In this document: positions 1-64,000 of the stretch, in pieces
How the letters are laid out: the number at the start of each line of letters is the position of its first letter
Numbering within the stretch: position 1 is the first letter of the stretch
Assembly (NCBI GenBank): GCA_045615765.1
Contig: JAZLFM010000013.1
Location: forward strand, 29,043-93,042
Length of the DNA: 64,000 nt
Origin: Bacteroidales bacterium
GTDB taxonomy: Bacteria; Bacteroidota; Bacteroidia; Bacteroidales; UBA1715
Reading direction: 5' to 3'
Made by a program: the position numbers and the translations under genes
Notes under the pieces: generated by a model
Database searches by the model: none
Told to the model about the DNA's origin: nothing
Seen by the model: only the letters and a program-made list of their open reading frames with translations

Positions 1-1952
1 TCGGCACTCAGTATGCCCACCATTCCAACGTTTTCGAAGTCAAGTCCTTTGGTAAGCATTTGCGTTCCTACAAGTATGTCGATTTCTTTTTTCTCAAATC
101 TGTCGATGAGTTCTGTGTAAGCATTTTTCCCACGAGTTGTGTCTAAATCCATTCGTGCGATGGTTGCATTGGGGAAAATTTCAGTAAGTGTGTCTTCAAT
201 TTTTTCGGTCCCGAAGCCAACCAAACGCATATTTCTATTGTTGCATTCTGGACAAGTCGTTGTGTATGGAGTTCCATAACCACAATGGTGACACATCAGT
301 AAGTTGCTGATTTTATGGTAAGTAAGGCTTACATCGCAGTTAATACATTGATGAACAAATCCACAATCAGGACATTCCATATATGGTGAATAACCGCGAC
401 GGTTTTGGAATAAAATCACTTGTCGTTTTTCTTCCAAGAATTTGGTGATTTGTTCTATTAATGTTTTACTGAAAACGTCGTCGTGTAAACGCAAATGTTT
501 ACGTTCTGTACGCATGTCAATTATGTGAATATCGGGCAATGGAGCCGTTGTGTGACGGTTGAATAATTCAACCAATCCAACAGTTTTTTTCAGAACATTA
601 TAGTATGTTTCCATACTTGGAGTTGCTGTTCCAAGTAAGAGTTTGCCTGCAAATTTCTGAGTAAGTATGTAAGCGATATCGCGGGCATTATATCGTGGAG
701 AAGGATCATATTGTTTAAAAGAAGTTTCGTGTTCTTCGTCAACTATAATTAATCCTAAATTGTTGAAAGGCAGAAATATAGACGAACGAACTCCCAGGAT
801 TATTTTATAGGAATTTTCGTTGTTTGCCAAAATGTTATTCCAAACTTCAATGCGTTCGTTATCCGAAAATTTTGAGTGGTAAATACCAACTTGATTTCCA
901 AAAACATTTCGTAAGCGGTTTATGATTTGCGATGTTAGTGCAATTTCGGGAAGTAGATACAAAACTTGCTTACCGGCATCTATCATTTCTTGTATGAGAT
1001 GAATGTAAATTTCAGTCTTACCACTGGAGGTTACCCCATGTAGTAGACAAAAATTCTTTTGCGCGAAGTTTGCATGAATTTCGTTGAGTGCTTGTTGCTG
1101 ACTTTCACTCAATTGCGCAAGACCTTTAGTTGAAGAAAAATTCTTGTTGAATCGTGAAACAATGCGCTCTTCAATGCGGATAATTCCTTTTTTCTCTAGT
1201 TCGGTTAAAATAGCTCCTGAGGAATTTTTTAGCAATTCTTTTTTCTCTATGGCATAGTCAGGAATGTCCTTGTTTTTTATGAAAGCGTTTATGATTTCAA
1301 GAAAGGTACTTTTTTGTTTCGCAGCTTTTGAAACAAGAGCAAAAGATGTGTTTATGAAATCGGAGTCTGATGCTGGTTTACAGAGAGTTACGAATGATTC
1401 TCTTTTCGGTTTATATTGACTAGAAATAGATTCTCCAACAACAACTGCATCGAGTGCAACCAATCGTTGTACGACTTTTGAAACGGATTTTTTACCCAAT
1501 GCTTTTGCTAAATCTTGTAAGGTAATCTTTTCGTTATGTTCTATTAAAGTGAAGACTTCACGATCGCTTTCGTTAAGAAGCATGCAGTCAAAATCTTCGT
1601 TTACGGAAAGATTTGCCTCACTTTCTAATTTGAGTCCTGAAGGGAGAGCGGCTTTCATTATTTCCCCGCGAGTACACATGTAGTAATCCGACATCCAATT
1701 CCATAATTGGAGTTGTTGTGTTGCTACAATAGGTTGTTCATCGAGAATAGAATCAATCTCTTTGATGATGGGCGTGTCCGGTTTGTTGTTATGGATTGAA
1801 TACACAATTGCCGTGTACATTTTTCGTGTTCCTAATTGCACAATAACGCGACTGCCTATCTGCAGATTTCCGATGAGAGAATCGGGAACACGATAGGTGT
1901 AAAGCGGAACCGCCAATGGTAATATGACATCGACAAATGTTTCCGTAAAAAT
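1..1952 (-). CDS. priA: Primosomal protein N' (PriA replication-restart helicase), N-terminal ~650 aa; the 3' end of the gene lies beyond the window start
   Basis: The minus-strand frame is open from the window edge up to an in-frame TAA at 1959-1961. My translation begins (L)LIFTETFVDVILPLAVPLYTYRVP. It contains Walker A GVTSSGKT, a DEEH box, a Cys-rich zinc insert (CPDCG..CINC..CHHCG..CPEC) and ILVGTQMLTKGLDFENV. It is absent from the ORF track because it has no ATG start and is edge-truncated. The start is probably ATT at 1950-1952. Confidence 0.9.
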   Translation of the reverse strand, partial: MFTETFVDVILPLAVPLYTYRVPDSLIGNLQIGSRVIVQLGTRKMYTAIVYSIHNNKPDTPIIKEIDSILDEQPIVATQQLQLWNWMSDYYMCTRGEIMKAALPSGLKLESEANLSVNEDFDCMLLNESDREVFTLIEHNEKITLQDLAKALGKKSVSKVVQRLVALDAVVVGESISSQYKPKRESFVTLCKPASDSDFINTSFALVSKAAKQKSTFLEIINAFIKNKDIPDYAIEKKELLKNSSGAILTELEKKGIIRIEERIVSRFNKNFSSTKGLAQLSESQQQALNEIHANFAQKNFCLLHGVTSSGKTEIYIHLIQEMIDAGKQVLYLLPEIALTSQIINRLRNVFGNQVGIYHSKFSDNERIEVWNNILANNENSYKIILGVRSSIFLPFNNLGLIIVDEEHETSFKQYDPSPRYNARDIAYILTQKFAGKLLLGTATPSMETYYNVLKKTVGLVELFNRHTTAPLPDIHIIDMRTERKHLRLHDDVFSKTLIEQITKFLEEKRQVILFQNRRGYSPYMECPDCGFVHQCINCDVSLTYHKISNLLMCHHCGYGTPYTTTCPECNNRNMRLVGFGTEKIEDTLTEIFPNATIARMDLDTTRGKNAYTELIDRFEKKEIDILVGTQMLTKGLDFENVGMVGILSA

Positions 1953-1958
1953 GAGTAA

Positions 1959-2369
1959 TTAACTGAATAATTTTTGGAAGAAAGATTTCTTTTTCTCCTT
2001 GTTGTATTCGCCAGCAGGAGCACTGCCAACCGATAATTTTTGGCATATAAGGGACCAGTCAATTTCTCCGCCAAATTCTACATTTCTATCATCAATAAAA
2101 ATGTCGGCATCAATTTTACGGCTCATTTCACCTTCTATAAATTCTTCTTCCGGATAGTTTCGGTTAATGGCATAGAATTCAATACCATTTTTGCGACAGA
2201 AATCTACAGCTTCATCCAATTCTTTGCCACTTCGGTAAGTCCATAGGATCAACTGATCACCACGTTTTTGTAGCTCGCGTAAAGTCTCGAAAGCAAACAA
2301 TTTTTTTGCTCCGATTTCAGGATATTTGTGTTCAACCAATGTACCGTCAAAGTCAACTGCAATCTTCAT
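1959..2369 (-). CDS. Small HAD-superfamily phosphatase/nucleotidase-like protein (136 aa)
   Basis: ORF-track protein with an N-terminal DxDGT motif (AVDFDGTLV) and a distal IFIDD acidic motif, both typical of HAD hydrolases. Its stop lies 6 nt upstream of the priA start region in the same frame. Confidence 0.75.
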   Translation of the reverse strand: MKIAVDFDGTLVEHKYPEIGAKKLFAFETLRELQKRGDQLILWTYRSGKELDEAVDFCRKNGIEFYAINRNYPEEEFIEGEMSRKIDADIFIDDRNVEFGGEIDWSLICQKLSVGSAPAGEYNKEKKKSFFQKLFS

Positions 2370-2385
2370 TGTATCGTTTTTTTGT

Positions 2386-2409
2386 GGAGACGCGGTGCAC
2401 CACGTCTCT
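2386..2409 (-). other. Hairpin in the 5' leader of the HAD-priA transcript (GAGACG/CGTCTC stem)
   Basis: GAGACG (2387-2392) pairs with CGTCTC (2403-2408), plus a G-U closing pair. It lies between the minus-strand -7 box (2445-2452) and the HAD ATG (2369). It shares 19 of 23 positions with the terminator hairpin at 12487-12510. Confidence 0.6.
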
Positions 2410-2444
2410 AATCATAAATAAATTTAGGGAAAATCCACCAATGG

Positions 2445-2452
2445 CAAATATA
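2445..2452 (-). promoter_or_regulatory. Bacteroidetes -7 promoter element (TATATTTG on the minus strand) for the HAD-priA operon
   Basis: Plus-strand CAAATATA is the reverse complement of TATATTTG, an exact TAnnTTTG match, 76 nt upstream of the HAD ATG. Confidence 0.4.
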
Positions 2453-2644
2453 TCATAATAATTCAAAAAATAGATAAGAAAACCCAACAACTCAATAAGA
2501 ATTATTGGACGATTTTTCTTGCATGTTAATATAAATTGAAGTATATTTACGCACTTATGGAATGCCACGTTCTGTAAGTAAAAAATAAAGGTTTCATTTA
2601 TGCCCGAATCCCTGTTAGGGAACGGTCATATAAAATATAGGCTT

Positions 2645-5600
2645 ATGAAAAGTTTAAATTTTAATTTGAAATGTAGAAGCATCTTTTTGATGGTTTTGGG
2701 AATGTTGTGTTTTTCTGTGACGGGTATTGCAGGAGAGGGGACGGCGAAACCAACAAATGGAGAGTCTGTGGTTGTTTGGAATGGAGGTAATCATAGTGTG
2801 ACAACAGCTGTGTCAAAAAATTCAGTTACATTTACTGTTGTTGGTCCTTCATGGGATGGGACCTCTGAAATGTATATTGGTGTTGTGCTTTCTGGATCTG
2901 GGAATGTTGAAAATCCAAATGAGTATGTTTTGGGTAGTTTTTCTGTGGGAGCTACATCTGTGGCTCAAAAATATGTTCCTTATTTAAATACCGCAGAATA
3001 TGGATACAATGGAACCCAAAATTGTTTATCCATTATGTGTCCTAATAAAGTGGAAAGTAAATTCACTGTTCAGGTTGTTAATGGTGTTGTATATGTTTGC
3101 GATGGCGATAGTCCTTGCGTTAGTACAGATCCTTTTATTGAAGATGGCTATATTCCGACCGTAACTGCATCTGCTACAACACTTTGCGGTGGTGGCGATG
3201 TAAAATTGGAGATGAATACCGTTCCAGCGGACAAATATAATGCAGCGAAAGGGTATCCTACTTACCAATGGTATCGAGGGTCAACGTCTGTCCTTTCAGC
3301 ACATTCCAAAAGTTATACAACAAATCTTGCTGGAACATATTATTGTAAGTTTTGTGTAGCAGATGGTGTGTGTGTGAATTCTGAATCTGTTGAGGTAACA
3401 AGTCCAGGCTCTCCTAAAGTTGTATTGGACAAGAGTAGTTTGTCATTTTCTTCATATGTGGGAGATACTCCTTCGGCTCAAGGTGTAACTGCAACTGTTT
3501 CTGGTGTGTGTGCCGATGTGTTATCTACGGCTTCGTTTGTGGATGGAGAAGATAATTTTACATTGACCGATAATGGCGATGGAACATTTACAATAGCCCC
3601 AAATTATTCAACATCTTCTACTGGTTCATATAGTGGCCATGTAAAATTTAAAATTGATGGTGGTGAAAATGCAATTTTGACACTCGATGGTAGCGTTTAT
3701 GAGCCACTTACTGCAGAATTTGGTAATTGTGCACCTATTGGATCAACTTCGTCCGCTAATTCTGTTGTGACTACAGGTGGAGCTGTTCCATTGTCATACC
3801 AATGGTACAAAGCTAATGGTTCAAAGATTTCTGGAGAAACAAGTGCTTCATGTTCGTCTTCGGAGGCTGCTTATTGTATTGTCAGTGATGCCACAGGTAA
3901 TTCTATTACAGTGAATGTAAAGAAAGATAATGTTACACTAAAAGTAGCAGATCAAAGTGTCGCTTTGTCTCCATGTGGTGTTTCAAAATATGTTGCGACA
4001 TCTATAATTGATGGACATGGTCAAGCCAAATTTGAATTAAAACTAAATGGATCGAATCCAAATTTCACAAAGAAAAATGCAGGTCCAGGAACATGGAGTG
4101 GAGATTATTATCAGAATTATCTTAACGAGTCAGGGACAAATTATTCGTATTATTTTATAATTGATGTAGATAAGAAGGAAATTGAAGCAACAACTACAGC
4201 TCCTAATTGTAATACAGAAGTCCTTGAACCTAAATTAATTCCATCTCAAAAAGCTTTTTGTTCGCCAACAGATGTAATTACATTAGATGCATCAACTACG
4301 GCCGAAAATAATATTATTACTAATCCAGCATCTTGTTATCCACAATATGTATTTAAACGAGGTAGCGAGATAGTTCAAAGTGGTTCAACACCAACATTGG
4401 ATATTACAGTTGCTGAATCAGGAACGTACACATGTGATATTTATGCTTCATCAACTTCGTTTAAAACAACAGATCCAATAACATTGTCTGCTCCAAGTCC
4501 AAGTATTAGTGTAACCAATGGTAAGACTTCGGATGAACTTACAAGTGTTATATTAGAATCACAATTAGGTGAATCTATCCCTTCTAAAACAGTTACTGTT
4601 GAGGTAAACGGTACTTGTGACGATGATGATGTTGTTGTTACTACAACAGGTGATTTTGAGGTTACGAAAACAGGTGTTAATGAATATACCATTAAAGGTA
4701 CTTATTCAAAAGGCGAAAAAACTATAGATCCGCATGCGGGTTCTGTGGTGTTCTCTTCGACAGGTGCTTCTCCTGTAACGGTAGATCTAAAAGGGTATGT
4801 GTTCCCATGTTCTAGTGGTGAAGTTGCTAATTTCAATTTTGAGGATGGAAGTTTACCTACAATAATTTCTACTGGTCTGAAATCTTTCGATGGGTCAGAT
4901 AAAAATAATGGGTATAGTATTACATCTAAGAAAGTTTTTGATAATGGTGATAATCTTGTTGGTACTGCAGGGAAAGTTCTTCTGACAGCTTCGAGTCAAA
5001 ACAAATATACCGCATTAACTTTAAATACAACAAGTTTGGAGGGTGCAGGTTTCTTGTTTGCAATGGATTGCGGAAATACTTCTTATAGTGGTAAAGTTTA
5101 TGTTAAGGTAGGAGAAGAAACATGGACTATTGAAAAAAATAAAAAAGAAAGAATGTCCTTCTTTGTACCTGCTTCTTCATCTGTTGATGTAACGGTGGAA
5201 AATAATAATAATTTGTCTGTTTATTTTGATAACATTTCTGTTACAAAATTATGCCCTCCGACAGTTTCAGTTTCGATTTCTTCAGGTTCTGCTTGTGATG
5301 GAACAAGTGTGTTCTCTGCAACTCCGGAAGGCGCTATGCCATTTGAATATGAATGGTATGTTGATGGCGCTTTGGCAAAATCTCGTTCGGAGGAATCAAC
5401 CTATACAAATCCGGAATCGTTGCCTGATGGAACACAAGTACATGTAAAAGTCTGGGATTCATACGGTTTGGTTGCTGAATCTGAAGATTTTATCGTTCAA
5501 TGTATGAATGTAAAACCTAGTTTTACAAATAATAATGTATGTATAGGTGGAGAAACTGCTCTTCGTATAACTGATACAGAAAAAGCTACAATTGCAGCTG

Positions 5601-8600
5601 CTGGTATGCCTCAACCTCTTTCATATCAATGGTATTTTAATGGTTCTCCGAAAGGTGGAGCCTCTACTTCGTACAGTGATTTAAACTTTGCATCCGTTTC
5701 TTCAAGTGATGCAGGTACATATACATTATATATTATAGATGCAAAAGGTAAACGATATGCAACCGGTTCTGCTGAATTGACAGTAAAAATGCCAAAATTT
5801 ACTGTTGACAAAAGTTCTTTGACTTTATCTGAAGGTAATTCTTATTCTGGAACCATAGAGGTAACACCTGCAGATGTTTCATGTTTTCAAACTGCTTCTG
5901 CAGAATTTGTTGGTGGAGATGCAGGTAAATTAGAAGTAACAAATACAGGAAATACATATACAGTTGCTTTGAATGCAGCGAGTCAATCGGTTGCCGGTGT
6001 GTATGAATCAACGTTGGTATTGTATGATAGAGTAAAGTCAGAAACAGAAAAAGATGTGGCTGTTTCTGCAACGGTTCCTCTTACTTTGTCGCCAATAACA
6101 TCTGCACGACCATGTGTTGCTGCTGTTGGATTTAGTGCAACAGTTCCAGCTACAAAAACAAATGCCACTTGCGTTTGGAAGGTGAATGGTACAATTGCAA
6201 AAACAGAGACTATTACAGCCTCAAGTTCAGAAACATCGATAATTTTCAATCCTAGTAAAAACCCAGAAGTTGGTGATGTTATTTCTTTAGAGGTTACAAC
6301 AGCTGATGGTTTAACAGAAACTAAAAAATTCACAGTAGAGAGTTGTGGTTTAACAATGACAATTGCTCCAACTAGTTTCGAACAAGCAAAGAGTTATGTG
6401 GTTTGCCCGGGGCAGGAGTTCTCAGTAGATTTTGATTTAAAGTTTGTTGGCGGTGTGGTTCCTGATGGAACTGAATATACATATTCAATAACTTCTACAT
6501 CTCCTGTAACATTGGCGGATGCTGGTGGAAGCAAAACAGGAACAGTTACTTTCCCTACAACTCCTGGAGATTATACCTATACAGTTACAGTTGACTTTAC
6601 TGTTGATGGAGAATCATATACAAATTCAGTTTCGTTCTTTGTAACTGTTTTAGATGATATTAGTTTAAATATAGAGGATGTTAATGGTTGTCGACAAGAG
6701 AATATTGTTTTTTATGAGAATACGGGTGCGGACAATATATATTGGTATACAGAATCAGATGCCTATGATTTGTTTGGACCTGAATCAGGGAAAATAGATG
6801 TTGGGAAGTCTTTTTTCAGTGGGGCTACAGTTGAAGGGAAAAAGTATTATTTTGTAGTAAAATCAGATTTAGGTTCATTTTTTTGTAAAGAATCTAATGC
6901 TAAAGCATTGCTAAATGATGATGATCTTATATACATATATTCTCAATATTCACAGCCAGTAAGTGTCTGTCAAGGTTCTATAGCAGGTGATTCTCCTAAT
7001 GTTTCTAAGGCTATAAATTGCTCAGGCACGACATTGTCTTCTGCAAGTCTTTCTTATCAATGGTATAAAAATGATATAAGATCAATCTCTGGTGCAATAG
7101 AAGTGGATGGAGCAACAAATTTTGAATTAGATGTAGAGAAAATCAATACGGGAAATGTTGGTACATACTATTATTTTTGCAAAGTAACTTATCATGAATA
7201 CTCAACTTATTCAGATTTTACAACTATAACGGTTACTCCTTCTCCAGATCCAATTGTTATTAGAGATACTGCAGTATATAATGGTAAGTATTTTATCGTT
7301 CCTGTAGATAATGTACAGATTTCTACAGATATGTCTTCTTGGAAGGATCGCAAAAAGGGTGATGAAATACAAGTTTGGGGAAGTCCAAAGGAGAATCAAT
7401 TTTATGTAAGAGCTAAACCTGATGCTACAGGTTGTGCTTCTGAACCAACTACATTCTATGTTTGGGCAGGTCAAGGTGGTGTTGGCTATATTTCCGCTAC
7501 GTCAGATTTTGGAGATCAAACAAAATGTATGAATGAGAAAGCTGATACATGGCATGTACAAGGAGCAAGTCCATGGGGTTTGAATAACTTAACATACCGT
7601 TGGTATTTGGCTAAAGGTCCTGGTGAAACTTCTGGTGGAACTTTAGTTTCTTCGGAACAATCGTTTACTCCTCCTACAAATAAAGCTGGTGTATTCTATT
7701 ATTATTGTATTGTTGGTTATACAGGTCAAACTTCTACATATGTTTTAGGAACATATTCACTTACAGTTCCTGGTTTTAATGATTTTATAATTGAAGATGT
7801 TGCTGTTTGTGCGAACTCGCAATCTATTGATTTTGCTTATGCAAACGATACTTATGCAGTTTCATATGGTTTGAATGCTGCTGCATTGGACAATTCTCGT
7901 GCTCAAGGAAGTACAGCTAATATGAATATGGGAACTTCAGGAACAGCTCCGTTCCTAGTTAACTCTACAACTCCTGTATATTTCTCTGTAACAGATGAAA
8001 ATGGTTGTAAGGTTACAACTAAAGCAAACGTTGTTGTTTATGACAATTCTGTTTCAATAACAGACGAAAGTGACATGAAGGACTTTGCTGTTTGTCAAAC
8101 GGCAGAAGTTCCTACACTTGCAATCGACGCTATTCTCTGTGGTTCAGATGGAGATGTTTCTTATCAATGGTATAAAGCTTCGGGAGAAACTACAGAAGGT
8201 GTAGCAATTCCAGGTGCAACAACAAATACATATACACCAAGTACAACTGATGATCTAAATACAAATTGGTATTACTGTGTTGCATCTTATGGCACATATT
8301 CAGCACCTTCAAAAAGAGCGAAAGGAACCATTTATCCAACTCAAGATCCAGAGTTAACTGCTAGTATTCCTCTTACAGATGGTGTTTTGGATATGTATTG
8401 CACGGAATCGGTAAGTTTTACTGGTAATAAAAATAATTTTACAGGTTTTGTCTGGACTTGGGAAACTGTTGATCCTGAAACTAATGAAGTTACAGTTGTA
8501 GGAAGCAATACAACTGTTGTAAACGGAATGACCTATAGTCCAAGTTGTGATGATGCGACGCAACCAACCCAATTCCATTTACGTGTTATTGATAAAAATG

Positions 8601-11600
8601 GTTGTCCTGCAGAGGCAATCATTCCTATGAATATTCATCCTCTTGGAAAAACATATTACTATTGTGGCCCAACAGCGGTTGAATATAGAGGTCAAGATTT
8701 ATCGGCCCCTTGGGGATTAAATGATTTGAATAATTGGCATACCAATTCAAATTGTACAGGTGATATTCCAACAAGTTTTACTGCTCCTGCAAGTAAATTT
8801 ATAGTTGATAAGCCTGGTGTAGAATTATTGGCTGAACAAACATGGGAAGTAGGTGGTGATGGTACTCGAGTAGAAGTAGGTACAGGAAAATGGAATAAAA
8901 TGTCGGAAAGTGTTGCTGGTGCAAATGCGTCAAATCAATGTTATACGGGAGTATATTGTGGTCGTTGCGAGTACTTTAGCACATTAGGCTCTAATAAAGT
9001 TGATGAGGCATTTGGTACAATTGGTAGTACAGATTTTCGTAGAGACGCATCAAGTTTGAAAATTAGTGGTACGATGAAATGTACAGGCAAGTCCGAAATT
9101 GACGTTAAAGGTGGTGGTGCTTTAGAAATTGCAACAGATTTGGGAACTCCAAAAATTGGCAGCACTGAGGAAGATATTCACTATCAATACGATCCTGATA
9201 AATCAACTTCGTACAATGTCTTGGTTGTTCCAGGTGGAAGTGTAACATATTCTGGTAAAGGTGTTACGAAAATTCAAGAAGGAACATACTCTCAATTGTA
9301 TATCAATCAATCTGATCCTTCTGTAAATGTAGTGTTCCCTGAAGGTACTGTAGAAATCAAGCAATTATTAAAATATGATACAGAAATTAATAATAGTAAG
9401 ATAGATGTACCAGAATCAAGCATAGTTACTTATACAGGTAGATTACAGCAAGAAATTGCTCCGATGGCATATTCAAATCTTACTTTAGAAAACACAAGTA
9501 GAAAGTTCATGATTGGCGATGTAACCGTAAATGGTACTATGTATGTTGGCCCATCAACAACATTAGTAGGAGGTGATGAGGCTAATGTGTTAACTTTAAC
9601 TAAAGGTGGTGTTGGAGCAGATAAACCATTAGATTATAGAGGAGCGAAAATAGAGCCTGGAAATCTCACTGTAGAATATACATCTTCGGCAAAAACTGAA
9701 GTTGCAGCTATTAATTACTATAATTTAGCATTAACAGATGTTAATATAACAAAAACAGGAACGACAGAAAAAACAATAACTAAGATTGAAAATGTTTCAG
9801 CTGGTGGAGAAAGAGTATTCCCTCCTGTAACAGGTGGTGGAAAAGCTATAGGAATTGCAGGAACTATTGTTCCTGACCCTTCTGCAAAAGTTACTGTTAC
9901 TGGTAGTGAAGTGATTTTTAATGGATCTACTCATCAAGAAATGCCTGCATTTACTTTCGATAAATTAACTATCGATAATAGTTCTGTTAAGAATAACACA
10001 ACATCTAATATGGATAATAAGAACTGTGTAAGTATAGCCGGTGATGTTGTTGTTCTTTCTCAATTAACAATGAAGCAAGGTATCTTGAATACAGCGGATT
10101 ATGTAGTTGATAAGATAAACTATGAACCAAAATATCATTTAAGTGTTAAGAATTCAAGTGTTACCTCTATTTCAGACGGACATTTTAATTCAACAAAAGA
10201 CGCATCTTTCATTGTTGGTCCTGTAACTAAAAATGTTGTAGCAGGTTCTTCAACTAATAAGACAGAAATACCAGTTGGTAATTTTTCAAACTGGTATATG
10301 CCAATTACAATGTCATCAATTTCAAATGATGGTACTGTAACTGTTAGTGCAGAGTCTGGAACAACAGGCTCGAATTTAAAAGAACCGCTCGAAACAATTG
10401 ATCATGATAAATACTGGCATGTTAGCGGAACGTATGGTAAAGCAAGTTTTGGTCTTGAAAGTCGTTATGATTTACAAGGATCTAATTGTATCGCTATAGC
10501 AAGTGGTTTAAGTGAACAATTTGTTACATTGAATGGTACAGTGGATGGAAAGGGTATTTCTGATTCAAAACTTCCGGAAACAGCTTTGTCTGATGCTTAT
10601 TTAACCATGGGTAAACAAGTAGTTGTTCGCAAAAAATATTACTATGATTGTAGCGGAAACAAGGATATAACTGATATTACATCTTGGTACACAGCAAGCA
10701 ATGGAGCAGGTACACAAGCAATCTCATTCAGTGAAGATTATGCTACATGGATAGTTGAATGTAATGCTACAATTGCAACTAAGCCGCTTGAGATAACAGG
10801 TTCTGATGTTGTGGTAGAATTGAACGATGGTGTAAAATTAACAGCATACAATACGTTTAAAACGTCAGCTTTAAAACAAGGAAAATCAAGCCAATTGTAT
10901 ATTGGTAAGAAAACAGAATGTACCGTTTATGGTTCTCATGAAATTGCAGATAAAGCGGTTATAAACAATTATGGTGTACTAAATACGTATAGTAAGACTC
11001 TTGCTGTAAATAATGGTGCGACTGTCACCAACTTTGCTGGGGCTCAATGGAATATGTATAATGTTTCTCTTAAATTGGCTGCTAGTTCACAATCAACTAA
11101 TGAGAATGTTGGTCATATAATTAACTATGGAGCTGTAAATATGACCAACAGTAGTTTGTCTGTTGAAGGTCGTTTCACTCAATTAAAGAATGCAACGGGT
11201 GCTATTTGGAGTATTGATAATACTATGGCTGCAAATAATAAGTCTGTTGTATTTGATAAAGCTGAATTTAGAACAGAAAGAACTGATTATCAATATGTTT
11301 CATTAGAATGTGGTTCTACATTCTATGTTAAACACTCTGATTTAACATTCTGGTATGGTGGTATGGAAGACGATAATGCCTATATAAATGGGGACTTGAT
11401 AGTTGAGGATGGTAACATGCTTGTTCGTCGTCAATCTCAAGGTGGTGGTAAGTATAATATCACAGGTGGAGGTTGTGGTAATATATATTTGACCGATACA
11501 GATAAGAGTGGTGATGGTTTATTGACTATTCAAGGTTCAGGAGGTTCAGAATTTAATGTTAATGGAACTGTGTATGCGATGGGTGTTGTAACAGAAGGAG

Positions 11601-12460
11601 GTTCTGGTGACAAGATTAATGTAAACGAGGGTGGTTTCATGTTTATTGGTAATATGGGTGCTACACTTCCTCAATATAGTTGGGTATTTACTATTGATGT
11701 AAAGAATGGTGGTACTTTGAATTACTGTGGTAACAGAACAGCTCTTGGTGATAATATTGGAACCAATGGTGGTACTTTGAATTATGCAGAAAGTTTTTAT
11801 GGAGCAGGTTTGGATAACCCTGTAAACCAAGGAGACTTTACTGCTAATGGCGGTAATATTTATGCCTTGTATGAGGATAATGACGCATGTATGGCAGATT
11901 ATATAGCTCGTACAAAAGCAGAAATTAGTAGCCTATTACCTGTAGAATTTACAATGCTTTATGGTGTATGCAAAGATGAGTTAGTTGAACTTCATTGGCA
12001 AACAGCTTCGGAAACGAATAATGAATATTTCACTATTCTTCGTTCATTCGATGGAATAGCGTTCGAAGAAATAGATTATGTATGGGGTGCAGGTACAACA
12101 ACTGCCATTCATAACTATGTATTCTATGATACGGATGATAAAGAAGGCGGCATAGTTTACTATAAACTTCGTCAAACAGATTACGATGGTAATGTAACAG
12201 AAACAAAGGTTATTGCTGTACAAACATGTGGTAAGAATGCACAATTCTGGGTTAAGAAAGATGAAGTTGAAGTTATGTTTAACAATCCTGAGTCATCAAA
12301 TCATGTTGTGATAACTACTCTTACAGGTAAGATTGTTTATTCAAAAACATTTAAGGATGTAGAATCTGCTCGAATAGCGTTACCACAGGCTAATGGTATT
12401 TATATTATTAGTGTGATCGATAGACGACAGATTACTAGTGAGAAAATAGTGAAATACTAG
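2645..12460 (+). CDS. Giant secreted T9SS cargo protein (~3270 aa): multiple Ig-like domains, a long uncharacterised beta-helix-like region, an Fn3-like domain and a type A C-terminal sorting domain
   Basis: Single ORF 2600..12460. The likely start is ATG 2645 (MKSLNFNLKCRSIFLMVLGMLCFSVTG signal peptide). A recurring Ig-domain signature is present: PTYQWYRG, LSYQWYKANG, FEYEWYVDG, LSYQWYFNG, LSYQWYKND, LTYRWYLAKG, VSYQWYKASG, each followed by GTYYC/YYYC-type strands. The C-terminus matches a Por secretion tail. Confidence 0.9.
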   Translation: MKSLNFNLKCRSIFLMVLGMLCFSVTGIAGEGTAKPTNGESVVVWNGGNHSVTTAVSKNSVTFTVVGPSWDGTSEMYIGVVLSGSGNVENPNEYVLGSFSVGATSVAQKYVPYLNTAEYGYNGTQNCLSIMCPNKVESKFTVQVVNGVVYVCDGDSPCVSTDPFIEDGYIPTVTASATTLCGGGDVKLEMNTVPADKYNAAKGYPTYQWYRGSTSVLSAHSKSYTTNLAGTYYCKFCVADGVCVNSESVEVTSPGSPKVVLDKSSLSFSSYVGDTPSAQGVTATVSGVCADVLSTASFVDGEDNFTLTDNGDGTFTIAPNYSTSSTGSYSGHVKFKIDGGENAILTLDGSVYEPLTAEFGNCAPIGSTSSANSVVTTGGAVPLSYQWYKANGSKISGETSASCSSSEAAYCIVSDATGNSITVNVKKDNVTLKVADQSVALSPCGVSKYVATSIIDGHGQAKFELKLNGSNPNFTKKNAGPGTWSGDYYQNYLNESGTNYSYYFIIDVDKKEIEATTTAPNCNTEVLEPKLIPSQKAFCSPTDVITLDASTTAENNIITNPASCYPQYVFKRGSEIVQSGSTPTLDITVAESGTYTCDIYASSTSFKTTDPITLSAPSPSISVTNGKTSDELTSVILESQLGESIPSKTVTVEVNGTCDDDDVVVTTTGDFEVTKTGVNEYTIKGTYSKGEKTIDPHAGSVVFSSTGASPVTVDLKGYVFPCSSGEVANFNFEDGSLPTIISTGLKSFDGSDKNNGYSITSKKVFDNGDNLVGTAGKVLLTASSQNKYTALTLNTTSLEGAGFLFAMDCGNTSYSGKVYVKVGEETWTIEKNKKERMSFFVPASSSVDVTVENNNNLSVYFDNISVTKLCPPTVSVSISSGSACDGTSVFSATPEGAMPFEYEWYVDGALAKSRSEESTYTNPESLPDGTQVHVKVWDSYGLVAESEDFIVQCMNVKPSFTNNNVCIGGETALRITDTEKATIAAAGMPQPLSYQWYFNGSPKGGASTSYSDLNFASVSSSDAGTYTLYIIDAKGKRYATGSAELTVKMPKFTVDKSSLTLSEGNSYSGTIEVTPADVSCFQTASAEFVGGDAGKLEVTNTGNTYTVALNAASQSVAGVYESTLVLYDRVKSETEKDVAVSATVPLTLSPITSARPCVAAVGFSATVPATKTNATCVWKVNGTIAKTETITASSSETSIIFNPSKNPEVGDVISLEVTTADGLTETKKFTVESCGLTMTIAPTSFEQAKSYVVCPGQEFSVDFDLKFVGGVVPDGTEYTYSITSTSPVTLADAGGSKTGTVTFPTTPGDYTYTVTVDFTVDGESYTNSVSFFVTVLDDISLNIEDVNGCRQENIVFYENTGADNIYWYTESDAYDLFGPESGKIDVGKSFFSGATVEGKKYYFVVKSDLGSFFCKESNAKALLNDDDLIYIYSQYSQPVSVCQGSIAGDSPNVSKAINCSGTTLSSASLSYQWYKNDIRSISGAIEVDGATNFELDVEKINTGNVGTYYYFCKVTYHEYSTYSDFTTITVTPSPDPIVIRDTAVYNGKYFIVPVDNVQISTDMSSWKDRKKGDEIQVWGSPKENQFYVRAKPDATGCASEPTTFYVWAGQGGVGYISATSDFGDQTKCMNEKADTWHVQGASPWGLNNLTYRWYLAKGPGETSGGTLVSSEQSFTPPTNKAGVFYYYCIVGYTGQTSTYVLGTYSLTVPGFNDFIIEDVAVCANSQSIDFAYANDTYAVSYGLNAAALDNSRAQGSTANMNMGTSGTAPFLVNSTTPVYFSVTDENGCKVTTKANVVVYDNSVSITDESDMKDFAVCQTAEVPTLAIDAILCGSDGDVSYQWYKASGETTEGVAIPGATTNTYTPSTTDDLNTNWYYCVASYGTYSAPSKRAKGTIYPTQDPELTASIPLTDGVLDMYCTESVSFTGNKNNFTGFVWTWETVDPETNEVTVVGSNTTVVNGMTYSPSCDDATQPTQFHLRVIDKNGCPAEAIIPMNIHPLGKTYYYCGPTAVEYRGQDLSAPWGLNDLNNWHTNSNCTGDIPTSFTAPASKFIVDKPGVELLAEQTWEVGGDGTRVEVGTGKWNKMSESVAGANASNQCYTGVYCGRCEYFSTLGSNKVDEAFGTIGSTDFRRDASSLKISGTMKCTGKSEIDVKGGGALEIATDLGTPKIGSTEEDIHYQYDPDKSTSYNVLVVPGGSVTYSGKGVTKIQEGTYSQLYINQSDPSVNVVFPEGTVEIKQLLKYDTEINNSKIDVPESSIVTYTGRLQQEIAPMAYSNLTLENTSRKFMIGDVTVNGTMYVGPSTTLVGGDEANVLTLTKGGVGADKPLDYRGAKIEPGNLTVEYTSSAKTEVAAINYYNLALTDVNITKTGTTEKTITKIENVSAGGERVFPPVTGGGKAIGIAGTIVPDPSAKVTVTGSEVIFNGSTHQEMPAFTFDKLTIDNSSVKNNTTSNMDNKNCVSIAGDVVVLSQLTMKQGILNTADYVVDKINYEPKYHLSVKNSSVTSISDGHFNSTKDASFIVGPVTKNVVAGSSTNKTEIPVGNFSNWYMPITMSSISNDGTVTVSAESGTTGSNLKEPLETIDHDKYWHVSGTYGKASFGLESRYDLQGSNCIAIASGLSEQFVTLNGTVDGKGISDSKLPETALSDAYLTMGKQVVVRKKYYYDCSGNKDITDITSWYTASNGAGTQAISFSEDYATWIVECNATIATKPLEITGSDVVVELNDGVKLTAYNTFKTSALKQGKSSQLYIGKKTECTVYGSHEIADKAVINNYGVLNTYSKTLAVNNGATVTNFAGAQWNMYNVSLKLAASSQSTNENVGHIINYGAVNMTNSSLSVEGRFTQLKNATGAIWSIDNTMAANNKSVVFDKAEFRTERTDYQYVSLECGSTFYVKHSDLTFWYGGMEDDNAYINGDLIVEDGNMLVRRQSQGGGKYNITGGGCGNIYLTDTDKSGDGLLTIQGSGGSEFNVNGTVYAMGVVTEGGSGDKINVNEGGFMFIGNMGATLPQYSWVFTIDVKNGGTLNYCGNRTALGDNIGTNGGTLNYAESFYGAGLDNPVNQGDFTANGGNIYALYEDNDACMADYIARTKAEISSLLPVEFTMLYGVCKDELVELHWQTASETNNEYFTILRSFDGIAFEEIDYVWGAGTTTAIHNYVFYDTDDKEGGIVYYKLRQTDYDGNVTETKVIAVQTCGKNAQFWVKKDEVEVMFNNPESSNHVVITTLTGKIVYSKTFKDVESARIALPQANGIYIISVIDRRQITSEKIVKY
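12242..12457 (+). other. T9SS type A C-terminal sorting domain of the 2645..12460 protein
   Basis: The terminal ~72 aa read ...VVITTLTGKIVYSKTFKDVESARIALPQANGIYIISVIDRRQITSEKIVKY. This is the typical Por_Secre_tail pattern (hydrophobic strands, GIYIIxV, terminal K-hydrophobic-x-K/Y). Confidence 0.8.
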
Positions 12461-12484
12461 TTCTAAGTGTGGATAATTATTTAT

Positions 12485-12520
12485 GTAGAGACGCGGTGTA
12501 AAGCGTCTCTACTTGTTTTT
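12485..12520 (+). terminator. Rho-independent terminator of the giant gene
   Basis: Perfect 10-bp stem GTAGAGACGC (12485-12494) / GCGTCTCTAC (12503-12512) with an 8-nt loop, followed by TTGTTTTT. Confidence 0.8.
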
Positions 12521-12618
12521 ACCCTTTATTGATTTTCTCAATAGCGCAAAAACCGCTGAATAATTGACCAAAAGCAAAAAAAATCAGACAAATCTGCTTG
12601 TGGTCAAAAAAACATTAT

Positions 12619-12626
12619 TATTTTTG
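12619..12626 (+). promoter_or_regulatory. Bacteroidetes -7 promoter element TATTTTTG
   Basis: Exact TAnnTTTG match 52 nt upstream of ATG 12678. Confidence 0.4.
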
Positions 12627-12677
12627 TTTGTTCTAAAAATGTATAAAGCAATTAGTTGTTTAATTAAAGTAATAAAA

Positions 12678-14369
12678 ATGAAGAAAAAATCTATTTTTCA
12701 GATTGTTTTGGGTTCTGCAGTAGTATTAGCAGTAGGCTGTAGCAGTCCAAGCAAAATGTTGAAAAACGCCAACACAGTGCGTTACAATGTGAATCCAGAT
12801 CCACTAGAAATGAAGGGTGACAGTGTTGATGTAGCAATCACAGTTACTTATCCTGCAAAATATTTCTTAAAAAGTGCAGTGATGAATATCACTCCAGTTT
12901 TGAAATCAGAAAGTGCTTCTGCTGAATTCCCAGAAGTTGTATTGCAAGGCGAAAAAGTTCAAGGTAATGGCGGTGTAATCTCAAGCGCTGGTGGAACTTA
13001 TACATACAAAGGAAAAGTAGCTTATACTGATGCTTTATTACAATCAGAATTGTTATTGAAGAGCAAAGTTTCTGTTAAATCTAAATCAGTTAACTTGCCA
13101 GAAGTAAAAATCGCTGATGGTGTTTTAGCAACAGCTTCATTGTTGCAAAACGAAGCAAAACCAACAGTTTCTGCTAACCAATTTAAACGTGCAGAAGTTC
13201 TTACTTCAGAAACAGAACTTGTATTCTCTATCAACAGCGCATCTGTTTCTTCAAAAGAACTTTCAAAACAAGGTATGAAGGATGCAAAAGCATTCGCTAA
13301 AAATGCTGAAAAAGATACAACTTTAGCATTGAAAGGTGTAGCAATCGTAGGTTATGCATCTCCTGATGGTCCAGAAGATGGTAACGAAAGTTTGGCTAAG
13401 AATCGTCAAGCTGCTGCAGAAAAAGCATTGAAAGGTTCAATCAAAACTTCTTACGAAGCTAACTATACTGCAGAAGACTGGGATGGTTTCCGTACTTTAA
13501 TGGAAAACTCAGACATTCAAGATAAATCAGCTATTTTGAACGTACTTTCTCAATATTCAGATCCTGTTGTTCGTGAAGCTGAAATCAAGAAAATGGGTAA
13601 CGTTTACAAACAAATTGCAGACGAAATCCTTCCTCAACTTCGTCGTTCAAAAATCGTTGTAAGTGCTGAAAAAGTTGGAAAATCTGACGAAGTTCTTCTT
13701 CAAGCTGGTTTAGGTAAATCTGATACTAAATTGACTGAAGACGAATATTTATTCGCAGCTACTATTGCTGAAAATGCAAAAGATGCTGAAAAAATCTTAA
13801 CAAATGCTGCTACAGCTTTACCAAACTCTTGGAAAATCGTTAACAACTTAGGTTGTGTACAAATGGATCAAGAAAAATACGAAGATGCTCAAGCTTCTTT
13901 CGCTCATGCTGATGAACTTTCAAACGGTGATGCGGCTGTTAAGAATAACATGGGTGTTCTTGCTGTAAGACAAGGTGACTTGGCAAAAGGTTTCGAATAT
14001 TTCGAAGTTGCTCAAGGTGCTGGTCCAGAAGTTAAATACAACATGGGTACTGTAAAAGTAAAAGAAGGTGACTATGCAAAAGCTGTAGATTTGTTCGGTA
14101 GCAATCAAACATTCAACGCTGCTTTAGCTAAATTGTTGGCTGGTGATGTTGATGGTGCATTGAGTACTGCTAACTCAATTGAAGAACAAGATGCTGCTAC
14201 ATATTACTTGAAAGCGATTATCGGTGCAAGACAAAAAGATTTCAATAATATGATTTCTAACTTGAAATCTTCTATCGATAAAGATTCTGCTTTCAAAGAT
14301 AGAGCTAAAAAAGATATGGAATTCAGAGATTTCTCTGACGACTCAGAATTTGAAGCTCTTGTAAAATAG
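12678..14369 (+). CDS. OmpA-like domain lipoprotein with C-terminal TPR repeats
   Basis: The track ORF starts at a TTG at 12564. I prefer ATG 12678, which gives MKKKSIFQIVLGSAVVLAVGCSS (signal peptide plus lipobox Cys). An OmpA-C-like motif is present (IVGYASPDGPEDGNESLAKNRQAAAEKAL). The C-terminal half has TPR-like helices (EKYEDAQASFAHA, GDLAKGFEYFEVA, GDYAKAVDLF). Confidence 0.8.
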   Translation: MKKKSIFQIVLGSAVVLAVGCSSPSKMLKNANTVRYNVNPDPLEMKGDSVDVAITVTYPAKYFLKSAVMNITPVLKSESASAEFPEVVLQGEKVQGNGGVISSAGGTYTYKGKVAYTDALLQSELLLKSKVSVKSKSVNLPEVKIADGVLATASLLQNEAKPTVSANQFKRAEVLTSETELVFSINSASVSSKELSKQGMKDAKAFAKNAEKDTTLALKGVAIVGYASPDGPEDGNESLAKNRQAAAEKALKGSIKTSYEANYTAEDWDGFRTLMENSDIQDKSAILNVLSQYSDPVVREAEIKKMGNVYKQIADEILPQLRRSKIVVSAEKVGKSDEVLLQAGLGKSDTKLTEDEYLFAATIAENAKDAEKILTNAATALPNSWKIVNNLGCVQMDQEKYEDAQASFAHADELSNGDAAVKNNMGVLAVRQGDLAKGFEYFEVAQGAGPEVKYNMGTVKVKEGDYAKAVDLFGSNQTFNAALAKLLAGDVDGALSTANSIEEQDAATYYLKAIIGARQKDFNNMISNLKSSIDKDSAFKDRAKKDMEFRDFSDDSEFEALVK

Positions 14370-14390
14370 ATAGAATTCATTTTATATAAG

Positions 14391-14426
14391 AAAGGGGAGT
14401 GCGAAAGCATTCCCCTTTTTGTTTTT
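14391..14426 (+). terminator. Rho-independent terminator
   Basis: Stem GGGGAGTGC (14394-14402) / GCATTCCCC (14407-14415) with one G-U pair and a GAAA tetraloop, then TTTTTGTTTTT. Confidence 0.85.
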
Positions 14427-14495
14427 ATTGGGAAATAATGTTACATCTTGGCTGTAGGACTTGTTACAGGTATATTCGTGATATTTTCGATGAAT

Positions 14496-14965
14496 GTTCT
14501 TGTTCTTTCTTGCAACAGGTCAAGAAAGAACCAAAGAACCCCGCCGAACACCTGCTTCGCTAAAAATCACCTTCGGACGGCTAAAAAAGACTATGAGTTG
14601 CTCCGTAAACTCCGCAACAATCGTCTTTTTCTTTACGCCGACCTACGGCGATTTTCTTAACGCGCGCAGCTGAATCGGCTTTGTTGTCTTTACATAGATG
14701 ATAGTTTGAAAAGATAAGGTAGCATCTGTCGTATAGAAAAACGTACAAAGAAAGACCTTTCTCGACTTCACGAATGAGCGTTAAGAAAAACGACGTAATG
14801 AAGCGTATAAAAGGATTTGATGCCTCTGGCAATTGTATATATGAATCTAACCACGCGGCAGCCCAAATCCTTTAGCGGAATGCAGTCGTTTTTTAGCGAA
14901 GGCGTGGGTCGATGGCGTTCTTTTGGTTACTTTTCTTTCGCTATAGAAAGAAAAGTAACAGAATA
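14496..14965. repeat. ~470-bp imperfect palindrome: two diverged inverted copies of a ~230-bp unit, each ending in a perfect hairpin. Candidate MITE-like element or structured RNA locus
   Basis: The left-end hairpin is GTTCTTTCTTG/CAAGAAAGAAC (14502-14512/14521-14531). The right-end hairpin is GTTACTTTTCTTTC/GAAAGAAAAGTAAC (14926-14939/14946-14959). The inner arm 14529-14566 (AACCAAAGAACCCCGCCGAACACCTGCTTCGCTAAAAA) matches the reverse complement of 14889-14928 (AACCAAAAGAACGCCATCGACCCACGCCTTCGCTAAAAAA). GATTTTCTTAACGC (14650-14663) matches the reverse complement of 14778-14791 at 13 of 14 positions. There is no credible ORF. Confidence 0.6.
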
Positions 14966-15034
14966 TCGTTTACACCAAATGGTATATCAACTAAAAATAC
15001 AGAGAAGATTTTCGTCTTCCCTGTATTTATGTTT

Positions 15035-16516
15035 TTACTTATTCTTAACAATTCGCTGTATTGCAAATTTGCCGGATATAACGGCATTTGGCAATCCGCC
15101 TGGAGGAAGTGTCCATTGTCCTGCAATATACGCGTTAGAAAGCCCCTGAATACGTCCGGAATGAACTTCTCGTTTTGTTTTGTGCGTGGTAATAAAACTC
15201 ATATAGGCACCTTTGTATGTACCTAACAGTTTTGTATAACTGTATGGAGTAACAACTTCTTCGATGTGGAGCAATCCTTGCAATTGTGGATAATGAGTAT
15301 ATATACGCTCAATTATTTGGTTCGCAATGTTTTGTTTTGTTTCAACATAACTTGTCTCGTCGGTATGAAGTTTTTCCCATAAATCGTAATCTTTTTCGTC
15401 TTGCAATATCATAATTTGCAAGATAGATTTTCCTTCTGGAGCAAACGATGGCTCATAGTCAAACGACTTGATGGCAATTGTGTCTTGTTTAGATCCTAAG
15501 ATATCGAATGGTTCGCATTTAAAAAGAACCATATTCGATAATTCTTCGACTTTTTTATCACAACTTAGATAAACATTAAATGAACTAAATGTTGGGTATG
15601 TTTCAGGATCTATATATCGTTTAGAGAAAAATTCATCCATGTGGTGTTTGCCCACAATATTGTATGTTACATCAGCGTCGCAAGCGAACACAAAATGATC
15701 ACCCGTGATTGTTTGTCCGTCAGAGCAAAAGGCTGCTGTTATTTTCCCGTTTTCTTCAGATATATTGGTAATTGTTTTATTTGTAAAAATAGTTCCTCCT
15801 AGCGATAGGAATTTCTTGCGCATTCGTGCTGCAATCCCTATAGAGCCTCCTTTAGGTAATGCACCGTTTCCAGAAAGAAATGTTCCGTACATGTACAAAA
15901 TACCAACAGTATTAAAAGAACTTGGCAGGTACGAGAGAATAAGATCTTGTACCATTTTGTTTTTGAATCGTTTAATGTATTCCGTAATCGGAACACTATT
16001 GTATTTTGCTGCATAAGGGAGAACAGGAAGGATTTTTTTTACATATCGCATATTGTCCCAGAATCCCATTTGTTCCTTTGGTTTGATAGCTGGTACTTCC
16101 ATATGTGAAAATGCACGCAACATCTTGCAGAAATGTTTTATTTCTTTGCTGTCTTCCGGAGCAAATTCAAGAAGTTCTTTTTCAAGTTTATTTACGTCTT
16201 TCCAAACATGTAGTTGTTTCCCGTCTTGTTCAATGGTAAGAAACTTGTCGTGTTGTATGATTTCAATATCGTCACCTAAAGCACCGACATCTTTCCATAC
16301 TTCGTAGATTTCTTTTTGTGGAGAGGTACCTGTCATCCAATGTACGCAGTTATCTATATGAAAACCGTTTCGGTTCCAACCTGTACATTGACCACCAACA
16401 ATAGAATGACGTTCGTATATTTCGCAATCGAAGCCATTCATTTTTGCGTATATTCCAGCGGCAAGGCCAGCAATCCCTCCGCCAATAACAATTATTTTAT
16501 CCATAAATTTTACCAA
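15035..16516 (-). CDS. NAD(P)/FAD-dependent oxidoreductase of the phytoene-desaturase (CrtI-like) family
   Basis: 493-aa ORF with an N-terminal Rossmann motif (KIIVIGGGIAGLAAGIYAKMNGFDCEIYERHSIVGG) and overall amine-oxidase/desaturase-like length. The start may be the internal ATG at 16504. Confidence 0.75.
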   Translation of the reverse strand: MVKFMDKIIVIGGGIAGLAAGIYAKMNGFDCEIYERHSIVGGQCTGWNRNGFHIDNCVHWMTGTSPQKEIYEVWKDVGALGDDIEIIQHDKFLTIEQDGKQLHVWKDVNKLEKELLEFAPEDSKEIKHFCKMLRAFSHMEVPAIKPKEQMGFWDNMRYVKKILPVLPYAAKYNSVPITEYIKRFKNKMVQDLILSYLPSSFNTVGILYMYGTFLSGNGALPKGGSIGIAARMRKKFLSLGGTIFTNKTITNISEENGKITAAFCSDGQTITGDHFVFACDADVTYNIVGKHHMDEFFSKRYIDPETYPTFSSFNVYLSCDKKVEELSNMVLFKCEPFDILGSKQDTIAIKSFDYEPSFAPEGKSILQIMILQDEKDYDLWEKLHTDETSYVETKQNIANQIIERIYTHYPQLQGLLHIEEVVTPYSYTKLLGTYKGAYMSFITTHKTKREVHSGRIQGLSNAYIAGQWTLPPGGLPNAVISGKFAIQRIVKNK

Positions 16517-17964
16517 GTTCTTGCGCGACTCTTGCTCTTCTTTTGAGCTGCAGCTTCTTTCTTTTGTCGTATAACCATTTTTGCAAATGTTTCTTGAAAA
16601 TCATCAGCTGGCGTTGGAGCTGATATCATCTCAATTTTCCCATTCTTGTCGAGAAGCATGTATGTTGGCATTCCTCGTAGTTTATATTGTCGGCCGATTT
16701 CAGGATTGTCGCCGGCATAAAGAAATGTCCAGTTGTATTGTGGGTTTGCTTTTTTAAATGAACGGAAGTCTTCAAATGTTTTCTCGTAACTCAATGTTAC
16801 GATATTTAAGTCCTTCTTCGTCTTTTCATTCATTTTTCGAAGCACTTTATAGTCTTTTATACATGCGTAATTTTCAGAGCGACAGAAGTTTAGATATACA
16901 TATTTACCTTTGAATTTATCCAATGTGTACAAAACACTGTCTTGGTTATATAATTCAAAATATGGTGCATTGTCGTGAAATTCCAATTGCGTGTATTTCT
17001 TTTTTATGTTTTCGGCAATGTTCTTATGTTCAGGAACTGTCGACATAATTATAAGAGAATCAAGTGTTTGATATACAGGAGCAGGAGGGAAGACATCAGG
17101 ATCCTTCAAGCAATCATCAAGACATTGCAATAACAATAATTCTTTTAATGTATCATTGCGAAAAACAATATTTTTCTCCAATGTTTTCTTAAACATTGTT
17201 GGACTTTTCCCGTAGATAATATCAATTTTCAAATTTTTACCCATGTCGTGCGTATGGTTATTGATGATGTAGTCTTTCCACATCATTTTAAATAGGTTCA
17301 TATACGCAGGATTGTAGTAATAGAACGCTTTGTTTAAGAAATGTTTGCGTGTAACCCCCATCTTGTCGCGTTGGTATGCCATGTAGCGAAGCGCGTACAT
17401 ACGATAGTCTTTGTAAACCTTGAAAAAGATATCGTTGCAGTCTCCAAAAGTGCTATCTACGAGAGTTTGAAATTTCTCAACTTTTGCCTTATCGCGAGTG
17501 ATGTAGATTTCTTGAAAGTTATCGCTCAGGAAATTCTCATACATAGAGTTAAACGACAGCAATAATATATTGATATCGTTAGGATCGCTATTTATCACAC
17601 CAAGACTGATGTCTGTTGGCTCGTAGTATGGATTAAGCTCCTGTGCCAGAGTTTTTTCTTCGTATGGTGGCATTGCAATCTGGTATTCTTTGTTTGGCGA
17701 GACAAACAAGAAGGCCTTGTAAATGCCTAAATACATGTATATTTCTCTTGTTGTAGTACAATCGAAAGTATAGGTGAATCGGCCAAGCGCATCGGTAGTA
17801 AAAGAACCAATAAGTTCTTCATTCTTAGTAAAATAGTCTGAATATTGATATACGCTAATAGTTTGATTAGCATATTCTTCGGAGCTACCGTTGATTGTAA
17901 CAGTTTGAGCGAAGAGTTCGAAAGAAATAAATAAAGTACAATATATGGCGAGAATTTTTCGCAT
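16510..17964 (-). CDS. Secreted TlpA/AhpC-like thioredoxin-fold protein with a degenerate active site
   Basis: Signal peptide MRKILAIYCTLFISFELFAQ. The C-terminal thioredoxin fold reads GKYVYLNFCRSENYACIKDYKVLRKM ... GMPTYMLLDKNGKI. It overlaps the downstream oxidoreductase gene by 7 nt, consistent with an operon. Confidence 0.7.
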   Translation of the reverse strand: MRKILAIYCTLFISFELFAQTVTINGSSEEYANQTISVYQYSDYFTKNEELIGSFTTDALGRFTYTFDCTTTREIYMYLGIYKAFLFVSPNKEYQIAMPPYEEKTLAQELNPYYEPTDISLGVINSDPNDINILLLSFNSMYENFLSDNFQEIYITRDKAKVEKFQTLVDSTFGDCNDIFFKVYKDYRMYALRYMAYQRDKMGVTRKHFLNKAFYYYNPAYMNLFKMMWKDYIINNHTHDMGKNLKIDIIYGKSPTMFKKTLEKNIVFRNDTLKELLLLQCLDDCLKDPDVFPPAPVYQTLDSLIIMSTVPEHKNIAENIKKKYTQLEFHDNAPYFELYNQDSVLYTLDKFKGKYVYLNFCRSENYACIKDYKVLRKMNEKTKKDLNIVTLSYEKTFEDFRSFKKANPQYNWTFLYAGDNPEIGRQYKLRGMPTYMLLDKNGKIEMISAPTPADDFQETFAKMVIRQKKEAAAQKKSKSRARTW

Positions 17965-17990
17965 GTAAAATACATTTTTTCGTAACGATG

Positions 17991-17998
17991 CAAAGGTA
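17991..17998 (-). promoter_or_regulatory. Bacteroidetes -7 promoter element (TACCTTTG on the minus strand)
   Basis: Plus-strand CAAAGGTA is the reverse complement of TACCTTTG, an exact TAnnTTTG match 27 nt upstream of the start codon at 17964. Confidence 0.45.
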
Positions 17999-18038
17999 AT
18001 AAAATCTTATGGAATATTATAGGAACATATAAAAATCA

Positions 18039-18046
18039 TATATTTG
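18039..18046 (+). promoter_or_regulatory. Bacteroidetes -7 promoter element TATATTTG upstream of the tRNA
   Basis: Exact TAnnTTTG match ending 9 nt before tRNA position 1. Confidence 0.5.
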
Positions 18047-18054
18047 CGCGAAAA

Positions 18055-18129
18055 GGCTTTGTAGTTCAATGGATAGAATAGTAGTTTCCGGAACTAGTGA
18101 TTAGGGTTCGATTCCCTACAAAGCTACCA
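18055..18129 (+). tRNA. tRNA-Arg (anticodon CCG), CCA encoded
   Basis: Hand-folded cloverleaf. Acceptor GGCTTTG/CAAAGCT. D arm GTTC-AATGGATA-GAAT. Anticodon arm GTAGT-TTCCGGA-ACTAG (anticodon CCG at 18088-18090). Variable loop is 4 nt. T arm TAGGG-TTCGATT-CCCTA. Discriminator A, then CCA. Irregularities are a G1-U72 wobble and a G27/G43 mismatch. Confidence 0.8.
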
Positions 18130-18147
18130 AATAGAGAGTTAAATACT

Positions 18148-18924
18148 ATGCGTACGAATCATAAAATTACCATAAATCATTCAAAATGTGTCGGTTGTGG
18201 TTTATGCGCTAAAGATTGTCCTGACAAAAATATCATTTTAGAAAATTCTAAAGCGTACCATAAACAGGATAACTGTCTAATGTGTACTCATTGTTTGGCA
18301 ATTTGTCCGGAAAATGCAGTTGCAGTTTCCGGTTTCGATGATGTTCCAGAAGAATTGTCCGGTTTCCCTCAAGTAAATGGACAATCTCTGTTGCAGTTAA
18401 TTAAAGGTCGTCGTTCAGTTCGTCAGTTTACACAAGAAAAGGTTTCTGAAGATTTCTTACAAAAAATTCTACAGGCAGGTCAATATACTCCAAGTGCAAG
18501 TAACGAACAGGATGTTTCTTATGTGGTTATTCGTGATAATCTTGCAGAATATGAGCAGTTGGCATTATATGCCTTGCAAATGGGTAAGCCGGTAGTTGAT
18601 GTGTTTTCAGAACGATTGAAAAATTCAGAAATAGACGATCATTTTTTCTTTAAAGGAGCTCCTTTGGTTATTGTTGTAAAGGCAGTGTCGGTAGTTGATG
18701 GTGCGTTAGCGGCAGCTTCAATGGAACTAACTGCAAATGCCCTTGGACTTGGAGTGTTTTATAGTGGTTATTTTTCTATTGTTTCTCGCTTTTCTTCTAA
18801 ATTGAAACAGAAACTAGGATTAAAGAATAACGAGCGAGTTGTTGCAACTTTAGTGATAGGACATTCGGCAGTACATTATCAAAGAACGGCATTAAAAGAA
18901 ACGCCAGAAGTAATATATGATTAG
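18148..18924 (+). CDS. Nitroreductase-family protein with an N-terminal 2x[4Fe-4S] ferredoxin domain
   Basis: The track ORF begins at 18097 inside the tRNA. I use ATG 18148 (MRTNHKITINHSK). Two cluster motifs are present: CVGCGLCAKDCP and CLMCTHCLAICP. A nitroreductase core follows (RRSVRQFT...PSASNEQ). Confidence 0.8.
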   Translation: MRTNHKITINHSKCVGCGLCAKDCPDKNIILENSKAYHKQDNCLMCTHCLAICPENAVAVSGFDDVPEELSGFPQVNGQSLLQLIKGRRSVRQFTQEKVSEDFLQKILQAGQYTPSASNEQDVSYVVIRDNLAEYEQLALYALQMGKPVVDVFSERLKNSEIDDHFFFKGAPLVIVVKAVSVVDGALAAASMELTANALGLGVFYSGYFSIVSRFSSKLKQKLGLKNNERVVATLVIGHSAVHYQRTALKETPEVIYD

Positions 18925-18927
18925 TGT

Positions 18928-19905
18928 ATGAGCAGAGTTGTTGGTTCTATAGTAGTTTCTCTATTATTTTTCGTCTCGTTAGCCGTAGGTCAGAATGTTG
19001 TGTACGATACGCCTAGAAATGGAGAAGGTGTTGATGGTTTTTTATTGAGAAATGGCTGTAATACAACAACAGATAAACAGACATTTTATGATTTGAATCC
19101 TAATAAATTCGGAAAAAATCATTCATTGCTTTCAGGTATTAAATATAAACTTCCGCCAAAAGAACAGTTTGTAAAGGAACCATTGTTGGGTGCGAAGGAA
19201 CAAAATGTGAAAATAGTTTCTCAAGACCTGAAAGGGGCTGTATATTATTTAGTCAGCGGACATGGAGGTCCAGATCCAGGAGCTGTTGGTAAATATAATG
19301 GTCATGATTTGTATGAAGATGAATATGCGTATGACATAATGTTGCGTTTGGCTCGTCATTTATTGTCAATGGGTGCGACGGTGCATATAATTATTCAAGA
19401 TGCTGACGATGGCATTCGTGATGATCCCTATTTGAAGCACGACACGCATGAAACCTGTAATGGACAAACGATTCCACTTGATCAAACGAAACGCTTACAA
19501 CAACGATGTGCAGTGATAAATACTTTTTACAGGAAAGAAAAAGATAAGTATGCTCGTGCTGTGTTTATGCACCTTGATAGTCGTAGTACTAGTGAACGTA
19601 TAGATGTTTTTTTCTATCATTGTTTAGGTAGCACAAAAGGTGAACGTTTGGCAAAAACTCTTTGCGATAAATTTGATGCAAAATATAAGGAATATCAACC
19701 TACACGAGGATTTAAGGGAACGGTAAGTGACCGAAATTTATATGTATTAAAGGTTGCTACACCACCTGCAGTTTTTTTGGAATTAGGAAATATCCAGAAT
19801 AGTAAAGATTTGGAACGATTTAACCGTGTAAGTAATCGTGAAGCTGTTGCAAAATGGATTGCTGAGGGTTTGGTTGACGATTACAAAAAAGAAAAGAAAA
19901 AATAA
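18928..19905 (+). CDS. N-acetylmuramoyl-L-alanine amidase (Amidase_3 family), secreted
   Basis: Signal peptide, then the catalytic-core motif SGHGGPDPGAVG with downstream EDEYAYD and ELGN motifs typical of AmiC-type amidases. It starts 4 nt after the upstream stop. Confidence 0.75.
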   Translation: MSRVVGSIVVSLLFFVSLAVGQNVVYDTPRNGEGVDGFLLRNGCNTTTDKQTFYDLNPNKFGKNHSLLSGIKYKLPPKEQFVKEPLLGAKEQNVKIVSQDLKGAVYYLVSGHGGPDPGAVGKYNGHDLYEDEYAYDIMLRLARHLLSMGATVHIIIQDADDGIRDDPYLKHDTHETCNGQTIPLDQTKRLQQRCAVINTFYRKEKDKYARAVFMHLDSRSTSERIDVFFYHCLGSTKGERLAKTLCDKFDAKYKEYQPTRGFKGTVSDRNLYVLKVATPPAVFLELGNIQNSKDLERFNRVSNREAVAKWIAEGLVDDYKKEKKK

Positions 19906-19907
19906 GT

Positions 19908-21704
19908 ATGGAATTGCCTACATCGAAAAAAGAACTGGAACGACTTGGGTGGGACTATGTCGATGTAATTATGATTACCGGCGATGCCTACATAGATCAT
20001 CCTTCGTTTGGTACAGCCATTATTTCCAGAGTATTGGAACATCATGGGCTTCGGGTTGCTGTCGTCCCTCAGCCAAACTGGCGAGATGATTTACGTGATT
20101 TCAAGAAACTGGGAAAACCTCGTCTGTTTTTTGGTGTAAATGCTGGAAGTATGGATTCTATGGTAAATCATTATACTTCGACGAAAAGACTTCGTTCAAA
20201 TGATGCATATACTCCTGGAGGATTAGCAGGGCAAAGACCTGATTATGCAGTAACTGTTTATTCTAATATCTTAAAAAAACTGTTCCCCGATGTACCTGTT
20301 GTTATTGGAGGAATTGAAGCCTCACTTCGCCGCTTCTCCCACTATGATTATTGGTCGGATTCGTACAAGAAATCAGTACTTATTGATAGTAAGGCTGATT
20401 TATTGATATATGGAATGGGTGAAAAACCAATAATAGATATTGCAGATGCTTTTTTAGCTGGAAAATCTGTAGAAGAAATAACAGAAATCCCACAAACGGT
20501 TTATGTTACAAATACTTTGAAAAATTGTGCGACGAAACCAATAGAATTGTATTCGTATGAAGATTGTTTGCGAGATAAGATATTGGATGCGAAGAATTTT
20601 CGCATAATCGAAGAACAATCGAATGTCTGGAAAGCTGAAAAGATAGCTCAAAGATTTGGAAATCAATATATTGTTGTAAATGAACCGAATCCTACTATAT
20701 CAACAGAGGATTTGGATGCGATATATGCGTTGCCATATACTCGTTTGCCGCATTCAAGATATGATAAAAAGCCACCGATTCCTGCATTTGATATGATAAA
20801 GGATTCGGTTACGATTCATAGAGGTTGTTTTGGCGCTTGTAGTTTCTGTACAATCTCGGCACATCAAGGAAAGTTTATCGCAAGTAGAAGTGAAAAGTCA
20901 ATTTTACGGGAATTGAATGAAATAGCTCAGGCAAAGACATTTAAAGGACATATTACAGATTTAGGTGCGCCTTCGGCAAATATGTACGGAATGCATGGAC
21001 GTAACCAGGAATTATGTCATAAATGTCGTCGTGCTTCATGCTTGTTTCCACAGAAGTGTAGAAATTTAAATGACAGCCATGTTCGTTTAACAAAATTGTA
21101 TGAAAAAACTGAGCAAATTCCTAACATTAAGCATATTACAATAGGTAGTGGTATTCGATATGATCTTTTGCAAGGAGCAGAAGGAGAAAAAGAATATACA
21201 GCACAATTAGTAAAAAAACATGTATCGGGTCGTTTGAAAGTTGCTCCGGAACATACTGAAGATTCAGTTTTGAAATTGATGCGAAAGCCATCGTTTACGC
21301 TTTTTGAAAAATTTAAGCATACATTCGACGAGTTAAACAAAAAGTTTGGATTAAAACAGCAGATTATTCCGTATTTTATCTCATCGCATCCAGGTTGTAG
21401 TGCTCAGGATATGAAACAGTTAGAGCAAAAATTACGTATGCTTAAAGTTATGCCTGAACAAGTTCAAGATTTTACGCCAACACCTATGACATTGTCAACC
21501 GTGATGTACTATACAGGTGTGAATCCATATACATTAGAACCTATATTTTCTGCAAAATCTAAGGACGAGAAAGACAAGCAAAAATCTTATTTCTTTTGGT
21601 ATAAGCCGAAAGGAACAATGGGAAATAATGCCAAAAGACCAACAAATGTAAAAACTCGAAATTCTAAATTCAAGGATTTTTCAAAGAATAATCATAGAAG
21701 ATGA
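19908..21704 (+). CDS. YgiQ-family (UPF0313) radical SAM protein
   Basis: 598 aa. The N-terminus (GWDYVDVIMITGDAYIDHPSFG) is characteristic of YgiQ. The radical-SAM cluster motif is CFGACSFC. A basic C-terminal tail is present. Confidence 0.85.
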   Translation: MELPTSKKELERLGWDYVDVIMITGDAYIDHPSFGTAIISRVLEHHGLRVAVVPQPNWRDDLRDFKKLGKPRLFFGVNAGSMDSMVNHYTSTKRLRSNDAYTPGGLAGQRPDYAVTVYSNILKKLFPDVPVVIGGIEASLRRFSHYDYWSDSYKKSVLIDSKADLLIYGMGEKPIIDIADAFLAGKSVEEITEIPQTVYVTNTLKNCATKPIELYSYEDCLRDKILDAKNFRIIEEQSNVWKAEKIAQRFGNQYIVVNEPNPTISTEDLDAIYALPYTRLPHSRYDKKPPIPAFDMIKDSVTIHRGCFGACSFCTISAHQGKFIASRSEKSILRELNEIAQAKTFKGHITDLGAPSANMYGMHGRNQELCHKCRRASCLFPQKCRNLNDSHVRLTKLYEKTEQIPNIKHITIGSGIRYDLLQGAEGEKEYTAQLVKKHVSGRLKVAPEHTEDSVLKLMRKPSFTLFEKFKHTFDELNKKFGLKQQIIPYFISSHPGCSAQDMKQLEQKLRMLKVMPEQVQDFTPTPMTLSTVMYYTGVNPYTLEPIFSAKSKDEKDKQKSYFFWYKPKGTMGNNAKRPTNVKTRNSKFKDFSKNNHRR

Positions 21705-22225
21705 ACGAAGAATTTGCTCCACAAAATATACTGAATTATTGTCCGCGATGTGGTAAACCACATTTTAATGCGTATGGTACAAAAGCCTGCAAATGTGAAG
21801 ATTGTGGATTTGTGTTCTATTTCAATGCTGCTACAGCGGTCGCTGTTATTTTGCGAGATTCAGAGAATCGTGTGTTGTTAACTCGAAGAGCATTTGATCC
21901 TGGAAAAGGTACTTTTGATTTGCCTGGTGGTTTTGTCGATCCATTGGAAACGGCTGAGAATGCAGTTGATAGAGAAATACAAGAAGAATTACATCTGCAG
22001 ATTGTTGAAAAACAATATTTAGGTTCATTTCCTAATACGTATCTATACGGGGGAATAATATACTATACTTGCGATTTGGTGTTTGAATGCAAAGTTGCAA
22101 CCTTCGAGGGCATTTCTGCAACCGATGATGTGTCTTCGTTCGAATTCTTACATGTTACCGATGAAGTAATACAGCAAGTTGGTTCGCAGTCGATAAAAAA
22201 TATATTACGGAAGTTTTGTTTGTGA
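21701..22225 (+). CDS. Nudix hydrolase with an N-terminal zinc ribbon
   Basis: ATGA overlap with the upstream gene. Zinc ribbon CPRCG...CKCEDCG. Nudix box GGFVDPLETAENAVDREIQEELHL. Confidence 0.85.
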   Translation: MNEEFAPQNILNYCPRCGKPHFNAYGTKACKCEDCGFVFYFNAATAVAVILRDSENRVLLTRRAFDPGKGTFDLPGGFVDPLETAENAVDREIQEELHLQIVEKQYLGSFPNTYLYGGIIYYTCDLVFECKVATFEGISATDDVSSFEFLHVTDEVIQQVGSQSIKNILRKFCL

Positions 22226-22954
22226 TTATTTTTTCAATTCGAAGTTTTCACCTAAATAAACTCGACGTACATCAGGATCGTCGGCTAATTGTTGCGCTGT
22301 TCCTGATTTAAAAATAGTTCCTTCGAAAAGAATATTTGCATTGTCGGTTATGGACAATGTTTCGTCAACATTATGGTCGGTAATAAGAATGCCGATATTT
22401 CTATCTTTTAATTCGCGCACAATACGCTGAATTTCTTCAACCGCGATAGGGTCAACGCCGGCAAAAGGTTCATCAAGAAGAATAAATTTAGGATCGCTAG
22501 CCAAAGCACGTGCAATTTCTGTTCTTCTTCGTTCGCCACCCGATAATTGAATACCAAGATTTTTTCGGATATGAAGAAGGTTGAAGTCAGTTAGTAATTC
22601 CTCGCGTTTGTCTTTTTGTTCCTGTTTTGAAAGATTTGTCATTTCTAGTATGGACATAATGTTGTCTTCAACAGAAAGAGTACGAAATACTGATGCTTCT
22701 TGAGCCAAATAACCGATTCCGTAACGTGCACGTTTATATACAGGTTCCAATGTAATATCTTGGTCGTCAAGAAGAATCTTTCCTCCGTCAGGATTAATCA
22801 ATCCCATAACCATATAGAATGATGTCGTTTTTCCTGCGCCATTAGGACCTAATAAACCAACAATTTCTCCTTGTTTTACACTGAATGAAACACTCTGTAC
22901 TACGGTACGATTACCGTATCTTTTCATAAGATTTTCAGTTCGTAGAATAGACAT
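22226..22954 (-). CDS. lptB: LPS export ABC transporter ATP-binding protein LptB
   Basis: 242 aa with Walker [10 protein letters not shown], signature LSGGERRR and Walker [12 protein letters not shown]. Length and C-terminus ([10 protein letters not shown]) are typical of LptB. Confidence 0.85.
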
Positions 22955-23071
22955 CTTTCAAGAATTATGTGCCGAAATTAGAGAATTTTTCCGAAAAACG
23001 CAGCGAATTGGGTAAAATGTGTTGAAAAAATATTTACTTTGCGAATAAGTATGTTGCGGATGTTATAATTT

Positions 23072-26000
23072 ATGAATTTCATTTTGCATAAACTTTATAC
23101 GCTTTGTTTTATTTTGTGTTTGGCATTAGGCGCCCAAGCGCAAAGTTTATATTCTATAGTCCCGAAAGATCCGACTTGTCCAGATCCTTCGAATGGTTCA
23201 ATTACTTTCACTGTTGAGAATAATGAATCTTCGTCGGAGACATATAGTTTTGTGATAATCAGTGTATTCGAAAGCAATAAGACAATCTTGAATAAAACTG
23301 TGACGGTAGATTCGCACCAGTCTTTTACTTTTGTTGCGGATAACCTTGATTATCAATATGTAGATCTTATAAGTGGTGAAGTAAAGACTGAAATTCAATA
23401 CATCGCGTATATCTCAAACGGAACCAAGACCTTAACGATTGAGCCGAACATAAACTTTAAAAAACCAGAATATTCTGCAAATACATCTATGTTACGTGGA
23501 TCTGGTTGTGAGGATCAGGCGATAGGGAAAGCATCGGTAGAATTCAATTTGGGTGTTCCACCATATCAATGGGATTGGCATAAAATAGGTGATGCTTCGT
23601 ATCCACTTCATTTAAATAGTGAACAAGTTACTGATTTAGATGCGGGGAAATATTTTGTAACTGTTACCGATTTTGCTGGTTGTAAAATAAATTCCGACAC
23701 TGTTGAAATAAAACCGATAGACATTGAAGTGTCTGCTGCGGTCGTAAAGAATATTATCTGTAAAGATGAGAAGCAAGGAGTTGCATCAGCATCAATTGTA
23801 AATGCCTATAAAGATAAGTGTACAATTACTTGGATAGGAAGTAAGAAGAAAGTGATTGCTTGTGATGCCGATGGAAACGCCTCTGATGTAAATGAAACTT
23901 TGCCTGCAGGAGATGTTTATGTTGCTGTTGAAGATGAAATCGGTTGTCGTGATACAACTAAGGTTGTAATTACACAACCAGAAACAAAAATAGAATTGTC
24001 GGAAACGCATACTGATTTGTTATGTAAGGATATACCAACGGGAACAATCAGTTGTAGCACAGTTAATGCTGTAGGCACTGTTACATATACTTGGAGTGAT
24101 GATGCAACAGCGCATGATGCAAATAGAAATTCTTTAGCCGCTGATGTTCCATATACGGTTATTGCAACAGATGAAAATGGTTGCGCTGATACGACCGAGG
24201 TTACATTGTCTCAACCTAGTACAAAAGTGGAAATAACGAATCCTCCAACAGGAACAGAACCAAGTTGTTTTGGATATTCTGATGGTAAAATAGCATTAGA
24301 AGTGACAGGTGGTGATCTTGGGGTGTACACATACTATTGGAATTCTGTTTTAGGAACAGATGTCGCAGAAAATGTTGCTGCTGGTCATTACGTAATAGTT
24401 GCTCAAGATGCAAATGGCTGTAGTGACACTGTAGAATATGATTTAACAGAACCTCCTTCTATGGAACCTAAAATGTATATTGATGGCATTGAAGGTGCGA
24501 CAAAAATATTGCAGTGTAATGGAACGAAGGCTGATTTAGAAATACAAACAAATGATTTGTATTCTCCCAAAACATATAATTGGGGTGATGGTGTATGGAG
24601 TAGTGTTACAACAAAAAAAGATGCTTCACCAGGGAATTACGAGATAACGATAAAGGCTTCAAATGGTTGTGAAGAGAAAGTTAGCGCAGCATTGATTGAA
24701 CCAGAAAAATTAAATGTCGTAATTACAGAAGAAACGCCAATTCTTTGTAATGGAAGCAAAGGTTCTTTACGAGTTGATGTAATTGGTGGCAGTGGAACAT
24801 ATACTTATGCTTGGTCTAATGGTTCTACTAAGCAAACATCGGGAGATGTTATAGAGGGAGAATATACAGTAGTGATTACTGATAGTTATGGTTGTTCTAC
24901 AACTGCAAGTCATACGTTGACACAACCTGAGTCATTAAATATGAGAATAAAACTCTCTCCAGAGACTTGTAAAAAAGCAAGTTTAGGAGATTTGTCCGCA
25001 GAAATAGATGGAGGAACGGGAAGTTACACATATCAATGGCAGAAAAAGGCATCAGGTAAAGGGAGTTGGACTACGATAGGATCAAGTGTAACCATATCTT
25101 CTTTAGATGCCGGTTCAATGTATAAATTGATACTTTCCGATGAAAATGGTTGTAGTGCAAAGGATTCTGTTGATTTATCATTGATTGAGGACTATAATAT
25201 TTACTCGTATTTAAAGTCTTCAGTTTCATGTCCTGTTACTATTGATAATCTTGCGACAGAAAAAAGTACAAATGACGGTGAATTGTGGTTCCGTATAATA
25301 TCAGGGTTTAGTCCATTTGATGTAACAGTTACCTCAGAATCCAAAAATGTGAAATTTGAAAATATAAATGATGGAGTCGATACTGGGAAATATTGGAATT
25401 CGTCAGCTTCATATAATGGTACCTTACCAGTTTCTGAGATTGCACAGGTTAGTGTTGATAGCGTTCCTGTAGGAATCTATATTGTGAATGTTGTAGATTA
25501 TCGTGGTTGTGAACGTGCGGATACAATCGAGATGGAGCATAATACTCCAATGACTATAAATCTGCTGGATAAGACATTTGCTTCATGTACGCTTGCAGAT
25601 GGTAGTGCGCAAATTTCGGTTTCTGGTGGAAAGGCGTATTCTAAAAAAGGAAAGAAATATTATCTTTATGAGTGGGAAGATGGAGAAACAACAGCTTTGG
25701 CTACTAACCTTGCTTTGGGAAATCATATAGTTAAAGTTTCTGATGCTCGTGGATGTATTGCTCGTGATACGATCACTATAGATTCTAAATCCGCATTGCG
25801 TGTAAAAGCCCTTGCAGATGATGCTGTTATTCATTGTGAAAATGGAAAAACGGGAAAAGCATCTGCAAATGTATATTACGAAAATGGCGATACACATTCA
25901 TATTCGTTTTCTTGGTCTAATGGTAATTATAATGCCTCGACAGGGATTGTAACTGATTTGCCTAAGGGAACACATGTCGTAACGGTTACAGATGATGAAG

Positions 26001-29000
26001 GTTGCGTTCAAAAGGATTCGGTAACTTTTACAGAAGGAGAATTCTTGCAGATTGCAAGTTCCACAAAAAAAGATGTTTTATGTAAAGGCGATAATTCTGG
26101 ACAAATTGTTCTCACTTCTGTAGAAGGTGGACAAAAACCATATTCTTATTCATGGAATAATGGTGCTTCATCGGCTATTGTTTCGGATTTGTCTGCTGGC
26201 ACATATTCAGTTACAGTTACTGATGCAAGTGGATGTGAAGATAACGCTACAGTTATTATAGATGAACCAACATCCCAATTAGAAGTTTCGTTAACTGCTA
26301 CAACAGATGAAATTTGTCCGGGGAATGGAGATGGTACAGCTTCGGTTTCTGTTGTAGGAGGTACGGGAGCATATACAATATTGTGGGATGATGTTCCTTC
26401 GATAAATACAATGGTTGACAATCTTTTATTTGGATCTCATACAGTTGCAGCAATAGATGAAAATGGGTGTGCAACTGCACCATTGTCATTTGTAATAAAT
26501 AAGAAAGCTGATATGTTACGTGTTGCTTCTTCAATAGTAACAGCACCAAAATGTGGTGAATTAGTTGGTGCAATTTCTGTTACACCTGCAGGCTCGGCAA
26601 CTGGAAGCTATGAATATACTTGGAAAGAGAATGGGGTTACAATGGCGCAAACAACTTCATCAATCTCAGGATTGAGAGTTGGTTCATATCGTTTAACTAT
26701 TTCTGATGGTGTTTGTTTGTATGACACGACATTCGTCTTAGCACCAGAAGATGGAGACGATGCTGTTGGTACAATAACATATTTAGAATCGACATGTGAA
26801 GGGGATTCATATTCTATTGCTATCTCTAATGCTTCTACAGCAGAATATACTTCGTATGAATGGAGAAATCAATCAGGTACCGTTGTTTCGACAACAGCAA
26901 ATGCTTCTGGACTTACAACAGGAACATATTCAGTTTCTGCTGTAGATAAGACAGGTTGTACATTTATAGGCTCTTATCCAATTACTCAAAAAGAATTGTC
27001 TGTAGAGGCACAGGCACAAAATGCTATCTGTAATGGTAGCAATGATGGAGTTCTTACAGCTGTTCCTAATGAAAACTTTTTAGGAACTATAACATATACT
27101 TGGTATGATGAATCTAATCAAATAATAGGTACTGGTAAAACAATTTCAGATGTTGTCTTAGGTACATATTTTGTACAAGCATACGATGCAAATCATATGG
27201 CGTGTCCAGTAAAATCAACATCGGTAAAGATTTCGGAACCAGATGCGCTGGTCGCTGTTGCTACGGTGGTTTCACCATCATATTGTAAGTTAAAAAATAG
27301 TGAAGTTGCTGTCGAGGTTGTGAATGGTATAGCTCCATTTACATATAGTTGGAGAACTTTGTCTGATGGTGTCGTACAACAAAAGGAAACTGTTTCAGGT
27401 AGAAAGAATTCATTTTTGACAGCATGGAGTGACGAAACATTTGTTGTCGATATTACCGACAATAGTGGCTGTATTACTTCTGCTCAGGTTCAACCTACAG
27501 ATATTTCTGATTTTTCTGTGTATGGTTTTCAAAAAGAGCCAGTTCATTGTATAGGTGATGCTACTGCTGAATTACAGGTGATATCAGTAAATGGTTATGA
27601 ACCCTTTACATATTCTTGGTCGCACAATGCTGGCTTAAATAGTGCAATAGCTACATCTTTGTCTGCAGGAACTTATTCGGTATCAGTAACAGATTCAAAA
27701 GGTTGTAAGACTTCATATACATTTGATGCGGTGAAAGATGCTGAATCGTTAAAAATTGAATTTACAGAAACACCAGAAATTATTTGTAATGGAAGTGTCG
27801 GAAATATTTTTGCTCGTGTTGTAGATGGAGCGAATGGCCCATATTCATATCAGTGGTTTACAAGTACTAATGAACCTCTTTCAAGTACACAAGAACTTGT
27901 TGATGTGAAAGCAGGTGAATACAAAGTTCAGGCAACAGATAAATATGGATGTACGAGTGATATAGTTTCACACACAATAAAAGAACCTGAATCGTTGTTC
28001 TCGAAATTTACAGTGAAGATTACAGAATGTGGTGAAAATGCAAATACAGGCTCTATATCCATAGATACAATCTATGGTGGTTTGACAGATTCTGATTATC
28101 GGTTCCGTTGGACTATTGACGGTGTTGAAGGAGAATGGATGGACTGGAATGCTAATATTCCTCAGACCTTATCAGATTTGCCAGCAGGTACGTTTGTATG
28201 TACTATCACGAATGCTACTGATTATGAGAGTTGTTTTATTTCGGATACGATGACGACAAATCCGGTCATGCCAATGTCTATCATCACTAACACAAAAGAT
28301 ACTCATTGTAGTTATTATAAAAGCGAAGACACGAATCTTCTTGACGGAAGTATTGAAATAACGAGCTTGAAGGAATCTCAAGGTGATTATACAAATCTTG
28401 TTGATGCGAATCTTTCTGATTATACATTTGCTTGGAATGATAAGGAAAAACAAACTGGAACACTTGCCTCGCATTTGGGTATGGATTCCTATACTGTTAC
28501 TGTAACAGGAAATAATGGTTGTTCAAAAACATTTGATGCAGGAACAATTGGCTCATTGGTTAGTCTTAATGGAAAAATTGTTACAACAGACAACTCTATT
28601 GAAAATCGTACTTTGATTTGTTTGGAAGATTCAATTTCCTTATCGGCAGTAACAGATATTACTATCGCTTCTGGTTATGTTCCTACAGATGAGACAAAAA
28701 CATTTGACTGGAATTCGTTAGAATATAATAAGCTTGCAACAATAAGAAATCCGTATTCTGCGACAACGGTTGTAAACCCTAACACAGAATATTATAGTGA
28801 TAGTACACTTATTTCAATGTCATACACATACGATGGTTGTACATCAAAACCTGTTTATTTTTCTATTGCTCATTATGACTCTGTAGCATTTGCATTAGAA
28901 GTATATGATTCTCTTGGTGTGTATTTAGGTGAGGATTCGCTTTCTGTTCCGAAAGACTTGCATTATTTGATAAATCCAAAAGATGAGCCTTGGTTTATAA

Positions 29001-29506
29001 CAAAATCGGAAGATGATGGAGTTGTTTCAATTGCATGGCATTCATATAAAGCAGATATGTATGAGGTGGGAGATTTGCGTGATTCTGTTACAAATGAAAA
29101 AACATATTTGACTTCAGGCTATTATGGATTATATATTCCATGTCGTGAATCTAATTATTATACTGCGGTAGCTACTACAACACATGGTTGTAAACAACGG
29201 GCTAAAGTGTATGTAGAAGTTCATTTGGTGGATGTAATTCCTTCGGGCTTTTCGCCAAATGGTGATGGTATAAATGATACATGGATTATACCAAAACTTG
29301 TGAATTGTCCGAATGCAGTGGTTACTGTATTTAATCGTTGGGGAGTGAAAGTGTTCGAAAATAAAATGAACTATTTCGACCATCCATGGAATGGAACTTC
29401 AATTAATGGAAATCCATTGCCTATGGGAACATATTATTATGTGATAGAATATAATGATGCGGCACAAACTCCAACATCAACGGGTTCGGTGTCGATATTG
29501 AGATAG
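23072..29506 (+). CDS. Giant SprB-repeat cell-surface protein (2144 aa) with a T9SS type B (gliding-motility-associated) C-terminal domain
   Basis: Signal peptide MNFILHKLYTLCFILCLALGAQAQ. About 20 SprB-type repeats are present, following the pattern C.G..DG.I...V.GG..PYTYSW (for example CFGYSDGKIALEVTGG..YTYYWNS, CNGSKGSLRVDVIGGSGTYTYAWSNG, CKGDNSGQIVLTSVEGGQKPYSYSWNNG). The type B tail is at the C-terminus. Confidence 0.9.
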   Translation: MNFILHKLYTLCFILCLALGAQAQSLYSIVPKDPTCPDPSNGSITFTVENNESSSETYSFVIISVFESNKTILNKTVTVDSHQSFTFVADNLDYQYVDLISGEVKTEIQYIAYISNGTKTLTIEPNINFKKPEYSANTSMLRGSGCEDQAIGKASVEFNLGVPPYQWDWHKIGDASYPLHLNSEQVTDLDAGKYFVTVTDFAGCKINSDTVEIKPIDIEVSAAVVKNIICKDEKQGVASASIVNAYKDKCTITWIGSKKKVIACDADGNASDVNETLPAGDVYVAVEDEIGCRDTTKVVITQPETKIELSETHTDLLCKDIPTGTISCSTVNAVGTVTYTWSDDATAHDANRNSLAADVPYTVIATDENGCADTTEVTLSQPSTKVEITNPPTGTEPSCFGYSDGKIALEVTGGDLGVYTYYWNSVLGTDVAENVAAGHYVIVAQDANGCSDTVEYDLTEPPSMEPKMYIDGIEGATKILQCNGTKADLEIQTNDLYSPKTYNWGDGVWSSVTTKKDASPGNYEITIKASNGCEEKVSAALIEPEKLNVVITEETPILCNGSKGSLRVDVIGGSGTYTYAWSNGSTKQTSGDVIEGEYTVVITDSYGCSTTASHTLTQPESLNMRIKLSPETCKKASLGDLSAEIDGGTGSYTYQWQKKASGKGSWTTIGSSVTISSLDAGSMYKLILSDENGCSAKDSVDLSLIEDYNIYSYLKSSVSCPVTIDNLATEKSTNDGELWFRIISGFSPFDVTVTSESKNVKFENINDGVDTGKYWNSSASYNGTLPVSEIAQVSVDSVPVGIYIVNVVDYRGCERADTIEMEHNTPMTINLLDKTFASCTLADGSAQISVSGGKAYSKKGKKYYLYEWEDGETTALATNLALGNHIVKVSDARGCIARDTITIDSKSALRVKALADDAVIHCENGKTGKASANVYYENGDTHSYSFSWSNGNYNASTGIVTDLPKGTHVVTVTDDEGCVQKDSVTFTEGEFLQIASSTKKDVLCKGDNSGQIVLTSVEGGQKPYSYSWNNGASSAIVSDLSAGTYSVTVTDASGCEDNATVIIDEPTSQLEVSLTATTDEICPGNGDGTASVSVVGGTGAYTILWDDVPSINTMVDNLLFGSHTVAAIDENGCATAPLSFVINKKADMLRVASSIVTAPKCGELVGAISVTPAGSATGSYEYTWKENGVTMAQTTSSISGLRVGSYRLTISDGVCLYDTTFVLAPEDGDDAVGTITYLESTCEGDSYSIAISNASTAEYTSYEWRNQSGTVVSTTANASGLTTGTYSVSAVDKTGCTFIGSYPITQKELSVEAQAQNAICNGSNDGVLTAVPNENFLGTITYTWYDESNQIIGTGKTISDVVLGTYFVQAYDANHMACPVKSTSVKISEPDALVAVATVVSPSYCKLKNSEVAVEVVNGIAPFTYSWRTLSDGVVQQKETVSGRKNSFLTAWSDETFVVDITDNSGCITSAQVQPTDISDFSVYGFQKEPVHCIGDATAELQVISVNGYEPFTYSWSHNAGLNSAIATSLSAGTYSVSVTDSKGCKTSYTFDAVKDAESLKIEFTETPEIICNGSVGNIFARVVDGANGPYSYQWFTSTNEPLSSTQELVDVKAGEYKVQATDKYGCTSDIVSHTIKEPESLFSKFTVKITECGENANTGSISIDTIYGGLTDSDYRFRWTIDGVEGEWMDWNANIPQTLSDLPAGTFVCTITNATDYESCFISDTMTTNPVMPMSIITNTKDTHCSYYKSEDTNLLDGSIEITSLKESQGDYTNLVDANLSDYTFAWNDKEKQTGTLASHLGMDSYTVTVTGNNGCSKTFDAGTIGSLVSLNGKIVTTDNSIENRTLICLEDSISLSAVTDITIASGYVPTDETKTFDWNSLEYNKLATIRNPYSATTVVNPNTEYYSDSTLISMSYTYDGCTSKPVYFSIAHYDSVAFALEVYDSLGVYLGEDSLSVPKDLHYLINPKDEPWFITKSEDDGVVSIAWHSYKADMYEVGDLRDSVTNEKTYLTSGYYGLYIPCRESNYYTAVATTTHGCKQRAKVYVEVHLVDVIPSGFSPNGDGINDTWIIPKLVNCPNAVVTVFNRWGVKVFENKMNYFDHPWNGTSINGNPLPMGTYYYVIEYNDAAQTPTSTGSVSILR
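29237..29503 (+). other. T9SS type B sorting domain (CHU_C / gliding-motility-associated C-terminal domain)
   Basis: IPSGFSPNGDGINDTWIIPKLVNCPNAVVTVFNRWGVKVFENKMNYFDHPWNGTSINGNPLPMGTYYYVIEYND matches the canonical F(S/T)PNGDG.ND...I......V.I.NRWG..V........WdG...G...P.GtYfY pattern. Confidence 0.9.
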
Positions 29507-30409
29507 ATGAAGAGAATAGGATTATACATAGTATTTATTTGTATGATGTTGCAAGGGGTTGCACAGCAAACGCCTTTGTACTCTCTTTATATGTTTAATG
29601 AATTTGCATATAATCCTGCTCTTGCTGGTAAAAAGGATTATTATGAGGCTCAGGTAAATAATAGATATCAATTTGTTGGTATTGAAAATGCTCCTGTTAC
29701 TGCTACGATAACATTAAATGGTGCTTTAAAATCTCATCCAATGGGATGGGGAGGTATGATTTATAATGATAGTCAAGGGGCTTTCACGAAATTTGGTGTA
29801 TATGGAGCATACGCATATCATTTGAAATTAGGTCGTTATTCAAAACTATCTATGGGATTGAATGTTGGTCTTATGAAATATTCAATAGATATAACGAAAA
29901 TTAAATTCTTGGAAGAAGAACAAAACTTGAATGAATCAATGTACAAGTCAATTCGTCCTGATGCGACATTTGGTTTGTATTACGATGCGCGTCATTATTT
30001 TATAGGTGCTTCGTTAGATCAATTGTTTAATAATCAGATAGATGTCTCGGCTGATACAATAGCGATTGACAATACTTTAAATCGTTTTAAAAGTCACTTA
30101 AACCTTATGGCTGGTTGTAATTATTCGCTTGCTAAAAATGTTGATTTTCGTGCTTCTGCGGTTGCTCGTAAAGTGTACGCCGCTCCTTGGCAGTTTGAGG
30201 TGAGCGCCCGAGTGATGTATTATAATACAATTTGGGCAGGAGCTTCGTTCCGTACGCAAGATGCGGTTGCTCTATTTGTTGGCTATACTTATAGAAAAAT
30301 GATATCGTTTGGATATTCGTATGATATCACTTATTCAAAGTTGAAAGCAGGTTCTCGTGGTGCACACGAAATATTTTTATCTGTTGCTTTCGATAATAAA
30401 TCAAAATAG
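29507..30409 (+). CDS. PorP/SprF-family T9SS outer-membrane protein
   Basis: The ATG immediately follows the SprB-like stop codon. The N-terminus (QQTPLYSLYMFNEFAYNPALAG) is the family signature. About 300 aa with beta-barrel-like alternating sequence. Confidence 0.9.
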   Translation: MKRIGLYIVFICMMLQGVAQQTPLYSLYMFNEFAYNPALAGKKDYYEAQVNNRYQFVGIENAPVTATITLNGALKSHPMGWGGMIYNDSQGAFTKFGVYGAYAYHLKLGRYSKLSMGLNVGLMKYSIDITKIKFLEEEQNLNESMYKSIRPDATFGLYYDARHYFIGASLDQLFNNQIDVSADTIAIDNTLNRFKSHLNLMAGCNYSLAKNVDFRASAVARKVYAAPWQFEVSARVMYYNTIWAGASFRTQDAVALFVGYTYRKMISFGYSYDITYSKLKAGSRGAHEIFLSVAFDNKSK

Positions 30410-30414
30410 TGAAA

Positions 30415-30798
30415 ATGAAAAAAATCGCCTTGTTTGCTTTTTGCATAATTCTTATGTTTTCTTGTTCAGGAAAGAAAAAGAAATTGGATGCAAATGGATT
30501 ACTTACACAAGAAGAATTGGTTTCTGTTTTAATAGATATTCATTTGTATGATGCAACAGTTTCTACTTTGCTTTCACATGAAAGTCGTGGACAGATTCAG
30601 TTGCCGCAATCTTATTATGATTCTTTGATATTGCAAAGCCACGAATGTGACGATAGTATATTTCGTGCAAGTGTTGAGTATTACACAATGGAAGGAAAGA
30701 TTAAGTCTGTATATGATGCGGTGATAGACTCATTGAATACGTTACGTATTCTTACCGAACAGGCCGAACGTGCAGAGAAAAACAATGCAAAAGAATGA
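30415..30798 (+). CDS. DUF4296-type small lipoprotein
   Basis: The track ORF starts at GTG 30409. ATG 30415 gives MKKIALFAFCIILMFSCSG (lipoprotein signal). LLTQEELVSVLIDIHLYDA is typical of DUF4296. Confidence 0.65.
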   Translation: MKKIALFAFCIILMFSCSGKKKKLDANGLLTQEELVSVLIDIHLYDATVSTLLSHESRGQIQLPQSYYDSLILQSHECDDSIFRASVEYYTMEGKIKSVYDAVIDSLNTLRILTEQAERAEKNNAKE

Positions 30799-31130
30799 GA
30801 CGTTTGTCGGCACATTATGTTTTGCTAAATTCTCAATTAATTCAATTTGGAACTATTGTTCTTGGTGAACAGGATAGGTTTTTATCTATAGAATCTCCTC
30901 AAAAGCCATATAAAGAACAGCCTGGTGTAGAGTTCTACAATGGACTTTTAGCTATTGTTGATAGAAATTATAATTTAGAGGAGGTAAAGCTTGAACCTCA
31001 AAGTTCTATTGCAACTATTTTTTGTGGAAAAGCTATAAAAGTTGGTCACGAAGTCCAGGTATTGCAGGTGTCTCCAATAAATATGGAAGATTTTTCGGCA
31101 TTGCCTGAAACTTCAGTAAAAAAACTTTAA
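30795..31130 (+). CDS. Hypothetical protein (111 aa)
   Basis: The ATGA start/stop overlap with the upstream gene suggests real translational coupling. From memory, the N-terminal ~55 aa (SAHYVLLNSQLIQFGTIVL...VEFYNGLLAI) resemble the N-terminal beta-sandwich of Bacteroidetes amidohydrolase/dihydroorotase-like proteins. The metal-binding HxH core is absent, so it may be a remnant. Confidence 0.45.
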   Translation: MRRLSAHYVLLNSQLIQFGTIVLGEQDRFLSIESPQKPYKEQPGVEFYNGLLAIVDRNYNLEEVKLEPQSSIATIFCGKAIKVGHEVQVLQVSPINMEDFSALPETSVKKL

Positions 31131-31702
31131 TCTTCTATAAATAATTGTTTTAGAATACGATACGCATCTGCCTTTTTTGTGAGAGCTAGTGGATAAGCTC
31201 TCGAAGATGATGGCATACGGAAAAACTGATATGTTTTTCCTCCAATTTCTACTAGTTCAAATTTACCAACTGCCGGCTTATTACAACCATATTTTCCTGA
31301 TAAAACATCTGTTGCTTTCTCACCTGTTGTAACAATCGCTTTGCATTGTGGTATTTGCGAAAGAAGTTCTTCTAAATTAGTTTCTTCAACAACTTCAAGA
31401 AATTTGTCAGAGGCATTGTCTTGTAAGCGTCGAACTGCAGAAGCGGTATCGTATATGGCGAATCCTTTTTCGTTGCAGAAATCCACAACTTTTTGATAAT
31501 CAAACTTTTTCTTGCCGTTTACAATGAAATAATTCGCATCATTGTACCAAATCAGTCCCCAGATTCTCCACATATCGTTGAGAAAATTAGGATAGAAGAA
31601 AGGCATAGACCAACGCTTGGTTTGCGGTGGAAAACTTCCAAGGAATAGTACTTTCGCGTTTATTGGAAGAAATGGTTCAAGAGGGTGTTTTTCTATTTCC
31701 AT
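31127..31702 (-). CDS. Uracil-DNA glycosylase superfamily protein
   Basis: The track ORF uses TTG 31711. ATG at 31702 (MEIEKHP) lies 1 nt after the tex stop codon. The motif KVLFLGSFPPQ followed by FYPNFLNDMWRIWG resembles the GSFP-type motif A of UDG-superfamily enzymes. Confidence 0.65.
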   Translation of the reverse strand: MEIEKHPLEPFLPINAKVLFLGSFPPQTKRWSMPFFYPNFLNDMWRIWGLIWYNDANYFIVNGKKKFDYQKVVDFCNEKGFAIYDTASAVRRLQDNASDKFLEVVEETNLEELLSQIPQCKAIVTTGEKATDVLSGKYGCNKPAVGKFELVEIGGKTYQFFRMPSSSRAYPLALTKKADAYRILKQLFIED

Positions 31703-31703
31703 A

Positions 31704-33836
31704 TTAGCCAATTAATGATAATCCAATACGTTTACGTTGTATGTCAACGTCTATTACGGTTACTTCAACTTGTTGCTGCAATTTTAATATTTCAGCAGGA
31801 TTGCTTACGTAGTGGTCTGCCATATTGGAGATGTGTATTAGACCATTCTCATGTACGCCAATATCGACAAACGCTCCGAAATTGGTGATATTGGTTACTA
31901 TTCCTGGATATGTATGGCCGATTTTCACGTCGTTGATTGTTTGTAACGTAGAATCAAAGGCAAATTCTTTGATCGTAGTGCGACAGTCGCGTCCAGGTTT
32001 TTCTAATTCATTTGCAATGTCTTTAAGAGTTGGTAAACCAACAGTTTCGGTGACATATCGGGAAAGAACAATGTTTTTCTGCTGTGTTGTGTTAGTAATC
32101 AAATCCGATATGCTGCAATTGAGGTCTTTGGCCATTTTTTCTACAATTGCATAACTTTCAGGGTGTACGGCAGTATTGTCTAAAGGATTCTTTGCACCGG
32201 GAATTCTAAGGAAACCTGCACATTGTTCGTATGCTTTTGCACCAAGACGAGGCACTTTTGTAAGTTCCTTTCTCGATGTAAAAGCACCGTGTTCCGATCG
32301 ATAGTCTATAATGTTTTGTGCTAATTGTGGACCAAGTCCTGAAATGTAGGTGAGTAGATGTTTGCTGGCAGTGTTAAGATTTACCCCAACCATATTTACA
32401 CTGTTTATGACAGTTTGATCCAATGCTTTTTTCAACTTTGTTTGGTCAACATCGTGCTGATATTGTCCTACACCAATAGACTTTGCATCAATTTTAACTA
32501 ATTCAGCAAGTGGGTCCATTAATCTTCTTCCAATGGAAACCGCTCCACGAACCGTAACATCTTTGTCGGGAAATTCTTCACGGGCAATTGCCGATGCAGA
32601 ATAAATGGAGGCGCCATTCTCGCTTACTACGAATATTTGTACATGTTGTGGAATAGTACAATTGCGGACAAATAACTCGGTTTCCCTGCTTGCAGTTCCG
32701 TTTCCTATAGAAATAGCTTCGATGGAGAATTGCTCTATTAAATATTCAATAGATTTTTTTGCTTCAAATTGTTTTGAAACAGGAGGATGTGGAAAGATAG
32801 TCTCATTATGAAGTAGTTTTCCTTGTGCATCAAGGCACACGACTTTACAGCCAGTACGAAATCCTGGATCGATAGCAAGCACACGTTTTTCTCCTAATGG
32901 TGCGGCAAGTAGAAGTTGTCTAAGATTTTCTGTAAAAACTTGTATGGCTTCATCGTCGGCTTTTTCTTTACTTGCCGCTGCAAATTCATTTTCTATAGAA
33001 GGTTTTATCAGTCGTTTGTATGAATCGCTAACAGCAAGCTCTACTTGTTGAGAGGATTCTGTATTTCCTCGTACAAAAAGCGGTTTAATGCTATCGATAG
33101 CTTTATCATCCTCAGGTGCGATGGAAACGCGTAAAAATCCTTCGTTTTCACCGCGTCTCATAGCAAGAAGTCTATGTGACGAACAGCGTTTTAGTAGATC
33201 TTTTGTGTCGAAGTAATCTTTGTATTTTTCAGCTTCGGTTTCTTTGCCTTTTATTACTTTTGATTGAATAACAGCTTCGTATGTAAACACGCGCCGAATA
33301 CGATTTCTGGCAGCTTCGTTTTCGTTAACCCATTCAGCAATAATGTCTCGTGCGCCTTGTAAGGCAGCTTTTGTGTCGGAAACATTGTTTCGTACAAAGG
33401 CAAGCGCTCGTTCTTCTACATTGCGCTCGTTTTGTTTCATAAGAATTTTTGCGAGCGGTTCCAAACCATTTTCCCGAGCAATGTCTGCTTTGGTTCGTTT
33501 GTGTGGTTTGTAGGGCAAATAGATATCTTCAAGTTCCGTAAGGGTAGTACAATCGTGAATTCTTTTTTGTAGTTCAGGTGTGAGTTTCCCTTGTTCTTTT
33601 ATGCTTTGTAAAATTGTCTCTTTTCTTTTGGCAAATTCATTCAATTTTTCGAACAGGGTTTGGATTTCTTGAATTTGCACCTCATTTAAGGCGCCAGTCA
33701 TTTCTTTTCTGTATCGACTGATGAAAGGGATAGTAGCGCCTTCAGACAAAAGTTTTAGCGTGTTTTCTACTTGCTTTTCTTGTATAGAAAGATTATTTGC
33801 TATGATGGAAGAGAATTGCATACAACGAAAATTCAT
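31704..33836 (-). CDS. tex: Tex-like transcription accessory protein (YqgF/HhH/S1 domains)
   Basis: 710 aa. The N-terminus has TIPFISRYRKE. The central YqgF/RuvC-like region reads VLAIDPGFRTGCKV. Helix-hairpin-helix region. C-terminal S1 domain GIVTNITNFGAFVDIGVHENGLIHIS. The start may be the internal ATG at 33821. Confidence 0.9.
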   Translation of the reverse strand: MNFRCMQFSSIIANNLSIQEKQVENTLKLLSEGATIPFISRYRKEMTGALNEVQIQEIQTLFEKLNEFAKRKETILQSIKEQGKLTPELQKRIHDCTTLTELEDIYLPYKPHKRTKADIARENGLEPLAKILMKQNERNVEERALAFVRNNVSDTKAALQGARDIIAEWVNENEAARNRIRRVFTYEAVIQSKVIKGKETEAEKYKDYFDTKDLLKRCSSHRLLAMRRGENEGFLRVSIAPEDDKAIDSIKPLFVRGNTESSQQVELAVSDSYKRLIKPSIENEFAAASKEKADDEAIQVFTENLRQLLLAAPLGEKRVLAIDPGFRTGCKVVCLDAQGKLLHNETIFPHPPVSKQFEAKKSIEYLIEQFSIEAISIGNGTASRETELFVRNCTIPQHVQIFVVSENGASIYSASAIAREEFPDKDVTVRGAVSIGRRLMDPLAELVKIDAKSIGVGQYQHDVDQTKLKKALDQTVINSVNMVGVNLNTASKHLLTYISGLGPQLAQNIIDYRSEHGAFTSRKELTKVPRLGAKAYEQCAGFLRIPGAKNPLDNTAVHPESYAIVEKMAKDLNCSISDLITNTTQQKNIVLSRYVTETVGLPTLKDIANELEKPGRDCRTTIKEFAFDSTLQTINDVKIGHTYPGIVTNITNFGAFVDIGVHENGLIHISNMADHYVSNPAEILKLQQQVEVTVIDVDIQRKRIGLSLIG

Positions 33837-33908
33837 AAAATTGTGGTAAAAGTAGTTTTTTATTGAAGACTTTTTAATTGTAGCATAAAAGAAATCCGTT
33901 CAGAAATG

Positions 33909-33916
33909 TAATTTTG
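33909..33916 (+). promoter_or_regulatory. Bacteroidetes -7 promoter element TAATTTTG
   Basis: Exact TAnnTTTG match 12 nt upstream of the thiL ATG (very short leader). Confidence 0.4.
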
Positions 33917-33927
33917 CAAAAAACAAA

Positions 33928-34968
33928 ATGATGGAAAAACAAAGAACTCTTGAAGAAGTTGGTGAATTTGGTTTGATAGACATTCTAACAAAGCCGTTTT
34001 CAACATCGGAAACTACAATAAAAGGCGTTGGTGACGATTGTGCTGTATTACCATACAGTGAATCTGAATACGCATTGGTAACTACAGATTTATTGATGGA
34101 AGGTATTCATTTTGATTTAGTGTATTCTCCATTAAAACATATTGGCTATAAAGCTGTTATGGTTAATGCATCGGATGTGTATGCGATGAATGGTACTCCT
34201 AAGAAAATGACTGTTTCCATAGCGGTTTCCGCAAAATTTTCTGTTGACGCTTTGGAACAACTTTACGAAGGTATGCGTATAGCGTGCGAACGTATTGGAG
34301 TTGAATTAATAGGTGGTGATACATCAGCCTCAATGACGGGATTGGCTATCAGCATAACGATGTTGGGAACAGTTTCAAAAGATAAAATTGTGTATCGTTC
34401 GGGAGCAAAACCAACAGATTTGATTTGTGTCTCTGGAGATTTGGGTGCCGCTTATGCAGGTTTGCAGGTTTTGCAGCGTGAAAAGGCGGTATTTAACGGA
34501 GGTAAAGGCGCACAACCAAAGTTAGAAGGATATGAATATCCATTACAAAGAATCTTAAAACCAGAGGCTCGTTATGATATATTGGCTGAACTTTCGAAAC
34601 AAAATATTAAGCCAACCAGTATGATAGATATTTCTGACGGTTTGACTTCGGAATTGTTCCATATTTGTAAACAATCTCAAGTTGGTTGTAAGATTTATGA
34701 GGAAAGACTTCCGATTAATGTACAAACTGTTGAAGTCTGCAAGGAATTTTCTATGGAACCACTTATTCCTGCACTACACGGTGGTGAAGATTATGAATTG
34801 TTGTTTACCGTGCCGCTTAGTCAATATGAAGCTATTAAGAAGGTGAAAGATGTTTCTGTAATTGGAAATATTGTAGAAGCAAGTCAGGAAATGGGTATGA
34901 TTTCACGCTCTGGTGACTTTGTACATTTGAAAGCTCAAGGTTGGAATGCAACCTATGTAAAAAAATAA
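33928..34968 (+). CDS. thiL: Thiamine-monophosphate kinase
   Basis: 346 aa. GEFGLIDILT...GVGDDCAVL N-terminus and GGDTSAS and GGEDYELLF motifs of the AIR-synthase-related ThiL family. Confidence 0.85.
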   Translation: MMEKQRTLEEVGEFGLIDILTKPFSTSETTIKGVGDDCAVLPYSESEYALVTTDLLMEGIHFDLVYSPLKHIGYKAVMVNASDVYAMNGTPKKMTVSIAVSAKFSVDALEQLYEGMRIACERIGVELIGGDTSASMTGLAISITMLGTVSKDKIVYRSGAKPTDLICVSGDLGAAYAGLQVLQREKAVFNGGKGAQPKLEGYEYPLQRILKPEARYDILAELSKQNIKPTSMIDISDGLTSELFHICKQSQVGCKIYEERLPINVQTVEVCKEFSMEPLIPALHGGEDYELLFTVPLSQYEAIKKVKDVSVIGNIVEASQEMGMISRSGDFVHLKAQGWNATYVKK

Positions 34969-34999
34969 ATTTTGTCTATCGTGATACGGTAGATTTAAC

Positions 35000-35007
35000 T
35001 ACTTTTG
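35000..35007 (+). promoter_or_regulatory. Bacteroidetes -7 promoter element TACTTTTG
   Basis: Exact TAnnTTTG match 20 nt upstream of ATG 35027. Confidence 0.45.
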
Positions 35008-35026
35008 TCGAAAATTCAATTGAATA

Positions 35027-38000
35027 ATGGAGAAAACATACAGACTATGGAATAATCTCTTAGGTTTTCTATGCTTTATTGGTGCGTCTATTGTGTATTT
35101 GTTGACAATAGAGCCAACAGTGAGCCTTTGGGATTGTGGTGAATTTATAGCAACAGCAGGAAAATTAGAAGTTGGTCACCCTCCTGGGGCACCATTATTT
35201 TTGTTGTTAGGTAGATTTTTTGCATTATTTGCATCTGCTCCTGAACAAATTGCAGCTTGCGTAAACTCTATGACAGCATTGGCAAGTGGTGCAACGATTA
35301 TGTTTTTGTTCTGGACAATCACGCATCTTGCAAAGAAATTCTTTATAACAGAAGAACTTACTGCGGTAAAGATCGTTCTTATTCTTGCTGCTGGTTTAAT
35401 TGGGGCAGGTTCTTATACTTTCACTGATACATTCTGGTTCTCTGCCGTTGAAGGTGAAGTATATGGAATGTCATCTTTATTGACGGCAGTTGTGTTCTGG
35501 GCAATCTTAAAGTGGGAAGATCATTTTGACGAACAAGGCAGCGACCGTTGGGTAATTTTCATTGCCTACATTATGGGATTGTCTATAGGTGTTCACTTGT
35601 TGAACTTGTTGACAATCACAGCAATTGTATTTGTTTACTACTTCAAAAAATACGAACCAACTTGGAAGGGTATTATCTTCACTTGTTTGCTTTCGTTCAT
35701 CTTCATCGCATTTATGATGTGGGGAATTATAGCAGGTTCTGTTGATGTTGCGTCTTCATTTGAATTGTTCTGCGTGAATGTGCTTGGTATGCCATTCCAA
35801 TCTGGTTTGATTGCTTGGTTGGTTGTTGTTGTTCTTGCATTTATTGCAGGTGTTATAGTAACAAAATCAAGTACGATAAATAAATGGGTGAAAGTTGCAG
35901 TTGTAACGCTAATTGCGGTGCTTCTTGGTATTCCAACATTAACAGATAGTCCATTAGTGTGGATAGTGATTTTTGCAGGTATTGTTTATGGTCTATACTA
36001 TGTAAATGAGAAAAACAAATATGTTTTGAATACATTGGTGAATGTATTGATGATGGTTATGATAGGTTATTCATCGTACGCGATGATTATCATTCGTTCA
36101 AATGCAGAAACACCAATGAACGAAAATGCACCAAAAGATGCATTCTCACTTCTTTCTTATTTGAATCGTGAACAATATGGTAGTACGCCTATCCTTTATG
36201 GACCATATTACAATGCTTCTCCAGTTTGGAAAGATAATGGTTCTGCCGAGGTTAAGGAGAAATTCACATACACTCCTCGTGATGGCAAATATGTGAAGGT
36301 TAGCAATGGTCTTGAATATGTTTGGAATCCAGATATGTGTACGTTATTCCCTCGTATGTATAGCCGTGAATCTCATCATGTACGCGGGTATAAAGATTGG
36401 GCTGGAATAAAAGATGGCGTGAATACTCGTAAAGTTCGATATGAACGTGAAGGTAGAACATACGAGGTTCCAACATTCGGCCAAAATCTACGTTATTTCT
36501 TCTCGTATCAAGTCGGTCACATGTATATGCGCTATTTTATGTGGAATTTCTGTGGCCGTCAAAATGATGTGCAAGGACATGGAGGTATAGAAAATGGTAA
36601 CTGGATTACGGGTATAGGATTTATAGATTCAATGCTTGTTGGTGATCAATCTCAGATTTCAGAAAAAGCGAAAAATACGCCTTCAAGAAATGTATATTAT
36701 ATGTTACCATTCTTGCTAGGTTTGTTAGGTTTGATTTATCAAATGACAAAACGTAAATATGACTCATTGGTAGTTATATTGTTATTCTTGATGACAGGTC
36801 TTGCTATCATTGTTTATTTGAATCAAAAACCATACGAACCACGTGAACGTGACTATGCATATGCAGGTTCGTTCTATGCATATTGCATTTGGATAGGAAT
36901 GAGCGTCTTGGCAATTTTCGACTTCGTAAAAGAATTATTAAAGAAAAGTGGTAAATCAGCAACTGTTGTTGGAGTATTAATAGCATTATTATTGACTATT
37001 CCAGCTCCTGTGTTATTGGCAACTCAAAACTGGGATGACCACGATCGTTCAAATCGTTATACGGCTCACGATTTTGCTTATAACTATTTGCAGAGTTGTG
37101 ATCCGAATGCAATGATTGTAACTGCAGGCGATAACGATACATTCCCATTGTGGTATATTCAGGAAATCGAAGGTGTTCGTACTGATGTGCGTGTACTTTG
37201 TACTCCATTGTTGGCAACAGATTGGTATGCACAACAAATGAAACATCGTGCATACGAGTCCGCTCCACTACCAATGAAGCTGACAGAAAAACAAGTGGGT
37301 AAAGGTATCCGTGATATAGTGACTGTTCGTGAATATGCCTCTACAAAGGATAAGGTTGTACCATTATCACAAGCGATGAGTGTTGTGCGTGATGATAATT
37401 TCCTTGCAGAAAGTTATGGTGACAAATACAATGTATTCCCTGCGAAGAAAGTTTCTATCCCTGTGGATAAGGCACTTGCTCTCAAGAACAATGCTGTTTC
37501 CTCAAAAGATTCTGCTTCAATTGTTCCAGAGATAGTATTGTCAATTAAGGATAATTCGATTTATAAGAATAAATTGGTTATTTATGATTGCCTTGATGGT
37601 TATCAATGGGATAGACCATTGTATTTTACTAGTCAGTCTTCTGCGGCAGATTTGGGTATGGAATCATATCTTCGTTATGACGGATTTGCTTTCAAGTTCA
37701 TACCAGTTAAGAATGCAGACGCACGTGTTCCAAAGATTGATACAGATGTGTTGTACGATAAATTGATGAATGTTTACAAATGGGGTGGATTAGGAGAAAA
37801 AGGTGTTTACATTGATCATTTCCATGAAAGAACAACGCGTGTAATCGGTATTCGTCAGATGTTCAATTCACTTGCATACGAATTGATAGGAGAACATAAA
37901 ACTGACTCTGCAAAACAAGTCTTGAACAAACTTTGTGCAATTATGCCTGATTGGCAAATTCCATATTTTGATGAATCTATTATCGGTACGGCAAATGCCT

Positions 38001-38302
38001 TCTACATCTTGAACGATTTTGAAGCAGGAAATCGCGAACTTCGTTATCTTGCGATGAACTTGATGGATGAAATAGAATGGTATAATTCTTTGCAAAGTCA
38101 ACCAACATTTGCAAAACAGGTAGAAGCTGATCGTACGGATTATACTAGAACAGTATTACAGATTTATCAAAACGCTTTGTACTATAATCAGAAAGATTTT
38201 TGTGCAGAACTAGAGGCTCGTTGGGCAGAAATAGATAGCTTTTCGTTGGCGTCATATTTAAAGGCTGTCAACTCTCGTAATACAATAGATGTAGAAGAAT
38301 AA
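35027..38302 (+). CDS. DUF2723-type large polytopic membrane protein (putative glycosyltransferase-like)
   Basis: 1091 aa. The N-terminus ([32 protein letters not shown]) is the DUF2723 hallmark as I recall it. Many hydrophobic segments are followed by a large soluble C-terminal region. Confidence 0.7.
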
Positions 38303-38325
38303 ACAAACGGAAAAAATACATAATT

Positions 38326-39771
38326 ATGTCTTCAAAAAGAACGGAAATAAAAGAACTTTTACAAGCTGAAGAATTAGATGTAAAAGTTGTTGTTAAAGGT
38401 TGGGTAAGAAACTGTCGTGGTAACAATTTTGTGTTGTTTGCCGCAGTAAATGATGGTTCTTCATTACAAAATATTCAAATTGTATTTGATACAGAAAAAT
38501 TCAAGGAAGAAGAATTGAAGAAGATAACTGTAGGTTCTTCTCTTAGTGTTGAAGGTATATTGAAAGCTTCTGAAGGTAAAGGACAACGTGTTGAAGTTGT
38601 AGCTGAAACATTCGAAGTGTTAGGACTTTGTAATCCTGATGAATATCCTATTCAACCAAAGAAACATTCATTGGAATTCTTGCGTGAAAATGCACACTTA
38701 CGCTTCCGTACAAACTTGTTCGGTGCGATTATGCGTGTTCGCCATAATATGATTTATGCAATTCATACATTCTTTACTCAAAAAGGATTCTACAATATCC
38801 ACACTGCACTTATCACTGGTTCAGACTGTGAGGGTGCAGGAGAAATGTTCCAAGTAACAACATTGGATATGAATGATTTGCCTAAAACTGAAGATGGTGC
38901 AATTGATTATTCTCAAGATTTCTTCGGTAAAATGACAAACTTGACTGTGTCTGGTCAGCTTGAGGTTGAATTGGCTTGTATGGCATTGTCGAAAGTATAT
39001 ACATTTGGTCCAACATTCCGTGCCGAAAATTCAAACACAACTCGTCACTTAGCAGAATTCTGGATGATAGAACCAGAAATCGCATTTGCCGACATTAACG
39101 ACGATATGGATATTGCAGAAGAGTTTTTGAAATACTTGATTCAATATGCTTTAGACCATTGTCGCGAAGATTTGGAATTCTTACAAGATCGTTTATTGCA
39201 AGAAGAAAAGTCAAAACCACAGAATGAACGTTCTATGCCATTGATTGAAAAACTTGAGTTCGTTTTGGCTAACGATTTCCAACGCTTGACTTATACTGAA
39301 GCAATCGAAATCTTGAAAGAATCAAAACCAAATCAAAAAGGTCAGTTCAAGTATAAAATCGAAGGTTACGGAGCCGATTTACAGAGTGAACACGAACGTT
39401 ATTTAGTAGAAAAACACTTTAAGAAACCAGTTATCCTTACAGGTTATCCAAAGGAAATCAAGGCTTTCTATATGAAACAAAATCCAGACGGAAAAACTGT
39501 TGCCGCAATGGATATTTTGTTCCCAGGTATCGGAGAAATTATCGGTGGTTCTGAACGTGAAGCTGATTTCGATAAGTTGAATAAACGTATTGAAGAATTG
39601 AATATTCCAATGAAAGATATGTGGTGGTATTTGGATACACGCCGTTTTGGTGCTGTGCCTCACTCTGGATTTGGTCTTGGTTTCGAACGTTTGATGTTAT
39701 TCGTAACTGGTATGTCGAACATTCGCGATGTAATCCCATTCCCACGTTATCCAAAATCTGCTGAATTTTAA
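38326..39771 (+). CDS. asnS: Asparagine--tRNA ligase
   Basis: Class II aaRS motifs: [25 protein letters not shown] (motif 2) and [12 protein letters not shown] (motif 3). An N-terminal OB anticodon-binding domain is present. Confidence 0.9.
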
Positions 39772-39773
39772 TT

Positions 39774-40211
39774 ATGGCGAAAGAGCTTGAATTTGTAAGT
39801 AAGATTACAAAGAATGCGTGTGAGGATTCTCAATTGTACGATTTCCTCTCTGATTTCCGTAATCTAGAAGCTATGCTTCCTGCAGAAGCTCGTGATAAGG
39901 TAAGTGTTTCGCAAGAGAATATTACTATTCAAGCAATGGGAAGTATGAGTATCACGCTTTCGGTATTGGAAAAGGAGCCATACAAATTGGTAAAACTTGG
40001 AACTGCAGGCAATGATATGTTTTGTTTGTGGATACAGTTAAAACAAGTTGCTCCTTACGATACGAGAATACGTATTACCCTGCGAATGAACGTGCCGTTG
40101 ATTGCGCGACCAATGATAAAGAAAGACAAAATGCAAGAGTTTGTTGATAATTTAGCATTGGCATTATCGCAGATTCCCACAATGGCATTCAATAAAAACA
40201 ATATGAATTAA
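39774..40211 (+). CDS. Hypothetical protein (145 aa), possibly SRPBCC/START-like fold
   Basis: The ORF starts 3 nt after the asnS stop and is followed by a strong terminator. No diagnostic motif was recognised; the fold guess is weak. Confidence 0.5.
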   Translation: MAKELEFVSKITKNACEDSQLYDFLSDFRNLEAMLPAEARDKVSVSQENITIQAMGSMSITLSVLEKEPYKLVKLGTAGNDMFCLWIQLKQVAPYDTRIRITLRMNVPLIARPMIKKDKMQEFVDNLALALSQIPTMAFNKNNMN

Positions 40212-40214
40212 AAG

Positions 40215-40250
40215 AAATCCCGATGTGAAAATCATCGGGATTTTTATTTC
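40215..40250 (+). terminator. Rho-independent terminator
   Basis: AAATCCCGATG (40215-40225) pairs with CATCGGGATTT (40233-40243) around loop TGAAAAT, then a T-run. Its arms are identical to those of the hairpin at 54021-54053. Confidence 0.85.
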
Positions 40251-40314
40251 TATGTTGCTATCAGTCTTGACTGTAAATCATTCTTATAATATTCTTATAT
40301 TTTGAAAAAAAAAC

Positions 40315-40322
40315 TATTTTTG
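40315..40322 (+). promoter_or_regulatory. Bacteroidetes -7 promoter element TATTTTTG for the 4540-aa gene
   Basis: Exact TAnnTTTG match 26 nt upstream of ATG 40348. It is preceded by TTTG (40301-40304) and an A9 tract (40305-40313). Confidence 0.5.
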
Positions 40323-40347
40323 CGCGAGAAAATTTGTCTGTTATTTT

Positions 40348-43300
40348 ATGCATAAATATATGAAAATGAATATACTTAACTCGTTTAAACGTGCGGTGCT
40401 AACGGTACTTTCGTTGGTCTCATTACAATTGATGACATTTGCGACGGATGTGACTTTTACCTATGTCGATTCAGATGATTCGGAAGCTGCAAAAATTTTT
40501 GATGGTATTTTATCAAATTATTGGTGGAATGGTTTAGGTTCGTCTGTTGTATTCGAATCTTCAGAAAAGGTTTTTGTGTCAGGTTATAAATTTTTGACTA
40601 CTGATGATGCGGATGAATATGCGTATGCAAACCCTTCTGGTTGGAAGTTGTCGGCAACAAATGCTCTTGATAGTTACGGAAATCCTACTGATTGGATTCT
40701 TATTGATGAAAAATCGGATGATTATACAATTGCAGGTGAAATTTCTCAATGGTATGAATTTTCTATAGTAAAAACGACAGAGCTATATAAATATTTTAAA
40801 TTAGAAATAACTGATAATCAAGCAACTGATTTAGATGAGGATCCTGAATGTCCTGAATGTTCTGTCTCTTTCCAGATTGCGGAGTTTACATTATTATATG
40901 AAACTTGTACAAATCATACTTATGAAAATGACATTTGTACGATTTGTGGAGTGTTAAATCCTAATCATATATGTACAGCATTCACTGATCATTTTTGCAA
41001 TATTTGTGGCTTAGTTGATCCTACAATTTTGCCACATTCTGCAGATGGTTATTATGAAATATCAACTTTGGAACAATTGCAGTTATGGGGTACAGCTATT
41101 GTGTCGGTTGATTCTTTGTCGAAGGCAAGACTTATGGCAGACATCGTGCTAAATGAACATGTACTAGCTGCCGATGGAAAATCATTGCAAAGTGCTCCTT
41201 CTACTTATACACAATGGGTACCTATAGGAAATTTCTCTGGTGTATTCGATGGTAATGGACATGTTATAAGTGGTTTGTATATTGATAATGATGAATACCA
41301 AAATGTAGGTTTCTTTGGCTCAATAGAAAATGCTGTTATTAAAAATCTCGGTATAGTTGATTCGTATGTAAAGGGAACTCATTACGATTCGAATACTGAT
41401 AAATATGATGCAAATGTCGGTGCAATTTGTGGATATGCATTTGCTTCGTCGGATAGTGATTATGTGTATTTCACAAATTGTTATAATACTGGTTATGTTT
41501 ATGGAAACAAAGCTGGTGGTATTTGTGGTTTTGTGTGCTATTTAATGTCTTATGGCTATCAAAAGTCTTTCTTTTATCATTGTTATAATACAGGGAATAT
41601 AGAAGCAACAAATTATTGTGGTGGAATTATAGGTAATACAGATAATGGGTCAAACACTATTAGTTATTGTTATAATACAGGAGTTTTATCATCCAACTTT
41701 ACTGCTTGTGGAATTGTTGCTACTTTATACGGTAGTGCAACAAATTGTTACAATATAGGTAATATAACGGCGAAATCATATACTGCGGGAATTTCATACG
41801 GTGGAAATGTATCGAATTGTTTCAATACGGGAACAATTTCTTTCGAATGGGGTGATGATTATTGCGATCCTATCTGTGGTTCAAGTTATTATAACTATGC
41901 TTCAGGTTCAAACAATTATTATTTGGAGAATTGTATTAATGTTACAGATTCCCATGTCGCAACTTCAATGACCGCAGAACAATTTGCGTCCGGTGAAGTT
42001 TGTTTTAAATTAAATAGTGAAAAGCTTATTTATTATCAAACTAAGCCTTCGGATTTACATCCTGTTCTTGATTCTACTCATAAAACAGTAATGTTAGGTA
42101 CACATGGTGCTTATATCAACCCATGTACTAGTCATACGTATGAAAATGATATAATGGTATGTACAATTTGCGATACCATAACTCTTGCTAAAAATGCAAC
42201 AGGTGAGTTCGAAATAAGCAGTGTACAAGATTTGTTGACTTTTGCATATTATGTAAATGAGGATGAAGGTCATGAAGGTGCAAAAGCAATTTTGACTGCC
42301 GATATTGATTTAAAAGACATAACGATTGTTCCAATGGGAACAGAAGCAAATCCGTTTGTTGGTTCATTTAATGGCGTTGGTCATCATATCTCAAATATGG
42401 TGATAGATAACCCAACAAAAGAAGCACAAGGATTGTTTGGTTATGTAGGAGATGCATGTACGATTTCTAATGTAATACTAGATAATACTTGTTCTATAAA
42501 AGCAAAAAGTAAGTCAGCTGCTTTAGTTGGTGTTGTTGCAGGATCTGGTGATGTAACGATTTTAGGTTGTTCTAGCTATGCTACGATAACTGGTGAAAAT
42601 TATATGGCAGGTCTTGTGGGTTACAATTCTTCGTTGACGGCAAGTGTTACTATCGAAAACTGTTTGAATGCAGGAGATGTAACTATTTCTGCTGCTGAAG
42701 GATATGCTGGAGCTATTGCTGCATCGTTAGGAGAAAATGCAAGTGTGGAAAATTGTTTGAATGTTGGAACAGTCACTGGTGCGAATACGGCATTGGCACG
42801 CATAAATACAGGTACGATAACAAATTGTTATCAAATAAATACAGAAACTACACAAGTAAACGTAACTGCTGTAAGTGCCGAAGAATTGGCTTCGGGTTTG
42901 ATTTGTTATAACTTAAATGAACAAACAACGAGCAATCCAATTTGGTATCAAACTTTGGAATCAGATAATTTCCCTGTTTTGGATGCATTACATTCAGAAA
43001 TTCATTTAAGTGGTGAAAAGAATTGCGATGGTTCTATAAAATCTGCAATGGTTTATACAAATGAGTCTGAGGATTTGGTTGCTCAAGACGAACATCAATT
43101 TGTTGCAGGTGTTTGTTCTGTCTGCAATGCTTGCGATATGGATTTCGTGGAGAAAGATGGAGAATATTTCCTAATCGGTAATGCCGACCAATTGTATTGG
43201 TTCTCAAAATATGTTGAGAATGGTAACACTGCAGCAAAAGCGAAATTAACTGCTGACATTATTGTAAATGATAATCTTGATGCCTCGACAGCGAAAGTTT

Positions 43301-46300
43301 GGAGACCGATAGGTTCTGAATCAAATGCATTCGCTGGAGAATTTGATGGAGATGGTCATACTATAAGCGGTTTATATTTTGATGATGCGACTACAAACAA
43401 TATTGGTTTGATTGGATACGCAAATGGTGCGACAATCGAAAATGTTGGTGTTGTGAACTCTTCTTTGAACGGTTATAAGAATATTGGTGCGATTTGTGGC
43501 TTTGCAATTGGAACTACTATTTCGAACTGTTTCAATAAGGCTATTGTAAGTGGTGTTGATGCAGTAGGTGGTGTTCTTGGTTGTGCAAATACAAACACGG
43601 TAAAGGTAAAGTATTCGTATAATGAAGGTACAGTAACAGGTTCTCGAAACTATGCTGGTGGTGTTGTAGGTTATTGTCGCCTTGCTGCGGTAACAATTGA
43701 AAACTGTTATAATGTAGGAACGGTTACTGGTAATGCGTATGTAGCTGGTATTAGTGGTTACAAAGGTTCAATCTCAAAATCATTCAATTATACAGCCATA
43801 GTTGGAAATAACTATGTTGGCAACATCGTTGGTGAATTTGATGGAACATTAAGCGATAACTATTATTTAGAAACACTTGACATAGATGTAAATGCCGAGG
43901 CAAAATCCACAGAATTCTTTGCTAATGGTGAACTGGCTTATGTTTTAAATGGTTCTGCAACAGAAACTCCGGTATGGTATCAAACTATTGGTACAGACAA
44001 CTATCCTGTATTGGATAATTCGCATAGTGTGATACATACTTATTTAGAAAAGAATTGTTCGGGTGTTGCCAAAGGTGCTGTACAATATGTAAATACAGAT
44101 GAAGACCAAATTGTACAAGATGAGCACATCTTTGTGGATGGAATGTGTTCTGTTTGTGGGTCTGCACGCGATGGTTTTATGACTCCTAATGAAGATGGAG
44201 TATTTGAAATCGCAAATGCAGGTGAACTTCGTTGGTTTGCTTCGTATGTAAATGCAGGTAACGGTAATGCACGTGCAAAATTAGTTGCCGACATTGTATT
44301 GAACGAAAATGTGTTGAACGAAGACTATACATTGAATGGTACAGGAAAAGATTTTATTCAATGGACTCCAATTGGTAATTACTCGGTTCCTTTTAGTGGA
44401 AGTATCGATGGTCAAAACCATACAATAAGTGGTTTGTATTTTAATGGACCGGGTGAATATATCGGTCTTGTTGGCTATATGGAGGGTAATGCTGGTGGTG
44501 TAGCGATTAATAATCTTGGCATTATTAATAGTTATATTGCAGTAGAAGGAAAAGGTCAATATGTCGGTGGTTTTATAGGTTCTTCTTACTGCAATGCAGC
44601 AATTGAGTCTTGTTACTTTAATGGCGCAATTAGTTCAAATAATGCATCTGTCGGTGGTATAATAGGGGAAACAAGTACTATGGATATAACTAACTGTTAT
44701 ACTGAAGGACGTATATACGCAAAAGCAGGAAATGTTGGTGGTATAGTTGGTGAATATAGCCAAAAGACAGTTTCAAATTGCCACAACTCTGCTATGGTTT
44801 CGTCTTCGGGTGATTATGTTGGTGGTATTGTAGGACGAGCTGTTGTTGATTTTGTTTATTCACATAGAAATGTAGCAACAATTAAAGACTCCTATAATGA
44901 AGGTGAGATTTTGGGTACATCGTATGTTGGTGGTATTTGTGGAGATCATTCAAATTACAATATCTCTGAGAGAGATATTCGTTCTGTTTATTTATCAAAT
45001 TGTTATAATGCCGGAAAAATTTCGGGCTCATCGTATGTCGGTGGTATTGCAGGAAAAAATAATTTGGGGTTAACAAATGTTCAAAATCTTGCAACGGTAA
45101 ACGGTACAGAAGAATATGTCGGTGGTATTGTAGGTTATGGTAATTTTGTATCTACAGCTATTAATACAGGTGTTGTTACTTGTAATGGAAAGACCACACG
45201 AGTAGGAGCAATTGCTGGTTCTATTTCAGAAAGCGGTGGTGTACTTAGTGCAATTTATGATAAAGATGTGACGTCATATAAAGGAATCAATAATGATGCT
45301 AGTTGGGAAGATTTTGTTCCTTTATCTCCTAAAAGTATGCAGGCCTTTGGTTTAACAACTGAGCAACTTTGTAAAGGTCAATTGGAGGGAAATAGCGAGA
45401 CCAGAGGATGGACGCAAAATGATTTCTTTGATAATTATTCACACATAATAGATGTTAATGACAATGTTGTAGATTCAACATTAAACAAAAGGGCGTGGTC
45501 AAGAGGAAATTTCGATGTTGCAGCGTCAAATATAGTAACAACGGATAACGAGTTTGGTGTTTCTCAAAAAGGGTTATATCCATATTTGTCTTCTTTCTCA
45601 TATCGTCCGGCAGCTACAATAAAATTCTATAATTTCGGTGACGAAGAGGATACCAATTGGAAAACGTATCGTCCTATTGTACAAGTAAGTGAGTTGTATG
45701 CGATAACTACAAGTGAATCAGATTTGTCTGCTAACTATGTTTTGATGTGCGACATTGCTGATTATGAAAATTTGGATGCTGATGGCAAGTTACTAGATAC
45801 TCCGGTAAATACTTGGCCTGGTATAGGATATTGTATAAGATCAGGAGGATTGCCAGCCGAAGATGGAGATTACTATGAACCGTTCCGTGGGTATTTTGCC
45901 GGACGCGGTCATACAATTTCCGGATTAAGTCTTATATCTAATGCCGGTCAAGCAACAAATGGACTTATTAATACGGCAGAGAATGCAACTATTACAGGAG
46001 TAACAATAAAGAATAGTAACTTAGCAAATGAGTATCTTTTGTCAAGCGGTATGATTTGTGGCTTTGCAAAAAATACAACAATTTTGGATTGTAAATCTTA
46101 TTGTAATTTAGAGGGTGACAACTATGATCGTGTGGGTGGTATTTGTGGTATATTAGAAAATGGTATAGTAAAAGATTGTTATAATTATGGGTCTATTTCT
46201 AGCTCAGGATATTATATTGGTGGTATTGTTGGTTCTAGTAGTGGAACTATAATGCATTGTGGTAATTATGGAGATATTTCTAGTTCCTATAACGTTGGTG

Positions 46301-49300
46301 GTATAGTTGGAGTTGGAGGTTCTATTAATTATTGTTACAATAAAGGTACAATAACAGCGCATCATGTTGCAACTACAGGTTCTCGTCAAGGTAATTGTGC
46401 CGGAGGTATTGCAGGTATATATGGTACTATAGCAAACTGTTTTAATGTAGGAACAATTAAAGCTGATGAAAATGCTGGTGGTTTAGTAGGTGGATATGCT
46501 ACAAGTATTACTTCTTCATATAATATTGGTTCGGTAAGTGGAACGGATGCTAAAACTGCTGGATTAGGTAGTTTGGTAGGAGCATCTTCTGGTAATACAA
46601 AATTATCATATAACTATAATGATACACTAAAATGTAATATAGGTGCGGTTGATGGTATTGATACTCCAGGATCGGGAGAAGGTATTGCAACAATAGATTT
46701 CTGTGGCACTTTGCCAAAAGGTTTCTCACCAAGTATATGGGCAATAAGACCTGCAGAAATGGAAGGTTTGAAAAACAAAAATTACTATCCATATCTACGC
46801 TATTGGGGACCAGATTCTGCAATGGTTGCGGTTGTTGTAGAAACCTACCAAATCACATTAGAATTTAATGGCGGTATTGCAAAAGGAACAGTTCCAACTT
46901 CGTATGCTTCAGGTATTGGTGTTGACCTTCCTGTAGAAGTTACTCAAGACGGTTATGCATTTGCAGGTTGGTATTCAAATTCAAACTTTACGAGTGATGT
47001 CTATACAAAGGTTGACCAAAGTGCAATAGGTAATAAAATCTTCTATGCTCGTTGGATTGCCGATGTATATGATGTTGCATTCAATGCAAATGGTGGAAGA
47101 GTCAATTCTGGTAATGTTGCAAGTTATACATTTGGAAACAATGTTATCCTTCCTCTTGATGTAACTCGTACTGGTTATACATTTGCTGGTTGGTACGATA
47201 CTGAAGATTGTTCTGGTGACCGCATTTTACAAATTTCGGCGAAAGAATTTGGTAATAAGGAATATTGGGCAAAATGGAACGTGGTTGATTATGCGATTAC
47301 ATACAATGTAAATGGCGGGGCAATCAATGATACTGATTACACTTCTGCATATAAATATGCTTTTGCTGAAGTTTCATTACCTTCGAATGTTACAAGGACT
47401 GGTTACACATTTGCCGGTTGGTATGATAATTCAAACTTGAACGGTGAGCCAGTAACTTCAATCGCAATGACAGAATACGGCGACAAAGAATATTGGGCAA
47501 AATGGGATGTGAATACATATAAGGTTACGTTGGATGTTAATGATGGTAACATTAACAGCGGTAATCTTGTAATGTATGTATACGACGTATTGTCGATTCT
47601 TCCTGCCGATGTAACTAAGGTTGGCTACACATTTGGTGGTTGGTATGCTGATGAGGATTGCTCTGGTGATCAGATTCTACAGATTTCTAAGGGTGAGTAC
47701 GGCGATAAACAATTCTATGCAAAATGGACTGCCAATACATATAAGGTAACTTTAGTAGTAAATGACGGTACTATCAATAAAGGTTCTATCAGCGACTATA
47801 CTTATGGCGAGGGTGCAACGCTTCCAACTGATGTTACAAGAACTGGTTATGAATTCGAAGGTTGGTACACAACTTCGTATTTCGACAATTCAAATGTTTT
47901 GACAATCGGTACAAATGACTTCGGTGACAAAACGTATTGGGCAAAATGGTCGGTTGCATCATATAATGTGGATCTTGTAACTAATGGTGGAACAATTAAT
48001 GATGGTACAATCGATAGTTATACATTTGGTGTCGGCGCAATTTTGCCAACAAATGTTACTAAGATTGGTTATGAGTTTACTGGTTGGTACGCAAATGCTG
48101 AATGTACGGGAACACCAGTGAAGGATATCACAACTGCTGACATTGATGATTTGTCATTCTATGCTGGTTGGAAGAAGGCTGTTTATACTATCTCATTCGA
48201 TAACAATGGTGGTGCAATAAAAGACGAGTCGTATGCGACTACATATTCGTATGACCTTGAGAAATCAATTTCATTGCCTGCTACTGTAGAAAAAGCAGGA
48301 TGTACGTTTGCTGGTTGGTATGACAATGTAAACCTTACTGGTGAGAGTCTTACTTCTGTTGCCGCTGGTGAATATGGTGACAAAACGTATTATGCACAAT
48401 GGACTCCGAATACCTACACGGTAACATTGAATGCAAATGACGGTATTGTGAATAATGGTGACATAACTTCGTATGTTTACGGTGTTGTGGTTTCATTGCC
48501 AACAGATGTGACAAAAGATGGCTATACTTTTATGGGTTGGTACGATAATGCAGACCTAACAGGATCAACAGTGAGCATAATTCCGTCAACATCGATAGGT
48601 AATCAGACATTCTATGCTAGTTGGTCAACAAATGCATATTCTGTAACATTGAACACGAATGACGGTGTTGTAAAAACAAATGGTATTACTGGATATGTTT
48701 ATGGTACAGGTGCAACACTACCAGGAATGAACGATATAGAAAAGACAGGCTACACATTTGCTGGTTGGTACAACAACTCAAGTTATGTAGGAACTGCTGT
48801 TACCGAAATTTCAACAACTGAAACCGGAAGTAAATCATATTGGGCAAAATGGTTGGTAAATTCATACTCAATTGCCTTGACTGTAAACGGTGGAACAATT
48901 AATAGCGGAAATGTTACAAACTATGTATATGGCAATGGTGTTTCTTTGCCAAGTGATGTAACAAAGGTAGGAAACACATTCGGTGGTTGGTATACGAAAG
49001 AGGATCTTTCTGGAGAAGCTGTTACAAGAATTGATGAGTCCGCAATTGGTGATATGACATTCTTCGCAAAATGGACGGAAAATGAATACAGTATCGTATA
49101 TGAAACGACTGCTGGTGTGATAGCTGACGCAGCTTATGTACAAGCTTATACTTATGGAATTGGTGCGACGTTGCCACAATCAGTGGAAAAATCAGGATAT
49201 ACATTTGCAGGTTGGTACACAAATTCAGCGTATGAAGGTTCTGCTGTATCGACAATTTCAAAAACTGAATATGGAAACAAGACATTCTATGCAAAATGGA

Positions 49301-52300
49301 GTGTTAACACATATGCAGTAGAATTAAATCCTAATGAAGGTACTATTAATTCAGGCAATTTAGTAGAATATACATTTGGTGTTGGCGCACCACTTCCAAC
49401 AAATGTAACGAAAACAGGTTACAAGTTTGAGGGTTGGTACGACAATGCGGAACTTACAGGTGATGCTGTTGCTGCAATTGCAAACAATGTAAGTGGAAAA
49501 CAATCATTCTTCGCAAAATGGAGTGCAAACACTTATGCGGTTAAGATGAATGCCAACGGTGGAACAATCAATGCCGGTGATGTAACAGCATATACATTCG
49601 GAGTACAAGAAACTCTTCCAACAGATGTGACAAGAACAGGCTACACGTTTGCCGGCTGGTTCAACAACTCTAACTTGACTGGAGAAAAACAGACAGAAAT
49701 TAGTTCTACAATATCAGGCGACTTGTCGTTCTTCGCGAAATGGACTGTGAACAATTATGCTGTTGCATTGAATGCGAACGAAGGAACAATTAATAGTGGA
49801 AATATTACAAGCTATGTATATGGCAACGGTGCGACATTACCAAGTGATGTGACTAGATTAGGTTACACATTCAGTGGTTGGTACAATGTTTTGGATTCAA
49901 CGAAACAGGTGGTACGAATTGATGAAACTGTAACTGGCGACCAGAAGTTCTTTGCAAAATGGAGTGCAAACACTTATGCAGTTAAGATGAATGCCAACGG
50001 TGGAACAATCAATGTCGGCGATGTAACAGCATATACATTCGGTGTACAAAAAACTCTTCCAACAGATGTGACAAGAACAGGCTACACGTTTGCTGGCTGG
50101 TTCAATAACTCAAACTTGACTGGAGAAAAACAGACAGAAATTAGTTCTACAATATCAGGCGACTTGTCGTTCTTCGCGAAATGGAATGTGAACAGTTATG
50201 CTGTTACATTGAATGCGAATGGCGGTACAGTAAATAGTGGAAATGTTGTGGCATATACATATAGTAATGGTGCGACATTGCCAATAGATGTAACCAAAAG
50301 AGGTTGCAAATTCGTTGGTTGGTACGATAATGCTAAATTTACAGGTGATGCTGTATTGACTATCGGCTTAGATGAAAGCGGTGATAAGACATATTATGCA
50401 AAATGGAATACGAACTCCTATGCAGTCACTTTGATTGTAAACGAAGGTTCTATAAATGCAGGTAATGTGACCTCATATACATATGGAGAAAGTGTTGTAT
50501 TGCCTAGTGATATTACAAGGGATGGTTATACATTTAATGGTTGGTATGCAAATTCTAGTCTTTCAGGAGACGAAATTTCTGAAATTGCGGCAGATGAAAT
50601 AGGTGACAAGACATATTACGCAAAATGGACAGCGAATACATATAAAATTTCATTATATGCTGCCGATGGTACTATTAATTCAACAGTTCCAACAGAATAT
50701 ACGTATGGAACATTGACAATATTACCAACAAATGTTACTCGTGAAGGTTACACATTTGATGGTTGGTATAAAACAGAAATGATGCAATTGCATGTTGCAA
50801 AGGTTACCAATGTAAATATGTCTAATGTTGTGACTGTTGTTAGTCGTCATTTAGGAAATATCTCGGCATCAGCACTTGTGTATAATGATCTTGATTCCGT
50901 AGTGACATTATCTGTTCCACATTATAAGATGTTGGGTCTTCTGGAAGATTTAAATTACGAGGGATTTGATGTTTCTGCATCGATGTTAGGACCTTCTGTT
51001 ATTGTTTCAGGTTATGACGTGAATCTTGTTTCGTTTGGCGAAAATCCAACAAAAGTTATTCGTTTAGTTAAATCATATTTTGGAAAGACGATTTCGGGAG
51101 ACGAACAACTTCCATTGGGTATTGCAGAGAATATTCCTTTTGAGACATCTGAAAAATTTGGATCAGAAATCGCTTCTGTAGGTGGAATGGTAGAAATAAA
51201 AGCTACAACTACTTCTGGTAAACATCCTGTTGTTGCAATTTACACAACAGATAAAGGTGACAAGTTGTTAGAAGCACATTGGAATGTAAATTCTTATAAG
51301 GTTACGTTAGAAGTAAATGGTGGAACAAATACTAAAATTATTTCTGATTATACTTATGGTGAAGGTGTAAGTCTTCCTACTTCTGAAGAAATTACTCGTG
51401 TAGGCCATACTTTTGTTGGTTGGTTCACAACTTCTAACTTTGATGGTGAAGCCGTTACTGAAATATCGAAAGCAGACTTTGGCAACAAGACATTCTATGC
51501 AAAATGGAATGTTAACAACTACGCTGTTACATTGAATGCGAACGACGGAACAATCAATAGCGGCAATGTTACAAGCTATGTATATGGCAACGGCGCTAAT
51601 TTACCAAGCGACGTTACGAAGACGGGCTATAAGTTTGATGGCTGGTACAATGTAACAGATTCCACAAAACAAGTTGTCCGCATAGACGAGTCCTCAACTG
51701 GCGACCAGGCGTTCTTCGCAAAATGGACAGCGAACTCGTATAACGTCATTCTGGTTGTAAACGAAGGAACGATAAACGAAGGCAATGTAGAGTCATACGT
51801 GTACGGTGAAGGTGCGACGCTTCCAAGCGATGTTACGAAGGAAGGCTATAGTTTTGACGGTTGGTTCGCCAACACAAGTTATACAGGCGGTTCTGTGACG
51901 TCAATCGCGAAGAACGACGTGGGCGACAAGCAGTTCTGGGCAAAATGGACGATAAACGAATACGAAGTAACTGCTATAGCCGAAAATGGTTCGATTACAG
52001 GTGCCGGCGCTTATGAATACAAATCTACAGCAACGTTGAAGGCGACTGCCAACGAAGGATATGAGTTCGTTGCCTGGTCGGTTGACAGTGCCGATGTAGA
52101 GATGTTCCGTGGAACGTCTCTTGTAGATGAAAAAATCTCATTTGTGGTAACAAAAGCAATTTCGTTAGTTGCGAACTTCAAGGAGAAGGAGAAAGTCCTT
52201 GTAGTGGGTGAGTTGTCGATTCCGACGATGAAGACAGAACGTGAGGCTGCTCCGATCGACTTGTCTGGTTTGTTCACGACGACGGAAGACGGCGAGGTAA

Positions 52301-53970
52301 GTTATACGGCAAGCAGTTCACTACCAAATGTCGTATCAGCAACGGTGGTTGAAGGAAAATTGTTCTTGACCGTATACGAACACGAAGGCGAAGCCGAGAT
52401 TACGGTAACGGCGACATTGCCAAACGGCGAGAAGAACAGTGTGAAGGCTACAGCTTCAGTCGTACTTGCTTGTAACATCCAGGTTACAGAGACAATAAAG
52501 AACGTATCTTGCTACGGCGAGAGCGACGGTGAAATCAGCGTGGTTGTGAAGAATGCGTTCGAACCATACACTATCCAATGGATAGGCGAGGACAACACGA
52601 GCGACACGCTTCCAGCGTTGAAGGCAGGCAACTATACGATAGACATCGTTGACGGCGAAGGTTGTACGTTCCAGAAGACATATACGGTTGTTCAACCTCA
52701 GGAGATCGTAATCAGCAAGTCGGTAATCAACCCAACCTGCGCGAATGCCGACGGTTCAATAACAATCAATGTAATGGGCGGTACGGACTTCACATATGTA
52801 TGGAACAATGATACGACAAGCCGTAGTCTGACAAATGTACCTAAGGGTGAATACAACTTGGTAGTAGTCAACAACGAGACAGGTTGTAAGGCAGAAACGT
52901 CTGTCGTATTGACGGAACCAGATGCACCGATAGTAAAGGTGGCAGATGTGATAGAAACTGCTTGTAATGCTCACAATGGAGCAGTAATTATAAGCGGTGC
53001 CGACAATCTAATCTACAAGTGGGACAACGGCCGTGCAACTAAGAACTTGTTGAATGTTCCTGCGGGAGATTATACTTTGGTTGCAACAGATGAAAACAAT
53101 TGTAAGGATACCATAAAAGTTACAATTCCAAGTATTGCGTTAAAACAACCTGAGATTGCATTAGTGACAGTAAGCCGTGAAACGGGCAAGAACTTAGTAG
53201 TTTGGTTGAAGGAAAACACGGACTTGATTGATTACTATACTGTTTATCGTCAGTCTGATGAAAAGGGACGCTATGAGGCATTGGAGACAATATCATACAA
53301 TGAGTTGAGCGTATATGAAGATTTGTATGCAGATCCAATGATTCAACCTTGGAGCTATAGATTGACAGCAACGGATGTATGTGGTCAAGAAACGGAGATG
53401 AGCGAAAGCCATAGAACACTTCACTTACAGAAGAATCTTGGAATGAACGATGTCATCAACCTTGACTGGACAGCCTACGAAGGAATTGACTACTCAACAT
53501 TTGTGATTTTGCGTGAAACAACGATAAAAGGACGAAAAGAGATAGATACTTTGGCAACGGTGTCGGCAGATGTGACTACATATACCGACATTATTCCGGC
53601 GGAAGGTACAAGTTCTTATTATGTAGGAATAAAACTACCATCGGAAGTAAATCCAAAAACTCAATTCTTGAAAGCTGAATCAGGACCATTCTCTCTTGCT
53701 TTGTCTAACATCGCAGAGGCTGAGAACGAAGAAATAGATAATCCAACAGGATTAGAAGAAGTAGAAAACGCAGTAGTTGTATATGCAATCGGCCATACAA
53801 TATTTGTAAAGAATACCGAGGGCAACGACATCACGATTTACGACAACAACGGCCGTGTGATAACAAATCGTAACGGCGAATCCGATATGGATGTATCGTT
53901 TGAAGTCCGTTTGGATGGAACATATTTTGTGAAAGTCGGCAATGAATCGTTTGCGGTAATTGTGAAATAA
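40348..53970 (+). CDS. Giant modular T9SS cargo/adhesin (4540 aa): discoidin-like domain, 5 Cys-knuckle + GLUG-repeat modules, 21 Listeria-Bacteroides (Flg_new) repeats, a divergent InlB-B-like repeat, SprB-like repeats, an Fn3-like domain and a type A sorting domain
   Basis: One uninterrupted ORF with a signal-like N-terminus (MNILNSFKRAVLTVLSLVSLQLMTFA). The motifs are detailed in the sub-features below. It has a terminator upstream and downstream and a -7 box upstream. Confidence 0.9.
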   Translation: MHKYMKMNILNSFKRAVLTVLSLVSLQLMTFATDVTFTYVDSDDSEAAKIFDGILSNYWWNGLGSSVVFESSEKVFVSGYKFLTTDDADEYAYANPSGWKLSATNALDSYGNPTDWILIDEKSDDYTIAGEISQWYEFSIVKTTELYKYFKLEITDNQATDLDEDPECPECSVSFQIAEFTLLYETCTNHTYENDICTICGVLNPNHICTAFTDHFCNICGLVDPTILPHSADGYYEISTLEQLQLWGTAIVSVDSLSKARLMADIVLNEHVLAADGKSLQSAPSTYTQWVPIGNFSGVFDGNGHVISGLYIDNDEYQNVGFFGSIENAVIKNLGIVDSYVKGTHYDSNTDKYDANVGAICGYAFASSDSDYVYFTNCYNTGYVYGNKAGGICGFVCYLMSYGYQKSFFYHCYNTGNIEATNYCGGIIGNTDNGSNTISYCYNTGVLSSNFTACGIVATLYGSATNCYNIGNITAKSYTAGISYGGNVSNCFNTGTISFEWGDDYCDPICGSSYYNYASGSNNYYLENCINVTDSHVATSMTAEQFASGEVCFKLNSEKLIYYQTKPSDLHPVLDSTHKTVMLGTHGAYINPCTSHTYENDIMVCTICDTITLAKNATGEFEISSVQDLLTFAYYVNEDEGHEGAKAILTADIDLKDITIVPMGTEANPFVGSFNGVGHHISNMVIDNPTKEAQGLFGYVGDACTISNVILDNTCSIKAKSKSAALVGVVAGSGDVTILGCSSYATITGENYMAGLVGYNSSLTASVTIENCLNAGDVTISAAEGYAGAIAASLGENASVENCLNVGTVTGANTALARINTGTITNCYQINTETTQVNVTAVSAEELASGLICYNLNEQTTSNPIWYQTLESDNFPVLDALHSEIHLSGEKNCDGSIKSAMVYTNESEDLVAQDEHQFVAGVCSVCNACDMDFVEKDGEYFLIGNADQLYWFSKYVENGNTAAKAKLTADIIVNDNLDASTAKVWRPIGSESNAFAGEFDGDGHTISGLYFDDATTNNIGLIGYANGATIENVGVVNSSLNGYKNIGAICGFAIGTTISNCFNKAIVSGVDAVGGVLGCANTNTVKVKYSYNEGTVTGSRNYAGGVVGYCRLAAVTIENCYNVGTVTGNAYVAGISGYKGSISKSFNYTAIVGNNYVGNIVGEFDGTLSDNYYLETLDIDVNAEAKSTEFFANGELAYVLNGSATETPVWYQTIGTDNYPVLDNSHSVIHTYLEKNCSGVAKGAVQYVNTDEDQIVQDEHIFVDGMCSVCGSARDGFMTPNEDGVFEIANAGELRWFASYVNAGNGNARAKLVADIVLNENVLNEDYTLNGTGKDFIQWTPIGNYSVPFSGSIDGQNHTISGLYFNGPGEYIGLVGYMEGNAGGVAINNLGIINSYIAVEGKGQYVGGFIGSSYCNAAIESCYFNGAISSNNASVGGIIGETSTMDITNCYTEGRIYAKAGNVGGIVGEYSQKTVSNCHNSAMVSSSGDYVGGIVGRAVVDFVYSHRNVATIKDSYNEGEILGTSYVGGICGDHSNYNISERDIRSVYLSNCYNAGKISGSSYVGGIAGKNNLGLTNVQNLATVNGTEEYVGGIVGYGNFVSTAINTGVVTCNGKTTRVGAIAGSISESGGVLSAIYDKDVTSYKGINNDASWEDFVPLSPKSMQAFGLTTEQLCKGQLEGNSETRGWTQNDFFDNYSHIIDVNDNVVDSTLNKRAWSRGNFDVAASNIVTTDNEFGVSQKGLYPYLSSFSYRPAATIKFYNFGDEEDTNWKTYRPIVQVSELYAITTSESDLSANYVLMCDIADYENLDADGKLLDTPVNTWPGIGYCIRSGGLPAEDGDYYEPFRGYFAGRGHTISGLSLISNAGQATNGLINTAENATITGVTIKNSNLANEYLLSSGMICGFAKNTTILDCKSYCNLEGDNYDRVGGICGILENGIVKDCYNYGSISSSGYYIGGIVGSSSGTIMHCGNYGDISSSYNVGGIVGVGGSINYCYNKGTITAHHVATTGSRQGNCAGGIAGIYGTIANCFNVGTIKADENAGGLVGGYATSITSSYNIGSVSGTDAKTAGLGSLVGASSGNTKLSYNYNDTLKCNIGAVDGIDTPGSGEGIATIDFCGTLPKGFSPSIWAIRPAEMEGLKNKNYYPYLRYWGPDSAMVAVVVETYQITLEFNGGIAKGTVPTSYASGIGVDLPVEVTQDGYAFAGWYSNSNFTSDVYTKVDQSAIGNKIFYARWIADVYDVAFNANGGRVNSGNVASYTFGNNVILPLDVTRTGYTFAGWYDTEDCSGDRILQISAKEFGNKEYWAKWNVVDYAITYNVNGGAINDTDYTSAYKYAFAEVSLPSNVTRTGYTFAGWYDNSNLNGEPVTSIAMTEYGDKEYWAKWDVNTYKVTLDVNDGNINSGNLVMYVYDVLSILPADVTKVGYTFGGWYADEDCSGDQILQISKGEYGDKQFYAKWTANTYKVTLVVNDGTINKGSISDYTYGEGATLPTDVTRTGYEFEGWYTTSYFDNSNVLTIGTNDFGDKTYWAKWSVASYNVDLVTNGGTINDGTIDSYTFGVGAILPTNVTKIGYEFTGWYANAECTGTPVKDITTADIDDLSFYAGWKKAVYTISFDNNGGAIKDESYATTYSYDLEKSISLPATVEKAGCTFAGWYDNVNLTGESLTSVAAGEYGDKTYYAQWTPNTYTVTLNANDGIVNNGDITSYVYGVVVSLPTDVTKDGYTFMGWYDNADLTGSTVSIIPSTSIGNQTFYASWSTNAYSVTLNTNDGVVKTNGITGYVYGTGATLPGMNDIEKTGYTFAGWYNNSSYVGTAVTEISTTETGSKSYWAKWLVNSYSIALTVNGGTINSGNVTNYVYGNGVSLPSDVTKVGNTFGGWYTKEDLSGEAVTRIDESAIGDMTFFAKWTENEYSIVYETTAGVIADAAYVQAYTYGIGATLPQSVEKSGYTFAGWYTNSAYEGSAVSTISKTEYGNKTFYAKWSVNTYAVELNPNEGTINSGNLVEYTFGVGAPLPTNVTKTGYKFEGWYDNAELTGDAVAAIANNVSGKQSFFAKWSANTYAVKMNANGGTINAGDVTAYTFGVQETLPTDVTRTGYTFAGWFNNSNLTGEKQTEISSTISGDLSFFAKWTVNNYAVALNANEGTINSGNITSYVYGNGATLPSDVTRLGYTFSGWYNVLDSTKQVVRIDETVTGDQKFFAKWSANTYAVKMNANGGTINVGDVTAYTFGVQKTLPTDVTRTGYTFAGWFNNSNLTGEKQTEISSTISGDLSFFAKWNVNSYAVTLNANGGTVNSGNVVAYTYSNGATLPIDVTKRGCKFVGWYDNAKFTGDAVLTIGLDESGDKTYYAKWNTNSYAVTLIVNEGSINAGNVTSYTYGESVVLPSDITRDGYTFNGWYANSSLSGDEISEIAADEIGDKTYYAKWTANTYKISLYAADGTINSTVPTEYTYGTLTILPTNVTREGYTFDGWYKTEMMQLHVAKVTNVNMSNVVTVVSRHLGNISASALVYNDLDSVVTLSVPHYKMLGLLEDLNYEGFDVSASMLGPSVIVSGYDVNLVSFGENPTKVIRLVKSYFGKTISGDEQLPLGIAENIPFETSEKFGSEIASVGGMVEIKATTTSGKHPVVAIYTTDKGDKLLEAHWNVNSYKVTLEVNGGTNTKIISDYTYGEGVSLPTSEEITRVGHTFVGWFTTSNFDGEAVTEISKADFGNKTFYAKWNVNNYAVTLNANDGTINSGNVTSYVYGNGANLPSDVTKTGYKFDGWYNVTDSTKQVVRIDESSTGDQAFFAKWTANSYNVILVVNEGTINEGNVESYVYGEGATLPSDVTKEGYSFDGWFANTSYTGGSVTSIAKNDVGDKQFWAKWTINEYEVTAIAENGSITGAGAYEYKSTATLKATANEGYEFVAWSVDSADVEMFRGTSLVDEKISFVVTKAISLVANFKEKEKVLVVGELSIPTMKTEREAAPIDLSGLFTTTEDGEVSYTASSSLPNVVSATVVEGKLFLTVYEHEGEAEITVTATLPNGEKNSVKATASVVLACNIQVTETIKNVSCYGESDGEISVVVKNAFEPYTIQWIGEDNTSDTLPALKAGNYTIDIVDGEGCTFQKTYTVVQPQEIVISKSVINPTCANADGSITINVMGGTDFTYVWNNDTTSRSLTNVPKGEYNLVVVNNETGCKAETSVVLTEPDAPIVKVADVIETACNAHNGAVIISGADNLIYKWDNGRATKNLLNVPAGDYTLVATDENNCKDTIKVTIPSIALKQPEIALVTVSRETGKNLVVWLKENTDLIDYYTVYRQSDEKGRYEALETISYNELSVYEDLYADPMIQPWSYRLTATDVCGQETEMSESHRTLHLQKNLGMNDVINLDWTAYEGIDYSTFVILRETTIKGRKEIDTLATVSADVTTYTDIIPAEGTSSYYVGIKLPSEVNPKTQFLKAESGPFSLALSNIAEAENEEIDNPTGLEEVENAVVVYAIGHTIFVKNTEGNDITIYDNNGRVITNRNGESDMDVSFEVRLDGTYFVKVGNESFAVIVK
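40444..40905 (+). other. N-terminal discoidin/galactose-binding-like domain
   Basis: AAKIFDGILSNYWW...VSGYKFLTTDDADEYAYANPSGWKLSATN...WILIDE...WYEFSI...YFKLEI resembles F5/8 type C domains (NP..W.L.gSND...W..l). Assigned by eye only. Confidence 0.45.
40906..46845 (+). repeat. Five tandem modules, each a Cys knuckle plus a targeting-like segment plus GLUG-motif beta-helix repeats
   Basis: Each module opens with a Cys motif: CTNHTYENDICTICG, CTSHTYENDIMVCTICD, DEHQFVAGVCSVCNAC, DEHIFVDGMCSVCGS. Next comes FEI.NA.QL.WFA.YVN.GN...AKL.ADI.LN...W.PIG....F.G.FDG.GH.ISGLY. Then many GLUG-like units follow (GGICGF, GGIIGNT, AGGVVGY, VGGIVGEY, VGGICGDH, VGGIAGKN). Each module closes with ELASG..CY.LN....WYQT...D..PVLD..H. 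Confidence 0.65.
49513..49744 (+). repeat. Copy 1 of the recently duplicated repeat unit (unit 13)
   Basis: 232 bp with 8 mismatches against 49954..50185 (hand alignment). The offset of 441 bp equals two repeat units. Confidence 0.85.
49954..50185 (+). repeat. Copy 2 of the recently duplicated repeat unit (unit 15)
   Basis: See copy 1. The protein segments are SANTYAVKMNANGGTIN(A/V)GDVTAYTFGVQ(E/K)TLPTDVTRTGYTFAGWFNNSNLTGEKQTEISSTISGDLSFFAKW. Confidence 0.85.
50779..51216 (+). other. ~146-aa insertion inside repeat unit 18; two tandem bL12 (L7/L12) C-terminal-domain-like modules (hypothesis)
   Basis: It sits between the conserved GWY (50761-50769) and the closing ...GKHPVVAIYTTDKGDKLLEAHW of unit 18 and is absent from the other 20 units. 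See the findings for the by-eye alignment. Confidence 0.45.
51949..52178 (+). repeat. Divergent InlB-B-repeat-like unit
   Basis: YEVTAIAENGSITGAGAYEYKSTATLKATANEGYEFVAWSVD...ISFVVTKAISLVANF fits the divergent form of the repeat (G.V.G.G.Y..G....L.A.A..GY.F..W). Confidence 0.55.
52465..53150 (+). repeat. Three SprB-like repeats
   Basis: CNIQVTETIKNVSCYGESDGEISVVVKNAFEPYTIQWIG; CANADGSITINVMGGTDFTYVWNND; CNAHNGAVIISGADNLIYKWDNG. Each is followed by G.Y...V.D..GC. Confidence 0.7.
53761..53967 (+). other. T9SS type A C-terminal sorting domain
   Basis: VENAVVVYAIGHTIFVKNTEGNDITIYDNNGRVITNRNGESDMDVSFEVRLDGTYFVKVGNESFAVIVK fits the Por_Secre_tail pattern (..I.IyD..Gr.v........g.Y.vkv......K.vvK). 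Confidence 0.8.
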
Positions 53971-53976
53971 TATTAT

Positions 53977-54016
53977 ATGGGCAGGTATCGTACGGGCAGG
54001 TTTACAACCTGCCCAT
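53977..54016. other. Hairpin with two alternative 5' arms
   Basis: ACCTGCCCAT (54007-54016) can pair with ATGGGCAGGT (53977-53986). Alternatively, its core ACCTGCCC can pair with the second GGGCAGGT copy (53994-54001). Confidence 0.6.
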
Positions 54017-54056
54017 AAAAAAATCCCGATGAGAATTTCTCATCGGGATTTTTTAT
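54017..54056. terminator. Bidirectional rho-independent terminator between convergent genes
   Basis: Palindrome ATCCCGATGAGAA/TTCTCATCGGGAT (54023-54035/54037-54049) flanked by A7 on the left and T6 on the right. It abuts the stop codon (54056-54058) of the minus-strand gene. Confidence 0.85.
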
Positions 54057-54988
54057 TATCGATTATCAATTGTCGTTAATTTTACTTTTCTTTTTGTTGC
54101 TTTGAGTTCGTATGTTTCTCCAAAAATAAGAGCTTGATTTTTTTCTTCGTGGCCAGAGGGGAAATCAAAGACAACGGGAATGGTATAATCTTTTGTGGCG
54201 GAAAGAATAATATCTTCTATGCTACCGTCAAAGGTGTCGGTTCCATTTCTCATACCGCTCATAGTACCGACAATAAGGCCGGAAATTTTTGATAATACTC
54301 CGGAGTGAAGCAGATTCTGCATCATTCTGTCAATATGATAATAGTATTCGTTCAAATCTTCAATAAAAAGAATCTTACCAGTGTAATCATATTCAAAAGG
54401 AACCCCACGGAGACTATAAATCATAGATAGATTTCCACCGATTAGTTCACCTTTACAAGAACCTTGTTTATTGAATTGATTTGACTGTATTTGTATGGCG
54501 TTTGATTTTCCAAATAAGCAATCGTGCAAAGACTGTATGGATTCTGGGGTTACATTCGGAAAACTTTTTGCCATAGCACCATGTAGCGATTGTATCCCTA
54601 AAGAGTGTAGTTTTTCGTGGAATACTGTAATATCACTAAAGCCAACGAACCATTTAGGTTGTTTTTGTAGAGCTGTATAATCTATAGAATCCACAACCCT
54701 AATAGCACCGTATCCGCCTCGAGCGCAAATAATAGCTTTTACTTTTTTGTCGTTAATAGCTTTTTGAATGTCACTGGCACGGTCTTCGTCTTTCCCGGCA
54801 AAAACACCGCAGGAATCGTACACATGTTTCCCGAGTTTTACTTGCAGTCCCCATGATTGTAATGTGTTTATTGCAAAATCAAGAGAACCTTTGGAAACTG
54901 GTCCCGAAGGGGAAACAATAGCGACAATGTCGCCTTTCTGTAAAAAATCGGGCTTTCGCATCATATTCATTGAATATAATTGTAACAA
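54056..54988 (-). CDS. LD-carboxypeptidase (peptidase S66 family, muramoyltetrapeptide carboxypeptidase-like)
   Basis: 310 aa with [14 protein letters not shown] at the N-terminus, the nucleophile motif GFSDITVFH and a C-terminal FPSGHEEKN (His). This is the typical LdcA-family layout. Internal ATG starts (MNMMRKP) are possible. Confidence 0.8.
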
Positions 54989-54994
54989 AAAATA

Positions 54995-55002
54995 TATCTT
55001 TG
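54995..55002 (+). promoter_or_regulatory. Bacteroidetes -7 promoter element TATCTTTG for metG
   Basis: Exact TAnnTTTG match 27 nt upstream of ATG 55029. Confidence 0.5.
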
Positions 55003-55028
55003 CGAAAATACTAAAAAATCGTATTACA

Positions 55029-57071
55029 ATGACAGATTATAAGCGTTACCTCATTACAGCAGCCCTTCCATATGCGAATGGACCTGTACATATTGGACAT
55101 CTTGCAGGTGTTTATGTTCCAGCCGATATATATGTTCGTTATTTACGAATGAACAAAAAAGATGTGCTATTTGTGTGTGGTAGCGATGAGCATGGTGTTC
55201 CTATTACGATTAAAGCTCGTAAAGAACAATGCTCTCCTCAAGATATAGTGGACCGTTATAATGGTATTATAAAGAAATCATTTGAGGATTTTGGAATTAG
55301 TTTTTCTAATTATTCTCGTACTTCAAATAAGTTACATAGCAAAGTTTCTTCAGAATTCTTTAAGACTTTGTATGATAAAGGTGAATTTGTAGAACAAACA
55401 AGTGAACAATATTACGATGAAGAAGCACAGACATTCTTGGCAGACCGTTATATTGTAGGAACTTGTCCAAAATGTGGCGCAGAAGGTGCGTATGGTGATC
55501 AATGTGAAAAATGTGGTAGTTCGCTATCACCTGATGAATTGATTAACCCTGTTAGTAAACTTTCTGGTGCAAAACCTGTAAAGAAACCAACAAAACACTG
55601 GTATTTGCCATTAGATAGATATGAAAATTTTCTAAAAAAATGGATTTTAGAAGACCATAAAGAATGGAAATCAAATGTTTATGGTCAATGTAAATCGTGG
55701 TTGGATGGAGGATTACATCCTCGTGCAGTAAGCCGAGATTTAGATTGGGGTGTACCTGTGCCTGTTGAAGGTGCCGAAGGAAAAGTGTTATATGTTTGGT
55801 TTGATGCACCAATTGGCTATATTACATCTACACAAGAATGTTCTGCTGATTGGGAAAAATATTGGAAGTCGGAAGACACGAAATTAGTTCACTTTATAGG
55901 TAAAGATAATATTGTATTCCATTGCATTGTCTTCCCAGTGATGTTGCAAGCTCATGGAGGTTATATTTTGCCAGACAATGTTCCAGCTAACGAATTTTTG
56001 AATTTGGAAGGAGATAAAATCTCGACATCAAAGAATTGGGCTGTATGGTTGAATGAATATTTGGAAGACTTCAAAGATCAACAAGATACGCTACGATATG
56101 TTTTGACAGCGAATGCTCCTGAAACAAAAGATAATGATTTTACATGGAAAGATTTCCAAGCAAGAAACAATAATGAACTAGTTGCTATTTTAGGGAACTT
56201 TGTAAATCGTGTGGTAGTTCTTACAAACAAATATTTTGGAGGAAATGTTCCTGCAAAAGGTTCTTTGACAGATGTCGATAGCCAAGTTCTTGCTGCGATA
56301 GCAGAAGCAAAAGAAAACATATCAAAAAATATTGAAAACTATCGTTTCCGTGATGCATTAAAAGATGCTATGCAGTTAGCACGAGTTGGAAATAAATATC
56401 TAACAGAAACTGAGCCTTGGAAGTTAATTAAAACAGACGAAGCAAGAGTTGCGACTATATTGAATGTTTGTTTGCAAATAACAGCTAACTGTGGTATTTT
56501 ATTTGAGCCATTCTTGCCTTTTACTGCAAAGAAAATTCAAACTATGGTGCAAATTGAAAATGCAACATGGGATAATGCCGGTGATGTTGACATTTTGAAA
56601 GAAGGACAAAAAATTGGTGAAGTTGCATTGTTGTTCCGTAAAATTGAAGATGCGGAAGTTGAAGCTCAAGTAGAAAAATTAAAAGCTGCTAAAGCTGCTC
56701 GTGAAGCAGAAGAAGCAATGAATGCGCCAGTTGCTTCACAAAAAGATTTGATTTCATACGATGATTTTGCAAAATTGGATATTCGTATGGGAACAATTTT
56801 AGAGGCGGAACGAGTTCCAAAAACAGATAAGTTGATGAAGTTGTTAATTGATACAGGCATTGACAAACGTACGATTGTTTCTGGAATTGCTGAACACTTT
56901 ACACCAGAACAATGTATTGGCCGTCAAGTTAGTGTGCTTGTAAACCTTCAGCCTCGTAAAATGAAAGGGATTGAGTCGCAGGGAATGATACTTATGGCAG
57001 AAAATGCAGATGGTTCATTACATTTTGTTTCAACAGAATCATCTGTGAAAAATGGTAGCGCTATTAGTTAA
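55029..57071 (+). CDS. metG: Methionine--tRNA ligase with a C-terminal tRNA-binding (Trbp111/EMAP-like) domain
   Basis: The track ORF 54768..57071 has an 87-aa extension antisense to the neighbouring gene. The true start is ATG 55029 ([29 protein letters not shown] motif). A zinc knuckle is present ([18 protein letters not shown]), along with a KMSKS variant (KISTSKN) and a C-terminal [27 protein letters not shown]. Confidence 0.9.
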
Positions 57072-57108
57072 TTTTTTGTTAAAAAGTTGTAGTTTGTTAT
57101 AAAAAATA

Positions 57109-57116
57109 TATTTTTG
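57109..57116 (+). promoter_or_regulatory. Bacteroidetes -7 promoter element TATTTTTG
   Basis: Exact TAnnTTTG match 24 nt upstream of the TTG start at 57140. Confidence 0.45.
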
Positions 57117-57139
57117 TAAAAATATAAAAGACAAAACAC

Positions 57140-58186
57140 TTGAAAAGGCTAATCTACATAGGGGTATTCTTATTGCTAGGGTGTATGGGGGGTCATGCAC
57201 AAGATTCCCATTTTTCTCAGTTTGATGCTGCTCCGTTGTATTATAATCCAGCGTTGGCCGGTGTTAATGAGTGCCGTAATAGAATTTATACAAACTATAA
57301 AGGACAGTGGAATACATATAACACGTTCTTAGTTTCGTATGACCAACATTTGGAAAAAATACAATTGTTTGGTGGCACTATCGGGGTTGGAGGATTAATA
57401 GTTGCTGATTATGCCGGTGAAAATTCCTATGGCAACACACAGATTAAATTGATGCCTGCATATCATTATAGTGTTATTCCAGGTGTATTACGACTTTCTG
57501 CTGGTTTAGATGCAATCTTCGATTTAATGAGTATTTCGGAGGATAGAGTGATTGTAGGAAATGGTATAGATCCAGTTACTGGTGAAAAGACACCAGGTTA
57601 TGATATGGAACATACCAAAAGATTCTACTCTGATATGGGTTTAGGTATTAATGCACAATACAATATAACCCCAATGTTTCCTATTAATATGGGTATAACA
57701 TTCTTTCATTTGTTTGGATCTGGAGGTGGAGGTTTAGCAGTACCAAGTAATGATGCCACAAATAACTATCGTAGATTCTCGTTGAATGCAAATGCCGTGT
57801 GTCCTTTGAATCCTCGATTAACATTGTTGCCAAGTTTCATTTATACAAATCAAAAAATGTATAATGAAATGAATTTTGGTACTTATCTAAAATGCGCTAT
57901 TGGTGATTATACTTCGTTTATCGATGCTGTATATGTAGGTTCTTGGTATCGTGTGAAAGATGCTTTGATATTGGGACTTGCATTCGATAAACCGATTACA
58001 AAGAATTGGACATTGCAATTTGGATTAAGCTATGACGTAACAGTTTCGTCATATAGAAAATCAGACAAGTGGACTAGTGGTAAAAATGTGAAAGGAGATA
58101 GTTTTGAATTGTCAGTGAAATTATTGAATTGTCTTCGTCCAATTGTTGTTAATCCAGAAGGTATTGTAAATGACCCATTTAGATAA
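57140..58186 (+). CDS. PorP/SprF-family T9SS outer-membrane protein
   Basis: The TTG start is the only start that preserves the signal peptide (KRLIYIGVFLLLGCMGGHAQ). The family signature is QDSHFSQFDAAPLYYNPALAG. 348 aa, beta-barrel-like. Confidence 0.85.
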   Translation: MKRLIYIGVFLLLGCMGGHAQDSHFSQFDAAPLYYNPALAGVNECRNRIYTNYKGQWNTYNTFLVSYDQHLEKIQLFGGTIGVGGLIVADYAGENSYGNTQIKLMPAYHYSVIPGVLRLSAGLDAIFDLMSISEDRVIVGNGIDPVTGEKTPGYDMEHTKRFYSDMGLGINAQYNITPMFPINMGITFFHLFGSGGGGLAVPSNDATNNYRRFSLNANAVCPLNPRLTLLPSFIYTNQKMYNEMNFGTYLKCAIGDYTSFIDAVYVGSWYRVKDALILGLAFDKPITKNWTLQFGLSYDVTVSSYRKSDKWTSGKNVKGDSFELSVKLLNCLRPIVVNPEGIVNDPFR

Positions 58187-58189
58187 TAT

Positions 58190-60565
58190 ATGAATCAGAT
58201 AAGCCGTAAAATTTCAATAATAATTTTTTCATTACTTCTTTCTTTGCAGATTTTTGGTCAAGGAAAGAAGCAGTATTATGAAGCCTATATTGCTTTAGGT
58301 GACACTTGTTATGCAAATGCGAATTATTATGGTGCTCATCAAGCGTACGAAAAGGCTTTGCAATATGTTGACAACCCTAATATAGCTTTCCGTTGTGCTG
58401 AAGCTTGTAGAGGATATCAGAATTATCCTGATGCTGAAAAGTATTATAAAATAGCAATTTCAAAAGATTCCATCACTTTCCGTTTAGCTAATTATTGGTA
58501 TGCGGAAATGTTGAAGTTGCAGGGCAAATATCCTGAAGCAAAAGAACAGTATGATATTCATTATAAGTTAAATAAAAATAAAACTGATTATTATACTAAA
58601 CGAGCAAAAGAAGAATCTACAGTTTTAGCGAAAAAGATTCAAAAAGTTGGTGAGTCTGTAGGGTTGGAAGTAAAACATATTGATGAAACTAACTTGAATT
58701 CAATGTATGCAGAATATGCACCTTGTCAGTATAACGATACGTTGTTCTTCTTTGCTGGTGTTCGTCCGTTGGATGCGAAGTTAGCCGATACGTCGTATAT
58801 TTATGCGAATTACCTAACTCGTGTAATGCAGGCAACTCGTCAAGGCGATTCTGTGTGGAAAGATGTAAAGGTTGTAAAAACGTTAATTGATAACAAGGCG
58901 CATGTTAACAATCTTTCGTTCACTCGTGATGGAAAGACAGCTTATTTCAGCAAATGTATTGGATATAATTGTGCGATTTATAAAGCAGATTTCGATCCTA
59001 AATTTGTGGATTTTACTAACATTACAAAATTGCCTGCGCCAATAAATATGGCTCAAACAAGCAATACAACGCCACAAATTGCATATACACCTAACGGGGA
59101 TTATTTGTTCTTCGCATCTAATCGAAAAGGTTCTAAAGGTGGATATGATATATGGTATGCTTCGATAGATTCTGCGGGGAATTTTGGTTCTGTACAAAAC
59201 TGTGGTAAGAATATAAATACTTTAGGTGACGAAGTGACTCCATTTTATGATTCACGTGACTCTTTATTGTATTTCAGTAGTGAATGGCATACAAGTTTAG
59301 GTGGTTTTGATATTTTTTCTTCAAAAGGCGATTTATCACATGGTCGTTGGACAGAAGCTGTAAATATTGGTTCTCCAATAAACTCGTCATACAACGATTT
59401 GTATTATGCTTATTCGCGTGACTCTTTGCGTGCTTATTGGTGCTCAAACCGTGAAGGTTCTTTAAAATTAATAGATAAAGCATACAGTAACGATATTTAT
59501 TCTCACTCATTGATTCGTCGTTCGATTGCTCGTATTACGGATTTGATACCTATCACATTGTATTTCGATAATGACTACCCAGATCCTCGTTCAAAAGATT
59601 CTGTAACAGATAAAATTTACGAAAATCTGTATAATGATTTCTTAGCAAAGAAAAATGAATATATAAAAGAATATACAAAATATTCTCCAGCAGAACGTTT
59701 GAAGTATGATACTCGTACGGTAGAAACATTCTTCGATGACTTACAGGAAGAATTTGAAAAACTTGCTTTGTTCGCTGAGTTGATGTCGGTAATTTTACAA
59801 GATGGACAAGATATTGTTGTTGCATTTAAAGGTTATGCGAGTCCTGTTGGTAATTTGGCATACAATGAAATTGTAGCAAAAAAACGTATCTCTTGTATTC
59901 AAAATTATTTTACGACATACAATCATGGGGTTCTTAATAAATATTTGAAGAACGAACCAAAATCAGGAAAAGGTAGTTTGAAATACATTTACGAGCCAAT
60001 TGGTGTTGTAAAAATGGAAAACACATTCTACACAAGTTCTGGTGCGCAAGTTAGTGCTATTTCGGACCGTCGTCAGAAATGGATGTCGGTGTATAGTCCT
60101 GCAGCAGCTTATCAACGTAAAATAGAAATTATAGCGGTTGATATAGAATACGAAAACGAGTTGTTTGAAGAAATCAAGCGCGAAATTACAACTCAAAAGA
60201 AAATGGTTGATGAAGTTGATGGAACATCTTTGTATAAGGAAGGTGAAGAACCAGAAACTGACGAACTGGAATTTGAAGAAAAACCACAAGGTAGTGGTTT
60301 CCAAATCCTTGATTCAGAAGAGAATGATGATCCAACTAAATTGAAACCAAAGCCAGCATCAGCTTCCCCAATTATTTTTATGGAAGTTGATGATGACGAG
60401 GAAGAGCAACCAGTTCAAACAATTCCAGCAAAGAAGACAGAACAGAAACCAACGCCTGCTGCAAAGCCAGCGCAAACTAATACTACGCAGAAATCTGCAA
60501 CAAAAAAACAGTCAGAAGAAGATCTAAAGAAATACGAAGGCGATGCTATTTTTAAAGCGAAATAG
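58190..60565 (+). CDS. TPR + PD40 (TolB-like beta-propeller) + OmpA-like domain protein with an acidic/Lys-Pro-rich tail
   Basis: N-terminal TPRs (YYEAYIALGDTCYANANYYGAHQAYEKALQY). PD40-like repeats (TPNGDYLFFASNRKGSKGGYDIWYA; SRDSLLYFSSEWHTSLGGFDIFSS). OmpA-like motif VVAFKGYASPVGNLAYNEIVAKKRISCIQNYF. The low-complexity C-terminus includes KPTPAAKPAQTNTTQKSATKK. It starts 4 nt after the PorP stop. Confidence 0.75.
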   Translation: MNQISRKISIIIFSLLLSLQIFGQGKKQYYEAYIALGDTCYANANYYGAHQAYEKALQYVDNPNIAFRCAEACRGYQNYPDAEKYYKIAISKDSITFRLANYWYAEMLKLQGKYPEAKEQYDIHYKLNKNKTDYYTKRAKEESTVLAKKIQKVGESVGLEVKHIDETNLNSMYAEYAPCQYNDTLFFFAGVRPLDAKLADTSYIYANYLTRVMQATRQGDSVWKDVKVVKTLIDNKAHVNNLSFTRDGKTAYFSKCIGYNCAIYKADFDPKFVDFTNITKLPAPINMAQTSNTTPQIAYTPNGDYLFFASNRKGSKGGYDIWYASIDSAGNFGSVQNCGKNINTLGDEVTPFYDSRDSLLYFSSEWHTSLGGFDIFSSKGDLSHGRWTEAVNIGSPINSSYNDLYYAYSRDSLRAYWCSNREGSLKLIDKAYSNDIYSHSLIRRSIARITDLIPITLYFDNDYPDPRSKDSVTDKIYENLYNDFLAKKNEYIKEYTKYSPAERLKYDTRTVETFFDDLQEEFEKLALFAELMSVILQDGQDIVVAFKGYASPVGNLAYNEIVAKKRISCIQNYFTTYNHGVLNKYLKNEPKSGKGSLKYIYEPIGVVKMENTFYTSSGAQVSAISDRRQKWMSVYSPAAAYQRKIEIIAVDIEYENELFEEIKREITTQKKMVDEVDGTSLYKEGEEPETDELEFEEKPQGSGFQILDSEENDDPTKLKPKPASASPIIFMEVDDDEEEQPVQTIPAKKTEQKPTPAAKPAQTNTTQKSATKKQSEEDLKKYEGDAIFKAK

Positions 60566-60567
60566 TT

Positions 60568-63500
60568 ATGAAACGCATTCTTTTCATAGTTTTTCTTTTG
60601 TTGGGATATTTGTCTTTTGGACAATATTCTAATAATTGGATTGACTTCTCACAAAAATACTATCGTATTCCTATAACATCCGAAGGGGTTTATAGAATAA
60701 CTTATGCCGATCTTGTAGCAAATGGTATTTCTGTTGGAGATTTTGACCATAGGAATCTTCAAATTATTCATAATGGTAAGGTTTTGCCATTATTTGTATC
60801 GGCACAGGCAGATGGTATTTTCCGTACAACAGATTACTTAGAATTTTATGCAGAAGGTGGAAATACAGGTTGGTTAGATTCTCGTGTCTATACAAATAGA
60901 CGTGCAATAAATGAAGAATACAGTTTGTACAATGATACAGCATCATATTTTTTAACTTTTGCAAATACTCTGGAAAGTCCGCGTTACGACACTACACGAG
61001 CAACAAATTATGGTAGTTATGTTCCTAGCCCATATTGGTTTCGAGTAGTTCGACAAAACTATCATTCTACATTTAATACAACCAATAATTCCCCATACAT
61101 ATTGCCGTCGGAAGGATGGACTGATGCCTATTTTGATATGGGTGCAAATACGCAGAAAACATTAGCAACTCCCAATTATGTATCGGTTGGATTACCGTCG
61201 AAAATCGCTTATGGTTTGGCTGGATATTCAGAAACGCAACACGATGTGATGGTAACGCTTAGTTCTGACGCTTCCATACGAATTGATACAACATATTTTG
61301 AATATGATGCTGTTCATGGTTCGTTTGAAACAAAACAACCATTGACAAATACTACTACTGTTACATTCCAAAGCATAGATGGTGATAAAACGGCAGATAA
61401 AAATGCTCTTTCCTATGTGGAAATAACATATCCGTCAAAGACAAGTTGTAGCAATCTTTCGATGTATTCATTTTACTTGCCGGTGATAGAAAGTGATGCG
61501 GAATACATTTTGTTAGATATAACAAATTGTAATGCTGGAACTCAGGCACCAATTGTTTACTGTCCGGATTTAGTATTACGCTTACTGACAACTAAGGTTG
61601 ATGATGTATATAAAGTTTTGGTTCCAAATACTGGCAAGACAGTTAAGTGTATAGTCTTATCGCAGAAGGCATATTCAAGAGTTTCGGAAATACGATCTAT
61701 ACAGACAAAGAATACAACAGAAAGTAAATTTGTTGATTTTTCATTAGAGGAGAATCAGGGAGACTATATAATTATTACTGAAAAATCGTTATGGAATCAG
61801 GCACGATTGTATAAGTTGTATAGAGAGCAGACTGGTAAAAAAGTTGTGTTAGTTGATGTGGAAGAGTTGTATAACGAATTTGCATATGGTGTTTGGAAAC
61901 ATCCTTATGCCATAACAGCTTTTTTGAATTATGCTCAAGCCACTTGGAAAACGAGGCCGGAAAATGTTTTTTTAATAGGAAGAGGATTCCATGTAAATGC
62001 CTTTAGAAATAATGAGACGTTGTATGCTCGAACATTAATTCCACCTATGGGTAATCCGGCTGGTGATTTATTGTATACTGTAGATCCAAGAAGAAATACT
62101 ATACAAACATCTATAGGAATAGGTCGTTTAGCAACGGAGTCTGAAGAAGATGTTGCTATTTATCGTAAAAAGGTTCGTGATTTTGAGAGTCAAGCACCAG
62201 CCCCATGGATGAAAAATGTGCTTCACTTTGGTGGTGGTTCAACATTGTACGAACAGTCGTTGTTTCGGTATTATTTGTCGCAATATGCTTCAATTTTGCA
62301 GAAAGAATATTTTGGTGCGAATGTTCATTCTTTTTTCAAAGAGAGTTCCGACGTATATGAAACAACAGAACCAGAGGCTATTCGTAAATACATGAATGAA
62401 GGTACTACATTGATGACATTCTTTGGACATGCATCCGGAAGTGGTTTTGATCAAAGTGTTGACCATCCTTCACAATTCGACAATCAAGGGAAGTACCCGT
62501 TGGTTTTGGCAAATTCATGTTATTCCGGTGATGTATTTGCCGATAACGATTATAATGTTAGTAGAATATGGGTTTTTGCCGAAAATAGAGGTGCTATAGG
62601 TTTCTTAGCAAATGTAGGAGCTGGTTCGCCTTCGTATTTGAATATATTTTCATCGTCTTTTGTACGTAATATTGCTTTTTCAAATTATGGAAAATCTATA
62701 GGTTCTAGTATAGCTAAAACGTTAAGCGATGTTTCAAATCGTTCGTTAATATATGAAGATTTGTATGATGGAATCATGGGATTTACATTGAACGGTGACC
62801 CTGCCGTTGCACTTCATTCATTCAATTTACCAGACTTGGCTTTGGATGAATCGTCTATTACAGTTTCTCCATCGCTTATTACAACTGATTTGGAACAATT
62901 TACCATTTCCGTTGCTGTTATGAATAATGGTAGAGGAATTAGTTCGAAATATGGAATGAAATTACTTCTAACATCCTCGGCGGGAGAACAATATGCAATA
63001 GATACAATAGTGACAGGTTCTTACTGTCGTGAAACTGTTGATTTTGTAATAGATATGAATCAAGTTTCCTCTGGAGATTATACTGTACAAGTAGAAGTTG
63101 ATTATGCAAATGAAATAGAAGAACTTTCAGAGGCAAATAATACGGCGTCGCATTCGTTTTTTATTAGTACTCGTGATGTTTCGCCAATTTATCCACCAAA
63201 TTTTGCAATAATTCCAACCGATACAATTACGTTGCAAATGTCTTCTGTAGATGCATTTAATCCTCCGTCGAAAGTACAGGTAGAGATTGATACTACTATG
63301 GAGTTCAATTCTTCATTGTTGCAAAGTACGATAGTTGCGTTAGAAGGAAAGGCCTTGGCAACATGGAAACCAGAAATGAAATTTACAGACGGCACTACTT
63401 ATTTTTGGCGTGTTACAACATTAGATTCTGTAAAATGGAACACTTCGTCATTTACATACGAAAAGGGAAAATCAGGTTGGGCTCAAATTCATAGAAAACA

Positions 63501-64000
63501 GTTTAGCGACAATAGCGTAACAAGATTGCAGTATAATGATACTACAAAGAAATACTCATTCCTGTCAATACCGCATGAATTCTTCCTACAAACACGAGGA
63601 AATTGTGCCACAGAAAAAGAATATTTTGAATGTTTATTTGTTGAAGATGCTACCTTGCGTGAAAATAGTGGTTTCCCATTGTCTTCACCGGCATTACATG
63701 TAATTGTTCTCGATTCCACATCGTTAGATATTTGGATGTCGAATAAAGCAAGTTATGGTCAGCGAAACTATCCATCTGCAAATGGACGTGTTCGCTATCA
63801 TTTAGCGTTTACTTCAAATAGTGTCGCATCGCAGAGAGCTTTGGCTAAGTTCTTACTAGACTCGGTTCCTTCTGGAGCACATATTATGTGTTATAGTTTC
63901 AAACAACCATTTTGCCAATCTTGGGATGTTTCTTTAAAGAATGCAATGGACTCATTAGGATTTAGTAAGTATAAAACTACGCCTGATGATTATCCATATA
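60568..64000 (+). CDS. Peptidase C25 (gingipain-like) family protein, probable T9SS sortase PorU; 3' end beyond the window
   Basis: It is not in the ORF track because there is no stop codon in the window. I translated it by hand from ATG 60568 (MKRILFIVFLLLGYLSFGQ signal) to the window end without meeting a stop. The putative catalytic dyad is TFFGHASGSG (His) and VLANSCYSGD (Cys). A CARDB-like segment ends in EELSEANNTASHSF. It starts 3 nt after the upstream stop. Confidence 0.7.
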   Translation, partial: MKRILFIVFLLLGYLSFGQYSNNWIDFSQKYYRIPITSEGVYRITYADLVANGISVGDFDHRNLQIIHNGKVLPLFVSAQADGIFRTTDYLEFYAEGGNTGWLDSRVYTNRRAINEEYSLYNDTASYFLTFANTLESPRYDTTRATNYGSYVPSPYWFRVVRQNYHSTFNTTNNSPYILPSEGWTDAYFDMGANTQKTLATPNYVSVGLPSKIAYGLAGYSETQHDVMVTLSSDASIRIDTTYFEYDAVHGSFETKQPLTNTTTVTFQSIDGDKTADKNALSYVEITYPSKTSCSNLSMYSFYLPVIESDAEYILLDITNCNAGTQAPIVYCPDLVLRLLTTKVDDVYKVLVPNTGKTVKCIVLSQKAYSRVSEIRSIQTKNTTESKFVDFSLEENQGDYIIITEKSLWNQARLYKLYREQTGKKVVLVDVEELYNEFAYGVWKHPYAITAFLNYAQATWKTRPENVFLIGRGFHVNAFRNNETLYARTLIPPMGNPAGDLLYTVDPRRNTIQTSIGIGRLATESEEDVAIYRKKVRDFESQAPAPWMKNVLHFGGGSTLYEQSLFRYYLSQYASILQKEYFGANVHSFFKESSDVYETTEPEAIRKYMNEGTTLMTFFGHASGSGFDQSVDHPSQFDNQGKYPLVLANSCYSGDVFADNDYNVSRIWVFAENRGAIGFLANVGAGSPSYLNIFSSSFVRNIAFSNYGKSIGSSIAKTLSDVSNRSLIYEDLYDGIMGFTLNGDPAVALHSFNLPDLALDESSITVSPSLITTDLEQFTISVAVMNNGRGISSKYGMKLLLTSSAGEQYAIDTIVTGSYCRETVDFVIDMNQVSSGDYTVQVEVDYANEIEELSEANNTASHSFFISTRDVSPIYPPNFAIIPTDTITLQMSSVDAFNPPSKVQVEIDTTMEFNSSLLQSTIVALEGKALATWKPEMKFTDGTTYFWRVTTLDSVKWNTSSFTYEKGKSGWAQIHRKQFSDNSVTRLQYNDTTKKYSFLSIPHEFFLQTRGNCATEKEYFECLFVEDATLRENSGFPLSSPALHVIVLDSTSLDIWMSNKASYGQRNYPSANGRVRYHLAFTSNSVASQRALAKFLLDSVPSGAHIMCYSFKQPFCQSWDVSLKNAMDSLGFSKYKTTPDDYPY

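Follow-up and report, generated by a model that had tools for sequence, protein, structure and literature searches.

The Correia/NEMIS repeats of Neisseria, the ERIC/IRU repeats of enterobacteria and the RUP/BOX repeats of Streptococcus pneumoniae are MITEs with stable internal hairpins, and the Correia, ERIC, BOX and REP repeats are documented as stable 3'-end or processing structures. In REP/BIME elements, the hairpins act single-stranded and are mobilised by RAYT transposases. MITEs are very numerous in Bacteroidota, with 81,380 distinct ones reported (PMC11602168). Here we analysed an intergenic region within a window of 64,000 nucleotides (the whole stretch of DNA under analysis) from a Bacteroidales bacterium of the UBA1715 lineage. 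The region is most likely a structured, mobile repeat of the non-autonomous type that was inserted recently, and positions 14496–14965 are two diverged inverted copies of one non-coding module of ~200 nt. The family is of the MITE/REP-like kind that is already known; no description of this family or of its conserved 12-mers was found in the searchable literature.

The region lies in the 665-bp gap (14370–15034) between two convergent genes, a TPR/DUF3868 lipoprotein-like gene on the + strand to the left (12678–14369) and a FAD amine-oxidase-type oxidoreductase gene on the − strand to the right (15035–16504). Flanking host DNA on the left contains the intrinsic terminator of the TPR/DUF3868 gene (14389–14420, + strand), which was found by a terminator scan, and flanking host DNA on the right contains the terminator hairpin of the oxidoreductase gene (14995–15028, − strand), which was found in the inverted-repeat listing. 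Both terminators are hairpins bordered on either side by T-rich tracts. The first-pass annotation had described the gap as without a credible ORF and as richer in G+C than its surroundings. In agreement with this, the local ORFs had no Pfam match, a 404-aa concatenation of all six-frame segments had no relative among 5.8 billion proteins, and the G+C content of 14496–14965 was 42.1% (peak, 45.5%) compared with 36.7% in the window, a modest enrichment. Searches by blastn with the region and with the subfamily A MITE described below against plasmids and phages gave no matches or chance matches, scans of viral contigs with three patterns gave none or chance coding matches, and exact-protein look-ups of the proteins flanking the region in the window returned no record.

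The inserted DNA measures ~545 bp (roughly 14431–14975) and contains two repeat units. Its left tail (14431–14495, limits approximate) is missing from the empty sites described below, is not matched by an equally long stretch on the right side, and probably represents what lies outside the hairpin of the left unit. The left unit (14496–14690, − strand), delimited by a profile match and by its fold, consists of a hairpin, an A/T-rich linker and a rod, and it is assigned to the strand on which family members form the larger number of standard pairs. Its perfect 11-bp hairpin is located at 14502–14512/14521–14531 (GTTCTTTCTTG / CAAGAAAGAAC), and its rod, a long imperfect hairpin at 14543–14680, contains the blocks CTTCGCTAAAAA (14555–14566), GCTAAA (14580–14585) and TTTTCTTAACGC (14652–14663). 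An AT-rich spacer of 64 bp without a profile match (14691–14754) separates the bases of the two rods and holds the centre of symmetry at ~14722. The right unit (14755–14965, + strand), inverted relative to the left one, was delimited by a profile match, by BLAST to the related contig L001 and by its fold; its end at 14755 was set by the point at which L001 and the window diverge. Its rod (14762–14913) contains the blocks GCGTTAAGAAAA (14778–14789), TTTAGC (14871–14876) and TTTTTAGCGAAG (14890–14901), and its perfect 14-bp hairpin is located at 14926–14939/14946–14959 (GTTACTTTTCTTTC / GAAAGAAAAGTAAC).

The shared blocks emerged when the left half was aligned with the reverse-complemented right half. 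The block CTTCGCTAAAAA at 14555–14566 matches TTTTTAGCGAAG at 14890–14901 in inverted orientation, TTTTCTTAACGC at 14652–14663 likewise matches GCGTTAAGAAAA at 14778–14789, and compensatory differences between the two terminal hairpins are visible in this alignment. The perfect terminal hairpins of 11 and 14 bp, the inverted arms with their perfect pair, the deeper pair and the GCTAAA motifs on both sides had all been read from the sequence in the first-pass annotation, and each of them is present. Its further claim, a near-symmetrical structure centred near 14720, holds for the centre, the architecture and a few blocks, and does not extend to the sequence as a whole. The two halves are only weakly alike, with 72% identity over 64 nt by BLAST (E = 0.12) and 51–56% in global alignment. 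The units stand tail-to-tail with their rod bases facing the 64-bp spacer, and this arrangement produces the apparent 470-bp palindrome. Since they are too diverged (51–56%), the units are not a recent duplication of each other; the pair possibly originated from two insertions or from an older composite that was inserted whole. No second locus of the module was detected in the 64-kb window by BLAST or by profile search.

Analysis by RNAfold showed that the whole region is far more stable than dinucleotide shuffles (z = −6.6 on the + strand and −6.15 on the − strand), and each half alone folds at z −3.3 to −6.3 on either strand. The fold of the left unit had an energy of −78.9 kcal/mol (z = −6.26) and that of the right unit −70.2 kcal/mol (z = −4.0).

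We searched metagenome contigs for further copies. A first pattern with 21 specified bases around TTTTCTTAACGC was over-specified and gave 0 matches, and the pattern CTTCGCTAAAAA-N13-GCTAAA matched at least 120 metagenome loci. Among the matches listed for the latter pattern, TTCTTAACGC followed 46–118 nt downstream in 56, and ~67 were relatives as judged by eye. The family members were retrieved with this 18-base pattern from the window, so that the sample of the family is biased by its seed. A profile HMM (nhmmer) was built from 47 metagenome copies, with the window left out; it matched at least 72 fetched loci, one copy each, and it matched the window exactly twice, at 14957–14764 (E = 5.6e-19) and at 14498–14665 (E = 3.1e-12). 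When the 18 seed bases were masked, the two window matches remained (E = 3.3e-8 for the right unit and 1.4e-3 for the left unit), and the masked-seed matches fell in the other half of the model. The neighbour genes of the copies were unrelated from locus to locus and stood in either orientation, and some copies began 0–40 nt past the stop codons of small genes, among them SymE-family toxin genes. No paired units were found in the other fetched loci, all 72 among the matches listed being single. The family is common across metagenomes of gut and rumen, and its hosts are apparently Bacteroidales of these habitats.

Every member consisted of a hairpin, an A/T-rich linker and a rod of 140–170 nt with a variable tip. 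The terminal hairpin of the family is perfect, 8–14 bp long and AT-rich, its 5' arm being rich in T and its 3' arm rich in A. A conserved helix motif, in which GAGCGUUAAGAAAAU.. pairs with ..AUUUUUAGCGAAG, occurs twice in tandem and makes up the rod; on one strand, GAGCGUUAAGAAAAUCGG pairs with CCGAUUUUUAGCGAAG in the first copy, and GAGCGUAAAAAAUCAG pairs with CUGAUUUUUAGCGAAG in the second copy further in. In an alignment of 23 non-redundant sequences, which included both window units, standard pairs occupied 92.4% of the cells compared with 80.9% in shuffles, and 0 of 500 shuffles reached the observed value, although such shuffle controls overstate significance because the members are related to one another. 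When the partners were slid by 1–3 columns, pairing dropped to 37–46%. Both sides had changed in 26 of the 52 pairs of the 23-sequence alignment, and in the terminal hairpin (helix 9) this was the case for 6 of 8 pairs. An independent structure prediction for the opposite strand likewise had compensatory changes, in 12 of 21 pairs. These compensatory changes in the helices indicate that the fold is conserved beyond sequence alone, and the fold is kept in both window units though only about half of their bases are shared. The first-pass annotation had named an Rfam scan and an examination of conservation and covariation as checks on the region. Conservation and covariation are both present in the family alignment, and the Rfam 15 scan of the window and 8 member loci, run at gathering and at permissive thresholds, returned nothing at gathering thresholds and no consistent match below them.

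The same locus was then compared among relatives of the organism, an uncultured Bacteroidales of the gut. The best matches of the window oxidoreductase in the genome collection were MAGs from horse faeces and of UBA1715 (86% identical). Three contigs, L002, L081 and L209, keep the same convergent gene pair with only 70–120 nt between the genes, and the TPR protein of L209 is 96% identical to that of the window. In all three, both terminators were intact and zero trace of the element was found by alignment or profile search; since these three contigs all belong to a single, closely related lineage, their empty sites amount to about one comparison. Similarity between the window and the empty sites ends at ~14428 and resumes at ~14975–15013, which gives the window its ~545 bp of extra DNA. 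No clear target-site duplication was seen at the insertion, which is flanked by TATTGG and AAATGG, an imperfect repeat at most, in a comparison with a strongly diverged genome. No short terminal inverted pair was found at 14431/14975 of the window composite, whose sole inverted repeats are the complete units themselves, 51–56% identical. More distant relatives, with TPR proteins 79–83% identical, have another downstream gene and no module. In L001, a segment is 95.6% identical to 14754–14821 of the window by BLAST. Its rod base is located 26 nt past the oxidoreductase stop codon, and its orientation is opposite to that of the nearest unit in the window, so that the arrangement is neither that of the window nor a simple inversion of it and has a different junction. 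The L001 contig ends inside the element.

Subfamily A, to which most loci belong, is a textbook MITE of 365–500 bp. It has terminal inverted repeats of ~25 bp (GGGACAGCCGACATATCGGGTGGAG...CTCCACCCGCTTTTTCCGCTGTTCC), and perfect 8-bp target-site duplications were found in 8 loci (TAATATCC, TTAATTAT, CTAAGTAG, GTTATCTT, CTAAACGT, AATATTAC, GACAAAGT and CCTATAAC). Its copies contain optional internal blocks, and four of them are broken by further insertions. Subfamily A is a proven MITE, and terminal inverted repeats with 8-bp duplications are the signature of a DDE double-strand transposase. Subfamily C has different, probable terminal repeats (ATAGAATTAGGTA/TATCTAATTCTAT), recognised by eye, and subfamily B and the window type have no recognised terminal repeats. 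In subfamilies B and C, in the window type and in L001, the rod base forms the exact boundary of the element, and subfamily B has a terminator-like hairpin and a T-run downstream on the better-pairing strand. Thus, backbones that differ in their terminal repeats carry one and the same module of ~200 nt. Among the fetched loci, no autonomous transposase-bearing copy sharing the subfamily A ends was found, and the copies had no neighbouring gene for an integrase, a Y1/HUH enzyme or another recombinase.

Taken as a whole, the region is likely to be a mobile non-autonomous repeat, present as two inverted, diverged copies between the terminators of convergent genes. Two inverted copies of a ~230-bp MITE-like or REP-like repeat was one of two options put forward in the first-pass annotation, and it is this option that the data support: each half separately matches one profile, the loci are dispersed, subfamily A shows terminal inverted repeats with 8-bp duplications, and relatives have empty sites. 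The inserted DNA is short (~545 bp) and non-coding, the family occurs in many contexts, and the window locus is polymorphic for presence and absence. The copies in the window would have arrived by transposition, probably in two events or as one composite, and the subfamily A MITE would be moved in trans by a DDE-type transposase.

The family resembles bacterial MITEs in being short (200–500 bp), non-coding, intergenic and multi-copy, with empty sites in relatives, and the modular build of subfamily A with its optional blocks recalls BOX. It differs from MITEs in that the module sits in backbones with different terminal inverted repeats (subfamilies A and C) or without them (subfamily B and the window), and in that compensatory change maintains its helices at a sequence identity of only ~55%; to our knowledge, such conservation of helices has not been described for the interior of ordinary MITEs. 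The window further departs from a MITE with short terminal repeats by holding two units tail-to-tail. With REP/BIME elements, the family shares palindromic units at gene 3' ends, a location between convergent genes and inverted pairs. Unlike REP sequences of 20–40 nt, however, the unit is ~200 nt long and has two structural domains; neither a RAYT-like gene nor a conserved tetranucleotide of the GTAG type was seen, and subfamily A has DDE-type duplications. In size and conserved structure, the module is comparable to RNAs described in Rfam, namely the BTnc sRNAs of Bacteroides, HEARO/omega-RNA, the IS605-orfB motifs and 6S RNA, but neither the window nor the 8 member loci matched any Rfam 15 family.

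The module may be kept because its single-stranded fold is in use. By analogy with the repeats documented as stable 3'-end or processing structures, the fold would most likely act in RNA that is read through from neighbouring genes, and we hold with moderate confidence that it may matter in transcripts reading into the module. A tentative and less likely reading goes further and regards the module as an undescribed mobile structured class of gut Bacteroidales, either a functional RNA or a folded single-stranded DNA site and not mere filler of MITEs, that rides on several unrelated transposon backbones and would also serve as a 3'-end cassette directly behind small genes such as those of SymE-family toxins. 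It might then stabilise or process mRNA, act as an antitoxin-like RNA or be a recombination site.

Whether one strand of the module is favoured bears on another reading, in which the two units are divergently transcribed paralogous sRNA genes and the module is an RNA gene picked up by MITEs. Transcription would then run outward from the spacer and stop at the bidirectional terminators of the flanking genes. We consider this unlikely. The same strand was the more stable one in 49 of 49 modules, with a mean difference of 11.5 kcal/mol, and paired cells made up 92.4% on the better-pairing strand compared with 83.7% on its complement. The consensus helices contained 137 G.U cells versus 36 A.C cells, and five wobble positions were near-invariant, which would speak for sRNA genes, although most wobble cells stem from invariant sequence blocks. 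In the window, the better-pairing strand is − in the left unit and + in the right one, and it thus points outward from the centre in both, as the sRNA reading would have it. Dinucleotide-shuffle z-scores, on the other hand, favoured neither strand (−3.0 and −3.4 on the two strands, the better-pairing strand being lower in 26 of 49 modules); because these scores were equal on both strands, the energy asymmetry seen in 49/49 modules was downgraded, and the strand specificity of the module is no more than suggestive. The orientation of the copies relative to neighbour genes showed a mild bias that was not significant (30:20 and 27:17).

The signals for transcription are similarly divided. The promoters of Bacteroidetes have a −33/−7 consensus in which the −7 element is TAnnTTTG. 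At the spacer, TTTG at 14680–14683 is followed 18 nt on by TAGTTTG, a near match to these motifs, and the T-rich tracts of the flanking terminators and the terminator-like hairpin with a T-run downstream of subfamily B copies would provide places to stop. However, the candidate promoter is imperfect (TAnTTTG versus TAnnTTTG) and is not conserved in members; a promoter search of the spacer and of the sequence upstream of the rods in members yielded only imperfect, unconserved matches. Copies of subfamilies B and C end at the rod base and thus bring no upstream promoter with them, and close relatives live without the element.

Still more doubtful is the explanation that the module folds as single-stranded DNA and serves as a structure-specific site for a recombinase or an HUH-type enzyme, with a mobility separate from the MITE backbones that works through the fold. 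Integron attC sites, IS200/IS605 ends and REP/RAYT are described examples of this kind. The helices covary while a few sequence blocks are invariant, pairing is strand-asymmetric, and the same module is found in backbones with different terminal repeats, all of which would fit such a site; so would the boundary at the rod base, which often lies 0–40 nt past a same-strand stop codon in the manner of a cassette junction. Among these, the integron attC site is likewise a long imperfect palindrome with a fold conserved more than its sequence and with strand-asymmetric pairing, and the copies that begin 0–40 nt past the stop codon of a small gene resemble gene-cassette junctions. Compared with the R'' (RYYYAAC) and R' (GTTRRRY) boxes of attC, however, the conserved boxes of the module are reversed, with GTTAAGA on the 5' arm of the better-pairing strand. 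Whereas attC sites measure 57–141 nt, the rod measures 140–170 nt and is accompanied by an extra hairpin; integrase and cassette array are both lacking, and the copies in the window follow no cassette ORF. We therefore rejected an attC identity on account of the reversed boxes, the size, the extra hairpin and the lack of an integrase. Against a single-stranded DNA site in general, no integrase, Y1/HUH or recombinase gene lies beside any fetched copy, and the sole demonstrated mobility signature, terminal inverted repeats with an 8-bp duplication, is that of a DDE transposase.

The other option of the first-pass annotation was a long rod-like structured RNA. This option stands as far as each unit is a conserved, covarying rod, and falls for the 470-nt whole, which we regard as very improbable as one rod-like or multi-branched RNA. 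The minimum free energy fold does close 14533–14570 onto 14889–14928 around three inner branches (z = −6.6), but this closing stem consists of the homologous blocks of two inverted units pairing with each other. The 72 other fetched members are single units, which shows that conservation does not apply to the 470 nt as a whole, the covarying structure lies within the unit, and the unit in L001 ends at the equivalent of 14755. Contradicted by the single-unit family members, the single 470-nt RNA was rejected. Bacteroidales carry many invertons, and the perfect 12-bp inverted pair around ~320 bp, together with the opposite orientation of the segment shared with L001, could suggest an invertible phase-variable switch with the inverted arms as recombination sites, but we rejected this equally remote reading because the inner end of the L001 unit abuts a gene at a junction that is not a simple inversion, the segment, with the 3' end of a gene on either side, offers a promoter nothing to drive, and the same 12-mer is a family-wide block in single units; moreover, no recombinase gene is present within 12000–18000.

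Under the favoured explanation, a mobile non-autonomous repeat present as two inverted copies, the practical consequence at the window locus itself is small, the insertion lying between two terminators, where it is probably neutral for the host or has a mild insulating effect. Small mobile repeats nevertheless shape gene ends, break metagenome assemblies, as in L001, and can rewire mRNA stability. The module is conserved by compensation and recurs both in several backbones and behind toxin genes, which suggests that the fold itself is used. If so, the family would represent a new and abundant class of structured RNA or DNA hairpin in gut and rumen Bacteroidales, whose RNA biology is poorly charted, and would provide a ready marker of strain-level variation in presence and absence.

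In nine subfamily-A MITE copies (L092, L101, L108, L110, L124, L162, L165, L177 and L196), an insertion of approximately 55 nt was found within the loop of the perfect hairpin, and some MITEs of this subfamily carried an optional 28-nt block beyond the rod. In four further copies (L096, L098, L187 and L188), the rod itself was broken by a separate insertion. Taken together, the loop insertions, the optional block and the rod interruptions indicate that the subfamily-A copies evolved in a modular, nested fashion. At three subfamily-C-like loci (L117, L157 and L121), a second conserved non-coding block followed the module, approximately 140–250 nt beyond it, and read tattcacagatcagcgt.cgccc...acggtaggtaca..ggggcg.acacaccactatattcac. 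The pattern scan of metagenome contigs also caught tandem arrays of CTTCGCTAAAA-type repeats (L090/L191 and L104/L107/L120/L198); these are unrelated short repeats with a period of approximately 20–25 nt and were rejected as members of the module family.

In the window, the TPR/DUF3868 gene (12678–14369, + strand) is preceded by a giant ORF of 3286 aa (2600–12460, + strand). In relatives whose TPR protein was 79–83% identical (L211–L231), the TPR gene was followed by a gene for a giant Ig-like/Big_2 protein rather than by the oxidoreductase gene; therefore, synteny at the TPR locus shifts over short evolutionary distances. A tRNA gene (18055–18126, + strand) was the sole Rfam match at the gathering threshold across the entire window.

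In L001, a contig of a horse-faeces MAG, the oxidoreductase gene had no terminator hairpin of its own, and the rod stood in its place. This contig broke off within the repeat unit, 84 nt past the oxidoreductase gene (contig end, 5414–5497), as is typically seen where assemblies break in multi-copy repeats.

At the subfamily-B loci, the better-pairing strand also encoded a small ORF, which lay 0–200 nt before the rod start. The small ORF of these loci matched Pfam SymE_toxin at 35–41 bits (gathering score, 29), and this was recorded at L155, L175 and L193 (and L122), approximately 150–1000 nt from the module. The matching ORF formed a divergent pair with an XRE-type HTH gene, which showed 54–72% identity from locus to locus. 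A different ORF, of 160 aa, took the place before the rod in L194 and, as a remnant, in L175; there the rod began 0–22 nt past its stop codon. The placement of rods after SymE_toxin-matching ORFs and the 160-aa ORF suggests that the module is able to serve small genes as a cassette at their 3' end.
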